Positions 1 through 54,763 of a stretch of DNA of 54,763 nucleotides are shown here, piece by piece. Each line of letters starts with the position of its first letter. Positions within the stretch are counted from its first letter, which is position 1. The notes beneath the pieces are model-generated. The model made no database searches and was not told the DNA's origin. It saw only the letters and a program-made list of their open reading frames with translations. A program made the translations under genes and the position numbers. Location: positions 1-54,763 of the forward strand of contig JAGWYI010000001.1 in the NCBI GenBank assembly GCA_018969455.1, read 5' to 3'. The DNA comes from Bacteroidota bacterium. Lineage in GTDB: Bacteria; Bacteroidota; Bacteroidia; Chitinophagales; Saprospiraceae.

Positions 1-125
1 TATGTGGCAGTTGCCAAAAAGAAATCGAATTTGGCATTGTACGCAAGCAGCCCAAAGGCCAGGAAGATGAGCCGGGCTGGGGCGATTAATTTGCTGGTTT
101 CTTGTAAAATCCAGGTATACTTCAC
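1..125 (-). CDS. Possible 5' end of an unidentified (membrane?) protein gene that runs off the left edge
   Basis: The minus-strand frame is open from a GTG at 125-123 to position 1. It reads VKYTWILQETSKLIAPARLIFLAFGLLAYNAKFDFFLATAT, with a hydrophobic stretch. Only about 40 codons are visible and there is no recognisable motif. It begins about 30 nt after the pyk stop. Confidence 0.2.
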   Translation of the reverse strand, partial: MKYTWILQETSKLIAPARLIFLAFGLLAYNAKFDFFLATAT

Positions 126-153
126 TCCGAAAATGCCCGCCTCGGAGCAGTTC

Positions 154-1593
154 CTAATCAATTTCAGTCACCTTCAACATGTTGGTGCGGTGGCGTTTAT
201 GCAGGGGCATTGAACCTGTATTGATTACCGTATCACCCGCTTGCACGTAACCGCCTTCTTTCAGGATCGTTGCCGAATCTTCGATGGTTTCGTCGGTAGA
301 GGTAAACCGGTCGTAGTAGAAACATTGCACTCCCCACAAGAGGTTCATGGTATTGAGCATATGCATTTGGTCGCTGAAAATATAAATGGCAGCACGGGGG
401 CGGAAGCTGCTCACTTTAAAAGCGGTGTAGCCAGAGGTCGTCATCCCAACAATTCCGCGTGCGCCAATTTCCTCGGCAACCCGGCAAGCGTTAAAACACA
501 CCACATCGGAATGAAAAATGCGTGATTTTTCTACGGCGCGTGGTCGTTTGCTTTCAATTTGGGGCCAGTAATTTTTTTCCGCTTCGGCAATGATTTTGGT
601 CATGTATTCAACCACCAGCACGGGGTGATCGCCTACCGAGGTTTCTCCGCTAAGCATAACTGCATCGGCGCCATCGAGCACGGCATTGGCCACATCGGTT
701 ACTTCAGCGCGGGTAGGCGAGGGGTTTTTGATCATGCTATCCATCATTTGGGTTGCAACAATCACCGGGCGTGCATACTGCATGCATATTTGAACAATTT
801 CCTTTTGGGTCATGGGCAGGCGTTCGATGGCCATTTCCACGCCCAAATCGCCACGGGCAACCATGATGCCGTTGCTTGCTTTTACGATTTCCCGGATGTT
901 TTTAACGGCCTCCGGTTTTTCGATTTTCGACAACAATTTGGCGGGGTGTCCTTTGGCTTCTACCCGGACGCGAAGGTCTTCAATGTCTTCGGCGCGCCGC
1001 ACGAAGGAGAGCGCAATCCAATTGACAGGTTGGGTAAGGATAAAATCAAGGTCTTCCAGGTCCTTTTCTGTGAGGGAAGGTTGTTTTACATTGGTATCTG
1101 GCAGGTTAACGCCTTTGTTGCTGCTCAGCACGCCTCCGAAAAGCGTTTTAAGTTTGACCGTATCTTTTTTGTTGGTTTCCAGCACTTGAAAAACCAGTTT
1201 ACCATCGTCCATCATAATGCGTTCGCCCACTTCGCAGTCTTCGGCGAATTCGGGATAGGACATATAGATGTGTTCCATGGTACCTTCGCACTCATAATTA
1301 ACGATGGTAATCACATCGCCTTCAGCGAGCGGGAGTGCATTGTCTTTAATTTTGCCTACCCGCAATTTTGGTCCCTGCAGGTCGGCCAGAATGCTGATGT
1401 GGGTATTGTATTCGGCGTTGATGGCCTGAATACGTTCAATGACCTGAAGGTGGTCGTTGTGGGTACCGTGGCTGAAGTTGAGGCGAAAAACGTCAACACC
1501 GGCTTTAACCAGTTCTCTCAATTTTTCAGGACTGTTGCAGGCAGGGCCGACAGTCGCCACGATTTTTGTGTTTTGTGATCCGTCTTTACGCAT
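154..1593 (-). CDS. pyk: Pyruvate kinase
   Basis: Lies in track ORF 154..1725. Motifs include TKIVATVGPA, FRLNFSHGTH and MVARGDLGVE, plus a C-terminal regulatory domain. I chose the start at ATG 1593 (MRKDGSQNTKIVATVGP), a typical PK N-terminus. ATG 1632 is an alternative. Confidence 0.9.
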   Translation of the reverse strand: MRKDGSQNTKIVATVGPACNSPEKLRELVKAGVDVFRLNFSHGTHNDHLQVIERIQAINAEYNTHISILADLQGPKLRVGKIKDNALPLAEGDVITIVNYECEGTMEHIYMSYPEFAEDCEVGERIMMDDGKLVFQVLETNKKDTVKLKTLFGGVLSSNKGVNLPDTNVKQPSLTEKDLEDLDFILTQPVNWIALSFVRRAEDIEDLRVRVEAKGHPAKLLSKIEKPEAVKNIREIVKASNGIMVARGDLGVEMAIERLPMTQKEIVQICMQYARPVIVATQMMDSMIKNPSPTRAEVTDVANAVLDGADAVMLSGETSVGDHPVLVVEYMTKIIAEAEKNYWPQIESKRPRAVEKSRIFHSDVVCFNACRVAEEIGARGIVGMTTSGYTAFKVSSFRPRAAIYIFSDQMHMLNTMNLLWGVQCFYYDRFTSTDETIEDSATILKEGGYVQAGDTVINTGSMPLHKRHRTNMLKVTEID

Positions 1594-1685
1594 TGCACCG
1601 TTTTTTTTGTGTGCCAAAGAAACAACTTCCATGAATTTTGTCGCAATTTTTTTAATAGTGTATAAAATACAATAAGATTGCGGTA

Positions 1686-1693
1686 CAAAAGTA
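1686..1693 (-). promoter_or_regulatory. Candidate Bacteroidota -7 promoter box (TACTTTTG on minus strand) for pyk
   Basis: Plus strand caaaagta is the reverse complement of TAnnTTTG. It lies 54-93 nt upstream of the candidate pyk starts. No clear -33 TTTG. Confidence 0.3.
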
Positions 1694-1950
1694 GTGATTT
1701 CTTTGGGGCTTCCAAGTCGTGTCATGTTCGGCTTTAAGAATAATTAATATCAAGGCTTGCAAGATTTGCAGAACAAATAAGGGCAAAAGCGTTTAAAAGC
1801 CAAAAGGAACGGCGGATAAAAAGGGTGAAAAAGCGGCCTTCCGAGAATGAAAATAAAATTTCATGGACAAAAACTTTTTTTTGGCGTTCAATAGCCGTTT
1901 CTTTGCCGCTCGAAAAATTGACTTTTTTTCACCAAAAGTTTAGAAAAATC

Positions 1951-2190
1951 ATGGCAACAGTAGCCGATCGCGTAAAAAAAATCATCGTTGACAAACTTGG
2001 CGTTGATGAAAACGAAGTAGTACTTGAAGCAAACTTCATTCAAGATCTGGGCGCCGATTCTCTGGATACGGTAGAACTGATCATGGAATTCGAGAAAGAA
2101 TTCGAAGTTGCTATTCCCGACGATCAAGCGGAGAAAATCCAAACGGTTGGTCAGGCAGTCGAATATCTTGAAAGCCAGGTAAACGCCTAA
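1951..2190 (+). CDS. acpP: Acyl carrier protein
   Basis: 79-aa product [18 protein letters not shown]...[17 protein letters not shown], with the phosphopantetheine-attachment DSLD motif. The track ORF start at 1825 is an upstream non-ATG extension. Confidence 0.92.
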
Positions 2191-2233
2191 TTATTGGCGC
2201 CGGCTCACCTGATACCCGGTATTTGTTCAACTG

Positions 2234-2266
2234 AAAGGTTCAAGACGTGTACCGTCTTGAACCTTT
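2234..2266 (+). terminator. Strong hairpin after acpP (partial terminator or processing site)
   Basis: aaaggttcaagacg / cgtcttgaaccttt forms a perfect 14-bp stem with a 5-nt loop, 44 nt after the acpP stop. The T tract after it is weak (cctagttt). Confidence 0.4.
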
Positions 2267-2456
2267 CCTAGTTTAATGTGTCTTAATACTTTGGCTGTAT
2301 TTGAACACGGCCCTTGGCTTCCATTCAGGATATTTGCATGTTGAAATCACCACAAAATCGGCAAAATGGGTGTGCAAATGCATTAATACGAATGCCCGGG
2401 GCAAGTTTGGACAAAAAGACTTGAAATGGATAAAACGCTTTTCTAACTGAAGCGTG

Positions 2457-2464
2457 TAACTTTG
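2457..2464 (+). promoter_or_regulatory. Candidate -7 promoter box (TAACTTTG) for fabF
   Basis: Exact TAnnTTTG match 55 nt upstream of the fabF ATG, downstream of the acpP hairpin. Confidence 0.3.
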
Positions 2465-2518
2465 CTGTTCTGATATAGTCCAGAAACCTGTTTTCACTCA
2501 AACCATATAGCTATTTGC

Positions 2519-3760
2519 ATGAAACGAGTTGTTGTAACCGGCCTGGGAGCACTCACACCAATCGGGAATGGGGTGCAATCCTATCTTGAAGGTTTGCAAA
2601 AAGGGATTAGCGGCGCCAACCTGATTACTTTGTTCGATGCGAGCCAGTTTAAGACCAAATTTGCCTGCGAGGTAAAAAACTTTGTTGCGGAAAACCACCT
2701 CGACCGCAGGGAAGTACGCCGGATGGATCGGTTTACCCAATTTGCTCTGGTTGCAGCCGAAGAGGGCATTAAAGATTCCGGACTGGATCTTGAAACAATC
2801 AACAAACAACGGGTTGGTGTAATTTGGGCCTCGGGTATTGGCGGCCTGGCGACACTTGAAAAAGAGATTGAAGAGCATGTATTGGGCAGTGGGATACCCA
2901 AACACAACCCTTTTTTGATTCCTAAAATGATTTCCGACATTGCTGCCGGGCAAATATCCATGCAGTATGGGTTCATGGGAATCAATTATTGCACCGTTTC
3001 GGCTTGCGCTTCATCATCGCACGCCCTCATGAATGCATTTGATTACATCCGAATGGGGCGGGCTGATGTGATTGTAACAGGCGGCTCGGAAGCCACTATT
3101 ACCAAAACCGCGGTAGGCGGGTTTAACTCTATGAAAGCCCTTAGTGAACGGAACGATGACTATGCCACGGCCAGCCGTCCGTTCGATAAAGACCGGGATG
3201 GGTTTGTGTTGGGCGAGGGCGCCGGGGCTTTAATTCTGGAAGAATACGAACATGCGGTAAATCGGGGTGCGCACATTTATGCCGAGGTAGTTGGCGCTGC
3301 TGCTACTGCCGATGCTTATCATATGACAGCGCCACATCCGGAAGGTTTGGGTGTTATCAACGTGATGCGGCTTGCATTGGAAGATGCCCATATGAATGCC
3401 GATGAAATTGATTATGTAAACGTACACGGCACTTCAACCCCTTTGGGTGATGTGGCGGAATTGAAAGCGATTCAAACGGTTTTCGGCGCTCATGCCTACG
3501 CCCTGAACATTTCATCTACCAAAAGCATGACCGGTCACCTGCTTGGCGCTGCCGGGGCTATTGAGGCTATTGCCAGCATCTTGGCGATGCAACACGATTT
3601 TGTGCCGCCTTCAATTAACCATTTTACCGACGATCCAGATATAGATCCCAAGCTGAACCTGACATTCAATTTCGCGCAGCCGCGCAAGTTGCATGCTGTG
3701 ATCAGCAATACCTTCGGGTTTGGCGGCCATAATGCCTCCGTCATTTTGAAAAAACTGTAA
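2519..3760 (+). CDS. fabF: 3-oxoacyl-ACP synthase II (KAS II)
   Basis: 413 aa. Active-site Cys context TVSACASSSHAL, His motifs NVHGTSTPLGD and KSMTGHLLGAAG, and C-terminal NTFGFGGHNASV. Confidence 0.92.
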   Translation: MKRVVVTGLGALTPIGNGVQSYLEGLQKGISGANLITLFDASQFKTKFACEVKNFVAENHLDRREVRRMDRFTQFALVAAEEGIKDSGLDLETINKQRVGVIWASGIGGLATLEKEIEEHVLGSGIPKHNPFLIPKMISDIAAGQISMQYGFMGINYCTVSACASSSHALMNAFDYIRMGRADVIVTGGSEATITKTAVGGFNSMKALSERNDDYATASRPFDKDRDGFVLGEGAGALILEEYEHAVNRGAHIYAEVVGAAATADAYHMTAPHPEGLGVINVMRLALEDAHMNADEIDYVNVHGTSTPLGDVAELKAIQTVFGAHAYALNISSTKSMTGHLLGAAGAIEAIASILAMQHDFVPPSINHFTDDPDIDPKLNLTFNFAQPRKLHAVISNTFGFGGHNASVILKKL

Positions 3761-3781
3761 CCCGTGCTGCATTTTTGGTAA

Positions 3782-3825
3782 TTACACCGCCAATTTCCTA
3801 AAATTAGCGGTGTAAATATCTATTT
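3782..3825 (+). terminator. Hairpin plus T-rich tail after fabF
   Basis: ttacaccgc / gcggtgtaa forms a 9-bp stem with a 16-nt loop, followed by atatctatttt. It is a weak terminator because of the large loop. Confidence 0.3.
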
Positions 3826-3879
3826 TCGCGGCGGCTGGTTGAAGTCGTTTAATGCGCCTGCCGTTTAAAACATGTAACC

Positions 3880-4662
3880 GTGCGATTTCTCCGACGACTG
3901 TACAATTATTACTTGCATCCTGATAAAGAACTTGCCCGGCGGCTCAAAGGTCTTATTGGCTTTACGCCGGTGCATATGACTTTGTTTAAACTGGCCTTTT
4001 TTCATAAAAGCACGTTTTCTACGGGCGATTATGCCATATCTAACAACGAAAGGCTCGAGTTTTTGGGCGATGCCGTTTTAAGTACAATTGTTGCCGAATA
4101 TCTATTCAAGAAATACCCCAACAGCGATGAAGGTTTTCTGACTAAAATGCGGTCAAAAATTGTAAAGCGTAATTCGTTGGATGAAATTGCAGATAAAATG
4201 GGGCTTGATTTGTTTTTGGCCAATTACAACCAAACCCGCTTATCCAAATCAATGTTGGGTAATGCGCTCGAAGCCCTGGTTGGAGCGGTTTACATTGAGG
4301 TGGGCTATGAGCGCACCAAACAATATGTCATTCGCCGGGTTTTGCGCAAATACCTCGACATTCATGAGCTCGAAAGTTTTGACGACAACTATAAGAGTCA
4401 ACTGCTTGAATGGTGCCAAAAAAACGGCCGTCAAATAGAGTACAAGGTGATGGCCAAGTACAAAAGCGAGAAACGCGATAAATTTAAAGTGGCTGTGTAC
4501 GTCGACCATAAAAAACTGGGCACGGCAGACGATTTTAACAAGAAAAGCGCCGAACAGTTGGCAAGCGAACGCGCCATGACAGCCCTCGGTATATTGGGCA
4601 ATGCCGGCGCTGCAGCCTCCATTTCTGTAGACGACATTGAGGAAGAACAGACCGAGGCTTAA
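3880..4662 (+). CDS. rnc: Ribonuclease III
   Basis: RNase III signature ERLEFLGDAVL, a catalytic-domain region (NALEALVGAVY), and a C-terminal dsRNA-binding region (KSQLLEWCQKNG...). GTG start at 3880 with no in-frame ATG upstream of the catalytic domain. Confidence 0.85.
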   Translation: MRFLRRLYNYYLHPDKELARRLKGLIGFTPVHMTLFKLAFFHKSTFSTGDYAISNNERLEFLGDAVLSTIVAEYLFKKYPNSDEGFLTKMRSKIVKRNSLDEIADKMGLDLFLANYNQTRLSKSMLGNALEALVGAVYIEVGYERTKQYVIRRVLRKYLDIHELESFDDNYKSQLLEWCQKNGRQIEYKVMAKYKSEKRDKFKVAVYVDHKKLGTADDFNKKSAEQLASERAMTALGILGNAGAAASISVDDIEEEQTEA

Positions 4663-4680
4663 AACCTTAAGTGAAGCCTT

Positions 4681-5106
4681 ATGGAACTCACCATCCAAAC
4701 GCCTGCCTTGCTTTTTCCAGCAGTTTCTCTCTTGCTGTTGGCATTTACCAACAAGTTTTTGGCAATCGCCAATTTGATACGAAATCTGGTTTCCGATTAC
4801 GAACTAAGGCCGCATGAGCCCCTGCTACTGCCTCAAATTGCCAGTTTGAAACGCAGGCTCCAATTGATTCGCTGGATGCAGGTATTTGGAATCAGCAGCA
4901 TCCTGCTTTGCGTAATTACCATGTTTTTGATTTATGAAGGACACCAAATGGCGGCCAAAGCCCTTTTTGGCATCAGCTTGTTGCTCATGATCGTATCACT
5001 CGTGCTGAGTTTGATCGAAATTGTGCTTTCGGCAGGCGCACTCCGCCTTATTTTACGCAAATTGGAAGAAAAAGAAGTCGAATATGCCCAACAAAAGCAC
5101 GATTGA
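4681..5106 (+). CDS. DUF2721-like small membrane protein
   Basis: 141 aa with three hydrophobic helices. The N-terminus (LLFPAVSLLLLAFTNKFLAIANLIRNL) resembles DUF2721. Assignment is from memory of the family. Confidence 0.55.
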   Translation: MELTIQTPALLFPAVSLLLLAFTNKFLAIANLIRNLVSDYELRPHEPLLLPQIASLKRRLQLIRWMQVFGISSILLCVITMFLIYEGHQMAAKALFGISLLLMIVSLVLSLIEIVLSAGALRLILRKLEEKEVEYAQQKHD

Positions 5107-5174
5107 ACCCTTATTTTTTGCATTTAAATAAAATTGTATTAACTTTGTGCCAGAAAAGGCCGGACAACTTTTAG

Positions 5175-5206
5175 AAAGAGGGAACCCAAAGTTCCCTCTT
5201 TTCTTT
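5175..5206 (+). terminator. Rho-independent terminator
   Basis: aaagagggaac / gttccctcttt forms an 11-bp stem with a 5-nt loop, followed by a T-rich run (tcttt). Confidence 0.6.
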
Positions 5207-5249
5207 ACCCGTACCTTGGCATATTCTTGAAACCACCATCGGGTTTGGT

Positions 5250-5729
5250 ATGGAACTGACTGAAAAAATAGACCAATTGCTCCAAGAAAAATATACCGGC
5301 GACGAGTTATTTGCCGATTGTTTTACGGTAGCCATCGAATTGAAGCCAGGCCAGAAGTTGTATGTATTTGTGGATAGCGACAGTGGCATGACCTTCGAAA
5401 AATGCAAAATTCTGAGCCGTTACCTGGAGCAATTTATCGACACCAATGGCTGGTTGGGAGAAAAATACGTATTGGAAGTAAGCAGCCCTGGAATTGAACG
5501 ACCTTTGCAGTTTTTGCGCCAATATGAAAAAAACATCGGCCGTAGCCTGCAAGTGAGCCTAAAAGACAAGACCCAGAAAAGCGGGGTGCTCAAATCGGCC
5601 CAAGCCGACCACATCGTACTGGAATGGTTACAAGTGGAAAAAATTGAGAAGAAAAAAGTGGAAACCCTGGTGGAAACCCAGATCTCCATGGATGAAATTG
5701 AAAAAGCCGTTGTGCAAATTGTTTTTTGA
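5250..5729 (+). CDS. rimP: Ribosome maturation factor RimP
   Basis: EVSSPGIERPL motif, and position directly upstream of nusA-infB (the conserved operon). Confidence 0.8.
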   Translation: MELTEKIDQLLQEKYTGDELFADCFTVAIELKPGQKLYVFVDSDSGMTFEKCKILSRYLEQFIDTNGWLGEKYVLEVSSPGIERPLQFLRQYEKNIGRSLQVSLKDKTQKSGVLKSAQADHIVLEWLQVEKIEKKKVETLVETQISMDEIEKAVVQIVF

Positions 5730-5793
5730 ACTGAATTCCGCCGTGCGCGGGCAAAACCAAATTTTACATCAACCTTAATCTTACCATTTTCCT

Positions 5794-7056
5794 ATGGTTA
5801 ATTTAGTAGATGTCTTTGCCGATTTTAAATCTGGGAAGAACATAGACCGCCCCACGATGGTGCGGGTATTGGAAGACGTATTTCGAACCCTTATCAAGAA
5901 AAAATACGGTTCCGATGAAAATTTTGACGTAATTGTAAATACCAACAAAGGCGACCTTGAAATATGGCGTGTACGAGAAGTGGTGACCGATGGCGAAGTA
6001 ACCGATGAGCGCAGCCAGATTAGCCACTCGGAGGCCTATGGTGTGGATGAAAGCATATCGATTGGAGATGAATGCTACGAACAGTTGTCTATTGAAGATT
6101 TTGGCCGACGCGCCATCATGGCGGCCCGTCAAACCCTGGTTTCGCGGATCATGGAACTTGAAAAAGATGAAGTTTTCCGCAAGTATACCGAACGCGTGGG
6201 ATCGGTGGTGATAGGCGAAGTGAGCCAAATTATGAAAAAAGAAGTTTTGGTATTAGACGATGCTACCGGAAACGAATTGGTGCTTCCACGTACCGAAATG
6301 ATAAAGGGCGACTATTATCGCAAAGGCGACGTGGTAAAAGGGGTCATCCGAAAAGTGGAAATGCGCAACAATGCGCCTTTTGTCATGTTGAGTCGAACCG
6401 ATTCTGTATTTCTTGAAAAGCTGCTGCAGGCAGAAGTTCCCGAAATTGAAGACGGCGTTATTGAAATCAAGCACATCGTGCGGCTTCCTGGCGAACGAGC
6501 CAAAGTTGCGGTTGAAAGTCACGACGAACGCGTAGATCCCGTTGGCGCATGCGTGGGGATGAAAGGCAGCCGAATTCACGGAATAGTGCGTGAATTGCGC
6601 AATGAGAACATCGATATCATCAATTACACCAACAACCTGCCGCTGTATATCATGCGGAGCTTAACGCCGGCAAAAATTTCCAACATCGAAATTGACAATG
6701 AGCGCAAGCGTGTATCGGTGTTTTTGGATGCCGATCAGGTAAGTTTGGCCATAGGCAAGGCCGGTTCCAACATCAAACTGGCATCCAAACTTACCGGATT
6801 CGAAATTGATGTTTACCGGAATCAGGCACAGGAATACGAAATTGACGACGTGGATCTGGAAGAATTTGGCGACGAAATTGAGCCATGGGTCATTGAAGCA
6901 TTCAAAAATATTGGTTGCGATACCGCACGTCAGGTACTCGAACTCAGCCCTGAGGAACTGATTCGCCGAACCGATCTGGAGGAGGAAACGGTGCGGTATG
7001 TTTTGTCTATCCTGGCTTCAGAATTTGAAGAAAACGGGAACGATTCAAAACAATAA
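5794..7056 (+). CDS. nusA: Transcription termination/antitermination factor NusA
   Basis: 420 aa with an N-terminal domain, an S1-like domain, KH domains (ACVGMKGSRI, AIGKAGSNIKLAS) and an acidic C-terminal region. Confidence 0.92.
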   Translation: MVNLVDVFADFKSGKNIDRPTMVRVLEDVFRTLIKKKYGSDENFDVIVNTNKGDLEIWRVREVVTDGEVTDERSQISHSEAYGVDESISIGDECYEQLSIEDFGRRAIMAARQTLVSRIMELEKDEVFRKYTERVGSVVIGEVSQIMKKEVLVLDDATGNELVLPRTEMIKGDYYRKGDVVKGVIRKVEMRNNAPFVMLSRTDSVFLEKLLQAEVPEIEDGVIEIKHIVRLPGERAKVAVESHDERVDPVGACVGMKGSRIHGIVRELRNENIDIINYTNNLPLYIMRSLTPAKISNIEIDNERKRVSVFLDADQVSLAIGKAGSNIKLASKLTGFEIDVYRNQAQEYEIDDVDLEEFGDEIEPWVIEAFKNIGCDTARQVLELSPEELIRRTDLEEETVRYVLSILASEFEENGNDSKQ

Positions 7057-7062
7057 ATTGTT

Positions 7063-7095
7063 GAAGCCAACAAAGCCCCGGGCTTCGTTGGCTTC
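7063..7095 (+). promoter_or_regulatory. GC-rich hairpin between nusA and infB
   Basis: gaagccaacaaagccc / gggcttcgttggcttc forms a stem of about 14 bp with one mismatch, 7 nt after the nusA stop. No U tract follows. Confidence 0.4.
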
Positions 7096-7166
7096 CCAAA
7101 ATCATGCTACGCAGCAAAAAGACAATCTGCGCTTGCCAGGAAAACGAAATCCACCAAGCTTTTTTG

Positions 7167-7174
7167 TATTTTTG
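7167..7174 (+). promoter_or_regulatory. Candidate internal -7 promoter box (TATTTTTG) upstream of infB
   Basis: Exact TAnnTTTG match 120 nt upstream of the infB ATG. No -33 TTTG at the expected spacing. Confidence 0.25.
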
Positions 7175-7293
7175 CGCAAAATTCATCACATTTAAATTTT
7201 TAAGCCTTCTAACATCAATTTCTTGCGTGTAATACGCTAAATTGCAGACAAAACCAACTCATTCAAATTCAATAAAGCAGGAAAAATCGCTGC

Positions 7294-10200
7294 ATGGCAA
7301 TAAAATTAATTAAGGTCGCTAAAGAGTTCAACGTGGGTTTGCACACCATCGTCGAAACGCTGCATGGAAAAGGTTTCCAGGTAGACGAGAAACCGACGAC
7401 GGATATTACCGACGAAATGTTGGCAGTGCTCCAAAAAGAATTTCAAAAGGACCTTGTTATCAAACAGGAGGCAGACAAGCTGGCAAGGCCAACCCTTAAA
7501 AAAGAGCCAGCGCCCCTAAGTCCCCCTGCTGCAAATACAGGCGGAACGCCGGCTACTCCCCCGGCAACACGGCCTGCCATGTTACCACCTCGTGAAGATG
7601 GTACCAAAACGACGGCATCCCCTAACCTGCCGCCTAAAACTGAGCCTGCTCCCGTATCAAAAACACCTGAACCGGAGCTGCCTGTGCGCGAACGCCCAGC
7701 ATTGAAAATTGTGGGAAAAATTGATTTGGATGCCCCGAAAACGGCGCCTAAACCCCCGCAACCCGCTGTGGTAGAACCGGAAATGAAAAAACCGGAACCA
7801 ACGCCTCCTGTTGTTAAGCCTCTGGAAGAAAAGCCGGCAACTACGCCAACGCCTAGTCCCGAAGTTCCAGTTGCTGAAAAACCAAGCGAACTCCCAAGCG
7901 TTCAAAAAACAACGCCTGAACCACCCAAGAAGGAAGCCCGACAGGATTTTTTGAAGCGGGAAGATCCCCCTGTGCCTAAAAAGCAGGCCGATAATCGCCC
8001 TCCCAAAAGCCAGGAGTCAACGCCTGTGGTGGAAAAACCAACGCCAACATCCACACCCCCTACGCCACCACCAACGCCTCCTACGCCCCCAAGCGCAGAA
8101 GAACCCAAAACCGACGAACTCTACCGCGCAGATGCAACACCCCTCCGAGGCTTGAAAATTCTGGGCCGCATTAACCTCAATCCTCCACGAAAACCAGAAT
8201 CCTCCTCTGATCGAAATCAACAAGGAAATCAGCAAGGAAATAACCGCGGTGGAAATCAGCAAGGCGGCCAGAATCGAGATCGAGGTGGGAACCAAAATCG
8301 CGGTGGAAACAATCAGCAAGGCGGCGGCAACCGAAATCATCCGCAAAATCAGGGAGGCGGCCAAAACCGACCACCAAATCCTCAAGGCGGAAATCAAACT
8401 GGCGGCCAACAACAAGGCGGAACGGGAAATAACAACAACAACGACGACGCTAAGCGAAAACGCAAACGTAAAAAGGTGCCACAGCAGCCCGTAACAGCGG
8501 CTTCCCTGCAGGCAACTATGACGGGCAATCAAGGCGATAAAAAAGGTAAAGGACGCGTTGACGCCCCCCGTGAGGTTTCCCAAAAGGAAATTGAAGACCA
8601 AATTAAACAAACCATGGCGCGCCTAGGCGCAGGTGCAAGCCGCAAACGCCAAAAAATTCGCCGCGACAAACGTGATGTCATGCGCGAACGCGCTGAATTG
8701 GCCGAACAGGCACGCTCAGAAAGCGACAAAACCTTGCAGGTAACCGAGTTTATTTCGGTTTCTGACCTGGCATCGCTGCTCGAAATAAAACCCGCCGACA
8801 TCATCAAATCCTGTATGGCGCTCGGCATTTTTGTTTCCATCAACCAACGCCTCGATGCCGAAATCATTGAACTGGTCGCTGGCGAAAACGGGTATACCGT
8901 ACAATTTATCAGCGCGGAAGAACAGGTGGAAGTGGAAGAGGAGGAAATCGATGATCCAAAAGATCTGCGCCCACGACAACCCATTGTTACGGTAATGGGT
9001 CACGTTGACCATGGTAAAACATCCTTGCTTGACTTTATTCGCCGCGCAGATGTCGCCAGCGGCGAGGCCGGCGGTATCACACAGCACATCGGCGCATACG
9101 AGGTAATGCTCGACAAAGAAAACGAACACAAGAAAATCACATTCCTTGATACGCCTGGTCACGAAGCCTTTACGGCCATGCGTGCGCGGGGCGCCAAGGT
9201 AACCGATATTGCCGTAATTGTAATTGCTGCCGACGACAGCATCATGCCCCAAACCCGGGAGGCCATCAGCCACGCCCAGGCAGCCGGGGTACCACTGGTG
9301 TTTGCCATCAATAAAATCGATAAAAACGGCGCCGACCCGGAGCGGATTAAAAACGAACTGTCGCAGATGAATCTGTTGGTGGAAGAATGGGGCGGTAAAT
9401 ACCAAAGCCAGGATATTTCGGCCAAAAAAGGCTTAAATATCGACAAATTGCTCGAAAAAGTACTGCTGGAAGCCGAATTGCTCGAATTGAAAGCCAACCC
9501 CAAACGCCGTGCCGTTGGTACCGTACTGGAAGCATCTCTCGATAAAGGCCGAGGCTACGTAACCAAAATTCTGGTTGAAAACGGAACCTTGCGGAAAGGA
9601 GACCCTATTATTGCTGGCGAATTTGCCGGAAAGGTGAAAGCTATGTACAACGAACGCGGTAAGGAGGTAAAAGAAGCCGGTCCCGCATCGCCCGTATTGG
9701 TTTTGGGCCTACCCGGCGCACCTCAAGCCGGCGAAAAAATAAAAGTAACGGCTACCGATTCTGAAGCGAAAGAAATTGCCAACAAACGCGCTCAAATTAT
9801 CCGGGAGCAATCTAACCGTGCCAACAAACGGATCAGTCTTGAAGAAATCGGACGTCGTTTGGCTCTCGGCAACTTTAAGGAACTGAAGTTGATCGTAAAA
9901 GGGGACGTAGACGGTTCTGTAGAGGCATTGAGCGATTCTCTGATCAAACTTTCCATTGAAAAAGTGGCAGTTTCGGTGATTCACAAGGCTGTAGGTCAAA
10001 TCGTAGACTCCGACGTTATGTTGGCATCGGCATCCGATGCCATCATCATCGGTTTCCAGGTGCGCCCATCTATTACGGCCCGAAAACTGGCAGAAAAAGA
10101 AGGCGTGGAAATCAAACTCTACTCCATCATCTACGAAGCCATTGAAGTAGTGAAAGCAGCCATCCAGGGTATGTTGGAGCCTACAAAGGAGGAAGAAATC

Positions 10201-10506
10201 ATGAGTCAGGTGGAAATTCGCGAGGTGTACAAAATTTCAAAAGTGGGTACGGTGGCAGGTTGTTTCGTACAGGAAGGCAAAATCAGCCGAAATCACTTCC
10301 TGCGCATCATTCGAGATGGGATTGTGGTATACCCAACCAATCCGAACCAGCACGCTGAACTTGCTTCGCTCAAACGATTCAAGGAAGATGCCAAGGAAGT
10401 TAAAGCAGGTTTTGAATGCGGCTTGACCATCAAGAACTTCAATGACATCAAACCAGGTGACGTGCTCGAGTCCTATGTAATTAATGAAGTAAAAGCGACA
10501 GTTTAG
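7294..10506 (+). CDS. infB: Translation initiation factor IF-2
   Basis: 1070 aa. G domain motifs [24 protein letters not shown] and NKIDK, plus C-terminal IF-2 domains. The N-terminal ~400 aa are low complexity. Confidence 0.95.
8205..8450 (+). repeat. Imperfect short tandem repeats encoding an N/Q/G/R-rich tract inside infB
   Basis: Reiterated ggaaatcagcaagg- and ggcgg-type units. They encode [78 protein letters not shown]. Confidence 0.7.
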
Positions 10507-10529
10507 CACTTCCTTTACAATATTTACCC

Positions 10530-10567
10530 AAAAAATGCCTTCGTTCAAAACGAGGGCATTTTTTTTG
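10530..10567 (+). terminator. Rho-independent terminator of infB
   Basis: aaaatgccttcg / cgagggcatttt stem (one G-U pair) with loop ttcaaaa, followed by a T8 run. It starts 24 nt after the infB stop. Confidence 0.7.
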
Positions 10568-10591
10568 CAGCATCAAATAAAACACAACTTC

Positions 10592-11470
10592 ATGAAAGGA
10601 ATCATTCTTGCCGGCGGATTGGGAACCCGGCTTTATCCACTCACTTTGGCCGTCAGCAAACAATTAATGCCGGTATATGACAAGCCCATGATTTATTACC
10701 CCTTGTCTACGTTGATGCTCGCCGGTATGCGTGAAGTGCTTATTATTTCCACACCGCAAGATTTGCCCAAATTTGAACAATTGCTGGGCGACGGCTCTGA
10801 GCTGGGTATGCAAATTTCCTACGTACCACAATACGAACCCAATGGCCTGGCTCAGGCATTTGTTCTTGGCGCCCACTTTATCGGTTCTGATGATGCGGCA
10901 CTCATTCTGGGTGACAATATTTTTTACGGCGCCGGATTGGGTGAAATGGTCCGTTCCTGTAATAATCCAAACGGCGGTATTGTTTTTGCTTATCAAGTGG
11001 CAGACCCCGAACGTTACGGTGTGGTAGAATTTGATAAAAACCTCACTGCAGTAAGCATTGAAGAAAAACCGGCAGCGCCTAAAAGCAATTTCGCCGTTCC
11101 TGGGCTGTATTTTTATGACAACAGCGTGATTGAGGTAGCCAAAAACCTGAAACCCTCGCCTCGGGGCGAATACGAAATTACGGATGTCAACCGCTACTAC
11201 CTGGAACAAGGCAAATTGTCGGTGCGCCCTATGGGACGCGGCTTTGCCTGGCTCGATACAGGTACACATGCCTCTCTGATGCAAGCCGGACAATTTGTTC
11301 AAGCAATTGAAGAACGTCAGGGACTCAAAATTGGCTGCATTGAAGAAATTGCCTGGGAAATGGGCTTCATCGACGATGCTGGATTAGAAAAACTCGGACA
11401 CAAATACATTAAAAGCGGATATGGAACCTACCTGTTGAATCTTTTAAAATTCCGAATTAGTTTAAAATAA
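10592..11470 (+). CDS. rfbA: Glucose-1-phosphate thymidylyltransferase
   Basis: [19 protein letters not shown]-terminus, [19 protein letters not shown], and [10 protein letters not shown]. The track start at 10535 reads through the infB terminator, so I use ATG 10592. Confidence 0.9.
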
Positions 11471-11797
11471 TTCAAAGGGGCTGCAACCTTTTGTTCGCTG
11501 GTATAATCTATATTTTGTGTGGTACGCGATACCATGAAAGGTGGTTCTTGATTCATTCATCATTACTGCCGTACCGAGGCGCCTGAACCTGTACGCCAAT
11601 CACACACCCGTTAAAAATGTATCCATTGCAAGCCGAATTTTGCAATTTGGGTTAGATTGATTTGGAAATCAGGGCATAAAACATTTACTTTCGTGCAAGC
11701 ATTCAGGGCTATTAGCCCTCAGGTTAATGCCTGGTACAGAAACAACAACTGTCGCACCCACACGTTATACGATAATACCCTGGCTTTTAATTCGCAT

Positions 11798-12541
11798 ATG
11801 TCCCGTTTCGAAAAAAATAACCATCGACCCGCCGACTCCTGGATGAGCGAGGAAACCCTTCGGCGGGAATTGAGGTCTGTACGTGCACAACGCCGCTCTA
11901 TTGCTGGGAAAAAAAGCGATTGGCGAACAGGTATGGTGCTTGCGCTTTGTTTGAGTTCACTTGGTGGGCTCTATTATCGGTACTGGCCAACCCAAGAGCA
12001 AGCGATTGAACAAATTGCCGAGGTGCAGCCTGCTGCAATGGTTTTGGGCATACAAACTCCAAAAGCATCAACCCATTCGAAAGTGCCTTCGCGTATGCAA
12101 GCGAACGCGCCCGTACAACGACATCGTAAAAGTAACTCCAGCCCTTGCCCCACCGATGTGATACTTCCCAATGCCTACGCACCCAATTTGTTGCTCGAAC
12201 AACTTTCGGGTACAATGAAATGTTCCAATCACCTGATTCAAACCAAATATCCTGCGCCCGATACCTTGTATGCGCGCCGCAATTGCATGGTTCAAATACC
12301 TTTTGAAGGTACGGTTGATGTGGGACAGGGTGTGTTAAACCTAGCCGTATACAGCAATCAATCAGATAATTATAAAAAAGAAAAGCCTGTATATGAAGAG
12401 CCTTTGTTGCTGGAAAAAACAGGAAAAAGCCAGCGTTATGCTTTGAAACCATTAATGGCGCTTCCACCGGGTTTGTATTATTTTGTAATTGAGAACAAGA
12501 ATGAGCAAACCCTTGCCGTGGGTAAATTTAAGGTGGGCTGA
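11798..12541 (+). CDS. Hypothetical single-pass membrane protein
   Basis: ATG 11798 (MSRFEKNNHRP...), one TM helix (GMVLALCLSSLGGLYY), and a C-terminal region with no motif I recognise. The track start at 11657 is a TTG extension. Confidence 0.45.
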   Translation: MSRFEKNNHRPADSWMSEETLRRELRSVRAQRRSIAGKKSDWRTGMVLALCLSSLGGLYYRYWPTQEQAIEQIAEVQPAAMVLGIQTPKASTHSKVPSRMQANAPVQRHRKSNSSPCPTDVILPNAYAPNLLLEQLSGTMKCSNHLIQTKYPAPDTLYARRNCMVQIPFEGTVDVGQGVLNLAVYSNQSDNYKKEKPVYEEPLLLEKTGKSQRYALKPLMALPPGLYYFVIENKNEQTLAVGKFKVG

Positions 12542-12996
12542 AACGAAAAGTACGGTTTATCAAGGTTTCGACGCCCAAGGCGAAATATACTTTACGCCGC
12601 CAGATTTTGTGCATAACGATCTTTATAAATCATTATAAATCAGCGAAATCCATCCTGATTTATCCACAAAAATCCGGCGAATCCTGGTATAGGAAGCATT
12701 CAGACGACAAAGCGCACCTGAATCTGGCGCGAAAGCGAAATGTTTTAACATAATTGTTGCCTGCATGCTAACATATTCAGGGCCAGTAAAATTTTATCTT
12801 TCACTGTCCCTGAATTGTTAGAGTCTACAAAAATTTATATTTTTCTCTTATATGACCGTCTTTTCCCAGCGGTTTTTCTTTTTTTTAGCCGCAAATTGTA
12901 CTATTATCCCGAGTATTCAGGACAAAAAGTGGCGAATTGGGCTAAAAACGCCCTATTTCTGGGAATATAGCGTTTCAGACTCAAACGTGCCACGTT

Positions 12997-14652
12997 TTAT
13001 TTTTTGAATAAGTCAACAATTGGCTTTCCGGAGTTTCCGTTGGGCTCCATGATGTGCAACATGGCCGCGAGCGTTGGTGCGATGTCGGTAATGTACACAG
13101 GATCGTAGGATTCGCCGGGTTTAATTTTCCAGCCATACCACAAGAGCGGCACATGGGTATCATAAGCATAAGGAGACCCATGGGTAGTTCCGCCCGATTT
13201 GAACAAAAGATCTTCGGAGTGCCAGGCGGGGTCTAGGTGGTAAATGATTTCACCGGAGCGTCGGGGGTGAATTCCACGGCGAATATGGGCAGCAAAAGGA
13301 TAATCTTCGGGCAAAAGCATAAGTGATTCCCGGGAATAAGCATCATAAACACCAGGCTGGGCGTGCAGGTATTGTACAATCACTTGCGCGATGTCGTTGG
13401 GATCCTGATCGAGTTCATCAATGGCATCCCAGTTAAGGTACACCTGTTGATTGACAACTTCCTTAATAAAATCGCCATTAATTGCGAGCGCCTGTCCGAT
13501 GGCGACTTCCAGTTGTTCTTCCAGCTTACTTTCGTCAAACACACCTGCAGGAATGTGCAGATCTTGCAGGTGCTTTGGAGTTTCTGCGCCGCCATGATCG
13601 GCTGTTAGAAAAACCAGGACATTGTTTTTTCCGATTTTTTTGTCGAGATAATCAAAAAAACGAGCCAGATCCTGATCGAGTCGGAGGTATAAATCTTCGG
13701 TTTCCTCGGCGTGAATACCCAGTTGATGGGCGCAGTAATCGGAGCTGGAGAAGCTCACACAAAGGAAATCGGTGATTTCATCGGCGCCGAGTTCATTTCC
13801 TTCAATTGCAGCCTGAGCAAACTCGATGGTAAGGGAATTTCCGAAGGGGGTAAATCGGAGTATTCCGAAGCCATCGGCCTTATTGATCGTTTTTAAGTCA
13901 TGCGGGAATCCACCCTTGAAGTTTTTGGAGTAGGTTCCATCGTCGTATCGGTCCCAGTTTTTAAAACTTTCGGTATAGGGCGTTTGCAACAATTTATCCC
14001 AGGTTTGGGTCATGTAGTGTTCGCACAATTTGCGGTCGTTAAAATCGCGTACCCATTTAGGCAGGCTAGAATCGGCTGGTTGGTAATAAGAGGAGGTGAT
14101 AAATTGGCCGGAATTATCATCGAACCAGAAAGCGCCATTTGGAATATGTCCGGCAGGCAGAATACTTGCGCGGTCTTTCAGGCAAACACCGATTACTTTG
14201 GATTGAAAGTTATTAGACAATCTCAATTCGTCGGTGATGGTGGAGCTAAGCAATACAGCGGGGGAGTGTTGGCCTACGGTTTTTTTTATACCTGGCGGCA
14301 CGGCTTTTACCGTAGTATCGGTTGTTACGTATCGGTGTTTGCGCCATTCGGGATCGTACCAATCGTTGGCGATAATACCAGAAACAGCAGGAACGGCGCC
14401 CGTGTAAATGGCTGCATGTCCGGGCGCTGTATAGGTAGGCATGAAGTTGTAATGGGTATTTTCGCAGGAGAACCCGTCTCGAATCAATCGATTAAAACCG
14501 GCTGGTCCGTATTTGGCTTGATAGCGATAGAGGTAATCATACCGCATTTGGTCGACCACAATGCCAACAATTAGCTTTGGCTTAACAGGCACATTTTGGG
14601 CGAAACAGGCCAAATACCCCAGGGAGCAAAAGAAAACGAGCGTTTTACGCAT
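12997..14652 (-). CDS. Alkaline phosphatase / nucleotide pyrophosphatase family protein (PafA-like), secreted
   Basis: Signal peptide MRKTLVFFCSLGYLACFAQ, plus GIVVDQMRYDYLYRY, PTYTAPGHA (nucleophile Thr context) and LTADHGG. The track start at 14853 would overlap the divergent nitroreductase gene, so I use ATG 14652. Confidence 0.75.
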   Translation of the reverse strand: MRKTLVFFCSLGYLACFAQNVPVKPKLIVGIVVDQMRYDYLYRYQAKYGPAGFNRLIRDGFSCENTHYNFMPTYTAPGHAAIYTGAVPAVSGIIANDWYDPEWRKHRYVTTDTTVKAVPPGIKKTVGQHSPAVLLSSTITDELRLSNNFQSKVIGVCLKDRASILPAGHIPNGAFWFDDNSGQFITSSYYQPADSSLPKWVRDFNDRKLCEHYMTQTWDKLLQTPYTESFKNWDRYDDGTYSKNFKGGFPHDLKTINKADGFGILRFTPFGNSLTIEFAQAAIEGNELGADEITDFLCVSFSSSDYCAHQLGIHAEETEDLYLRLDQDLARFFDYLDKKIGKNNVLVFLTADHGGAETPKHLQDLHIPAGVFDESKLEEQLEVAIGQALAINGDFIKEVVNQQVYLNWDAIDELDQDPNDIAQVIVQYLHAQPGVYDAYSRESLMLLPEDYPFAAHIRRGIHPRRSGEIIYHLDPAWHSEDLLFKSGGTTHGSPYAYDTHVPLLWYGWKIKPGESYDPVYITDIAPTLAAMLHIMEPNGNSGKPIVDLFKK

Positions 14653-14680
14653 AATTTTAACAATTTTGTGAATCCAAGTC

Positions 14681-14688
14681 CAAAGGTA
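14681..14688 (-). promoter_or_regulatory. Candidate -7 box (TACCTTTG on minus strand) for the PafA-like gene
   Basis: Plus strand caaaggta, 29 nt upstream of ATG 14652. Confidence 0.3.
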
Positions 14689-14708
14689 GGTAAAACACAG
14701 TTTCCTGC

Positions 14709-14716
14709 TAACTTTG
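14709..14716 (+). promoter_or_regulatory. Candidate -7 box (TAACTTTG) for the nitroreductase gene
   Basis: Exact TAnnTTTG match 29 nt upstream of ATG 14745. It lies in the divergent region shared with the PafA-like gene. Confidence 0.3.
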
Positions 14717-14744
14717 CAGCCAGTCACAAATACCCAGACAAAAG

Positions 14745-15311
14745 ATGACCCTATCCGAACTGATTCGAAATCGGCGCTCTGTTTTCCCCAAATCGTACAT
14801 TCCGGGCAAAATGATCGATCGGGCTTTGATCGAGGAGCTGCTGGAGCATGCACGATGGGCGCCTACGCATAAAATGACACAGCCCTGGCGTTTCAAAATT
14901 TTCCACAGTGCCGAGAGCCGGGCATCATTGAGTGCGTATTTGCAGCAATATTATCGGGACAACACACCAGAGTCTCAATTTTCGGAGTTGGCCCTGGAGA
15001 AAGCCGGATTTAATCCATTGGCTGCGGGTGCGGTTATAGCCATCTGTTTGGCGTATACCCCCGAGGCCAATTTGCCTGAATTTGAGGAAATTGCGGCGGT
15101 TTCGATGGCGGTACAAAACATGTGGCTTACCTGTACGGAATGGAACCTGGGTTGTTATTGGAGTTCCCCAAAAGCCGCCTTAAGCGCAGCGTCATTTCTC
15201 AATTTGGAGCCCCATGAACGTTGTTTGGGATTATTTTATCTCGGTTGGCACGAATCTCCTGAAGTACCGCGCACCCGAAAGCCCCTGGAATATTTTGCCG
15301 AATGGCGTTAA
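14745..15311 (+). CDS. Nitroreductase family protein
   Basis: 188 aa. LIRNRRSVFPKSY...LLEHARWAPTHKMTQPWRFKIF is the typical nitroreductase N-terminal pattern. Confidence 0.75.
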   Translation: MTLSELIRNRRSVFPKSYIPGKMIDRALIEELLEHARWAPTHKMTQPWRFKIFHSAESRASLSAYLQQYYRDNTPESQFSELALEKAGFNPLAAGAVIAICLAYTPEANLPEFEEIAAVSMAVQNMWLTCTEWNLGCYWSSPKAALSAASFLNLEPHERCLGLFYLGWHESPEVPRTRKPLEYFAEWR

Positions 15312-15324
15312 AATACATCTCCAC

Positions 15325-16722
15325 ATGGTACGTCCAATATTAGAAACGGAACAGAAGGCGCTGGAAATCAATCTGGATGAGCCCATTTACGGTGCATTTG
15401 CCGAAATTGGAGCCGGACAGGAAGTTGCGCGGCATTTTTTTCAGGTAGGCGCTGCGGCGGGTACCATTGCCAAATCGATGAGCGCGTACGACAAAATTGT
15501 TTCTGATGATATTTACGGTCCTGAACTTTTGGGTAAAGGCCGTTATGTATGCGAGTCGCGTTTGTATAAGATGCTCGATCACGAGTATGATTTGATGGAA
15601 GCCCGATTGCGCGTAAGGCATCCAGATCGCACTTTTTTTGCCTTTGCCGATACGGTTGCCGCCATCAATTATACCAAAACCATTAAGGGAGATGGTTGGT
15701 TGGGGCTTCGGTTTCAACTAAAGCCCGATTCGGGCCCCAACGACTTGATTTTGCATGTACGTATGCTCGACCAAGACAACCGGCTGCAACAGCAAGCAGT
15801 TGGAATTTTGGGGGTAAACATGGTGTACGGATGTTACCGCTACTACCAAGATCCGGAGACTTTATTGAAATCCTTGATGGACAATTTGAGGGGCCGGGTA
15901 ATGATAGACATGGTTCGTATCGTAGGGCCCGATTTTCAGTGGGTCGATAACCGGATGATTTGTTTGTGGATGGTAAAGAATGAATTGAGTACGGTTGCCA
16001 TTTTTGGTCCGGACGGCAATAGCATGCATGCTGGCGAATTTTTGTACAAAAAATCCATTTTAATCGCACGGGGCAGTTATCGTCCGCCTACTTTGGTGCA
16101 GGAAGATATGATTCAGCATTCTTTTGCCCAATTTCGGAATGAGCCCGATGTAATTCCGGGAAACGCCTATTTTTTGACAGAAATTACCCTAGACAACCTG
16201 ACATCTGATGGCGCACTGGATGAGCGAGATTTTATGGATCGCGCGCAGTTATTGTGTGGTTTAAATCAAACAGTTGTCATTTCCAACTGCATAAAGCACA
16301 AGGATTTAATAGGTTATTTTTCTGATTACAAAGTGCAAAGTATTGGCTTGGCGATGGGGGTTCGCAAGTTGCAAACCATCATCACCGAAACCTGGACCCA
16401 AAATCCGGACCACATCCTGAGTGCATTTGGCGAACTTTTCCTGAAGAATGTGCGTTTTTACGTATATCCTGCGCTTGACGAGCAAACGGGTGTAATTCTG
16501 ACCAGCAGGACCATTGAAATACCCATGGCAATTCGTTTTTTGTATGAACATTTGCTGGAAAACCGCAACATTGTAGACATAGCAACATATGATCCGAAAA
16601 CCCTGCGCATTCATCACAAGGAAATTTTGCACATGATACAGCAAGGGCAGACAGATTGGGAAAAATATGTACCGGAAGAAGTAGCACATTTGATCCGGTT
16701 GAAACGTTTATTTGTGCGCTAA
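15325..16722 (+). CDS. Conserved-looking protein of unknown function (465 aa)
   Basis: Long clean ORF. ATG 15325 lies 14 nt after the nitroreductase stop. It has a globular, non-repetitive sequence (IYGAFAEIGAGQEVARHFFQVGAAAGTIAKSMSAYDK...), and I cannot assign a family. Confidence 0.6.
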   Translation: MVRPILETEQKALEINLDEPIYGAFAEIGAGQEVARHFFQVGAAAGTIAKSMSAYDKIVSDDIYGPELLGKGRYVCESRLYKMLDHEYDLMEARLRVRHPDRTFFAFADTVAAINYTKTIKGDGWLGLRFQLKPDSGPNDLILHVRMLDQDNRLQQQAVGILGVNMVYGCYRYYQDPETLLKSLMDNLRGRVMIDMVRIVGPDFQWVDNRMICLWMVKNELSTVAIFGPDGNSMHAGEFLYKKSILIARGSYRPPTLVQEDMIQHSFAQFRNEPDVIPGNAYFLTEITLDNLTSDGALDERDFMDRAQLLCGLNQTVVISNCIKHKDLIGYFSDYKVQSIGLAMGVRKLQTIITETWTQNPDHILSAFGELFLKNVRFYVYPALDEQTGVILTSRTIEIPMAIRFLYEHLLENRNIVDIATYDPKTLRIHHKEILHMIQQGQTDWEKYVPEEVAHLIRLKRLFVR

Positions 16723-16752
16723 CCATTCGCTCACCAACTCCATTTTGGAATT

Positions 16753-17199
16753 ATGCGTTTAGAAGTTAAAATTAATGAGGATTTGAAAACGGCCATGAAA
16801 GCCAAGGACGAGCTTGCTTTGCGGGGTATTCGAGCCATTAAGAGTGCCATTTTGTTGGCCAAAACCGACGGTTCGGGCCAGGAACTGGATGAAACCCGGG
16901 AAGTTCAGTTGTTGCAAAAACTGGTGAAAAGTCGGCAGGAATCGATGGATATTTATTTAAAGAACGATCGCGCTGAATTGGCCGAAATTGAACGCCAGGA
17001 AATTGAGGTGATCAAGCGATATCTGCCTGCCATGTTGGAAGGAGAGGAGTTGGAGCAAGCCTTGCGGCAAATTATTGCCGAAACCGGTGCAAGTTCTGCG
17101 AAAGACATGGGAAAAGTCATGGGAGCCGCCAACAAGGCGCTTGCCGGAAAAGCAGAAGGTCGGGCCATATCCGACATGGTAAAAAAATTGCTTTCCTAG
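16753..17199 (+). CDS. GatB/YqeY domain protein
   Basis: 148 aa. The N-terminus LKTAMKAKDELALRGIRAIKSAILLAKT and the C-terminal GKVMGAANKALAGKAEG pattern match the YqeY family. Confidence 0.8.
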   Translation: MRLEVKINEDLKTAMKAKDELALRGIRAIKSAILLAKTDGSGQELDETREVQLLQKLVKSRQESMDIYLKNDRAELAEIERQEIEVIKRYLPAMLEGEELEQALRQIIAETGASSAKDMGKVMGAANKALAGKAEGRAISDMVKKLLS

Positions 17200-17217
17200 T
17201 TTATCCCTGTTTGATTC

Positions 17218-17958
17218 ATGATATTAAGAGCAGATAATTTGGTGCGTCGGTATGGCAAACGGGTTGTGGTACGCGGCGTATCGTTCGATGTAAAACAAGG
17301 CGAAATAGTGGGTTTGCTGGGTCCGAATGGAGCCGGCAAAACCACTTCTTTTTATATGGTGGTGGGATTTATAAAACCAACCGAGGGCAAGGTGTATTTA
17401 AACGAACGCGAAATAACAGAATTGCCCATGTACAAAAGGGCACAAAACGGCATTGGGTATTTGCCGCAAGAGCCAAGCGTTTTTCGGAAATTATCGGTAG
17501 AAGACAACATTAAAGCAGTATTGGAGTTGGGAGGCAGGTCGAAACAAGCCCAGCAAGAGCAATTGGAAACATTGATAGATGAGTTTAATTTACATAAAGT
17601 ACGTAAAAGCAATGGCGATACGCTTTCGGGTGGCGAACGCCGCAGGACCGAGATTGCGCGCGCATTGGCAAGCGACCCGAAATTTATTTTACTTGATGAA
17701 CCTTTTGCCGGCATCGACCCCATTGCAGTAGAAGACATACAATACATTGTGGCCAAATTGAAAACGCGAAACATTGGTATTTTGATAACCGACCATAATG
17801 TTCAGGAAACCCTCAGTATTACAGATCGGGCCTATTTGATGTTTGAGGGCAATATACTGAAAGCCGGTACCGCAGAAGAGTTGGCTGCCGATGAAATGGT
17901 TCGGAATGTTTATTTGGGTAAAAACTTTGAGCTCCGCCGAAAAGTATTGGATTTATAA
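17218..17958 (+). CDS. lptB: LPS export ABC transporter ATP-binding protein LptB
   Basis: Walker [10 protein letters not shown], signature LSGGERRR, Walker [14 protein letters not shown], and the LptB-like C-terminus [10 protein letters not shown]. Confidence 0.85.
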
Positions 17959-18054
17959 GGTCAGTCAGGTCTTTTTTCTTGGTGGATTTTTATTTTGTAC
18001 AAACAACAGCATGTCCGGAATTTGAAATTCAGTTAAAACATCCGAATTTGCAGC

Positions 18055-20343
18055 ATGAAAATAACCCAACATGTGCTGCTGTTTGGGCTGATTATTAGCC
18101 GTTCCTTGCTTTGTGCACAAAGCAATGAGGGTACGGAATTTTGGTTTGGTTATATGCAGCATCGGGATGTAGGCCAAAACACCATGGTGGTTATGGTCAC
18201 CTCAAAATACAACACCCAGGGGACAATACGCATTCCATTACACAATTACCAGCAAACATTTCCGATTTCTGCCAATTCCGTTTCGATCCTTACACTGCCA
18301 AGTTATGTGGAAAATACGCAGTCGGAAATTATTCAAACTACCGGTATTCAAGTGGTAACCGAGCGTCCCTCTTCGGTTTACATACACCAATATCACATGA
18401 GTCGCTCGGAAGCAACCCTTATTCTTCCTGTCAGCGCACTAGGTCATCGATATTATACCATGAGTTATGCGGGTTATGACCAAGGCGCAGTTTACCCTTC
18501 CGAGTTTTTATTGCTTGGCCTGGAAGATTCAACCCTTATCCAGCTTACGGTAAGCGATTGGACGAAGGGGAATAAGGCGCCTGGAAGTACAACGCAGATC
18601 CTCTTGCAACCCGGGCAAACCTATTTGGTGCAAGCTCGAAGCGGGAGTGGTGATCTTTCGGGGAGTTTAATTGAGGGCAATAAAAAATTCAATGTGCTTT
18701 CGGGTTGTACATGGACGGGTGTTCCTGTTGGATGCAGTTTTCGCGACAACCTGCTCGAACAAATGTGGCCAATACCAACCTGGGGGAAACAGTTTATCAG
18801 TGCGCCATTTGCAGAGATGCCTTATGATCTATTTCGAATTTTAGCATCCGAAGATCAGACGTTTGTAACGGTCACTGAAAAGAGTTCGACAACAAATTAT
18901 ACCCTGAATAAGGGCGAATACATCGAGTATCAGGCTTCAGCTCCAACCAAGATTGTTGCCAGTCACCCCATTATGGTGGCACAATATCTCATTGGAAGTA
19001 TGTGCAGCGGCTATTGGGTTGGCGACCCTTCGATGATATTGCTCAACAGCATTTCCCAGATTCGCGACACTGTAACCTTGTATAATTCCCGTTTTGAGGC
19101 CGTTGTTGAGAATTACATCAATTTGATAGCCAAAACGGTCGATTTACCTTATATCACTTTTGACGGTCAGCCGCTGCTGAGTAAAAGTCCGAAAGTTTGG
19201 CCCGTTGATGCCGACACCAGTTTTTCTACCGTTACGCTTTCTGTCCAGGAAGGGCCGCATACCATCATCTCGGAAGGATGCGGGGTTATTGCCTCTGCCT
19301 ATGGATACGGCAATGTAGAGTCCTATGCGTATGGCGGCGGAGCCAGTTTCAGTGCCATTGATGCAGAGAATCTGATTCCAGAGGGCGGCTGCCTGACCGA
19401 TTCTTTGCACTTTTATACCAATTTGAGTCAATCTCGTTTCCAGTTTATTTGGGATCTGGGCGATGGATTTATCGAATCGAGGGCAGAATTTTACCATAAA
19501 TACGCCCAAGTAGGGCGGTATAAGGTGCAGCTTATCTTGTTTGACCAGTGTTTGAACACACGGGATACTTTTGCACGTGAAGTACGCATTAGTTTGCGGC
19601 AGGCCGCAGCCGTGCAAGGCGATTCTGGCGCATGTATCGGCGCCACCTTACAATTAAGCGCAACCGATATTCCGGGTGCGAGCTACAAATGGACGGGGCC
19701 AAATGGATTTTTATCTTTGGAACAAAACCCGGTGCTTGATAACATTAACGCAAGCACGGGGGGCTCTTATGCTGTTGTCGGCACGGTATCGGGGTGTGAA
19801 TCCTACCCTGCTTATGCTCAGGTAGTGGTTTTCCCATCACCAGAGCCTTTTTTGGGGCGTGACACGGTAGTTTGTCCTGAAACCTCGGGTATCCCGCTGC
19901 TGGTGCTTCAGCCGGGCAGCTATCAGGCCTATGCATGGCAGGACCAATCGAGGGGAGCCAATTTTTCGGTGGTCGAAGCAGGAAATTACCAGGTGACTGT
20001 TGAAGACGAGCATGGCTGCAAAGGCAGTGACGAAGTAACGGTGCGCACCATTTGTCCGACCAAATACTACATTCCGAATATTTTCAGTCCAAACAATGAT
20101 GGTTTTAACGATGATTTTGGCATCGATGGGACAGATATTCGAACCCTCGATTTTCGGGTGTATGACCGTTGGGGCGATTTATTGTTTGAAACCCAACATC
20201 CTGATAAGCGATGGGATGGTAATTATCGGGGGAAACCGGTTACGCCGGGTGTTTATGTATGGAAGGCTCGTATTGGGGGATACCGGAGTGACGGAAGCAC
20301 CTACGACACCGTGGAACAAGGCAGTGTCACTGTAATCCGTTGA
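18055..20343 (+). CDS. Secreted T9SS (type B C-terminal domain) cargo protein with an IgGFc-binding-like N-terminal domain and a PKD domain
   Basis: Signal peptide, then TEFWFGYMQH (the N-terminal domain common in Bacteroidota surface proteins) and a PKD-like WDLGDG...Y...G.Y.V segment. The C-terminus YYIPNIFSPNNDGFNDDF...YDRWGDLLFE...WDGNYRGKPVTPGVYVW is the gliding-motility-associated C-terminal domain. Confidence 0.8.
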   Translation: MKITQHVLLFGLIISRSLLCAQSNEGTEFWFGYMQHRDVGQNTMVVMVTSKYNTQGTIRIPLHNYQQTFPISANSVSILTLPSYVENTQSEIIQTTGIQVVTERPSSVYIHQYHMSRSEATLILPVSALGHRYYTMSYAGYDQGAVYPSEFLLLGLEDSTLIQLTVSDWTKGNKAPGSTTQILLQPGQTYLVQARSGSGDLSGSLIEGNKKFNVLSGCTWTGVPVGCSFRDNLLEQMWPIPTWGKQFISAPFAEMPYDLFRILASEDQTFVTVTEKSSTTNYTLNKGEYIEYQASAPTKIVASHPIMVAQYLIGSMCSGYWVGDPSMILLNSISQIRDTVTLYNSRFEAVVENYINLIAKTVDLPYITFDGQPLLSKSPKVWPVDADTSFSTVTLSVQEGPHTIISEGCGVIASAYGYGNVESYAYGGGASFSAIDAENLIPEGGCLTDSLHFYTNLSQSRFQFIWDLGDGFIESRAEFYHKYAQVGRYKVQLILFDQCLNTRDTFAREVRISLRQAAAVQGDSGACIGATLQLSATDIPGASYKWTGPNGFLSLEQNPVLDNINASTGGSYAVVGTVSGCESYPAYAQVVVFPSPEPFLGRDTVVCPETSGIPLLVLQPGSYQAYAWQDQSRGANFSVVEAGNYQVTVEDEHGCKGSDEVTVRTICPTKYYIPNIFSPNNDGFNDDFGIDGTDIRTLDFRVYDRWGDLLFETQHPDKRWDGNYRGKPVTPGVYVWKARIGGYRSDGSTYDTVEQGSVTVIR

Positions 20344-21564
20344 TTACTCGCGCCGAATGGCTTCCACGGGATCGAGTCGTGCGGCTTTCAAGGCAGGATA
20401 AGTACCAAAGCAAACTCCCACCAACAAGGCAATCCCGCTAATAAGCGCAAAGGTGTTCCAGGTGTATACGGCATGAAAAGGCACGGATGAAAAGAAGTGC
20501 AAGATAGGGGTGATTACCATGCCGGCGAGCACCCCTCCTAACAGGCCAAGTGCACTTCCAAATGCCGAAATGGTGATTGATTCGCACAAGAATAATTGCA
20601 TGATGTCCCTTTTGCGGGCGCCCAGGGCTTTTCGCAATCCAATTTCAGCGGTGCGTTCTGTAACCGAAATCAACAGCACATTCATTACGCCCACACCGCC
20701 AACCAATACGGAAATACCTACAATAATACCCATAACCATTCTGAACAGGGAGAAGCCTTGGGAAAGTTGGGCTACGCGGTAATCGTTGGAAAACACTTTA
20801 AAATCGCTACTGTCTTTGCCAAATTGTTGCCGAATCCAGGCCTGCGTTTTTGTTTTAAGCGGGCTTACCTGTTCTATTGTGGCAGCTTCCAGGACGGCAG
20901 TAGGCGGATTTTGTTGGCATTCTTCGGTACTCAACACTTGCAAAGGCAGAATGGCAATGGGCGCAAATTCTTTGGGTTTTGACTTTAAAATACCTGCAAT
21001 TTTCAGGTTGTGATCGCCTAACTGGATGGTTTTCTCCATAACTGTTTGCATGCTGGAGTCCAATTGTTGGGCAAGAATACGGTTTACCAGGATCTGCATA
21101 CCCGATTCATCGGGAAATTTGCCAGCCAAGAGCAGGGTATCAGGGAAATGAATCAACGCCTGTGCATGAAACTCGGCAGCCAGGGATTGCTTTGTTGCCG
21201 GATCGGTAAACCGCGCGTTGAACTCCGAAGTCAAATTGGAATGCCCATATGGGGCGCGCAAATCTTGAGTTTGATGCATTAATTGCATGAATTCGGGCAG
21301 ATCAATCGTCCGGAAATGTGCTTTTTTTATCAAAAGATGATTTTCGGTCGATTCCGTCTGCGTTTCTATCACCACAGCATTCAAGTTGGTTGTTTTACCT
21401 ACTTCGTCGCGCGCAAATTTTTCCAATCCATCAATCAAGGCCAGGATGCACACCAGCGCTGCTACGCCAATGACAATGCCGAGAACGGATAAAATGGTGT
21501 GAAACAAATTGGTACGGATGCTCTGAAACGCGTACACAAAGGACGGAATAAGGCGGTTGCGCAT
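20344..21564 (-). CDS. ABC transporter permease, FtsX/MacB-like
   Basis: 406 aa. N-terminal TM helix, a large periplasmic domain, and a C-terminal FtsX 3-TM bundle (RTAEIGLRKALGARKRDI). There is no adjacent ATPase gene. Confidence 0.75.
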   Translation of the reverse strand: MRNRLIPSFVYAFQSIRTNLFHTILSVLGIVIGVAALVCILALIDGLEKFARDEVGKTTNLNAVVIETQTESTENHLLIKKAHFRTIDLPEFMQLMHQTQDLRAPYGHSNLTSEFNARFTDPATKQSLAAEFHAQALIHFPDTLLLAGKFPDESGMQILVNRILAQQLDSSMQTVMEKTIQLGDHNLKIAGILKSKPKEFAPIAILPLQVLSTEECQQNPPTAVLEAATIEQVSPLKTKTQAWIRQQFGKDSSDFKVFSNDYRVAQLSQGFSLFRMVMGIIVGISVLVGGVGVMNVLLISVTERTAEIGLRKALGARKRDIMQLFLCESITISAFGSALGLLGGVLAGMVITPILHFFSSVPFHAVYTWNTFALISGIALLVGVCFGTYPALKAARLDPVEAIRRE

Positions 21565-21669
21565 AGGGAACGGTGTTACACCATCAAAGAAGCAGTAAAT
21601 CTGATGCTTAGGTGCATTTTTTCGACTGTGCGCGGCCTTTGCTCGATCAATTATGCGCTTATGCCCGCA

Positions 21670-22248
21670 TCAAATGCCTTTTGCACCCAATTCTGCTACG
21701 GTATTCAGCCATTTTGCCCGGCGGGCATCATTGGAGCTCCGCACCGAATCAAACCTGGTCACTTTCACTGGATTTATGCCACAATATTGCAGGGTTGCCG
21801 CTTTTACCATCTTGATGTTGGCGTTTCCATACACGAGGGTATTGTAAAAAGCCGGTGTATCCATGGTGATCACGATACGGGCGCTTTTGCCGGTAAGATA
21901 TTTGTCCCACCAGGGCGAATTGGGTTTGTATTTAAAGGCAAATCCCGGCAGAAGGGTTCTATCAAAAAAGCCTTTGAGCAGGGCGGGTATGCTGCCCCAC
22001 CAGCTCGGATATACCAAAACGAGGTGGTTGGCCCAGACAATGTCTTCCTGTGCCTTTATCAAATCGGGCTCGAGGCTTTGTTTTTCTGCGTATCCCATGC
22101 GCAGAACGGGGTCGAATTGCAGCGCCCCAAGTGCCAAAAAACGCAGCTCATGTCCGGCATTTTGAGCCGATTCGGCGTATTTTTTTGCCAGTGCGGCATT
22201 TAAAGAATGGGGGTTGGGGTGTCCTAAAATGACCAGTATCTTTTTCAT
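21670..22248 (-). CDS. NAD(P)H dehydrogenase (quinone)-like flavodoxin-fold protein
   Basis: 192 aa. MKKILVILGHPNP...LVLVYPSWWGSIPALLKGFFDR is typical of the Flavodoxin_2 / NAD(P)H oxidoreductase family. Confidence 0.7.
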   Translation of the reverse strand: MKKILVILGHPNPHSLNAALAKKYAESAQNAGHELRFLALGALQFDPVLRMGYAEKQSLEPDLIKAQEDIVWANHLVLVYPSWWGSIPALLKGFFDRTLLPGFAFKYKPNSPWWDKYLTGKSARIVITMDTPAFYNTLVYGNANIKMVKAATLQYCGINPVKVTRFDSVRSSNDARRAKWLNTVAELGAKGI

Positions 22249-22273
22249 ATCTTGCAGGTTGTTGGTTATACCC

Positions 22274-22281
22274 CAAAAATA
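22274..22281 (-). promoter_or_regulatory. Candidate -7 box (TATTTTTG on minus strand) for the flavodoxin-fold gene
   Basis: Plus strand caaaaata, 26 nt upstream of ATG 22248. It lies inside the loop of an 8-bp inverted repeat (cttgcagg 22251-22258 / cctgcaag 22286-22293). Confidence 0.3.
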
Positions 22282-22374
22282 CCAGCCTGCAAGTGGTTAA
22301 AAAAAGCGGTTTATGGTCAATGGTCGGGATTAACGAATGAATTGTATAAAAGAAGGGTTGCACGACAGGCGGGG

Positions 22375-23112
22375 TTATTCATCCCGTTTTCTATTTGGGA
22401 TGTCCTTGCTGCTGCCAAAACCGATGCCTGCGCGCAGGAACACCCGAAATAATCCCCGAATGTATCCGGTGTTGTCGCGTGGCAGCATTTCCTTTTCCAT
22501 TACCGGCGTGACATACGGTCCTTGCAATTGGCGTTGAACGCCTCCGTACATGGTTTTTTCGTGTACATAAGCCACTCCGAAGTTGAATCCGTATGAAATG
22601 CAGTATTTAACGCCGCGCATATAGCAGAATTCGTACCGGAGTCCCAATTGAGTCCGTCTTTGGGAGAGCATCAAATTATAGTCATCGGCAGCGGTACCGG
22701 GCGGCGGCGCTTTTTGGAATAAAATTTTGTCGTTAAACCATTTTTGCACCCATTCGAATTGGAGGCCGCGCAGGGCGGCGATGCCACCGGGGCGGCTGCG
22801 CCTGATCCAGCGATAACTTGTCTGGATGCGGATTCCGGCGTTCAGCATATCTGGTCGGCCCAATTGTTTTTCGAAGAGATTTTTTTGCAGGTACGCATTG
22901 GGATAAATGAAACCGAAGGTGTTTTCCCATCGACCTTTCAGGTCAATTCGCCGGTCGATCCCGACGTTGACGCTGTTGATTGCCAGTGGTATAATGTCGA
23001 GCCGGATGGCGGTTTGAGGCAATTGATCGGCATACGCCTGAGCGAACAAGGGGACATTTCCCCAGATTGAGCATCCTAAAAATGGTATTAAAACAAAAAA
23101 AAAGCGTTTCAT
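22375..23112 (-). CDS. Hypothetical secreted, possibly outer-membrane beta-barrel protein
   Basis: Signal peptide MKRFFFVLIPFLGCSIWG...AQA at ATG 23112, followed by alternating aromatic/polar beta-strand-like segments. No family recognised. Confidence 0.45.
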   Translation of the reverse strand: MKRFFFVLIPFLGCSIWGNVPLFAQAYADQLPQTAIRLDIIPLAINSVNVGIDRRIDLKGRWENTFGFIYPNAYLQKNLFEKQLGRPDMLNAGIRIQTSYRWIRRSRPGGIAALRGLQFEWVQKWFNDKILFQKAPPPGTAADDYNLMLSQRRTQLGLRYEFCYMRGVKYCISYGFNFGVAYVHEKTMYGGVQRQLQGPYVTPVMEKEMLPRDNTGYIRGLFRVFLRAGIGFGSSKDIPNRKRDE

Positions 23113-23119
23113 GATGCTG

Positions 23120-24781
23120 TTATTGAGCCTGTTCGCGAAGTGCACGGCGCAAAATTTTGCCCACATTGGTTTTGGGCAGTTCAGTTCTGAACTCTATTTT
23201 TTTAGGCACTTTATAGCCTGTCAGGTTGGCACGGCAATGTGCAATTACCTCCTCTTCGGTAAGGGAAGGGTCTTTTTTAACGATAAACACCTTTACCACT
23301 TCGCCCGATTTTTCATCGGGCACACCCAGCGCTGCCGATTCGAGTACTTTCGGGTGCATGGCGAGTACGTCTTCCACTTCATTGGGATACACGTTGAATC
23401 CGGAAACCAGGATCATGTCTTTTTTGCGGTCGACGATTTGAAAAAAGCCATCGGGATGCATAAAGCCGAGGTCTCCGGTGCTCAACCATCCGTTTTTGAG
23501 TACTTCTGCTGTTGCTTCCGGGCGTTGCCAGTAGCCTTTCATGATTTGGGGGCCATAGGCCTGAATTTCCCCTACATGATCGGCGCCTGTAGGTAAAATA
23601 TTGCCTTTTTCATCTGCAATGCGCAAGTCTGTTGAAGGCACCGGCATGCCAATGGTACCCAGCCGCATGCCACTTACCACCGGGTTGACCGTAAGTACCG
23701 GGCTGGATTCGGTCATGCCGTAACCTTCCACGAGCGGGGTTCCGGTTACCTGCTGCCAGCGCTCGGCCACGGCGCGTTGCACGGCCATGCCACCGCCCAC
23801 GGCCGCTTTCAGTTTGGTAAAATCAAGCGCGGTGAAGTCGGCGTTGTTGAGCAGGGCATTGTACAGGGTGTTTACGCCGGTAACAATGTTGGGCTGGTGG
23901 GTGCGCCATTCTTTCACGAGCGCCGGAATGTCGCGCGCATTGACAATCAATATGTTGCGACCGCCAACGCTCATAAAGGCCAGGCAATTGACCGTAAAGG
24001 CAAAAATATGGTAAAGGGGCAGGGGGCACATGGCGACTACTTCATCACTTAAAACGGGTTGCAGCCAGGCGCGGATCTGCATCATGTTGGCCACCAGGTT
24101 GCGGTTGGTTAGCATGGCGCCTTTGGATACGCCGGTGGTTCCGCCCGTGTATTGCAACACAATGGTATCGTCGGGTCCGGCCTGAAAAGGCGTCACCGTG
24201 AATTTTTTTCCCGCGCGCAAGGCATCTTTGAAGCGCACGGTATTGGTCAGTTTGTATTTGGGCACCATTTTGCGCACATTGCGCACCACAAAATTGACGA
24301 TCATGCCCTTCAGTCCCAGCATTTCGCCCACACTGGTGAGGATAACCGTTTTTATTTCAGTTTCTGCAATCACCTGTTGCAGGTTGGCGGCAAAGTTTTC
24401 GGCGATTATAATGGCTTTTGCACCTGAATCGACGAACTGGTGTTTCATTTCCCGCGGCGTGTACAAGGGGTTGGTATTCACGAGAATAAGGCCTGCGCGC
24501 AGGGCCCCGAACAATGCAATCGGGTATTGCAGCATATTGGGCATCATGAGGGCGATGCGGTCGCCTGGCTCGAGCCCGCGGGATTGCAAATAGGCTGCAA
24601 ACTGATCGCTGAGGCGATCCAGTTCTCCAAAGCTCAGGGTTTTGCCCATAAAAATGAAGGCCGGGCGATCGGCAAACTTTTTAAGGGACTCATTCACCAT
24701 ATCGATGAGCCGGGGATATTGCGCGGGGTCGATGTTAGCCGGTACACCTGCCGGGTAAATTTGAAGCCAGGGCTTTTCCAT
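23120..24781 (-). CDS. fadD: Long-chain fatty acid-CoA ligase (AMP-binding family)
   Basis: 553 aa. AMP-binding motif LQYTGGTTGVSKGAMLTNRN, plus EGYGMTE, WLSTGDLG and the C-terminal TNVGKILRR. Confidence 0.85.
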   Translation of the reverse strand: MEKPWLQIYPAGVPANIDPAQYPRLIDMVNESLKKFADRPAFIFMGKTLSFGELDRLSDQFAAYLQSRGLEPGDRIALMMPNMLQYPIALFGALRAGLILVNTNPLYTPREMKHQFVDSGAKAIIIAENFAANLQQVIAETEIKTVILTSVGEMLGLKGMIVNFVVRNVRKMVPKYKLTNTVRFKDALRAGKKFTVTPFQAGPDDTIVLQYTGGTTGVSKGAMLTNRNLVANMMQIRAWLQPVLSDEVVAMCPLPLYHIFAFTVNCLAFMSVGGRNILIVNARDIPALVKEWRTHQPNIVTGVNTLYNALLNNADFTALDFTKLKAAVGGGMAVQRAVAERWQQVTGTPLVEGYGMTESSPVLTVNPVVSGMRLGTIGMPVPSTDLRIADEKGNILPTGADHVGEIQAYGPQIMKGYWQRPEATAEVLKNGWLSTGDLGFMHPDGFFQIVDRKKDMILVSGFNVYPNEVEDVLAMHPKVLESAALGVPDEKSGEVVKVFIVKKDPSLTEEEVIAHCRANLTGYKVPKKIEFRTELPKTNVGKILRRALREQAQ

Positions 24782-24878
24782 ATCTTTCAGTGGTATTTTT
24801 GTCGGAATTTTGTGCGGGAAATTTCGCTGCTAAGTTTTTAGAAAATTATGAAAAAACCGAAATTTTCTATCAAATATT

Positions 24879-26564
24879 TTAAAAATCCGAAATTTTTAGC
24901 AAATAAACGGGCTCCAGGGTTGAACTCCTGGAAGAAGGGTTCAGGAAAGCTGGTTTGAGTTGGGCTACCTGAAAATGCCCAAACCGACAATAAACCGTGT
25001 AGGGATATCCAGCGCTGTCGAGTTCGGTTTTGCCCGTTTCATTGGTGTATAAATACATTTCGCCCTGCTGATGCGCAAAAGCACGAATTTGGCCAACCGA
25101 ATCCATCTTGTGCAGCAAAGCGCCATTGTAAAAATCGAGTGCGTGCCCATGTCTTCTGAAAAAGGCCATTTTTTCAGCTGGCAAATGATCGGCTCGCGCC
25201 TGCAACATCAGCGCGGAAGTGCTTTGGTAAGGCAATAAGTTGGGGTAAAAGTACAAATTGAGCGTTCCAAGTACCATCAGCATGGTTGCTACCTGGTTTT
25301 GAACCAGTTGCAAGGCCGTATCGGGCCTTTTTTTCAGGTTGTTCAAAACCCACCAGCTCATAAACAAAACCCAAACCAGCCAAATCAGCAGATTTTTTGT
25401 GGGAAACACAAAGCTTATAAGTGCTGTTACGCCCGCCAACAAAACCATCGAAACAAAAGCTTGCATATAAGCCATTGCCCTGATGCTTTTCCCTGAAGCC
25501 TGCTCGAGCAGCCTTGCCGTTAAAACCGCCGCCCAGGGAAGCGTAATGAAAATATAGTGCGGCAATTTGTATTTGCTTTGCGATAACGCAAGGAAAGTAA
25601 GGACAAAAGCGCCGATGGAATAGGCTTCATCGCTTGACAACAAGCGAAAACGTTGTTGAATCAGTTGCTTCAAACGATCCCACAGGGCCCAGATCAATAA
25701 AAGTGGCCAGGGCAAAAACGCCCACAGGTACACATGAATGAAATAATACCAGGGCGCATGGTTGTGCCACACATTTTCGCCCGTGATGCGGCCGAAACTT
25801 TGCTCCCAAAAGAAAAAATACAAGCCCGAAACCCCGGTTCTGTCATTCACCGTTTTTTCAGGATGTAAATCAAACTGATGATACAAGCCCCAGCACATGG
25901 GCGCGAGTATTATGGCTACTATGCCCAATCCCAACAGCCAGCGCAGCTGAAAAATATCCCGCCATTTGCGTTGCAGCATCAATTGGGTTCCCACCGCGAA
26001 GCCCGGCACCACCAGTCCGATTGGGCCTTTTGCCAACATGGCCAGTGCCGCAAACACAAACGCACCGATAAAATGACGCGTTTTCTTGTTTTCAAGGTAT
26101 TCGGCGAATTGCCAGATGCTGCAAGTGCTCATGCCCAGCAGAAGGGTGTCGGTGCGCACATCGTTGCAAACGATTACCAGGCCCAGCGCGCTTGCCAAAA
26201 TAAAAGCAGCCTGAATGGCTGTTTCCCTGCTGTAATACAAAAGTGAAAAACGCCAGATGGCATATATTGCCCCGAGCGCCGCCAGGAACGAAGGTAATTT
26301 ATAGGCCCAATCGGACAAGCCAAAAATGGCAAAGGACGCAGCGGATGTCCAAAATAACAAAGGCGGTTTGTCCAAATAATCAAATTGCCGGTGAAACACT
26401 TGCAGCCAGGAGCCGTTTTGCAGCATCTCCATGGAAATGGAAGCATACTGGGCTGCATCCACATCCATGATGTGCAGGAACAATCCGCTCAACAGGATTA
26501 AAAACAATCCCCCGCCCAACCCATACCACGGATTCTGGTACCAGGCTTTTTTCGTGTTATTCAT
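24879..26564 (-). CDS. Glycosyltransferase family 39 (ArnT/PMT-like) integral membrane protein
   Basis: About 12 TM helices. The N-terminal DAAQYASISMEM...YLDKPPLLFW motif is typical of ArnT-like 4-amino-arabinose/mannosyl transferases. ATG 26564 is preferred over the TTG at 26579. Confidence 0.7.
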   Translation of the reverse strand: MNNTKKAWYQNPWYGLGGGLFLILLSGLFLHIMDVDAAQYASISMEMLQNGSWLQVFHRQFDYLDKPPLLFWTSAASFAIFGLSDWAYKLPSFLAALGAIYAIWRFSLLYYSRETAIQAAFILASALGLVIVCNDVRTDTLLLGMSTCSIWQFAEYLENKKTRHFIGAFVFAALAMLAKGPIGLVVPGFAVGTQLMLQRKWRDIFQLRWLLGLGIVAIILAPMCWGLYHQFDLHPEKTVNDRTGVSGLYFFFWEQSFGRITGENVWHNHAPWYYFIHVYLWAFLPWPLLLIWALWDRLKQLIQQRFRLLSSDEAYSIGAFVLTFLALSQSKYKLPHYIFITLPWAAVLTARLLEQASGKSIRAMAYMQAFVSMVLLAGVTALISFVFPTKNLLIWLVWVLFMSWWVLNNLKKRPDTALQLVQNQVATMLMVLGTLNLYFYPNLLPYQSTSALMLQARADHLPAEKMAFFRRHGHALDFYNGALLHKMDSVGQIRAFAHQQGEMYLYTNETGKTELDSAGYPYTVYCRFGHFQVAQLKPAFLNPSSRSSTLEPVYLLKISDF

Positions 26565-26721
26565 AGGGCAAAGATGCAAATTTTAGGCTAAAAGCGGGAA
26601 GAGCAGGGGTTTTACAGCGAAAAAAGGCCCTTTTTTGATTTTTAATTTAATTTTTTAAAAAAAATCCATTTAGATTAAAGTAAACTTGTCCTCTATCCGT
26701 CTACCTGATAAAAAGCGGAGA

Positions 26722-27288
26722 ATGGCTTCGACCATGACAGAAAAACCGGGCTTAAATATGGTACAGGTGGTACGCGATTACGGGAAAAGGCTGTTTGGCT
26801 TTATCCGGAACCGCGTACGCAGCGACGCCGATGCAGAAGACATTCTGCAAGACGTGTGGTACCAGTTGAGCAAGGTGGTAGATACAGAGCCGATTGAGCA
26901 GTTGAGTAGCTGGTTGTTTCGCGTGGCGCGCAACAAAGTGATTGACCGATACCGGAAGCGGGATACCGAGCCGCTGGAATTGTACGACGAAAGCGACGGA
27001 CTGGAAGACGGGCTTGAATTACAGGACTGGCTTCCGGCCGATGACCATACCCCGGAATCGGAGCATTTGCGGAATGTATTTTGGGAGACCTTGTTTGATG
27101 CCCTTGACGAGCTGCCTGCCAATCAGCGCGCGGTGTTCATTTGGAACGAGTTGGAAGACCAAACCTTTCGTGAAATAGCCGAACGCACCGGAGAGCCAAT
27201 CAAAACCCTGATATCGCGGAAACGATACGCGGTGCAGCACTTGCGCAGCCGCTTAGAAACCCTTTATCGCGAACTCATTGAATATTAA
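26722..27288 (+). CDS. ECF-type RNA polymerase sigma-70 family factor
   Basis: Region 2 (DAEDILQDVWYQL...WLFRVARNKVIDRYRK) and region 4 (NQRAVFIWNELEDQTFREIAERTGEPIKTLISRKRYAVQHLR), joined by an acidic linker. I use ATG 26722. Confidence 0.85.
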   Translation: MASTMTEKPGLNMVQVVRDYGKRLFGFIRNRVRSDADAEDILQDVWYQLSKVVDTEPIEQLSSWLFRVARNKVIDRYRKRDTEPLELYDESDGLEDGLELQDWLPADDHTPESEHLRNVFWETLFDALDELPANQRAVFIWNELEDQTFREIAERTGEPIKTLISRKRYAVQHLRSRLETLYRELIEY

Positions 27289-27298
27289 TGCCTTTTAT

Positions 27299-27640
27299 AT
27301 GAACAATCGAATGATGTACCCGGGTCGCTCCGGCCGGTTCTTTGGAATTCTGATGATGGCGCTGAGCGTTTTTTTGCTTGCAGGGGCAGTTGTGATGCTG
27401 CTTTGGAATGCCATTTTGCCTGAAATTACCGGTGTGAAGCCTTTGCAATTTCCGCAGGCACTGGGCTTGCTGTTGTTGAGTCGTTTGTTGTTTGGCAGTT
27501 TTCGTTTTGCACCTATGGGTGCGCGCCATGCTGCGCGCAAAGCCTGGCGCGAAAAATGGATGCAAATGAATGAAACCGAGCGTGCCGAATTTCGCCAGGC
27601 CTGGAAACAACGTTGTGCACGAGGAAACCCGAATTCTTGA
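27299..27640 (+). CDS. Small membrane protein downstream of the ECF sigma gene (candidate non-canonical anti-sigma or partner)
   Basis: ATG lies 10 nt after the sigma stop. It has a TM helix FFGILMMALSVFLLAGAVVMLLW and a basic, Trp-rich C-terminal helix (ARKAWREKWMQMNETERAEFRQAWKQR). There is no zinc-binding HxxxCxxC motif. Confidence 0.5.
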   Translation: MNNRMMYPGRSGRFFGILMMALSVFLLAGAVVMLLWNAILPEITGVKPLQFPQALGLLLLSRLLFGSFRFAPMGARHAARKAWREKWMQMNETERAEFRQAWKQRCARGNPNS

Positions 27641-27789
27641 TTTTGAATACTTTAAAAAAAACGGGTTGGCGTTAAAGTAAAATACGCGCTGCTTCGTCTG
27701 CCTGAATAGAACGCCGGATGATTCCCTCCGGCCCTGAAGCCGCCCGGGTTGTGCGCGGCGTATACATCCCCTTTCCAAAGGATTTTACC

Positions 27790-28092
27790 ATGCGTCCTTT
27801 AAAATTTGTTTTCATGCTGCTCTTTGGAGCGGCCGTGCTCATCACGTTCCTGAAGTTGCTGTTCTTTGCCTTGTTTCTGGCGGTTTTTGGTGGTGCAGCG
27901 TATCTGATGTTCCGTTTGTTTGGCGGCGCACGTCGCATGCGTCGTTACCAGAACCAATACGCCCGCTACCGGGATTTTTACGATGCCGAGCCTTTGCGTC
28001 CGCAAGCCGGAGTTTATGCCGAGCCCATTCGCCCGCGTTACCGCCCGCCGTTCAGCGACAATCCGTTCGCACGCAACATTGAGGTGCAATAA
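27790..28092 (+). CDS. Small two-TM membrane protein with an Arg/Tyr/Pro-rich tail
   Basis: MRPLKFVFMLLFGAAVLITFLKLLFFALFLAVFGGAAYLMF, then RRMRRYQNQYARYRDFY...RPRYRPPF. No family recognised. Confidence 0.45.
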   Translation: MRPLKFVFMLLFGAAVLITFLKLLFFALFLAVFGGAAYLMFRLFGGARRMRRYQNQYARYRDFYDAEPLRPQAGVYAEPIRPRYRPPFSDNPFARNIEVQ

Positions 28093-28144
28093 GCACGATG
28101 ATCCCCTGAGACCAGCATTTTTTCATCTTTAAATTTCTTTTTTT

Positions 28145-28564
28145 ATGCATTATCATCATCATGGGCGTCCCGAATTCGCGGGATGCCGGGGCCGCTTCAT
28201 GGGCGGACGATTCGGCCAGTATGGCCACCCGGGCTTTTCCGCTGTGCCAGTCAACATCCGCGAGACGGATGCGCAGTACGAAATCCACGTGGCTGCGCCT
28301 GGCCGCAATAAAACAGATTTTCAAATTTCAGTTGAAAGCCGCATCCTGACCATTGCTTATCAGGCAGAGCAAGCCGAAAAAACGGGGCAGGACAATTGGG
28401 TGCGCAATGAATTTCGGCTTCGTTCTTTCGAGCGCCGATTTGAGTTGCACGATGGCATTGATGCCGACAACATCACAGCGCAATACAAGGAGGGCGTATT
28501 GCTGGTGACTTTGCCCAAAGTGGCGGATTATCAATCCCCTAAACACGAAGTTCCGGTGGCTTAA
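28145..28564 (+). CDS. Hsp20 / alpha-crystallin family small heat-shock protein
   Basis: Alpha-crystallin domain (VNIRETDAQYEIHVAAPGRNKTDFQISVESRILTI...FERRFELHDGIDADNITAQYKEGVLLVTLPK). The N-terminus MHYHHHG is unusually His-rich. Confidence 0.8.
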   Translation: MHYHHHGRPEFAGCRGRFMGGRFGQYGHPGFSAVPVNIRETDAQYEIHVAAPGRNKTDFQISVESRILTIAYQAEQAEKTGQDNWVRNEFRLRSFERRFELHDGIDADNITAQYKEGVLLVTLPKVADYQSPKHEVPVA

Positions 28565-28887
28565 GGCCGTTTAGAAATTTTGTTGTGCGTTACTGTGCGT
28601 TGCATTTTCGACTTAAAACGGTCGATTCCTGCGGCGCGCAGTTTTTCGTGTTTGGTGGTTTGACCATTGGTTCGTTTGCGCCACATTTTGAAGCTGCTTG
28701 CTTTCATAAATCGCCGCATCAGTTTGATCACCTCTTTTTCTTTGAGGCCAAATTGCCGTTCGATGGCTTCGAAGGGGGTTCGGTCTTCCCAGGCCATTTC
28801 AATAATGCGATCCAGGCTTGCTTCATCGAGCCCGGGCGGCAATTTTGCTTTATATGGATACAAATGTTCCTGTTTGTGCTCCATCAT
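28561..28887 (-). CDS. TIGR03643 / DUF2805 family protein (photolyase-associated, function unknown)
   Basis: 108 aa. The core IIEMAWEDRTPFEAIERQFGLKEKEVIKLMRRFM matches my memory of the TIGR03643 signature. Its ATG overlaps the upstream photolyase-family stop (ATGA). Confidence 0.7.
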   Translation of the reverse strand: MMEHKQEHLYPYKAKLPPGLDEASLDRIIEMAWEDRTPFEAIERQFGLKEKEVIKLMRRFMKASSFKMWRKRTNGQTTKHEKLRAAGIDRFKSKMQRTVTHNKISKRP

Positions 28888-30422
28888 TTTTGTTTTTTAG
28901 CCGGAAAAATGCCTGTTTGGACTGCGGGATCGCCCATTATCAGGGTTTCGTTTTCACTTTTTCGTTTGGTATGGGTTTTCAGGATGCGGCTGTTTTCCTG
29001 TTTGACACTTTCGTTTTTTTTCCATTTCCACAAGACTTCGCGTGCATGCGTTGCTCTTTGTTCCAAATTGACGATTGGCTGGGGGTATTGTTTTCCCAAT
29101 TCCCATCCGAGCCATTTTTGTTCCAGTGCGCTTAGTTTCCAGGGTTCGTGGAGGTGCGCAGTGGGCAGCGGGGCCAATTCGGGCAGCCATTTTCGGATAA
29201 ATTCACCTGTGGGATCGTGCTCCTGGCCTTGTTTTACAGGATTGTATATCCGAATGGTATTCACGCCGCTGGTTCCGGCCTGCATTTGAAATTGGGGATA
29301 ATGAATTCCGGGCTCATAATCCAGAAACTGGCGGGCCAGGTGGTGTACGCCTTGTTGCCAGGGTTGCCACAGGTGGTGGGTAAGGAAGGATACCAGCATG
29401 GCACGCATTCTGAAATTAAGGTATCCTGTTGCATTCACGCAGCGCATGCAGGCATCTATCAGCGGAAATCCGGTGTAGCCGTTTTCCCAAGCCTGTACCC
29501 AATCGGGTCGGACGGGTTTTTCGAGGGTATCGAATCCGCGGTTGAGGTTTTCAAATTCCATGCGGCATTCGGATTCAAATTTTTGGATAAAATGACAATG
29601 CCAAAACAGGCGGCTTCCAAATTGCTCCAGGTTGTAGCGGTCGCCGCCCGCATTCAGGGCATGGCGTGTTGCCTGCCACAATTCCCGCATGCTGATGTTG
29701 CCCCAAGTTAAATAAGGCGAAATTCGGCTGCAGCTGTGGCGTGCAGCGGCAGGTTTACTGATTTGCTTAAAATACTGCCGATGTCGGCTATGCAAAAAAC
29801 TGTGAAGGTATCGCCAGGCGTTGTGTGTGCCTCCCGGCTGAAAATCGGGGAAGTTTTGGTACAATTGGGAAGGAAGCGGCTGTGCACGCAAACGCGCCAA
29901 CAGGTCGGGCGGCGGCACAAACACCTGTAGCTGGGCCCAGTCGGGGTGTACAAGAGGGGCATTCATTTGTGAAAGCCAATATTGCTCCCAATGATTCCGA
30001 TGTTTCAGTCCGCGGATAACGCCGCCGCTGGGGTATTCCAACCAATTGATGCGCTGTTTTTGGAAAAAAGCGGTCATGTGTTGGTCGCGCGCGTAGCTGA
30101 GGGCATTTCCGGTTTCCTGATAAGCATAAACCGATTGAATTTCAGCATATTGCAGCAGTGTTTGGAAGGTTTCAAGCGCTTCGGCATGCACCCAAAACAG
30201 TGGAATTCCCATGCGTGCGAGGCTTTGTTCCAAGACTTCAATACCCTGCCATGCAAACCGCCAGTGCCGGTTGCTGCTGTCGACATGGGCCATACAGGAT
30301 GGCTCGAAACAAAACAGGAGCAAAATTGGCAACCCGGCCTCAATGGCTTGCTGCAAGGGCAGATGGTCGCTGAGCCGCAAATCGCGTTTGAACCATACAA
30401 TGTTGATTCGTGGGCGTTGCAT
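28884..30422 (-). CDS. Cryptochrome/photolyase family protein, divergent subclass
   Basis: N-terminal photolyase alpha/beta domain (IVWFKRDLRLSDHLPL) and a FAD-binding domain (GFPLIDACMRCVNATGYLNFRMRAMLVSFL...IRIYNPVKQGQEHDPTGEFIRKWLPEL). ATG 30422 overlaps the upstream stop (TAATG). The track start at 30503 would overlap the upstream gene by 82 nt. Confidence 0.8.
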   Translation of the reverse strand: MQRPRINIVWFKRDLRLSDHLPLQQAIEAGLPILLLFCFEPSCMAHVDSSNRHWRFAWQGIEVLEQSLARMGIPLFWVHAEALETFQTLLQYAEIQSVYAYQETGNALSYARDQHMTAFFQKQRINWLEYPSGGVIRGLKHRNHWEQYWLSQMNAPLVHPDWAQLQVFVPPPDLLARLRAQPLPSQLYQNFPDFQPGGTHNAWRYLHSFLHSRHRQYFKQISKPAAARHSCSRISPYLTWGNISMRELWQATRHALNAGGDRYNLEQFGSRLFWHCHFIQKFESECRMEFENLNRGFDTLEKPVRPDWVQAWENGYTGFPLIDACMRCVNATGYLNFRMRAMLVSFLTHHLWQPWQQGVHHLARQFLDYEPGIHYPQFQMQAGTSGVNTIRIYNPVKQGQEHDPTGEFIRKWLPELAPLPTAHLHEPWKLSALEQKWLGWELGKQYPQPIVNLEQRATHAREVLWKWKKNESVKQENSRILKTHTKRKSENETLIMGDPAVQTGIFPAKKQK

Positions 30423-32002
30423 TACAAGGCATCGACATTTTGTTTGTAAAAAGCAGCCTGAGCCAAAATTTCCTGCTTTTCCTGGCTGTTCATGCGATCC
30501 CACAGCCGATATGCCATGCCAATGCGGGGATTGGAAGCCAGTTTTTCGGAATGCCGGTTATAAAAATCCCAATACAGGCTGTTGAACGGACAAGCCCGGG
30601 CGCCCACGCGCAGGTCTTTTTTGTAAAAACAATGCGTGCAATAATTGCTCATTTTATGAATGTAATTGGCGCTGCTCACATAAGGCTTGGTTCCTACGAT
30701 GCCTCCATCGGCAAACTGGCTCATGCCCCTTGTATTGGGCATTTCCACCCATTCTACTGCATCCATATAAATGCCCAGGTACCAGGCGTCTACGGCATCG
30801 GGGTGTACACCCAGTAACAGTGCAAAATTGCCGGTAAGCATCAGTCGCTGAATGTGGTGTGCATAGGCGCGATCGAGCGATTGACCAATGGCGTGTTTCA
30901 AACAGTTCATATGGGTACGGCCCGTCCAGTACCAGGCTGGTAGCGGCGCCTGGTGTTCCAGGAAATTCAATTGGCTATAGCGGGGCATTTGTGCCCAATA
31001 AATGCCTCGCACATATTCACGCCAGCCGATTATTTGGCGTATAAAGCCCTCCAGTGCCGCAAAAGGGATGCGATCGGGCGTATTTTGCCAGGCCCCAATG
31101 GCTGCCTGAACGACCTCAAGCGGATGCAGCATTTTTACATTTAAAGAAAACGACAGGCGAGCGTGGTACAAAAGCCAGTCTTTCGTATGCATGGCATCCT
31201 GATAAGCGCCAAAATAGGGAAGTCGATTGCTTACAAAATCCTGCAACAATTGCAAAGACTCTGTGCGGGTAACGGGCCAGTCGAACCGATCGGGCTGCAG
31301 ATTTCCGATGTATGAGATGCCCATTTTCCGAAGCATTTCGAGCAAATGCTCTACGTTTCTGACAAAACCCGGAACGGGCAGGGGCGTATAGGATGGAGGT
31401 AGTTTTTTGCGGTTGTCGGCGTCGTAATTCCATTGACCCGTAAGGGGTTTCTGTCCGTCATCTTCCATCAGGATGCGCCATTTGATGCGCATTTTCCGGT
31501 AAAAGGATTCCATCAGGTAGTTTTTTTTGCCTTCAAACCATTGTTTTAGCGTGTTTCTATCCGTCAGGAAATGATGGCTGGATACCATTTCCGCCCGAGG
31601 AAGGCTACGGGCAAAATCGTTCAGTTGTACCTCCAGGCGCCACTCATCGGGTTCCTGATAGGCGAAAGCATCAATTTGATGGATTTGCATCAAATAATGG
31701 CAATTTCCTTCCAGGCTCTGTTTATTTTCCGGATCGTCGAGGGAGAAATACCTAACCTCATGGCCGGCCTCTTGCAGCGCTTGCGCGAAGGCGCGCATGG
31801 CCAGAAAAAAACCGCAGATCTTCTGGATGTGGTGTTGTACGTATTGGGTTTCTGGCAGAATTTCCATCAAGACATAGAGTACATCCTTCTCCTGGTTGTC
31901 AAACCAGGGGTGAGCGCTGTTCAATTGATCGCCCAGAATCAGTCGAAGTTGGCGGTATTTTTGCACGATAGCCCCAAACAAGCCCCCGGAAGAAAGGTTC
32001 AC
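30422..32002 (-). CDS. FeS-cluster bacterial cryptochrome/photolyase (FeS-BCP, PhrB/CryB-like, putative (6-4) photolyase)
   Basis: LILGDQL N-terminus. Cys pattern C...CxxC-x12-C (MNCLKH; NYCTHCFYKKDLRVGARACPF), the same spacing as the [4Fe-4S] ligands of Agrobacterium PhrB. The start is uncertain: GTG 32002 or GTG 31966. Confidence 0.85.
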   Translation of the reverse strand: MNLSSGGLFGAIVQKYRQLRLILGDQLNSAHPWFDNQEKDVLYVLMEILPETQYVQHHIQKICGFFLAMRAFAQALQEAGHEVRYFSLDDPENKQSLEGNCHYLMQIHQIDAFAYQEPDEWRLEVQLNDFARSLPRAEMVSSHHFLTDRNTLKQWFEGKKNYLMESFYRKMRIKWRILMEDDGQKPLTGQWNYDADNRKKLPPSYTPLPVPGFVRNVEHLLEMLRKMGISYIGNLQPDRFDWPVTRTESLQLLQDFVSNRLPYFGAYQDAMHTKDWLLYHARLSFSLNVKMLHPLEVVQAAIGAWQNTPDRIPFAALEGFIRQIIGWREYVRGIYWAQMPRYSQLNFLEHQAPLPAWYWTGRTHMNCLKHAIGQSLDRAYAHHIQRLMLTGNFALLLGVHPDAVDAWYLGIYMDAVEWVEMPNTRGMSQFADGGIVGTKPYVSSANYIHKMSNYCTHCFYKKDLRVGARACPFNSLYWDFYNRHSEKLASNPRIGMAYRLWDRMNSQEKQEILAQAAFYKQNVDAL

Positions 32003-32146
32003 GCTGCATCCCTAATAAACTCTTTTAAAGTCTTTTGCACCCTTTCGCATTGAAAATCGCAGCCAGGAATCAACAATCGCATCAGAAGGCCATATCTTTA
32101 AGCGCCCCAAGCAACTGCTTTGCATCGATACCGGATTCTCATGATT

Positions 32147-32177
32147 TTTACCGCTTCCTGTATACCGATTACCTTTG
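32147..32177 (+). promoter_or_regulatory. Candidate promoter (TTTA-N19-TACCTTTG) for the giant surface-protein gene
   Basis: Exact -7 TAnnTTTG at 32170-32177 and a near-match -33 (TTTA) 19 nt upstream. Its position argues that ATG 32218, not 32188 or 32035, is the start. Confidence 0.35.
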
Positions 32178-32217
32178 CAATTGCGTTATGCGATCGACAA
32201 CATCCAACGTACCCTCC

Positions 32218-35200
32218 ATGCGTTCTCTCCTCCTTTGTTTGATTTTATTTGGCGCTCCTTATGCGCTCTATGCACAATGTGGCGCCCCCATTGCCACCTT
32301 TCCGTACAATGAAAATTTCGAACTCAACCAGGGCGGCTGGAGTTCGGGCGGCAACGCCAACGACTGGGCTTGGGGGGCGCCCACCAAACCTGTAATTAAT
32401 GGCGCCGGTACCGGCGCCAAATGCTGGGTGGTAGGCGGACTCACCACCGCATTTTACAACCTGGGGGAGCGCTCGTACGTAGAAAGCCCTTGTTTCGACT
32501 TTACCAATTTGCCCCACCCCTATATCCGGTTTAAAATATGGTGGGAATCGGAGCGGCGCTTTGATGGGGGAAACCTCCAATATTCGCTTGATCAGGGAAG
32601 CACCTGGGTCAATGTGGGCGCTTTCAACGACCCGGTAGATTGCCTCAACGACAATTGGTATAACTATAATTCCATCACCAACCTCAACAACCTGGTATCG
32701 GTTCGACACGGATGGTCGGGCAATATTCAGGCCACTGCGGGTAGCTGTCAGGGCGGATTTGGCAGCAATGGCTGGGTGATTGCAAAGCATTGCATGCCCT
32801 ATTTGGCCGGAGTACCTTCTGTCAAATTTCGTTTTACTTTCGGTGCAGGCACCACCTGTAACGATTATGACGGAATGGCTTTTGATGATGTCACAATCGA
32901 AAATGCGCCCCAAATTGCCCCAGATTTTTTGGCTGTTTGCAATGGAAACAATACCTACGATTTTACCGACCTTTCCACCAATTGCCCGGATACCTGGGTC
33001 TGGGACTTTGGAGATCCTGCATCCGGTGGCGCCAATACCAGTACAGTAAAAAACCCCAGCCATACCTATAATGCACCGGGAACCTATACGGTCAAACTCA
33101 TTGCAGGGAGCCAGTGCAGCGGTATGACCCAAATCACCAAAACAGTGACCATTTTAGGCGTTACCACCAGTTCTACGCCTGTTAGCTGTTTTGGTGGCAC
33201 AAATGGTACCGCAAGCATTACGGTAAACCCGGGAGGGGGAAATCCGAATTTTCAGTGGAATACCACGCCGCCGCAAACCGGGAGCACCGCAAGTAACCTG
33301 GCTGCCGGCAACTATACTGTGATTGTTACTCAGGCAAACTCTTGTCCGCTTACCACCGTTGTTTTCGTGACCCAGCCGCCTGCCTTGAACGGCTCCGTAA
33401 GCCCAACAGCCGCAACCTGCAATCAGAATAATGGGAAAGCCAGTGTACTGGGCGCGGGCGGCACCCCGCCGTATACTTACGCGTGGTCAAGCGGAGCCGG
33501 AAATGTCGGTATGGTGACCGGCCTTGCGCCTGGCAACTATACCGTAACGGTGACCGATGCCAAAATGTGTACCCAAGCCCTGAATTTTACGATAAACTCC
33601 AGCGCCGGTGTGAGCGCCAACGGCAGCACAGTGCAAAACGTGAGCTGTTTCAATGGAACAAATGGCAGTATCACCCTCAATCCGCCTACCGGAACCGGGC
33701 CGTTTACCTATGCATGGCCCGGAAATATATCTTCCAACTTATCGGCCAGTGCACTATCTGCCGGCAACTATACCGTCACCATTTCCGATGCCATCGGCTG
33801 CACAGTTACCACCACCGCCACTGTTGCGCAACCAACTCAACTGATGATGACGGCCTCGCCTCAAAGTACCACTTGCAACCAAAACAACGGAGCGCTTTCC
33901 ATTATACCATCCGGAGGCACGCCAGGGTACCAGTTTGCCTGGAGCCCCAACGTGAGCACGACGGCATCGGCAAGCGGACTAATGAGTGGAACTTACACAG
34001 TAACCTTGACCGACAACTTGGGTTGTACCCAGGCCGCCGCTTTTATTATACCCAATATCGGCGGCGTAACAGCGAATGGAAGCACCACGCAGGATCCCGC
34101 TTGTGCCGGTGCTTCTACAGGAAGCGCTACCATTAATGTGCCAGGCGGAACAGGCCCCTTTGTTTATTCCTGGCCTGGGAACATAAGTAACAGCAATACT
34201 GCCAATCAGTTAAGCGCCGGCACTTACACCGTTACCATTACCGGAACGGCACAATGTACCGCAACGGTGACGCTTACCCTGGCAGATCCAGCGCCCCTAC
34301 AAATCACCGGCTACGGCCAAGCAGCCACCTGCGGCCAAACCAATGGCTTCATTGTGCTTGCACCCAATGGCGGAACGCCAAATTATACCTATACCTGGCA
34401 ACCCAATGTGAGCAACGGAAATACTGCTACGGCGCTCGCCGTGGGAAGTTACACTGTAACCGTGACAGACTCAAAGGGTTGTACTCAAACTGCCTCTTAT
34501 GCTATTGTCAACCAGGGCGGACTTACCAGCCCGGGCTTTAGTATGCAAGCGGTTACGTGCAACGGCGGCAACAATGGTTCGGCCAGTATCAATACGCCGG
34601 TTGGTTCCGGTCCATTTGGGTATGCCTGGCCAGGCGGCATTTCCAGCAGCAATACCGCAAGCGGTTTAAGTGCAGGTACTTACGTGGTAACCATTTCGGA
34701 TGCGTTTCAATGTACCGCCATCACCTCGGTTGTGGTTACGCAACCCAGCGCCTTTCAGATTCAATCCAATAGTTCGAGTGCCACTTGCGGCAATGCCAAT
34801 GGCAGCATCACCCTTTCTGTTTCAGGCAGCACACCCGGATATAGCTACCAGTGGTTGCCCAATGTCTCTACAGGCCCAAGCGCTACCGCCCTTGCAGCAG
34901 GCGTCTATTCCATCACGATCACCGATGCAAAAGGATGTACATCGGTTAAAACAGCCCAGGTTGGCAATGTGCCAGGTGTAAGTCTCAATGGAAGCACCAT
35001 TACCGATGTGAGTTGCAACGGAGCAAGCAATGGCAGTATTGTATTGAACGCCCCCTCCGGAACGGCACCATTTAGCTACAATTGGACCAACAATGTTTCC
35101 AATGGCATTTCTGCCGCCAATTTAAGTGCCGGAACCTATCTGGTTACGGTAAGCGATGGAAACCAATGTACGGCAACACTTTCTTTTGTGGTGCAACAGC

Positions 35201-36891
35201 CGCCCCCCCTGCTTGATCAACCACAGGTGCAAAATGCAACTTGCAATCAGAATAATGGCAGCATCGTCCCCATCATCTCGGGCGGAACACAGCCTTATGT
35301 TTTTTCGTGGTCGAACGGAAGTACAGGAAACACCCAAAATAACTTAAGTCCGGGAAGCTATAAACTTACGATAACGGATACCAAAGGATGCAGCAAGGTA
35401 TTCAACTATACCATTCAGAACAACGGAGGCGTTCTGGCAACCGGCGCCAATACCCAGGACGCAACTTGTTTTGGCAGTAATACAGGCACGGCCAGCATTA
35501 ACACACCGGCCGGAACCGGCCCTTTCGTATATGCCTGGCCCGGTAATATTTCCAACACCAATGCAGCCAGCGGCCTCGCGGCCGGCACCTATATCGTTAC
35601 CATAACCGATGCCGGACAATGTACCGTAACCGTCGCTTTTGACATTGCCCAACCTGCGCCTATTCAGGCCCAAAGTGCAGTTCAAAATGCTACTTGCAAT
35701 AAAAACAACGGCATTCTTACCATAACTGCTGCTGGCGGCACACCAGGTTATACCTACATCTGGTTGCCAAATATTTCCAATACCAACACAGCCAACAACC
35801 TCGCAGCGGGCGCTTACACACTGACAATCAACGATCAAAATAACTGCAAACAAACATTTACCTTTCAGGTTGATGCAACACCGCCACCCGTTTTATCTGT
35901 CCTAAAAATTGATGACATCTCCTGCGCAGGCGCACGCGACGGAGGCATAACGCTGGCTGTTCAAGGTGGAAATTCCCCGTATCAATTTACATGGAGTCCA
36001 TCGGTTTCTGATACGGCAAGCGCACTAGGCTTGTCGGCAGGTACCTATTACATTACCGTTAGCGATGGCTCAGAATGCATCGATTCCATTTCGGCAACCA
36101 TACTTGCGCCGCTTCCCATTGAGACAAGGGCCGTTGGGCTGGATGTTACCTGTGCTGGGGACAAAAATGGGAAAATAGAAATCGAAAATACCATGGGAGG
36201 CGTCGGCCCCTTTTTATACCGCATCCACAACGGAGCTTTTTCAACAAATACCAAATTCGACAATTTGTCTCCCGGCATATATATCCTCGAAACGCAGGAT
36301 GCCAATGGATGCATCAGCCTGGATACACTGCAAATTAAAGACGGCCTGAGTAATTCGGTGGATGCAGGCCCCGATACCACCATTACCCTGGGTACACAAA
36401 TTGAATTGTTTGCCTTGGTGCAGCAGGCCGCTACCGTTCAACATTACCAGTGGATGCCACTACAAGGTTCAGGCATCGTATGCGATACCTGCCCCTACAC
36501 ATTGGCAACGCCACCTGGAGCCATTGTTTACACCATCAAGGTTACCGATGTGAATGGCTGTGTTGTGCAAGACAGCCGCCGGGTAAACATCCGTCCGGGG
36601 CGTATTTTCATCCCCAATGTGATTGATCCGTCTTCTAACTTGGAAAATGACCGTTTCACCCTGTATGCCGAATCGGGCGTAGAACAAATTCTTGTCCTCG
36701 ATATTTTTGACCGTTGGGGTAACCTCATTTTTGAAAATACAAATTTTGAACCGAATAATGCCCAACTTGGATGGGACGGACGCTTTCGGGATAAACCCGT
36801 GAATCCGGGCGTATTTACTTATTTGTTTAAAATACGGCTGACCAACAAACAAGAGAGCACTCTAACCGGCGCGCTCACAGTGGTTCGCTAA
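32218..36891 (+). CDS. Giant T9SS type-B cargo / adhesin-like surface protein with 14 SprB-type repeats
   Basis: Signal peptide MRSLLLCLILFGAPYALYAQ, an N-terminal MAM/LamG-like beta-sandwich domain, a PKD domain (WDFGDP...NPSHTYNAPGTYTVKL) and 14 Cys-containing repeats of about 75 aa. The C-terminus (IFIPNVIDPSS...FDRWGNLIFE...WDGRFRDKPVNPGVFTY) is a gliding-motility domain. Confidence 0.85.
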   Translation: MRSLLLCLILFGAPYALYAQCGAPIATFPYNENFELNQGGWSSGGNANDWAWGAPTKPVINGAGTGAKCWVVGGLTTAFYNLGERSYVESPCFDFTNLPHPYIRFKIWWESERRFDGGNLQYSLDQGSTWVNVGAFNDPVDCLNDNWYNYNSITNLNNLVSVRHGWSGNIQATAGSCQGGFGSNGWVIAKHCMPYLAGVPSVKFRFTFGAGTTCNDYDGMAFDDVTIENAPQIAPDFLAVCNGNNTYDFTDLSTNCPDTWVWDFGDPASGGANTSTVKNPSHTYNAPGTYTVKLIAGSQCSGMTQITKTVTILGVTTSSTPVSCFGGTNGTASITVNPGGGNPNFQWNTTPPQTGSTASNLAAGNYTVIVTQANSCPLTTVVFVTQPPALNGSVSPTAATCNQNNGKASVLGAGGTPPYTYAWSSGAGNVGMVTGLAPGNYTVTVTDAKMCTQALNFTINSSAGVSANGSTVQNVSCFNGTNGSITLNPPTGTGPFTYAWPGNISSNLSASALSAGNYTVTISDAIGCTVTTTATVAQPTQLMMTASPQSTTCNQNNGALSIIPSGGTPGYQFAWSPNVSTTASASGLMSGTYTVTLTDNLGCTQAAAFIIPNIGGVTANGSTTQDPACAGASTGSATINVPGGTGPFVYSWPGNISNSNTANQLSAGTYTVTITGTAQCTATVTLTLADPAPLQITGYGQAATCGQTNGFIVLAPNGGTPNYTYTWQPNVSNGNTATALAVGSYTVTVTDSKGCTQTASYAIVNQGGLTSPGFSMQAVTCNGGNNGSASINTPVGSGPFGYAWPGGISSSNTASGLSAGTYVVTISDAFQCTAITSVVVTQPSAFQIQSNSSSATCGNANGSITLSVSGSTPGYSYQWLPNVSTGPSATALAAGVYSITITDAKGCTSVKTAQVGNVPGVSLNGSTITDVSCNGASNGSIVLNAPSGTAPFSYNWTNNVSNGISAANLSAGTYLVTVSDGNQCTATLSFVVQQPPPLLDQPQVQNATCNQNNGSIVPIISGGTQPYVFSWSNGSTGNTQNNLSPGSYKLTITDTKGCSKVFNYTIQNNGGVLATGANTQDATCFGSNTGTASINTPAGTGPFVYAWPGNISNTNAASGLAAGTYIVTITDAGQCTVTVAFDIAQPAPIQAQSAVQNATCNKNNGILTITAAGGTPGYTYIWLPNISNTNTANNLAAGAYTLTINDQNNCKQTFTFQVDATPPPVLSVLKIDDISCAGARDGGITLAVQGGNSPYQFTWSPSVSDTASALGLSAGTYYITVSDGSECIDSISATILAPLPIETRAVGLDVTCAGDKNGKIEIENTMGGVGPFLYRIHNGAFSTNTKFDNLSPGIYILETQDANGCISLDTLQIKDGLSNSVDAGPDTTITLGTQIELFALVQQAATVQHYQWMPLQGSGIVCDTCPYTLATPPGAIVYTIKVTDVNGCVVQDSRRVNIRPGRIFIPNVIDPSSNLENDRFTLYAESGVEQILVLDIFDRWGNLIFENTNFEPNNAQLGWDGRFRDKPVNPGVFTYLFKIRLTNKQESTLTGALTVVR
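33181..36345 (+). repeat. Array of 14 tandem modules of about 225 bp (SprB-type), alternating between two subtypes
   Basis: Subtype A reads (V/A)xC(F/N/A)GxxxGxAxIN.P.GTGPFxYAWPGNISxxNTAxxLSAGTYxVTI.D. Subtype B reads TC(N/G)QxNGxxxxxxxGGTPxYxYxWxPNVSxxxTAxxLxxGxYTVTxTDxKGCTQ. The units are about 150 aa (A+B) and diverged at the DNA level. Confidence 0.85.
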
Positions 36892-36911
36892 GAAGCTGTT
36901 TTAAACAATTG

Positions 36912-38147
36912 TCAAACAGCCCGTTGCAACTCAATTACCGTAATTTCGGGCCAAATGCCCACCCGACCCCGGAAGCCTAAAAAGCCAAAACCGCGGTTGA
37001 CATTCAGCATGCGTCCATTGGCTTCGTACACACCGGCCCAACGTGGGTATCGGTATTTGATCGGACTCCATTTGAATCCCGGGATTTCGATGCCCATCTG
37101 CATGCCGTGGGTGTGACCCGACAAGGTGAGGTGTACCAGTTGAGGATGGTCTTTTACCTGGTATTCGAAATGAGACGGATCGTGCGAAAGCAAAATTTTG
37201 AAGGAATCGGGCGCAACATTTGAAAGCGCCTTTTCAAAATCGCCATACTGACTGAAACCGTGCCCCCAGTTTTGGATGCCTATCAACTGAATGCGGGCGC
37301 CGTCCTTTTCAATGTCTGCGTGCTCATCGAGCAAAAGCCGGTATCCTGCCCGGGCTTGCATTTGTTTGAGCGTTTCGAGGTTTTGTCTTTTCAATTCTGC
37401 GTCTGGCCAAGGCATGTAATCGCCATAATCATGGTTGCCAAGTACCGAAAACTGGCCATAAGGCGCCTTGATGCTGCCAAATAATTCCTGCCAGGGTTCA
37501 AATTCGGCCGCTTCATTGTTGACCAAATCGCCCGTAAATACAAACAAATCGCCTTTTTCCGCTTTAATCATTTCTACACCCCGCTTGACCGCTTCAAAAT
37601 CGTCGAAACTGCCTGCATGAACATCCGAAACCTGCACAATTTTAAAACCATGAAAGGCCTCCGGCAAATCCTTAAATTTCAAAAAATGCCGGTGTACGGT
37701 GTAATCATATTTACCCTTTAATATACCATATACAAAACCTGCAAAGGGAATAGACGCAGTTAGTGCAGCCATTTGAACCAAAAACTTGCGTCGCTCGGGA
37801 ATAAAGTGCCCCGCTTGGGCATCTGCCCGCATCCAATGAACCGCGCCTTCTGCCAAACGAACCAGATCTCCGCCCATCACAATCAACAAAAACACCAACT
37901 GGGTGATCATCACTGTGATCCAGGCATTGCCGGCCATTACACCCCATGCTCCCATTTTGTGCGTTTTCTGCATTTGATCAAAACCCCACATCATCAAAAC
38001 AATCAAAACGACATGCATCGTCCAGAATGAGGCATGCACGCCCAGACGCCACCAGCTACTTTCCCAGCCGGAAGTAAGGGTTCGGATGGCCGAAAAAACA
38101 TACCAGTCGAACAAAAAGAAAAAAAGCAAAACAACAAAAAATCCCAT
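36912..38147 (-). CDS. Membrane-anchored metallophosphoesterase
   Basis: N-terminal multi-TM region, then calcineurin-like motifs VQVSDVHAG, FTGDLVNN, LGNHDY and SGHTHG. Confidence 0.8.
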   Translation of the reverse strand: MGFFVVLLFFFLFDWYVFSAIRTLTSGWESSWWRLGVHASFWTMHVVLIVLMMWGFDQMQKTHKMGAWGVMAGNAWITVMITQLVFLLIVMGGDLVRLAEGAVHWMRADAQAGHFIPERRKFLVQMAALTASIPFAGFVYGILKGKYDYTVHRHFLKFKDLPEAFHGFKIVQVSDVHAGSFDDFEAVKRGVEMIKAEKGDLFVFTGDLVNNEAAEFEPWQELFGSIKAPYGQFSVLGNHDYGDYMPWPDAELKRQNLETLKQMQARAGYRLLLDEHADIEKDGARIQLIGIQNWGHGFSQYGDFEKALSNVAPDSFKILLSHDPSHFEYQVKDHPQLVHLTLSGHTHGMQMGIEIPGFKWSPIKYRYPRWAGVYEANGRMLNVNRGFGFLGFRGRVGIWPEITVIELQRAV

Positions 38148-38189
38148 AATAAAATCCTGCTGGTATGTAAGTAATTAGATGCAAATCAA

Positions 38190-38921
38190 TCATTTATTCA
38201 AATCAAAAAATCCCGAACCCAGGGTTCGATAAGGCTCGAAACGGGAAAACATTTCCTCCCGGTACCAACCCAGTTCCCGGGTTTTCTGCACCACCTGCCG
38301 GTGTTCGGAACCTTTATAGGCATAAGCCAGCATATCGGTTCCCTGGGCCCAAAGACTAAAAGTGGCCTGTCGAATCAGGGGCAATTCGCCGATCCCGATG
38401 GCAAAAATCAGACCTTTTTTCCCGTCAAGGGCGGCACTCACAGGCGCCACGTATTTCCAAAACCGAAGCGCAAATTTCAAGCGGATGCTGGCCCGGGTAA
38501 TGACAGCCACCGGCATTTGAGGGTCAAATGCGCCCTGCGAAACAAATGGCTGCTGATTGTCCCACAAACCATGCGCTCCAACGTTGCGCAAAAATACAGT
38601 TTGAACTGCGTTTGCCCGGCGAAGATATCGACGAAAACGGGTATGCTTTTCGAAGAACAACAGCGCATCCTGCTCCGAATGCCACACCAGCAGCAGGCCA
38701 TATACGCCCCAATTGGGCTTCAGGCCAAATCCGTTGGCGGCCCCGCTGCCAAACATCTTCCTAAAAATCAATCCTTTTGCACGCAATGGCCATACAGGGA
38801 ATAGTCCCATTTGCAAAAAAGCCCAGTATTTTTGCGGCCAACGATCAAAGCGAAATAAAGTAAGGGTACTTACTTGCCGGTTTTGTGGGGCCAAAGTCGC
38901 ATCCAAATAGCCAGTTTCCAT
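38190..38921 (-). CDS. Spheroidene monooxygenase (CrtA)-like protein, candidate carotenoid oxygenase/2'-hydroxylase
   Basis: 243 aa. LTLFRFDRW...YWAFLQMG...FRKMFGSGAANGFGLKPNWGVYGLLLVW...GLWDNQQPF resembles the CrtA family as I remember it. Its position divergent from the crtD/cruF-like genes supports this call. Confidence 0.45.
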   Translation of the reverse strand: METGYLDATLAPQNRQVSTLTLFRFDRWPQKYWAFLQMGLFPVWPLRAKGLIFRKMFGSGAANGFGLKPNWGVYGLLLVWHSEQDALLFFEKHTRFRRYLRRANAVQTVFLRNVGAHGLWDNQQPFVSQGAFDPQMPVAVITRASIRLKFALRFWKYVAPVSAALDGKKGLIFAIGIGELPLIRQATFSLWAQGTDMLAYAYKGSEHRQVVQKTRELGWYREEMFSRFEPYRTLGSGFFDLNK

Positions 38922-38960
38922 ATCAATTTATTTGACCCTCCGCGCAAGGATCGTAAAAAA

Positions 38961-39001
38961 GATTTCCATTTTCCAATCAATATCGAAGAAAATCGGAAAT
39001 C
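38961..39001. promoter_or_regulatory. Imperfect palindrome in the divergent crtA-like / crtD-like promoter region
   Basis: gatttccattttc - N14 - gaaaatcggaaatc. The half-sites gatttcc/ggaaatc and attttc/gaaaat are exact complements, with a one-nucleotide bulge. Confidence 0.3.
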
Positions 39002-39119
39002 CCAAAACCTTGCTACAACAAGTAGAGATGGGCAATTTTACCTCCCCCACGGGCGAAGACCAAACAAATATCCAAAGCGCTTGTTTTGGGTTCTGAACAA
39101 TAAATCGAAAATTAATCCT

Positions 39120-40574
39120 ATGAAAATAGGCATCATTGGGGCAGGCATCGCGGGCATTGCTACCTCTATTCGGCTCGCAGCCCAGGGACATCAGGTTACC
39201 GTTTTTGAAGCCAATGATTATCCGGGCGGCAAATTATCCCAATTTGAACAAGATGGATTTCGCTTCGATGCCGGACCCTCGCTGTTTACCATGCCTCAAT
39301 ATGTGACGGAATTGTTCCAATTGGCGGGAGAAACACCTGAGGAACACTTTCTTTATGAGCGCATAAAACGAAATTGTGTTTACCTCTGGCCAGACGGAAC
39401 ACGCTTAGATGCCTGGGCCGACCCGGAGGAGTTCGCCCGGGAAACGGAACAAAAACTGGGGGCTTCTGCCGGGCGCGTTTCCCGTTTTTTGAAGAAAAGT
39501 CAAAAAAAATACGCCCTGGCAGGTTGGATTTTCCTCGAAAAATCCCTTCATAAGCCCCAAACCTGGTTCCGCTGGCCGGTATTGCGCGCACTGTTTCGTT
39601 TGCCCTATTTCGACCTGTTTACCCCCATGCACCGGGTACATGAAAAATGGTTCCAAAACCCCAAACTTACCCAATTGTTCGACCGTTATGCCACCTACAA
39701 CGGTTCCAATCCCTTCAAAGCGCCAGGAATGCTCACCATCATACCGCATTTTGAACACAATGTGGGTGTTTTTTACCCCGAAGGCGGCATGTACCGCATC
39801 ACCCAAAGCCTGTTCGAGCTGGCCAAACGAAAAGGTGTCAATTTTCACTTAAATAGCCCAGTCCAAGAAATTTTGGTAAAAAAAGGCAAGGTAAGCGGAC
39901 TCAGCACCCTGGGGCAAAATCTTGAATTTGATGCAGTTGTGAGCAACATGGACGTTTTTTACACTTATCGCAAACTTTTGCCGAAAGAAGCGGCTCCCGA
40001 GCCTATTTTGCGACAACCCAAGAGCACTTCTGCCCTTATATTTTATTGGGGTGTAAAAGGCAGCTTTCCAGAGCTCGACTTGCACAACATTTTCTTTTCG
40101 GAAGATTACAAAGCCGAATTTGAAGCCCTTGAAAACGGGAAAGTGGTGGAAGATGCCACCATTTACCTGAACATTACCTCCAAATACACACCCAGCGATG
40201 CCCCTGAAGGCCATGAATGCTGGTTTATCCTGATCAATGTTCCATGCAACAAGGGACAAAACTGGGATCAATGGATTCCTGAAATAAAAGCCCATACCAT
40301 CCGAAAACTGGAGCGCATGCTGGGAAGAGCCATCGGCAGCAACATCGTAACGGAAGCCGTGCTCGACCCACGCAGCATCGATCAGAAAACGGCCTCCCAC
40401 CTGGGCGCCCTGTATGGCTACAGCAGCAACACCCAAATGTCGGCTTTTATGCGGCATCCCAATTTCAGCCGGAAAATAGAAAACCTGTATTTTGTGGGAG
40501 GGAGCGTACACCCGGGCGGGGGCATCCCCTTGTGTTTGCTTTCAGCCAAAATAACAGCAGAAATAATTAATTAA
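39120..40574 (+). CDS. crtD: CrtI-family carotenoid desaturase, CrtD-like (1-hydroxycarotenoid 3,4-desaturase candidate)
   Basis: FAD fold MKIGIIGAGIAGIATSIRLAAQGHQVTVFEANDYPGGK, and a C-terminal NLYFVGGSVHPGGGIPLCLLSAK motif. ATG 39120 is used because the track start at 38874 overlaps the divergent gene. Confidence 0.7.
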   Translation: MKIGIIGAGIAGIATSIRLAAQGHQVTVFEANDYPGGKLSQFEQDGFRFDAGPSLFTMPQYVTELFQLAGETPEEHFLYERIKRNCVYLWPDGTRLDAWADPEEFARETEQKLGASAGRVSRFLKKSQKKYALAGWIFLEKSLHKPQTWFRWPVLRALFRLPYFDLFTPMHRVHEKWFQNPKLTQLFDRYATYNGSNPFKAPGMLTIIPHFEHNVGVFYPEGGMYRITQSLFELAKRKGVNFHLNSPVQEILVKKGKVSGLSTLGQNLEFDAVVSNMDVFYTYRKLLPKEAAPEPILRQPKSTSALIFYWGVKGSFPELDLHNIFFSEDYKAEFEALENGKVVEDATIYLNITSKYTPSDAPEGHECWFILINVPCNKGQNWDQWIPEIKAHTIRKLERMLGRAIGSNIVTEAVLDPRSIDQKTASHLGALYGYSSNTQMSAFMRHPNFSRKIENLYFVGGSVHPGGGIPLCLLSAKITAEIIN

Positions 40575-40608
40575 TCAAAATATTTAAAAATTTGATTTTT
40601 AAACAAAA

Positions 40609-41289
40609 ATGATCAATTTTAGAATTCAAAATTACGAAAATCCATTTTTCATGGATGCGCAGGCTCGCGCACGCGCAAGTGTAATTGCACTGTGGATGGT
40701 ATACGGATTTGGCATTGCAGGCATGTTCAGTCCTTGGAAATCCTGGTTTGTATCCATGACGCCCGCCAGCATTTTGCTGTCGTATGGAATCTTATGGTGG
40801 AATCACGGTGCAATTCAGCGCGGCGCGCTTCAGTTTGGTTTGTTTGCATTTGGCGTCGGATTTCTTTCCGAAGTTATGGGGGTAAATACAGGTTTTCCAT
40901 TTGGAGACTATTCTTACGGCGCCCTTTTGGGTTTGAAAATATGGAATACCCCCCTATTGATTGGCGTCAATTGGACCCTTGTATGTTATTGTGCATGTAC
41001 GTTGGCAGATCGTCTTTGGTCGGATAAGCGGACATGGGGCTGGCTGCTTTGTGCAAGTTTGATTCCGGTTATATTGGATGTGTTGATAGAGCCTGTTGCG
41101 ATTCGACTGGATTTTTGGAGTTGGGAATCTGGAACACCACCCATGCAGAACTATGCGGGGTGGTGGGGCGTAAGTTTGCTCATTGCGCAGGCATATAGGG
41201 TATGGATGCCATCGGTGATCAGAAATCCATTGTCGGGCCTGCTTTTGGCGCTTCAATTTTTATTTTTCGGGGTGTTACAGGGTTTGTAA
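40609..41289 (+). CDS. cruF: Carotenoid biosynthesis membrane protein (DUF422 / CruF-like 1',2'-hydratase candidate)
   Basis: 7-TM protein with NTGFPFGDYSYG and PLLIGVNW motifs as in the Caroten_synth/CruF family. It begins 35 nt after the crtD-like gene. Confidence 0.6.
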   Translation: MINFRIQNYENPFFMDAQARARASVIALWMVYGFGIAGMFSPWKSWFVSMTPASILLSYGILWWNHGAIQRGALQFGLFAFGVGFLSEVMGVNTGFPFGDYSYGALLGLKIWNTPLLIGVNWTLVCYCACTLADRLWSDKRTWGWLLCASLIPVILDVLIEPVAIRLDFWSWESGTPPMQNYAGWWGVSLLIAQAYRVWMPSVIRNPLSGLLLALQFLFFGVLQGL

Positions 41290-41453
41290 TTCCCCCGTGT
41301 TGGAGAAAATTTCAGTATAAATGCTGGTATTGTTAATTTTACCGGTGATTACGTACAACAGCATTGAAGCAGTATCCTGGTATGATACAACGTGTATTTT
41401 TTCCTTATTTTCAATCATCGCCCCGCCGGGGAAGGTATTCGGAGTTAAACTCG

Positions 41454-42149
41454 ATGGCGGTATTAGAAACAATTGCCAGGTTGGAAAGGCGTATTTTGGA
41501 GCGTTTTCCGGAATCGGGTCTGGCTCAGGTGTGTCATGATTTTTTGGAGCAGGCGCATGTGCAGGAGGGGCTTGCCCGCAAGCTTCAAAATCCTGTGTGG
41601 GCATTACGCATTGCCTCATTTATTGCGGGAACGATGCTGATGGGCTTGTTTATTTGGGCTCTCGTGCAGGTACTTAACACTTTTTCGCATCGGGTGGAAG
41701 GGGTTTCGGAGTTGTTGCAAGCGGCAGAATCGGCTATTAATGAGTTGATTTTCTTGGGATTGGCTTTGTATTTTTTAATGAATCTGGAGCAGCGTTTAAA
41801 GCGTCAACAAGCCTTGAGCGCATTGCACCGATTGCGTAGTATAGCCCACATTGTAGACATGCACCAATTGACCAAAGATCCGGCTGCGGTACTGGCCAAT
41901 CAATTGCATACGACCCAAAACTCACCTGAACGCACCCTGAACCGCAAGCAATTGACGCGTTATCTGGACTATTGTTCGGAGTTGCTTGCATTGGTGAGTA
42001 AAATAGCGGCATTGTTTGCCCAGAACATGGAAGATCCCATTGTTTTGAGTGCTGTAAATGACCTGGAGTCCCTTACACAAGGCCTCGCCAGCAAGATTTG
42101 GCAAAAGATCATGATCCTGGATTTGGCCGAACCTGAAAATCAGGCATGA
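41454..42149 (+). CDS. Hypothetical membrane protein
   Basis: 231 aa from ATG 41454. Two central TM helices (IASFIAGTMLMGLFIWALVQVL; LIFLGLALYFLMNL) are flanked by helical regions. No family recognised. Confidence 0.45.
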   Translation: MAVLETIARLERRILERFPESGLAQVCHDFLEQAHVQEGLARKLQNPVWALRIASFIAGTMLMGLFIWALVQVLNTFSHRVEGVSELLQAAESAINELIFLGLALYFLMNLEQRLKRQQALSALHRLRSIAHIVDMHQLTKDPAAVLANQLHTTQNSPERTLNRKQLTRYLDYCSELLALVSKIAALFAQNMEDPIVLSAVNDLESLTQGLASKIWQKIMILDLAEPENQA

Positions 42150-42368
42150 TTCCTGCATATACCAGTATCTGTTAAATTAATCCGATCATTACCTGAAATG
42201 TACGTTTTTCTTTATTTTGCGCTCCCTTTTCTTCAAATTAAAGGGCCAGAAAGAACAATTGTAAACCTCATTGAATACGTATCCGTGGTATAATTTAAGG
42301 TTTTAAGTCAATTTGTGGCGATTTAAAACATTTTAAAATGTGCCATATTATAATTTTCAGCAAAATGT

Positions 42369-42399
42369 TTTGCTTTTGTCATGCAGATTGCTACTTTTG
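42369..42399 (+). promoter_or_regulatory. Candidate Bacteroidota promoter (TTTG-N19-TACTTTTG)
   Basis: Both the -33 (42369-42372) and -7 (42392-42399) elements match the consensus with canonical spacing. The promoter lies 180 nt upstream of the M23 peptidase ATG. Confidence 0.4.
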
Positions 42400-42578
42400 T
42401 GCGCCTCACCCAATAAATCTTTAATATCGAACCGTTTCATTATTAGTTAATCCGGGTAAAAACGGCGCATGATTTCATCGGTTTTTGACCAATTTAATCC
42501 ATCGCTTCATCCGCCGCAAGATTCAGTTAATCATAGAGGCATCACCATTATCTGATTCGCCTGGTAAACCGCAAACAT

Positions 42579-43562
42579 ATGGGCAGGAAAGAAAAGTTTG
42601 TTTACAACATTCAAACTTTAACCTACGAGAAAGTCGTTGTTCCCTTTAAAACCAGAATACTACAAGCCTTCGGTTTCTTTTCCGTTGTTCTTGTAACTTC
42701 TTTTGCATTGCTTGCGCTCCTTTACACCATCTTTCCCTCTCCACGAGAAAAGGAATTGATGCGCGAAATTGAGCAAATGGAACATAAATATTCCCAAATG
42801 GGTGGCCAACTTGACCTGATGTCGAAAGTGTTGCAAAACATTCAGGAACGAGACGCCAACGTACACCGCGCCGTTTTTGGCATGGATCCCATTGATGAGG
42901 ATATTTGGAATGCCGGTATCGGTGGCCATGAGGCACATCCCGAACTGTCGGCATTTAAATATGGCCAGCGAAACATCCGGGAAGTTGTAGAAAAAGTAGA
43001 TCAGTTGAGCCGTCAAATGGCCCTTCAAAGCAAATCGCTTGATACCATTCAGCGCCTTGCAGAGAACCAAAAAAACATGCTGGCTTCCTTGCCTAGCATC
43101 AAACCGGTTCGGGAAGACAAATTGCAAAAGAGCATCGGAACACTGTCCGGTTTTGGATACCGCATCCATCCGGTATATAAAATTAAAAAATTCCACGCAG
43201 GCCTGGATTTTCCGGCACGCGTAGGTACAGCAATTCAAGCCTCCGGCGATGGGGTTGTGGTGGAAACCGGCTGGCATCAGGGATATGGAAACTGTGTCAA
43301 AATAAGCCACGGATATGGCTATGAAACCTTGTACGGACATATGAATCGCATCTATGTTCGGCAAGGCGAACATGTGAAAAAGGGCACTAAAATTGGCGAA
43401 GTTGGCGATACCGGACTCTCTACCGCACCGCATTTACACTATGAAGTTCACTATAAAGGGAACCCCATTAACCCTATCAACTTCTGTATGGACAGTTTGA
43501 CCCCGCAGGAGTATCAGGCAATGGTGAATGGCGCCGAAACGGCCAACCAGTCACTCGATTAA
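42579..43562 (+). CDS. M23 family metallopeptidase with an N-terminal TM helix and coiled coil
   Basis: HAGLDFPARVGT, GNCVKISHGYGYETLYGHM and GDTGLSTAPHLHYEV are the HxxxD / HxH motifs of the LytM/M23 domain. Confidence 0.85.
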   Translation: MGRKEKFVYNIQTLTYEKVVVPFKTRILQAFGFFSVVLVTSFALLALLYTIFPSPREKELMREIEQMEHKYSQMGGQLDLMSKVLQNIQERDANVHRAVFGMDPIDEDIWNAGIGGHEAHPELSAFKYGQRNIREVVEKVDQLSRQMALQSKSLDTIQRLAENQKNMLASLPSIKPVREDKLQKSIGTLSGFGYRIHPVYKIKKFHAGLDFPARVGTAIQASGDGVVVETGWHQGYGNCVKISHGYGYETLYGHMNRIYVRQGEHVKKGTKIGEVGDTGLSTAPHLHYEVHYKGNPINPINFCMDSLTPQEYQAMVNGAETANQSLD

Positions 43563-43670
43563 TTTTTTTCGATTTTTGGTTTAATGGGGAGAGAACAAAA
43601 AACAAAATGAACAAGCCCGGATGGATTTTACCATCCAGCCCCCAATCACCCGTACTTGTAGAAGACCATA

Positions 43671-43705
43671 ACAGCCAAAACGTTGAATAACAACGTTTTG
43701 GCTGT
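43671..43705 (+). terminator. Perfect 15-bp stem hairpin between the M23 gene and uvrB
   Basis: acagccaaaacgttg - aataa - caacgttttggctgt. It lies 109 nt after the M23 stop and ends 14 nt before the uvrB ATG. Only a weak T-rich tail follows (gttatta). Confidence 0.45.
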
Positions 43706-43719
43706 GTTATTAGATTGAT

Positions 43720-45756
43720 ATGACTTTTAAACTAAACTCCGATTATGTGCCAACCGGCGATCAGCCGCAGGCCATCCATCAACTTGTCGAAGGCATAAAA
43801 GCCGGCGAAAAAGCACAAGTACTCCTGGGCGTTACAGGATCTGGCAAAACGTTTACCATGGCCAATGTAATCGCCCAACTCAACAAACCGACCCTTATCC
43901 TTACACATAATAAAACCCTCACGGCTCAACTCTACGGAGAATTGCAAACCTTTTTCCCGGATAATGCCGTGGAATATTTTGTGTCGTACTACGACTACTA
44001 CCAGCCTGAGGCGTATGTGGCCGTAACAGATACATTTATCGAAAAAGACCTGCAAATCAATGAGTTGGTAGACAAATTGCGGCTGAAGGCCACCAGCACC
44101 CTGCTCTCGGGCCGCCGAGACATCATTATTGTTGCTTCCGTTTCCTGTATTTATGGTATGGGAAACCCCGAAGATTATAAAAGCGGCATCATCCGCCTGT
44201 TTAAAGGCCAAAAAATATCCAGAACCCAGTTTTTGTACCAGCTCGTGGAAAGCTTGTACGCGCGCACAGAAACTGATTTCGCCCGAGGTACCTTTCGCGT
44301 AAAAGGCGATACTGTGGACATCAACCTGCCGTATGCAGACTGGGGCTATCGGGTCATGTTCTGGGGCGACGAAATTGAAAGCATTGAAAGCATTGACAAC
44401 GAGCGCGGCAAACGCATTGAAGTGATGGAAACCGCCGCCATTTTCCCGGCAAACCTGTACGTGGCCCCTAAAGAACGCCTCAATCAGGTAATTGCTGAAA
44501 TTCAGGACGAGATGACGGCGCAGGAACAGTATTTTTTGCAGGATGGCCGCATGCTGGAATCGCGCAGGATTCGCGAGCGCACCACCTTCGACGTGGAAAT
44601 GATCAAAGAACTGGGCTATTGCAGTGGCATCGAAAACTATTCGCGCTTTTTCGACCGCCGCGAACCGGGAACACGTCCTTTCTGCCTGCTCGATTATTTC
44701 CCCGACGATTATTTGATGATTATAGACGAGAGCCACGTGACCCTGCCCCAATTGCGCGGTATGTGGGGCGGTGACCGATCCCGAAAACAAATGCTCGTCA
44801 ATTACGGCTTTCGCTTGCCCTCCGCCATGGACAACCGGCCACTCAATTTCGATGAGTTTCAGGCGCTCATCAATCAGGTGATTTTCGTGAGTGCTACCCC
44901 CGGCGATTTCGAACTGGAAAAAACCGAAGGCGTAGTCGTAGAACAACTCGTGCGCCCGACCGGCCTGCTCGATCCGCCCATCGATGTGCGCCCTTCCCTC
45001 AATCAGGTAGACGATCTGCTGGAGGAAATTCGCCTGCGCAGCACACGCAACGAACGTACACTCGTAACCACACTCACCAAGCGCATGGCCGAAGAATTGT
45101 CCGCCTATTTGGCCAAAGTCGGCATCAAATGCCGCTACATCCACTCCGAAGTGGAAACCCTGGAACGCGTGGAAATCCTGCGCGACCTGCGCCTGGGCGA
45201 ATATGATGTGCTCATCGGCGTAAACCTGCTCCGGGAAGGCCTCGACCTGCCGGAAGTATCCTTAGTGGCCATCCTGGACGCCGACAAAGAGGGCTTCCTG
45301 CGCAACGTGCGCTCGCTCACGCAAACCGCCGGCCGTGCCGCCAGAAATTCCAACGGACTCGTCATTTTTTATGCCGACAAAATGACCGATTCCATGCGCA
45401 ACACCATCGACGAAACCAACCGCCGCCGCTCGGTGCAGATTGCCTACAACGAGGCCCATGGCATTACACCACGCACGGTGGGCAAAACCCGCGAACAGAT
45501 CCTGGCCCAACGCAGCATCCTCGACATCCGAGGCGTGGAAGCCACCAAATATTATGTAGAGCAAGACCCGAATAACCTGGCTGCCGAGCCCGTGGTGGCC
45601 CTCGCCAACCGCAGCCAACTGGAAAAAATGATTGATGAGGTGGAACAAAAGATGAAAAAAGCGGCGAAAGACCTCGATTTCATCACGGCCGCGCAGTTTC
45701 GGGATGAAATGCTGGCGCTACAGAAAACGTTGCGGGAGAAGTTTGGGAAGGAGTGA
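43720..45756 (+). CDS. uvrB: Excinuclease ABC subunit B
   Basis: 678 aa. Motifs include GDQPQAI, Walker A GVTGSGKTFT, the beta-hairpin region YYDYYQPEAY, helicase motifs, and the C-terminal UVR domain (ITAAQFRDEMLALQ). Confidence 0.95.
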   Translation: MTFKLNSDYVPTGDQPQAIHQLVEGIKAGEKAQVLLGVTGSGKTFTMANVIAQLNKPTLILTHNKTLTAQLYGELQTFFPDNAVEYFVSYYDYYQPEAYVAVTDTFIEKDLQINELVDKLRLKATSTLLSGRRDIIIVASVSCIYGMGNPEDYKSGIIRLFKGQKISRTQFLYQLVESLYARTETDFARGTFRVKGDTVDINLPYADWGYRVMFWGDEIESIESIDNERGKRIEVMETAAIFPANLYVAPKERLNQVIAEIQDEMTAQEQYFLQDGRMLESRRIRERTTFDVEMIKELGYCSGIENYSRFFDRREPGTRPFCLLDYFPDDYLMIIDESHVTLPQLRGMWGGDRSRKQMLVNYGFRLPSAMDNRPLNFDEFQALINQVIFVSATPGDFELEKTEGVVVEQLVRPTGLLDPPIDVRPSLNQVDDLLEEIRLRSTRNERTLVTTLTKRMAEELSAYLAKVGIKCRYIHSEVETLERVEILRDLRLGEYDVLIGVNLLREGLDLPEVSLVAILDADKEGFLRNVRSLTQTAGRAARNSNGLVIFYADKMTDSMRNTIDETNRRRSVQIAYNEAHGITPRTVGKTREQILAQRSILDIRGVEATKYYVEQDPNNLAAEPVVALANRSQLEKMIDEVEQKMKKAAKDLDFITAAQFRDEMLALQKTLREKFGKE

Positions 45757-45947
45757 TGAGGGGATGTCCCAAACGCAATGGGAAGGGCACATTTTGTATA
45801 GTCCTGCAAAAGGCCTCTAAACATTGCGCACTTCGCATTTTGTGTTGGGGGGGAAATCTTGGAGCTACCGGTCTGAGCGTAATTCAATCACAATCAATCT
45901 AATGAAATAAATAATGTTGGATGTCTGTAGATCTGGCGCTTTGAACT

Positions 45948-45955
45948 TATTTTTG
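45948..45955 (+). promoter_or_regulatory. Candidate -7 box (TATTTTTG) upstream of the GIY-YIG gene, outside the inverted repeat
   Basis: Exact TAnnTTTG match 39 nt upstream of ATG 45994 and 20 nt upstream of the left repeat. Confidence 0.25.
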
Positions 45956-45974
45956 TTTGAATAAGGCTATTACG

Positions 45975-45990
45975 TGTTGGCTGCTATTGT
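45975..45990. repeat. Left arm of a perfect 16-bp inverted repeat (tgttggctgctattgt)
   Basis: Exact reverse complement of 46982-46997. It ends 3 nt before the GIY-YIG ATG. Confidence 0.95.
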
Positions 45991-45993
45991 AAA

Positions 45994-46974
45994 ATGACTG
46001 CGGAAATAATCAACCTATTAGGATTTCAATTTGACACCGCCTTCAATGTGCAAGGACGACTATCTATTGCCGACCTTTTCCCAAAATCTAAAAGCCGCTG
46101 CGGCATTTATTTGCTCAACTTTTGTGATGACACCTTTTATATTGGGCAAGCCGTTGACACAGTAAAAAGATTTGCTCAACACAGAAAAAATTATGACAAC
46201 ATTGAAAGACTTTGGTTTCAACCTGTAAAAAAGGAAAACTTGAACAAGGTTGAGCAAAGACTAATTCAGCAAGCAGAAACGCAAGGACTTTTACTAAAAA
46301 ATAAAACTTTCGTATCAAACATTATTGGCAACACCGACCTTGACTTAATTATTTCGCCGACAGAACAAGACAATTGGCTTGAGAACGATGTTGAGATTTC
46401 AAATAACGGTTATGACTTGTATGAAACTGTTGAAGTTAAACACAAAATTAAATACCGACAAAATTTTGAAAAGCTACAGCAAGTTGAAAACTACGAACAG
46501 ATCAAACGAATTTTGAGTTTGTACATAAGAAAGGGTTTGCCTGCTTTTAAGAAAACGGAATTATCGTTTTGGGCATTAAGTTGTATGCCATCAACAAACA
46601 TCAACACTTATCCAAGATACTTCTGTTTGAATGTAAATGCAATGGAAGTTTTTGTTTTAGGTTACGAAAGGAAAACAAAGAAGCCATTCACTTTTATCGT
46701 TTTAACAAGTCTTTTTTTTGACAATGACAAGGAACTTAATCGGCTTTGTGGCAAGTATAAAACTTTGGAAGCAGAACGGTCAAAGTATAGAGCCGCTGGT
46801 GCAGACCAAGTTCGCTTTCATTTTTCGGATTTGACTGAACTGGAAAACATATTATTGAATGAACCTAAAGTTGTCAATTCCATTAAAGAACTGAATTTGC
46901 GGCTTATGAGAAAGGGTGGAACAATTTATTCGCCATTTCATTGCTTTGACTTGGCAAAAGACGTTTTAGTGTAG
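45994..46974 (+). CDS. GIY-YIG nuclease domain protein with an unassigned ~200-aa C-terminal domain
   Basis: 326 aa. The GIY-YIG motifs are GIYLLNF...TFYIGQAVDTVKRFAQHRKN...VEQRLIQ (GIY, YIG, Arg, Glu). The C-terminal region (FWALSCMP...YFCLNVNAMEVFVLGY...LNLRLMRKGGTIYSPFHC) is not recognised. Confidence 0.75.
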   Translation: MTAEIINLLGFQFDTAFNVQGRLSIADLFPKSKSRCGIYLLNFCDDTFYIGQAVDTVKRFAQHRKNYDNIERLWFQPVKKENLNKVEQRLIQQAETQGLLLKNKTFVSNIIGNTDLDLIISPTEQDNWLENDVEISNNGYDLYETVEVKHKIKYRQNFEKLQQVENYEQIKRILSLYIRKGLPAFKKTELSFWALSCMPSTNINTYPRYFCLNVNAMEVFVLGYERKTKKPFTFIVLTSLFFDNDKELNRLCGKYKTLEAERSKYRAAGADQVRFHFSDLTELENILLNEPKVVNSIKELNLRLMRKGGTIYSPFHCFDLAKDVLV

Positions 46975-46981
46975 AGTGAGA

Positions 46982-46997
46982 ACAATAGCAGCCAACA
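46982..46997. repeat. Right arm of a perfect 16-bp inverted repeat (acaatagcagccaaca)
   Basis: Exact reverse complement of 45975-45990. It starts 7 nt after the GIY-YIG stop. Confidence 0.95.
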
Positions 46998-47115
46998 AAA
47001 GTATTTGCAAAAGCATTGGCAAAAGCGTGGGAGAAGTACCTATTTAAGCATTTGATCTCTAATAAACTGAAGTGCTAATTTAAACTTTTGTGCTTTCTAT
47101 TTCCTCCAGGCGCTC

Positions 47116-47163
47116 GCGCTGGGCTATAGCCCAGTGCGCAACCATCCTGCGGGCTATGCCCGC
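47116..47163. repeat. Two adjacent GC-rich hairpins sharing a GGGCTAT(A)GCCC core (REP-like)
   Basis: gcgctgggc-tata-gcccagtgc (47116-47137) forms a 9-bp stem with one G-U pair. gcgggc-tat-gcccgc (47149-47163) forms a 6-bp stem. Confidence 0.4.
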
Positions 47164-47180
47164 CAGAGGCCCAAGCAGCA

Positions 47181-47220
47181 CCCAAAAGGGCCAATTTGCT
47201 GTTAATCACCAAATTGGCCC
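47181..47220 (-). terminator. Rho-independent terminator of the DUF2911 gene
   Basis: On the minus strand: GGGCCAATTT - 13-nt loop - AAATTGGCCC, followed by TTTTGGG. It begins 26 nt after the stop at 47246. Confidence 0.7.
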
Positions 47221-47245
47221 GCTCATACTTTTAAATCCCAATCGC

Positions 47246-48118
47246 CTACATCTTCCCTTTCTTCCAATTCATCACCGCCGAATTGATATCTTTTTCCAGT
47301 TCCTTAAAATAATCGCCTTCGTCTTTGCTGGTTTTGCTTGCGGCCGTCACTTTGTCCACGGTTGCCAGGGCCGATTTGAAATCGCTGTTTTTGGCCTGAA
47401 TTTGCGCCTGCATCCACAAGTTCCACACTTGCGGCTTGAGTTCCACGCTCTTGTTGATGTGTTCGAGTGCCATTTTAGGGTCGCCATTGTTTTTGAGTAA
47501 AAACTCGGCTGCATCGGCGTGAATCCACCATTGGTCATCGGCTTTGCCCTCTTTTACGCCCTTATCAATGTTAGCCATAGCCATTTTCATGGTTTCCATG
47601 GTAAAGGGGATGCTCACGCGCTTGCGTTCCCATTCAAACACGATGGCGCCCTGGTCGATGCCACGGTCTTCAATGCGGTAGGTAAGATGCTCAACCGGTT
47701 TGGCCAAGGCCTCAACGGCAACATCAAGGCGTGCAATGTCCTTTTCTTCCTTATATTGATAAGCGCCCCACTGTTCAAAGTCTGAATTAAAAATGGCAGT
47801 CCAGGTATCGCCTTCTTTCGGGATGAGAAAAAAGCCGTATTTGCCTTTTGAAAGATTGTTTTTGCCAATCATAACCGGCGTGCCAAAGGTAACATCGGTG
47901 CACTTGTTGGCGCCTGCGCGCCAAACTTTGCCATAAGGGACCAAGGCGCCGTAAACAGGGCGCTTGCGTACAGCGGGACTGGAATAATTCACAGTAACAT
48001 CGGTGAGACCAACGCGGTAACTAACCGAGGCTTTAGGGCTGGATTGGGGGAGTTCGAGTTGGGCAAAGGCTACAGTATGCGCCAAAAGCAGGCATACAAC
48101 AAAAAGGAATTGTTTCAT
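47246..48118 (-). CDS. DUF2911 family secreted protein with a C-terminal TPR-like helical region
   Basis: Signal peptide MKQFLFVVCLLLAHTVAFAQ, then SPKASVSYRVGLTDVTVNYSSP...VWRAGAN..T...F..PV.IG...L..G.Y, typical of DUF2911. Confidence 0.7.
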   Translation of the reverse strand: MKQFLFVVCLLLAHTVAFAQLELPQSSPKASVSYRVGLTDVTVNYSSPAVRKRPVYGALVPYGKVWRAGANKCTDVTFGTPVMIGKNNLSKGKYGFFLIPKEGDTWTAIFNSDFEQWGAYQYKEEKDIARLDVAVEALAKPVEHLTYRIEDRGIDQGAIVFEWERKRVSIPFTMETMKMAMANIDKGVKEGKADDQWWIHADAAEFLLKNNGDPKMALEHINKSVELKPQVWNLWMQAQIQAKNSDFKSALATVDKVTAASKTSKDEGDYFKELEKDINSAVMNWKKGKM

Positions 48119-48294
48119 GTAAAATAAATGAGAGTTTGAAGAATGAAAACAACAGAAACTTGGGGTTTTGTTAAAATTTCACAACAAAAAAAGCGGAACA
48201 ACGCCAAATTGTTTGCATTTTTCGCCCACTTTTTACCCATTTAAGTCGCAGTTTCGTCCAAATTAACGGCCGCAACACCATTCCCACCGCTTTT

Positions 48295-49521
48295 GTGAAA
48301 AAACTTGTTCGAAATCTGACCTTTTGGGTCCTGCTGGCCATTGCTGCCGGCATCCTGCTTGGGGGCCTCAACCCGGCCGAAGCGGTCAAAATGGACGTTT
48401 TGGGCAAGACTTTCATCCTGCTTGTCAAGTGGTTTATTTTTCCCATCATCTTCCTGACCCTTACGCTGGGCATCAGCAACATGCGCGATTTGCGCAAGGT
48501 TGGGGAGACGGGCGGCAAGGCATTGCTGTATTTTGAGGTGGTGACCACCCTGGCGCTGCTCATCGGCATTGTAGTGGCGCATTACATCCAGCCCGGCGCC
48601 GGCGTAGACACCTCGCACGCGCAGGCGGGTGCAGTGCAGACCTACATGCAGCGCGCGGGAAATTTCAGTTGGTGGGCTTTTTTTGCCGAGCATACCACCC
48701 TCCAGGTACTGTTTTTCTCTCTTTTGTCGGGAATTTTGCTCAACCAGGCGCCCTGGAAGCGAATGGTGCTGGTGCACCTGGAACGCGCGGCCTACTGGGT
48801 GTTCAAAGCCCTGCATGTGCTGATGTACCTTTCGCCGCTGGGCGCATTCGGCGGCATGGCGTATACGGTCGGGAAATTCGGATTAGGCAGCCTGCTGGCT
48901 TTGGCCAAACTGATGCTTTCGGTGTACACCACCATGTTGTTGTTTGTTTTCATTATACTGGGTTTAATTTTATGGATGTATAAAATCAATATTTTTAAAT
49001 TTATCCAATATATTAAAGACGAATTGCTGGTGGTTTTGGGCACTTCTTCCTCGGAAGCAGCCCTGCCTTCGCTGATGGAAAAATTAGAGCGCATGGGTTG
49101 CGACCGTTCGGTAGTAGGCCTGGTGGTACCTGCGGGCTATTCTTTCAACCTCGATGGCACCACATTGTATTTGTCGATGGCGGTTATTTTTTTGGCGCAG
49201 GCCTACCAGGTTCAGCTCAATTTTGATCAAATATTGGCCATCATCGGCGTTTTAATGATCACCTCGAAAGGCGCTGCGGGCGTTACCGGCAGCGGTTTTG
49301 TGGTGCTGGCCTCCACCCTGCAAACGGTTCACGTGATCCCTGTTGAAGGGCTGGCGCTGTTGCTGGGTGTAGATCGCTTCATGTCGGAGGCCCGGGCCCT
49401 CACCAACCTCATTGGCAACGGCGTGGCAACGGTTTGGCTTTCCAACAATGAAAAGGTGTTCGACCGGGACAAAATGGAAGCCGCTTTTAACATTGAAGCA
49501 GAAGAAAACTTTTATCTTTAG
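48295..49521 (+). CDS. dctA: Dicarboxylate/amino acid:cation symporter (DctA-like C4-dicarboxylate transporter)
   Basis: Motifs VLGTSSSEAALP, VPAGYSFNLDGT and ITSKGAAGVTGSGFVVLA. GTG start at 48295. Confidence 0.85.
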   Translation: MKKLVRNLTFWVLLAIAAGILLGGLNPAEAVKMDVLGKTFILLVKWFIFPIIFLTLTLGISNMRDLRKVGETGGKALLYFEVVTTLALLIGIVVAHYIQPGAGVDTSHAQAGAVQTYMQRAGNFSWWAFFAEHTTLQVLFFSLLSGILLNQAPWKRMVLVHLERAAYWVFKALHVLMYLSPLGAFGGMAYTVGKFGLGSLLALAKLMLSVYTTMLLFVFIILGLILWMYKINIFKFIQYIKDELLVVLGTSSSEAALPSLMEKLERMGCDRSVVGLVVPAGYSFNLDGTTLYLSMAVIFLAQAYQVQLNFDQILAIIGVLMITSKGAAGVTGSGFVVLASTLQTVHVIPVEGLALLLGVDRFMSEARALTNLIGNGVATVWLSNNEKVFDRDKMEAAFNIEAEENFYL

Positions 49522-49549
49522 GGCAGACGCTTCAAACGCCCTACCTTTG
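49517..49549 (+). promoter_or_regulatory. Candidate promoter (TTTA-N21-TACCTTTG) for uvrD
   Basis: Exact -7 box at 49542-49549, 24 nt upstream of the uvrD ATG. The -33 near-match overlaps the dctA stop region. Confidence 0.35.
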
Positions 49550-49572
49550 CCTGCTGTTCCAACATATTTCCG

Positions 49573-51849
49573 ATGCCTGCTTACCTCGATGAACTCAATG
49601 ATGTGCAACGCGCTGCGGTGACCACCACCGAAGGCCCTGTCATGGTGATTGCCGGACCTGGCTCGGGCAAAACGCGTGTTTTGACCTTCCGGATTGCCTA
49701 TTTGTTGCAAAATGGTGTGCCTCCCTGGCAGATTCTGGCGCTTACCTTCACCAACAAATCGGCGAAAGAAATGAAGGAACGCATCGAAAAAGTGGTGGGG
49801 CCCAAGGCCCAACAGGTATGGGCAGGCACTTTTCACGCCATTTTTGCCCGGATCTTGCGTGCCGAAGCAACCAAAATCGGCTACCCGGCCAGTTTTACCA
49901 TTTACGATACCGACGATACCACCAGCGTGCTGCGCTCCATCATCAAGGAAATGCAGCTCGATACCAATGTGTATAATGCTGCCGGGATACGCTCCCGAAT
50001 TTCCCTGGCTAAAAGCAACCTCATTACCCCCAAATTGTATCGGGAAAAAGCAGATATGATGGAGGAAGACCGGGTGGCCAAACGCCCGTATCTGGTAGAT
50101 ATTTACGAAAAATACATGGCCCGCTGCCAACGCGCCGGCGCCATGGATTTTGATGACCTCCTGTTTCAGTTGTACCGCCTTTTTCGCGATAATCCGGAAA
50201 ATGTGGTGGAAAAATACCGGGAAAAGTTCCGATACATCCACGTGGATGAGTTTCAGGACACCAATTTTCTGCAATACGCCATCCTGCGGCGCCTGGTGAA
50301 ATACGACAACAGCCCGGAAAACCTGTTCATTGTAGGCGATGACGCGCAAAGCATTTATGCCTTCCGCGGGGCAACTATCGACAACATCCTGGATTTTGAA
50401 AAGGATTATCCCGCGCTGAAGACCTACAAACTGGAACAAAACTACCGTTCCACCCACCACATTGTGGCAGCAGCCAATCAGGTAATCAGCTACAACCGCA
50501 GGCAATTGCCCAAAACCATCTGGACCGACCGCACCGAACGCAGCAAAATCAAACTGATTAAAACCGTTACCGATGACGAGGAAGGCCGCCGCGTGGCCGA
50601 TCTGATTCTGGAACAACGCAACCGCTACCACCTGCCCAATTCGGAAATCGCCATCCTGTACCGCACCAACGCGCAAAGCCGTAAATTCGAGGAACACCTC
50701 CGGCGAATCAACATTCCCTACCGGATTTACGGTGGGCTGTCTTTTTACCAACGCAAGGAAGTGAAAGATTTTGTGGCTTATTTGCGCCTTGCCGTCAACC
50801 CCCTCGACGAGGAGGCGCTGCGCCGCGCCATCAACAACCCTACGCGAGGCATCAGCGATGCAACCGTAGATAAATTGAGTCAGGTGGCTTCTACCTTCGG
50901 AGTTGCCATGTGGGATGCCATGCTCCTCCCGCAACTCGACATCACCGAGCGCGCGCGCAAGGCCATGGGGACCTTCCGAAATATGGTGTCAGACTGGCAA
51001 AAACGCGCCCACGGAGACAATGCATACAAACTCGCTTCCGATATCCTGCGCAAATCAGGTCTTTTGGATGCCCTCAAAGGCGATACCTCCCCGGAAGGCA
51101 TCGGCAGACTCGAAAACGTGAACGCAGTGCTGGATGCCATCAGCGAATTCAGCGACAATCAGCCCACCGACGGCAGCGCCGATGCTTCCTTGTCTACCTA
51201 CCTGCAAACCATTTCCCTGCTCACCGATGCCGATGATGACTCAGGCGAACGCGATTTCGTTACGCTCATGAGCACACACGCAGCAAAGGGCTTGGAGTTT
51301 AAAAGTGTTTTTGTGACAGGCATGGAAGAAAATTTATTTCCTTCTTTTATGTCTATGGATGACCCGAATGGCCTCGATGAGGAAAGGCGCCTGTTTTATG
51401 TAGCCATTACCCGTGCAAAAGAGTACCTGACCATCACTTATGCCCAAAACCGATACCGCTATGGGCAAATTCGCACCAGCGAACCCTCGCGTTTTTTAGA
51501 AGAAATCGGTGTGGAACACTTCGATGTGCTGGGTGGGATCGGCTCCGGCCGCGGCCACAACCCGCCCGAAAACGAAGGGCCTGCGCGCGCCAGCGTACGC
51601 GGGAATTTTGCCACCCCGCGCAAACCTCAAACCGCTTCCAGCCCGGTGGCTCCCCCCGCCGGATTTGTCAACGCTGCGCCGGAAGCCATCGTGACGGGCG
51701 CAAGGGTGCTGCACCTGAAATTCGGAACAGGGAAGGTTACCCATGTAGATGGCGCCAAAGACAACCGCGTGGCCACCATTGTTTTTGAAAACGACGAACT
51801 CCCCGAGCGCCGCATCATGCTGAAATTCGCCCGCTTGATGGTGCTGTAA
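49573..51849 (+). CDS. uvrD: ATP-dependent DNA helicase, UvrD/PcrA/Rep family
   Basis: 758 aa. LNDVQRAAV, Walker A AGPGSGKTRVLT, the Walker B region (IHVDEFQDTN), and YRS and VTLMSTHAAKGLEF motifs. The C-terminal tail resembles Bacteroidota UvrD/PcrA proteins. Confidence 0.9.
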   Translation: MPAYLDELNDVQRAAVTTTEGPVMVIAGPGSGKTRVLTFRIAYLLQNGVPPWQILALTFTNKSAKEMKERIEKVVGPKAQQVWAGTFHAIFARILRAEATKIGYPASFTIYDTDDTTSVLRSIIKEMQLDTNVYNAAGIRSRISLAKSNLITPKLYREKADMMEEDRVAKRPYLVDIYEKYMARCQRAGAMDFDDLLFQLYRLFRDNPENVVEKYREKFRYIHVDEFQDTNFLQYAILRRLVKYDNSPENLFIVGDDAQSIYAFRGATIDNILDFEKDYPALKTYKLEQNYRSTHHIVAAANQVISYNRRQLPKTIWTDRTERSKIKLIKTVTDDEEGRRVADLILEQRNRYHLPNSEIAILYRTNAQSRKFEEHLRRINIPYRIYGGLSFYQRKEVKDFVAYLRLAVNPLDEEALRRAINNPTRGISDATVDKLSQVASTFGVAMWDAMLLPQLDITERARKAMGTFRNMVSDWQKRAHGDNAYKLASDILRKSGLLDALKGDTSPEGIGRLENVNAVLDAISEFSDNQPTDGSADASLSTYLQTISLLTDADDDSGERDFVTLMSTHAAKGLEFKSVFVTGMEENLFPSFMSMDDPNGLDEERRLFYVAITRAKEYLTITYAQNRYRYGQIRTSEPSRFLEEIGVEHFDVLGGIGSGRGHNPPENEGPARASVRGNFATPRKPQTASSPVAPPAGFVNAAPEAIVTGARVLHLKFGTGKVTHVDGAKDNRVATIVFENDELPERRIMLKFARLMVL

Positions 51850-51850
51850 A

Positions 51851-54487
51851 CTATTGATTTACAGGCATGGGATCTGGTCCGGTCGGCGTCTCGGAATTGA
51901 CAACCGGCATGCGCAGTGGAATTCGGAATTCATTTTCCAGTGCATCAGCAATGGCTTTTTTCCGATTTTCGCTTTGCTCAAATTCCGCTTTTACCGCTTT
52001 CTTACCCCTTTTCATGTCGTATTTGTCCAAATTGCCTATGATGGTATAGTACAAATTGAACATGCCCTTGTCGGCCGGTAGAGGATCGAGGTCCTGATCG
52101 TGTTTTTTCAATCGGTTCAACACCACTTGCCCGGCATTAATTTTCAATTTGTAATCGATGTCGTTGTTGAAACTTTGACGACCGGAAATGGTCAGATTTA
52201 AGGCATTGCTCTGAATAAACATCGTCGGCAAATACAACTGCTGTTTGCTGATTTCGATGCAGTTTTGCATGTCGGTAAATTTTACATGCTTCAAATCTTC
52301 CAGGTGTACAAAGGTGCTGAAATCTTCCAGCATCTTCAAATCCACCACTTCGCCGTTTTTGCCTTGCACATTAGCCAAAACCCGAAGTCGATCGTAATCA
52401 AAATCACCCGTGCTTGTCCAATAGGTCCACAACGCCACCTTTCCCGACAATCTTCCACGCAAATTTTGATCGGTAATGACCGTTTGTCCGAAATTTTCGC
52501 ATTGCGCCATCAAACTTTGAAGATCGAGGTTATTGGCTGTTATGCGCATGTTGAGCCAGGGCTGCAGTTCGAAGTGTGCAACACCCTCCATGCCTATGGC
52601 GCCTTGCATGGCTTCGCTGCTGCCCCGAATGAGCAGTTCGTTGTGATCGAATGCAAATTGTCCGACAAAGTTGTGGCCATCAATTTTGGCATATTGATAA
52701 TGGTGTATGTGCACGTCGAAAATTCCTTTGAACTTATCGGTGCGCAATTTGCGCTCGGCGTTGTGTTGAATTTTGAGCGAATCGAGCACCTGCTCCCCAA
52801 CCTGGCTTTCTGTTTGTTGCACAGAAAACATGTTGAGCAATTGATTCACATCCAAATTCTGACATTCCATTCGGGCCGAAAATTCCAGTAAGGCATCCTG
52901 GGTATTTAAAGAGTCGGCAAAAAGCACCGGCAGCACATTTTGGGCGCTTCCATTCAGGAAGAAGTCGCTTCTTCCTGCCAGCAGCAGCAGGCTGTCGGCA
53001 CTGAAATGGTTGTTATTCGCCCGAAACACCCCTTTTTTCATCATCACCAGCACTTTGTTGTAGGTAATGGATGCCTGATCGAAGCGCACGGCGCCATTTG
53101 CTTCCACCAGATGAATGGTGTTGCTTCGCACCATGTCGGCGTATCGCCCTTTAACGTGCAAATTTTCCAGGTAAATTTCGCCATCGCCAGCTGTAATTGC
53201 TTCCGCATCGAAGAGGCCGTAAGTAGCATCCAGGGGTAGCACGCCATTGCAGGAAAAATCGACTTTCGGATCGTTAAAATCAGAAACAGAAAGGTTCAAA
53301 CCGAAGGGCTTTCCGCCAAAATTGCCCTGAAAATCGGCAATTTGAAATTCGCCGGAGCCATCGGGATGCGCACTGTAAACGGCGCGAAAAGAAACACTTC
53401 GCAGGGGACTTTGCAGTTTATCCGATTGAACTTTGCCATCACGCAGGCTAACTTCAAAGCGCACATCGGGCGTTTCGGTTTTGCTCAGCCGTCCTTTGAT
53501 CGCGCCCGAGCACGCGTATGCGCCCGAGCTTTCAAAATCGCGAAAATATTGGTGATAAGCCCCGGGTAAAAGATTGGCAATCATAGAGATATCGCCTTCC
53601 TGGCTCGACAGTTTGAGGTTCAAATCGGTATAATCGGGCTGGCGAACGGCAAGCCCGTCCATAGTGAATGTGTTGCCGCCGAGGGTGAGTTCCACCCTTT
53701 GCAGGTCATAAATGCCTTTTTTCAAATCCACGGCAACCACAGCATCGTATTTTAGGTCTTCGCCCGCGAGGTAACGGCTGCTGTCGGAATCCACCCGGTT
53801 GATTTTCATTTGCGCCTGGGAAGAAAGGTCAAATTTTTGCTCAGAAAAATTACCACCGATGCTGGCCTGTTTCACATCCACATCGATGGTTTGTTTCGTG
53901 AATTTATTGTCATAGATGAGGCGCATGTTGCGCATCTCAGCGTTTTCAAGTGCCAATTGAAGCGACTGATCCTGGGTTGAAGGCGCGGGAGCGGTCTTTT
54001 TCGATTGTTTGACAATTTCTGCATTCGATGTTCCCTGGGCATTTACAGCCAGGCGCAGCATACCGTCGCGGATTTGTATGGTATGTACCTTGATCTGACT
54101 GCCAAACAGACTCAACAGATCAAAGCGGAAAGAAAGTGCTTCGGCTTTAAGCAAATCACCGCCTAGTGCATCTTTCAATTTCACGCCATAACAATCGACC
54201 GAGGCGCTGGGAAAACCCGATAGCAATGAAAGGCGGGTATCGTCGATTTTAAGTTCTGTTTTCAGGTTTTTATTGACCTCAGAAATCAGTTGATTTGATA
54301 TTTGGCGGTCAAAAAAGGCGGCCAAAACCACCAGCGAAAAAACAGGCAGCAAAATCATTACAGCCAACCCGATGAGGATTTGGCGTAGGCGTCGCCAGGG
54401 TTTGCGCGGGCGAAAAGGGGGCGGTGTTGGTACGCCTGGGGGCGGCGCAGAAAAATCGGGGTTGCGGGGGGAATCGGTAGGGAGCAT
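51851..54487 (-). CDS. AsmA family outer-membrane biogenesis protein
   Basis: 878 aa. A Pro-rich cytoplasmic N-terminus and one TM helix (ILIGLAVMILLPVFSLVVLAAFF) precede a long beta-rich periplasmic region with an AsmA-like N-terminal pattern (LSLLSGFPSASVDCYGVKL). Confidence 0.7.
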   Translation of the reverse strand: MLPTDSPRNPDFSAPPPGVPTPPPFRPRKPWRRLRQILIGLAVMILLPVFSLVVLAAFFDRQISNQLISEVNKNLKTELKIDDTRLSLLSGFPSASVDCYGVKLKDALGGDLLKAEALSFRFDLLSLFGSQIKVHTIQIRDGMLRLAVNAQGTSNAEIVKQSKKTAPAPSTQDQSLQLALENAEMRNMRLIYDNKFTKQTIDVDVKQASIGGNFSEQKFDLSSQAQMKINRVDSDSSRYLAGEDLKYDAVVAVDLKKGIYDLQRVELTLGGNTFTMDGLAVRQPDYTDLNLKLSSQEGDISMIANLLPGAYHQYFRDFESSGAYACSGAIKGRLSKTETPDVRFEVSLRDGKVQSDKLQSPLRSVSFRAVYSAHPDGSGEFQIADFQGNFGGKPFGLNLSVSDFNDPKVDFSCNGVLPLDATYGLFDAEAITAGDGEIYLENLHVKGRYADMVRSNTIHLVEANGAVRFDQASITYNKVLVMMKKGVFRANNNHFSADSLLLLAGRSDFFLNGSAQNVLPVLFADSLNTQDALLEFSARMECQNLDVNQLLNMFSVQQTESQVGEQVLDSLKIQHNAERKLRTDKFKGIFDVHIHHYQYAKIDGHNFVGQFAFDHNELLIRGSSEAMQGAIGMEGVAHFELQPWLNMRITANNLDLQSLMAQCENFGQTVITDQNLRGRLSGKVALWTYWTSTGDFDYDRLRVLANVQGKNGEVVDLKMLEDFSTFVHLEDLKHVKFTDMQNCIEISKQQLYLPTMFIQSNALNLTISGRQSFNNDIDYKLKINAGQVVLNRLKKHDQDLDPLPADKGMFNLYYTIIGNLDKYDMKRGKKAVKAEFEQSENRKKAIADALENEFRIPLRMPVVNSETPTGPDPMPVNQ

Positions 54488-54607
54488 GGTGCAGGAGAAT
54501 GGAACAATTTACCGGTAAAATTAGGGAGAAAAAATCGTGTTTTACATCATGAAAAATACCTGGGCACACATTTTTGGTTTTCTTTGCTCTTAAAATATCC
54601 TTTAGAC

Positions 54608-54763
54608 ATGAACAAACTGCCCCCTTACGTACTTTGGCTGCTCGCCGGGATGCTGATTTTTGGAGTTGCTTATTTTTTTTCCGACATTGTTATTGAAATC
54701 CTGCTTGCCTGGGTATTTTCCATGTTGGGCCGGCCACTTATGATTTTTTACATGCGTCGGCTC
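54608..54763 (+). CDS. 5' end of a membrane protein gene (possibly an AI-2E/PerM family transporter), truncated by the window edge
   Basis: ATG 54608 opens MNKLPPYVLWLLAGMLIFGVAYFFSDIVIEILLAWVFSMLGRPLMIFYMRRL, which contains two TM helices. The family guess is from N-terminal resemblance only. Confidence 0.35.
   Translation, partial: MNKLPPYVLWLLAGMLIFGVAYFFSDIVIEILLAWVFSMLGRPLMIFYMRRL

Follow-up and report, generated by a model that had tools for sequence, protein, structure and literature searches.

A GIY-YIG nuclease gene between uvrB and a DUF2911 gene of a Saprospiraceae bacterium as a probable stranded integron cassette

Integron cassettes, related systems and the locus

An integron cassette consists of a promoterless gene followed by an attC site, which is an imperfect palindrome of the form R''-L''-loop-L'-R'. 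The integron integrase cuts the R' core (GTTRRRY) between G and TT, and because of this cut a linear cassette starts with TTRRRY and carries RYYYAAC (R'') after the stop codon. In the circular cassette the two ends pair as a single stem, hence their complementarity. Recombination by the integrase uses the folded bottom strand of attC, with extrahelical bases. Integrons have been reported in Bacteroidota, and off-target insertion and integrase loss are recognised origins of integrase-less attC sites (PMC8618304). For CALIN, a term of 2016, the passage that treats them in PMC8618304 gives off-target insertion, intI loss and rearrangement as proposed origins. GIY-YIG cassettes in integrons are mentioned briefly in the literature (PMC10609294), and nuclease-fusion cassettes can act as anti-phage systems (Darracq et al., bioRxiv 10.1101/2024.07.02.601686).

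The locus described here lies in a stretch of 54,763 nt (54.7 kb), which was analysed as a whole and is termed the window. The preliminary description reported a perfect 16-nt inverted repeat that encloses a single ORF with 3 and 7 nt to spare, and sequence reading together with a repeat search bears this out. The left arm, TGTTGGCTGCTATTGT, occupies 45975-45990; after a gap of 991 nt its exact reverse complement, ACAATAGCAGCCAACA, forms the right arm at 46982-46997. The 326-aa ORF runs from ATG to TAG, beginning 3 nt past the left arm and ending 7 nt short of the right arm. A domain search also confirmed the flanking genes that had been named, uvrB and a DUF2911 gene, which are convergent and point at the insert. 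The features of the region are as follows, with cassette terms used in the sense of the reading proposed below.

43720-45756, plus strand: uvrB, host core gene to the left of the insertion (domain search)
45757-45974, plus strand: non-cassette DNA from uvrB to the cassette, AT-rich from ~45880, with a TAnnTTTG box at 45948-45955
45975-45990, plus strand: left arm, putative cassette 5' end; R' core GTTGGCT (45976-45982) and an 8-nt inward extension
45994-46974, plus strand: cassette ORF, 326 aa, GC 0.36; GIY-YIG domain at residues ~35-105, conserved C-terminal domain at ~120-326
46982-46997, plus strand: right arm, putative attC start; 8-nt extension, then the inverse core R'' AGCCAAC (46990-46996)
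46989-47107, plus strand: truncated attC; R'', L'' (~47002-47033) and variable centre present, L' represented by its first bases only (~47100-47107)
47004-47027, plus strand: 12-nt tandem duplication, TTTGCAAAAGCA / TTGGCAAAAGCG, inside L'' of the attC remnant; an insertion relative to the attC profile
47108-47245, no strand: host intergenic DNA, GC-rich, beginning at the attC truncation point with a jump in GC
47246-48118, minus strand: DUF2911 gene, host gene to the right of the insertion (E 8.5e-49)

We consider it very likely that a single integron gene cassette makes up the segment 45976 to ~47107 and now stands alone in the chromosome between uvrB and the DUF2911 gene. The 16-nt clasp appears to represent the R' and R'' halves of the attC R-box stem. 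GTTGGCT deviates from GTTRRRY at one position, the integrase crossover would be placed between G45976 and T45977, and R'' starts 15 nt past the ORF stop codon.

The locus resembles the cassettes of sedentary chromosomal arrays in its promoterless single ORF, its boundary between G and TT and its RYYYAAC-like AGCCAAC, and its L'' and central attC are homologous to array attC sites. In contrast to the arrays, the window copy is alone: the 54.7 kb contain neither an integrase nor an attI, the attC is without the distal L' and R', and the cores are each one position off the proteobacterial consensus; the attC sites of its family are long (131-201 nt). It shares with CALIN, as characterised in the same passage of PMC8618304, the presence of a cassette and attC away from an integrase. 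Nevertheless, CALIN are defined there by a cluster of attC sites, whereas the window holds one truncated attC, so that the copy is better called a cassette fossil. The target-site duplications, repeat-bounded unit and own transposase of transposons and IS elements are not features of the window element. The anti-phage nuclease-fusion cassettes of Darracq et al. (bioRxiv 10.1101/2024.07.02.601686) are alike in being single-gene nucleases with an additional domain of unknown function and in being carried by arrays in which Mrr, TA and restriction-type cassettes abound; no GIY-YIG system of the window family is described in that work.

An integron cassette is expected to leave just such a footprint, namely a perfect inverted repeat that clasps a gene and has no recombinase in its vicinity. 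The architecture, which had at first been considered unusual for want of a recombinase, is what a cassette normally looks like once it is outside an integron, and the locus illustrates cleanly how a cassette fossil appears in the chromosome of a member of the Bacteroidota. The repeat architecture is ordinary in kind, although the encoded nuclease belongs to an uncharacterised family.

Cassette boundaries, attC remnant and decay

Window positions 45976-46997 align at 77% DNA identity with the homologous copies L001, L002, L056 and L057, and, against the array copies, the aligned region begins with the G of GTT (45976) and runs into the attC. L001 and L002 lie on the same Agriterribacter contig and have in common a 1210-bp unit of 100% identity with the ends c/GTTGCCTGCA and ccGTTA/ (the slash marks the boundary). 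The P0005 cassette is present in two contexts, L072 and L074, whose sequences diverge exactly at GTT on both sides. Both pairs (L001/L002 and L072/L074) show the same cassette in different contexts with identical boundaries, and the 5' boundary falls at G/TT of a GTTRRRY-type core. The mobile unit common to the duplicate copies does not stop at the right arm but continues for ~200 nt, as far as the R' site of attC. L056 and L057 are same-strand arrays of unrelated small genes, each followed by attC. Array genes in the 20 kb around each Agriterribacter copy include PIN toxins, Mrr, acetyltransferases, glyoxalase, SnoaL, beta-lactamase and others. No integrase was found beside any Bacteroidota array within the flanks examined. 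We also note that two stretches of 21 kb, separated by 78 kb on a single Agriterribacter contig, are both arrays. Arrays of Agriterribacter are located at 272-371 kb of contig JASGIZ010000002.1.

The array attC sites have the form RYYYAAC-N6-GGTTTGGCnnTATGGCGGC ... CCGCCACnnCGCCAAGCC-N6-GTTRRRY over the 131-201 nt given above, and match the R''-L''-loop-L'-R' layout of integron attC. Comparison of 12 attC sites reveals an L''/L' stem of 17 pairs with compensatory double changes at 12/17 and almost none broken, and the L001 attC folds as one long hairpin with bulged bases. Chitinophagaceae MAGs hold long cassette arrays with long, strongly covarying attC sites. The clasp itself recurs in the arrays: 19 array cassettes show a perfect 9/9 complement of the 5' GTTnnnnnn with their own R'', and 26 of 28 regex candidates, a few of them false, have at most one mismatch. 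The usual stem comprises 9-10 perfect pairs, a mismatch at position 11 (A vs G) and then 4 pairs. The window stem has 15 perfect pairs counted from GTT because the position-11 mismatch is absent, and the 16th pair is one fortuitous outer base match. The arms read GTTGGCTGC/GCAGCCAAC in the window, GTTGCCTGC/GCAGGCAAC in L001, L002, L004, L005, L012 and L075, GTTAGCCGT/GCGGCTAAC in a Chloroflexota homolog (L035) and GTTGGGCGT/ACGCCCAAC in L043, a distant Chitinophagaceae copy. The arms co-vary with the cassette and are therefore part of the cassette rather than of the target. Many homologs are without any repeat.

The assertion that a 16-nt match of this kind is not due to chance holds for its placement and conservation, and less so for its length. 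In the window, the clasp is the sole perfect inverted repeat of at least 16 nt whose arms lie within 2 kb of each other, and no further copy of TGTTGGCTGCTATTGT with fewer than 3 mismatches occurs. When the window was simulated 200 times with a first-order Markov model, 11 of the runs produced at least one repeat of this kind, which puts the probability from length alone at ~0.05. The 16-nt length is by itself modestly improbable; the tight placement around the ORF and the conservation in homologs are non-random.

An attC profile built from 21 attC sites of Agriterribacter, Ginsengibacter and Parafilimonas arrays gave one match in the window (nhmmer), at 46989-47107 with E 1.9e-7, covering model positions 2-109 of 138 and ending exactly at the GC step. 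The profile search of the window gave no 3'-half match downstream for the distal L', the spacer and the R' core, and no second attC in the 54.7 kb. The complete R''-L''-loop-L'-R' attC is present in L001, L004, L005, L072 and L074 but not in the window copy, whose attC region does not fold into the long hairpin formed by the L001 attC. A sequence at 45839-45870 on the minus strand was considered as the missing L'-R' half; it scores just 2-3 bits and was treated as chance. A motif scan and tblastn with IntI found no tyrosine recombinase or IntI in the 54.7-kb window, in agreement with the earlier observation that no recombinase is nearby. Since the distal L' and R' are missing and the window contains no integrase or second attC, the window copy is a solitary, truncated derivative rather than a functional cassette and would be immobilised. 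Strict attC calling, or calling of the IntegronFinder type, might miss this attC, as it is incomplete.

The low GC that had made the segment look foreign was confirmed in 300-nt intervals. GC is 0.34-0.37 from ~45900 to 47100, compared with 0.49-0.59 in uvrB and 0.48-0.51 in the DUF2911 gene, and the cassette ORF has the lowest value among 40 ORFs (whole window 0.48). The closest relatives of the product (75-89% amino-acid identity) occur in low-GC Chitinophagales genomes with a GC of 0.33-0.38, as in the cassette, and this points to that group as the probable donor. The cassette may thus have come from a low-GC Chitinophagales-type integron and been inserted at a non-attC site by an integrase acting in trans, or it may be the remnant of a decayed array. 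Later loss of the distal L' and R' would have left it no longer excisable. Homology and GC content suggest both the insertion event and the exact right boundary.

The DNA between uvrB and the cassette (45757-45974) has no homology to the sequence 5' of other cassette copies, and alignment of the DNA upstream of the window copy, L072, L075, L071, L004, L006 and L007 revealed nothing shared beyond ~10 nt. The TAnnTTTG box reported at 45948-45955 does exist and could be a candidate promoter for the promoterless cassette; the intact gene would probably be expressed from this upstream host DNA. On the right, a hairpin at 47188-47220 followed by CTTTTGGG on the minus strand is likely the terminator of the DUF2911 gene. 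A sigma-70 promoter and terminator scan, whose model is uninformative for Bacteroidota, and Rfam searches of the region and of the array gave nothing useful. The 6-nt direct repeat GGCGCT (45934 / 47108) was rejected as a junction or target-site duplication, being too short and off the homology boundary.

Linkage to an integrase was found for a single homolog. In L051, from the betaproteobacterium Azohydromonas sediminis, a 35%-identical homolog is the first cassette, starting at G/TTAGGTC, 136 nt from a divergent integron integrase (508.7 bits with NF011946, NCBIfam equivalog cutoff 435; 453.8 with TIGR02249, cutoff 265). L072 opens an array that has no integrase; it follows immediately on a peptidase gene and precedes methyltransferase/SacI and TIR cassettes; in L074 the identical cassette is preceded by attC. 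Several genomes hold solitary copies beside core genes. L075 retains the repeat and its attC breaks off inside L'', the R'' of L071 has changed to AAG and its attC is decayed, and in L003 and L006-L008 the ORF is intact despite repeat mismatches or loss. When metagenomes were scanned for close relatives, 5 loci emerged, none of which has an integrase or matches the attC profile at E <= 0.01. The stepwise decay of attC with the ORF kept in several independent solitary copies suggests that the gene is useful to its hosts. Several observations weigh against the stranded-cassette reading: no empty site was encountered (see below), the attC is incomplete, no integrase stands beside the Bacteroidota arrays within the flanks examined, the sole integrase linkage is that of the 35%-identical betaproteobacterial homolog, and the perfect 16 nt exceeds the 9-10 perfect pairs of other cassettes, so that selection for a hairpin in RNA or DNA may have contributed.

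Population data and rival explanations

Contigs of the same species in the metagenome were collected by their identical DUF2911 protein; 10 were obtained, of which 8 reach the site. The cassette is present in one orientation with the repeat intact in all 8 spanning contigs, which differ by a 13-nt indel polymorphism, TGTACGTATATTT, immediately 5' of ACGTGTTGGC, in the 45757-45974 region just 5' of the left arm. The ORF is intact in the 8 contigs, and the haplotype groups show 4 synonymous and 0 non-synonymous differences in one case and 1 synonymous and 1 non-synonymous in the other. The empty site that the preliminary description had proposed to look for was not encountered, as the insert is present in every spanning population contig. 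In relatives at 62-75% identity the DUF2911 locus shows no synteny with uvrB, and an exact 26-mer from the right flank had no match in the metagenome contigs.

The tight repeat around a single nuclease gene could suggest an autonomous minimal mobile element, in which the GIY-YIG protein recognises 16-nt terminal inverted repeats as a transposase or homing enzyme. The occurrence of the family across phyla at high identity, with many members on contigs of ~1.1-1.2 kb, and the solitary copies beside core genes in several genomes are consistent with this. However, unrelated array cassettes that encode no nuclease (Mrr, PIN, acetyltransferase and others) have the same clasp, the mobile unit is not bounded by the repeat since it extends ~200 nt beyond the right arm, no target-site duplications were found, and many homologs are without the repeat. 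We therefore regard such an element as very improbable. The minimal mobile cassette of the preliminary description nonetheless came nearest among its options: the unit is a mobile cassette, but its arms are attC R' and R'' rather than repeats of the transposon type, and its mobility would be provided in trans. Marginally more improbable still is the pairing of the 5' and 3' ends of the mRNA (or DNA), which would keep the repeat and act on the translation or the stability of the nuclease; the stem is 3 nt away from the start codon. The window repeat pairs at 16/16 where sister cassettes are usually mismatched at position 11, it is identical in all population contigs, and with a candidate promoter 5' of the left arm both arms could be transcribed. 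Such pairing would nevertheless be an addition to, and not an alternative for, an origin that is fully explained at the DNA level; a 16-bp RNA stem over a 1-kb range has no special support, and the sister copies L003 and L006-L008 tolerate mismatch or loss of the repeat with the ORF intact.

An invertible ON/OFF switch operated by recombination between the arms was suggested by their inverted arrangement and by the position of the only TAnnTTTG box outside them. The single orientation in 8/8 independent spanning metagenome contigs speaks against it, as do the lack of an invertase or recombinase in 54.7 kb and the explanation of the arms as R'/R'', and we give this switch almost no credence. 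Hardly any credence is likewise given to two readings that take the neighbouring genes as their starting point. The convergent flanking genes would fit a 32-bp host palindrome, such as a bidirectional terminator, with the gene placed in its loop; the arms, however, travel and co-vary with the gene in unrelated contexts, and a separate hairpin at 47188-47220 belongs to the DUF2911 gene. GIY-YIG domains occur in UvrC and Cho, and with uvrB adjacent the product had been seen as a possible Cho/UvrC-like repair nuclease and partner of UvrB. This part of the earlier proposal fails, as the homologs lie among unrelated cassettes, the adjacency to uvrB is unique to this genome, and there is no NCBIfam match to UvrC or Cho; its other part, a stand-alone defence nuclease, is possible and is taken up below together with the stranded-cassette reading.

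The GIY-YIG protein family

The family is conserved over its full length of ~326 aa and occurs in Chitinophagaceae, Cytophagales, Saprospiraceae and Hymenobacter. Homologs with 32-46% identity were found in Burkholderiales, Desulfobacterota, Chloroflexota, Acidobacteriota, Gemmatimonadota, Planctomycetota and Actinomycetota. The assignment of the product to the GIY-YIG proteins stands on family matches, invariant residues and structure, the window protein alone being below threshold: it matches Pfam GIY-YIG PF01541 with E 0.031 and 15 bits (cutoff 22.6), while 29 of 33 family members match PF01541. G37-I38-Y39, Y49-I50-G51, R59, H63, E87/E95 and N103 are invariant in the 33 sequences, and the conserved GIY-YIG residues align to I-TevI residues 3-37. 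The invariant residues presumably correspond to the catalytic residues of I-TevI. No UvrC domain was found in Pfam searches of the window protein and family members, and the window protein has no NCBIfam match, UvrC and Cho included.

The structure prediction called for in the preliminary description gave a confident AlphaFold model of the 326-aa protein (pLDDT 90.6). Its N-terminal domain matches phage GIY-YIG nucleases with a probability of 0.97-1.0 over ~90-100 columns (Foldseek vs BFVD), and the structure search also returned one uncharacterised siphovirus protein that matches over 237 alignment columns with E 1e-5. Residues ~120-326 form a confidently modelled domain with invariant W193, C197, R208, Y265, H316 and C317. 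This C-terminal domain is without a PDB match: no structure in the PDB matched at E below 0.1, and sequence and fold searches with the domain gave nothing. PHROGs gave matches at the level of the GIY-YIG domain only. The check for a defence system was likewise of limited yield, as PADLOC returned weak domain-level matches only (PDC-S14, E 1.7e-5, residues 34-95).

The protein shares with I-TevI-type homing endonucleases the N-terminal GIY-YIG domain with conserved GIY, YIG, Arg, His, Glu and Asn, a larger C-terminal domain and carriage on mobile DNA. By analogy, the C-terminal domain could be a DNA-binding module, although the DNA-binding modules of I-TevI have no sequence or fold similarity to it. 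In contrast to I-TevI, the window gene has no intron or homing-site context, and its mobility is explained by the integron rather than by the nuclease. The product is predicted to be an active GIY-YIG endonuclease of I-TevI-like domain order, with the C-terminal domain giving target specificity. A role in defence or in selfish site-specific DNA cleavage would be plausible. The more specific proposal, that the product is a new single-gene anti-phage or anti-plasmid nuclease, or else a selfish nuclease that favours retention and spread of its own cassette, is put forward tentatively and is in our judgement unlikely. If true, either role would explain the carriage in integrons of several phyla, the presence of two copies in one array and the survival of the ORF after stranding in core-genome sites while attC decays, as in the window, L071 and L075. 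The widespread distribution of this uncharacterised family of GIY-YIG cassette proteins is accompanied by one further kind of context: by reading of the sequence, the Hymenobacter homolog is cargo beside a 450-aa tyrosine integrase and a large putative primase/helicase-like ORF.

Cassette arrays of Agriterribacter and their ORF-less intervals

Same-strand cassette arrays fill both 21-kb Agriterribacter stretches of JASGIZ010000002.1 that hold a cassette homologous to that of the window, L056 (272-293 kb) and L057 (350-371 kb), which are spaced 78 kb apart on this single contig. Several of the cassettes in these arrays are duplicated; Mrr occurs twice within L056, and VanZ and DUF6624 are common to L056 and L057. 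No integrase was found in the fetched flanks of either stretch. If continuous, the two would constitute an integron array of ~100 kb in Chitinophagaceae. L056 further contains three cassette-sized intervals devoid of an ORF:

L056 1029-1428, ORF-less interval
L056 4968-5362, ORF-less interval
L056 17215-17609, ORF-less interval

Each of them is bordered by attC sites and carries a 100-nt repeat (GAAGCGAAGCCCACTCCGATACTTTTGTTTTCCAATCATC...) four times in tandem; no match was obtained in Rfam. The tandem-repeat intervals could represent a non-coding cassette.

Homologs in other genomic settings

The homolog of Hymenobacter qilianensis (L017, 56% identity) immediately follows a tyrosine integrase of 450 aa, and a nearby 491-aa ORF is, by its appearance, presumably primase/helicase-like. 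The features of this locus are located as follows:

L017 1518-2870 and 5471-6946, Hymenobacter qilianensis features

This homolog is the cargo of an integrative island, not an integron cassette. A recombinase fragment is also present upstream in L015. At L072, a locus with a related cassette copy, the last match to the attC profile lies at 9407, and the region 3' of the array (9614-12611) is rich in defence functions, with genes on one strand for an HTH protein, a D12-class methyltransferase, a SacI-type restriction enzyme and a TIR-domain protein. The 6 kb upstream at L072 contain no integrase.

Sequences flanking the window cassette

Five of the eight population contigs (L058, L060, L062, L064 and L065) possess a 13-nt insertion, TGTACGTATATTT, immediately 5' of ACGTGTTGGC:

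window 45972/45973, indel site of the 13-nt insertion

The resulting junction, GTATATTTACGT|GTTGG, is similar to TATATTTGTG(T/A)|GTTGC, which in L072 and L075 directly precedes the cassette and includes a promoter-like TAnnTTTG box.

On the opposite side of the cassette lies the following hairpin:

window 47188-47220, 14-bp stem (GGGCCAATTTGCTG / CACCAAATTGGCCC), followed by CTTTTGGG on the minus strand

The hairpin is likely the terminator of the DUF2911 gene, and thus the host gene pair's own terminator, distinct from the 16-nt repeat. A short perfect hairpin is located just upstream of the uvrB start:

window 43671-43705, 14-nt arms from 43671 and 43692

One of its arms overlaps a 3-mismatch match to the 16-mer (43665-43680), probably by coincidence. 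Immediately to the right of the attC truncation, the GC-rich intergenic DNA of the host, which folds more strongly than shuffled sequences (z = -2.9 for 46978-47225, minus strand), also carries the short palindromes GGGCTATAGCCC and GCGGGCTATGCCCGC (window 47120-47165).
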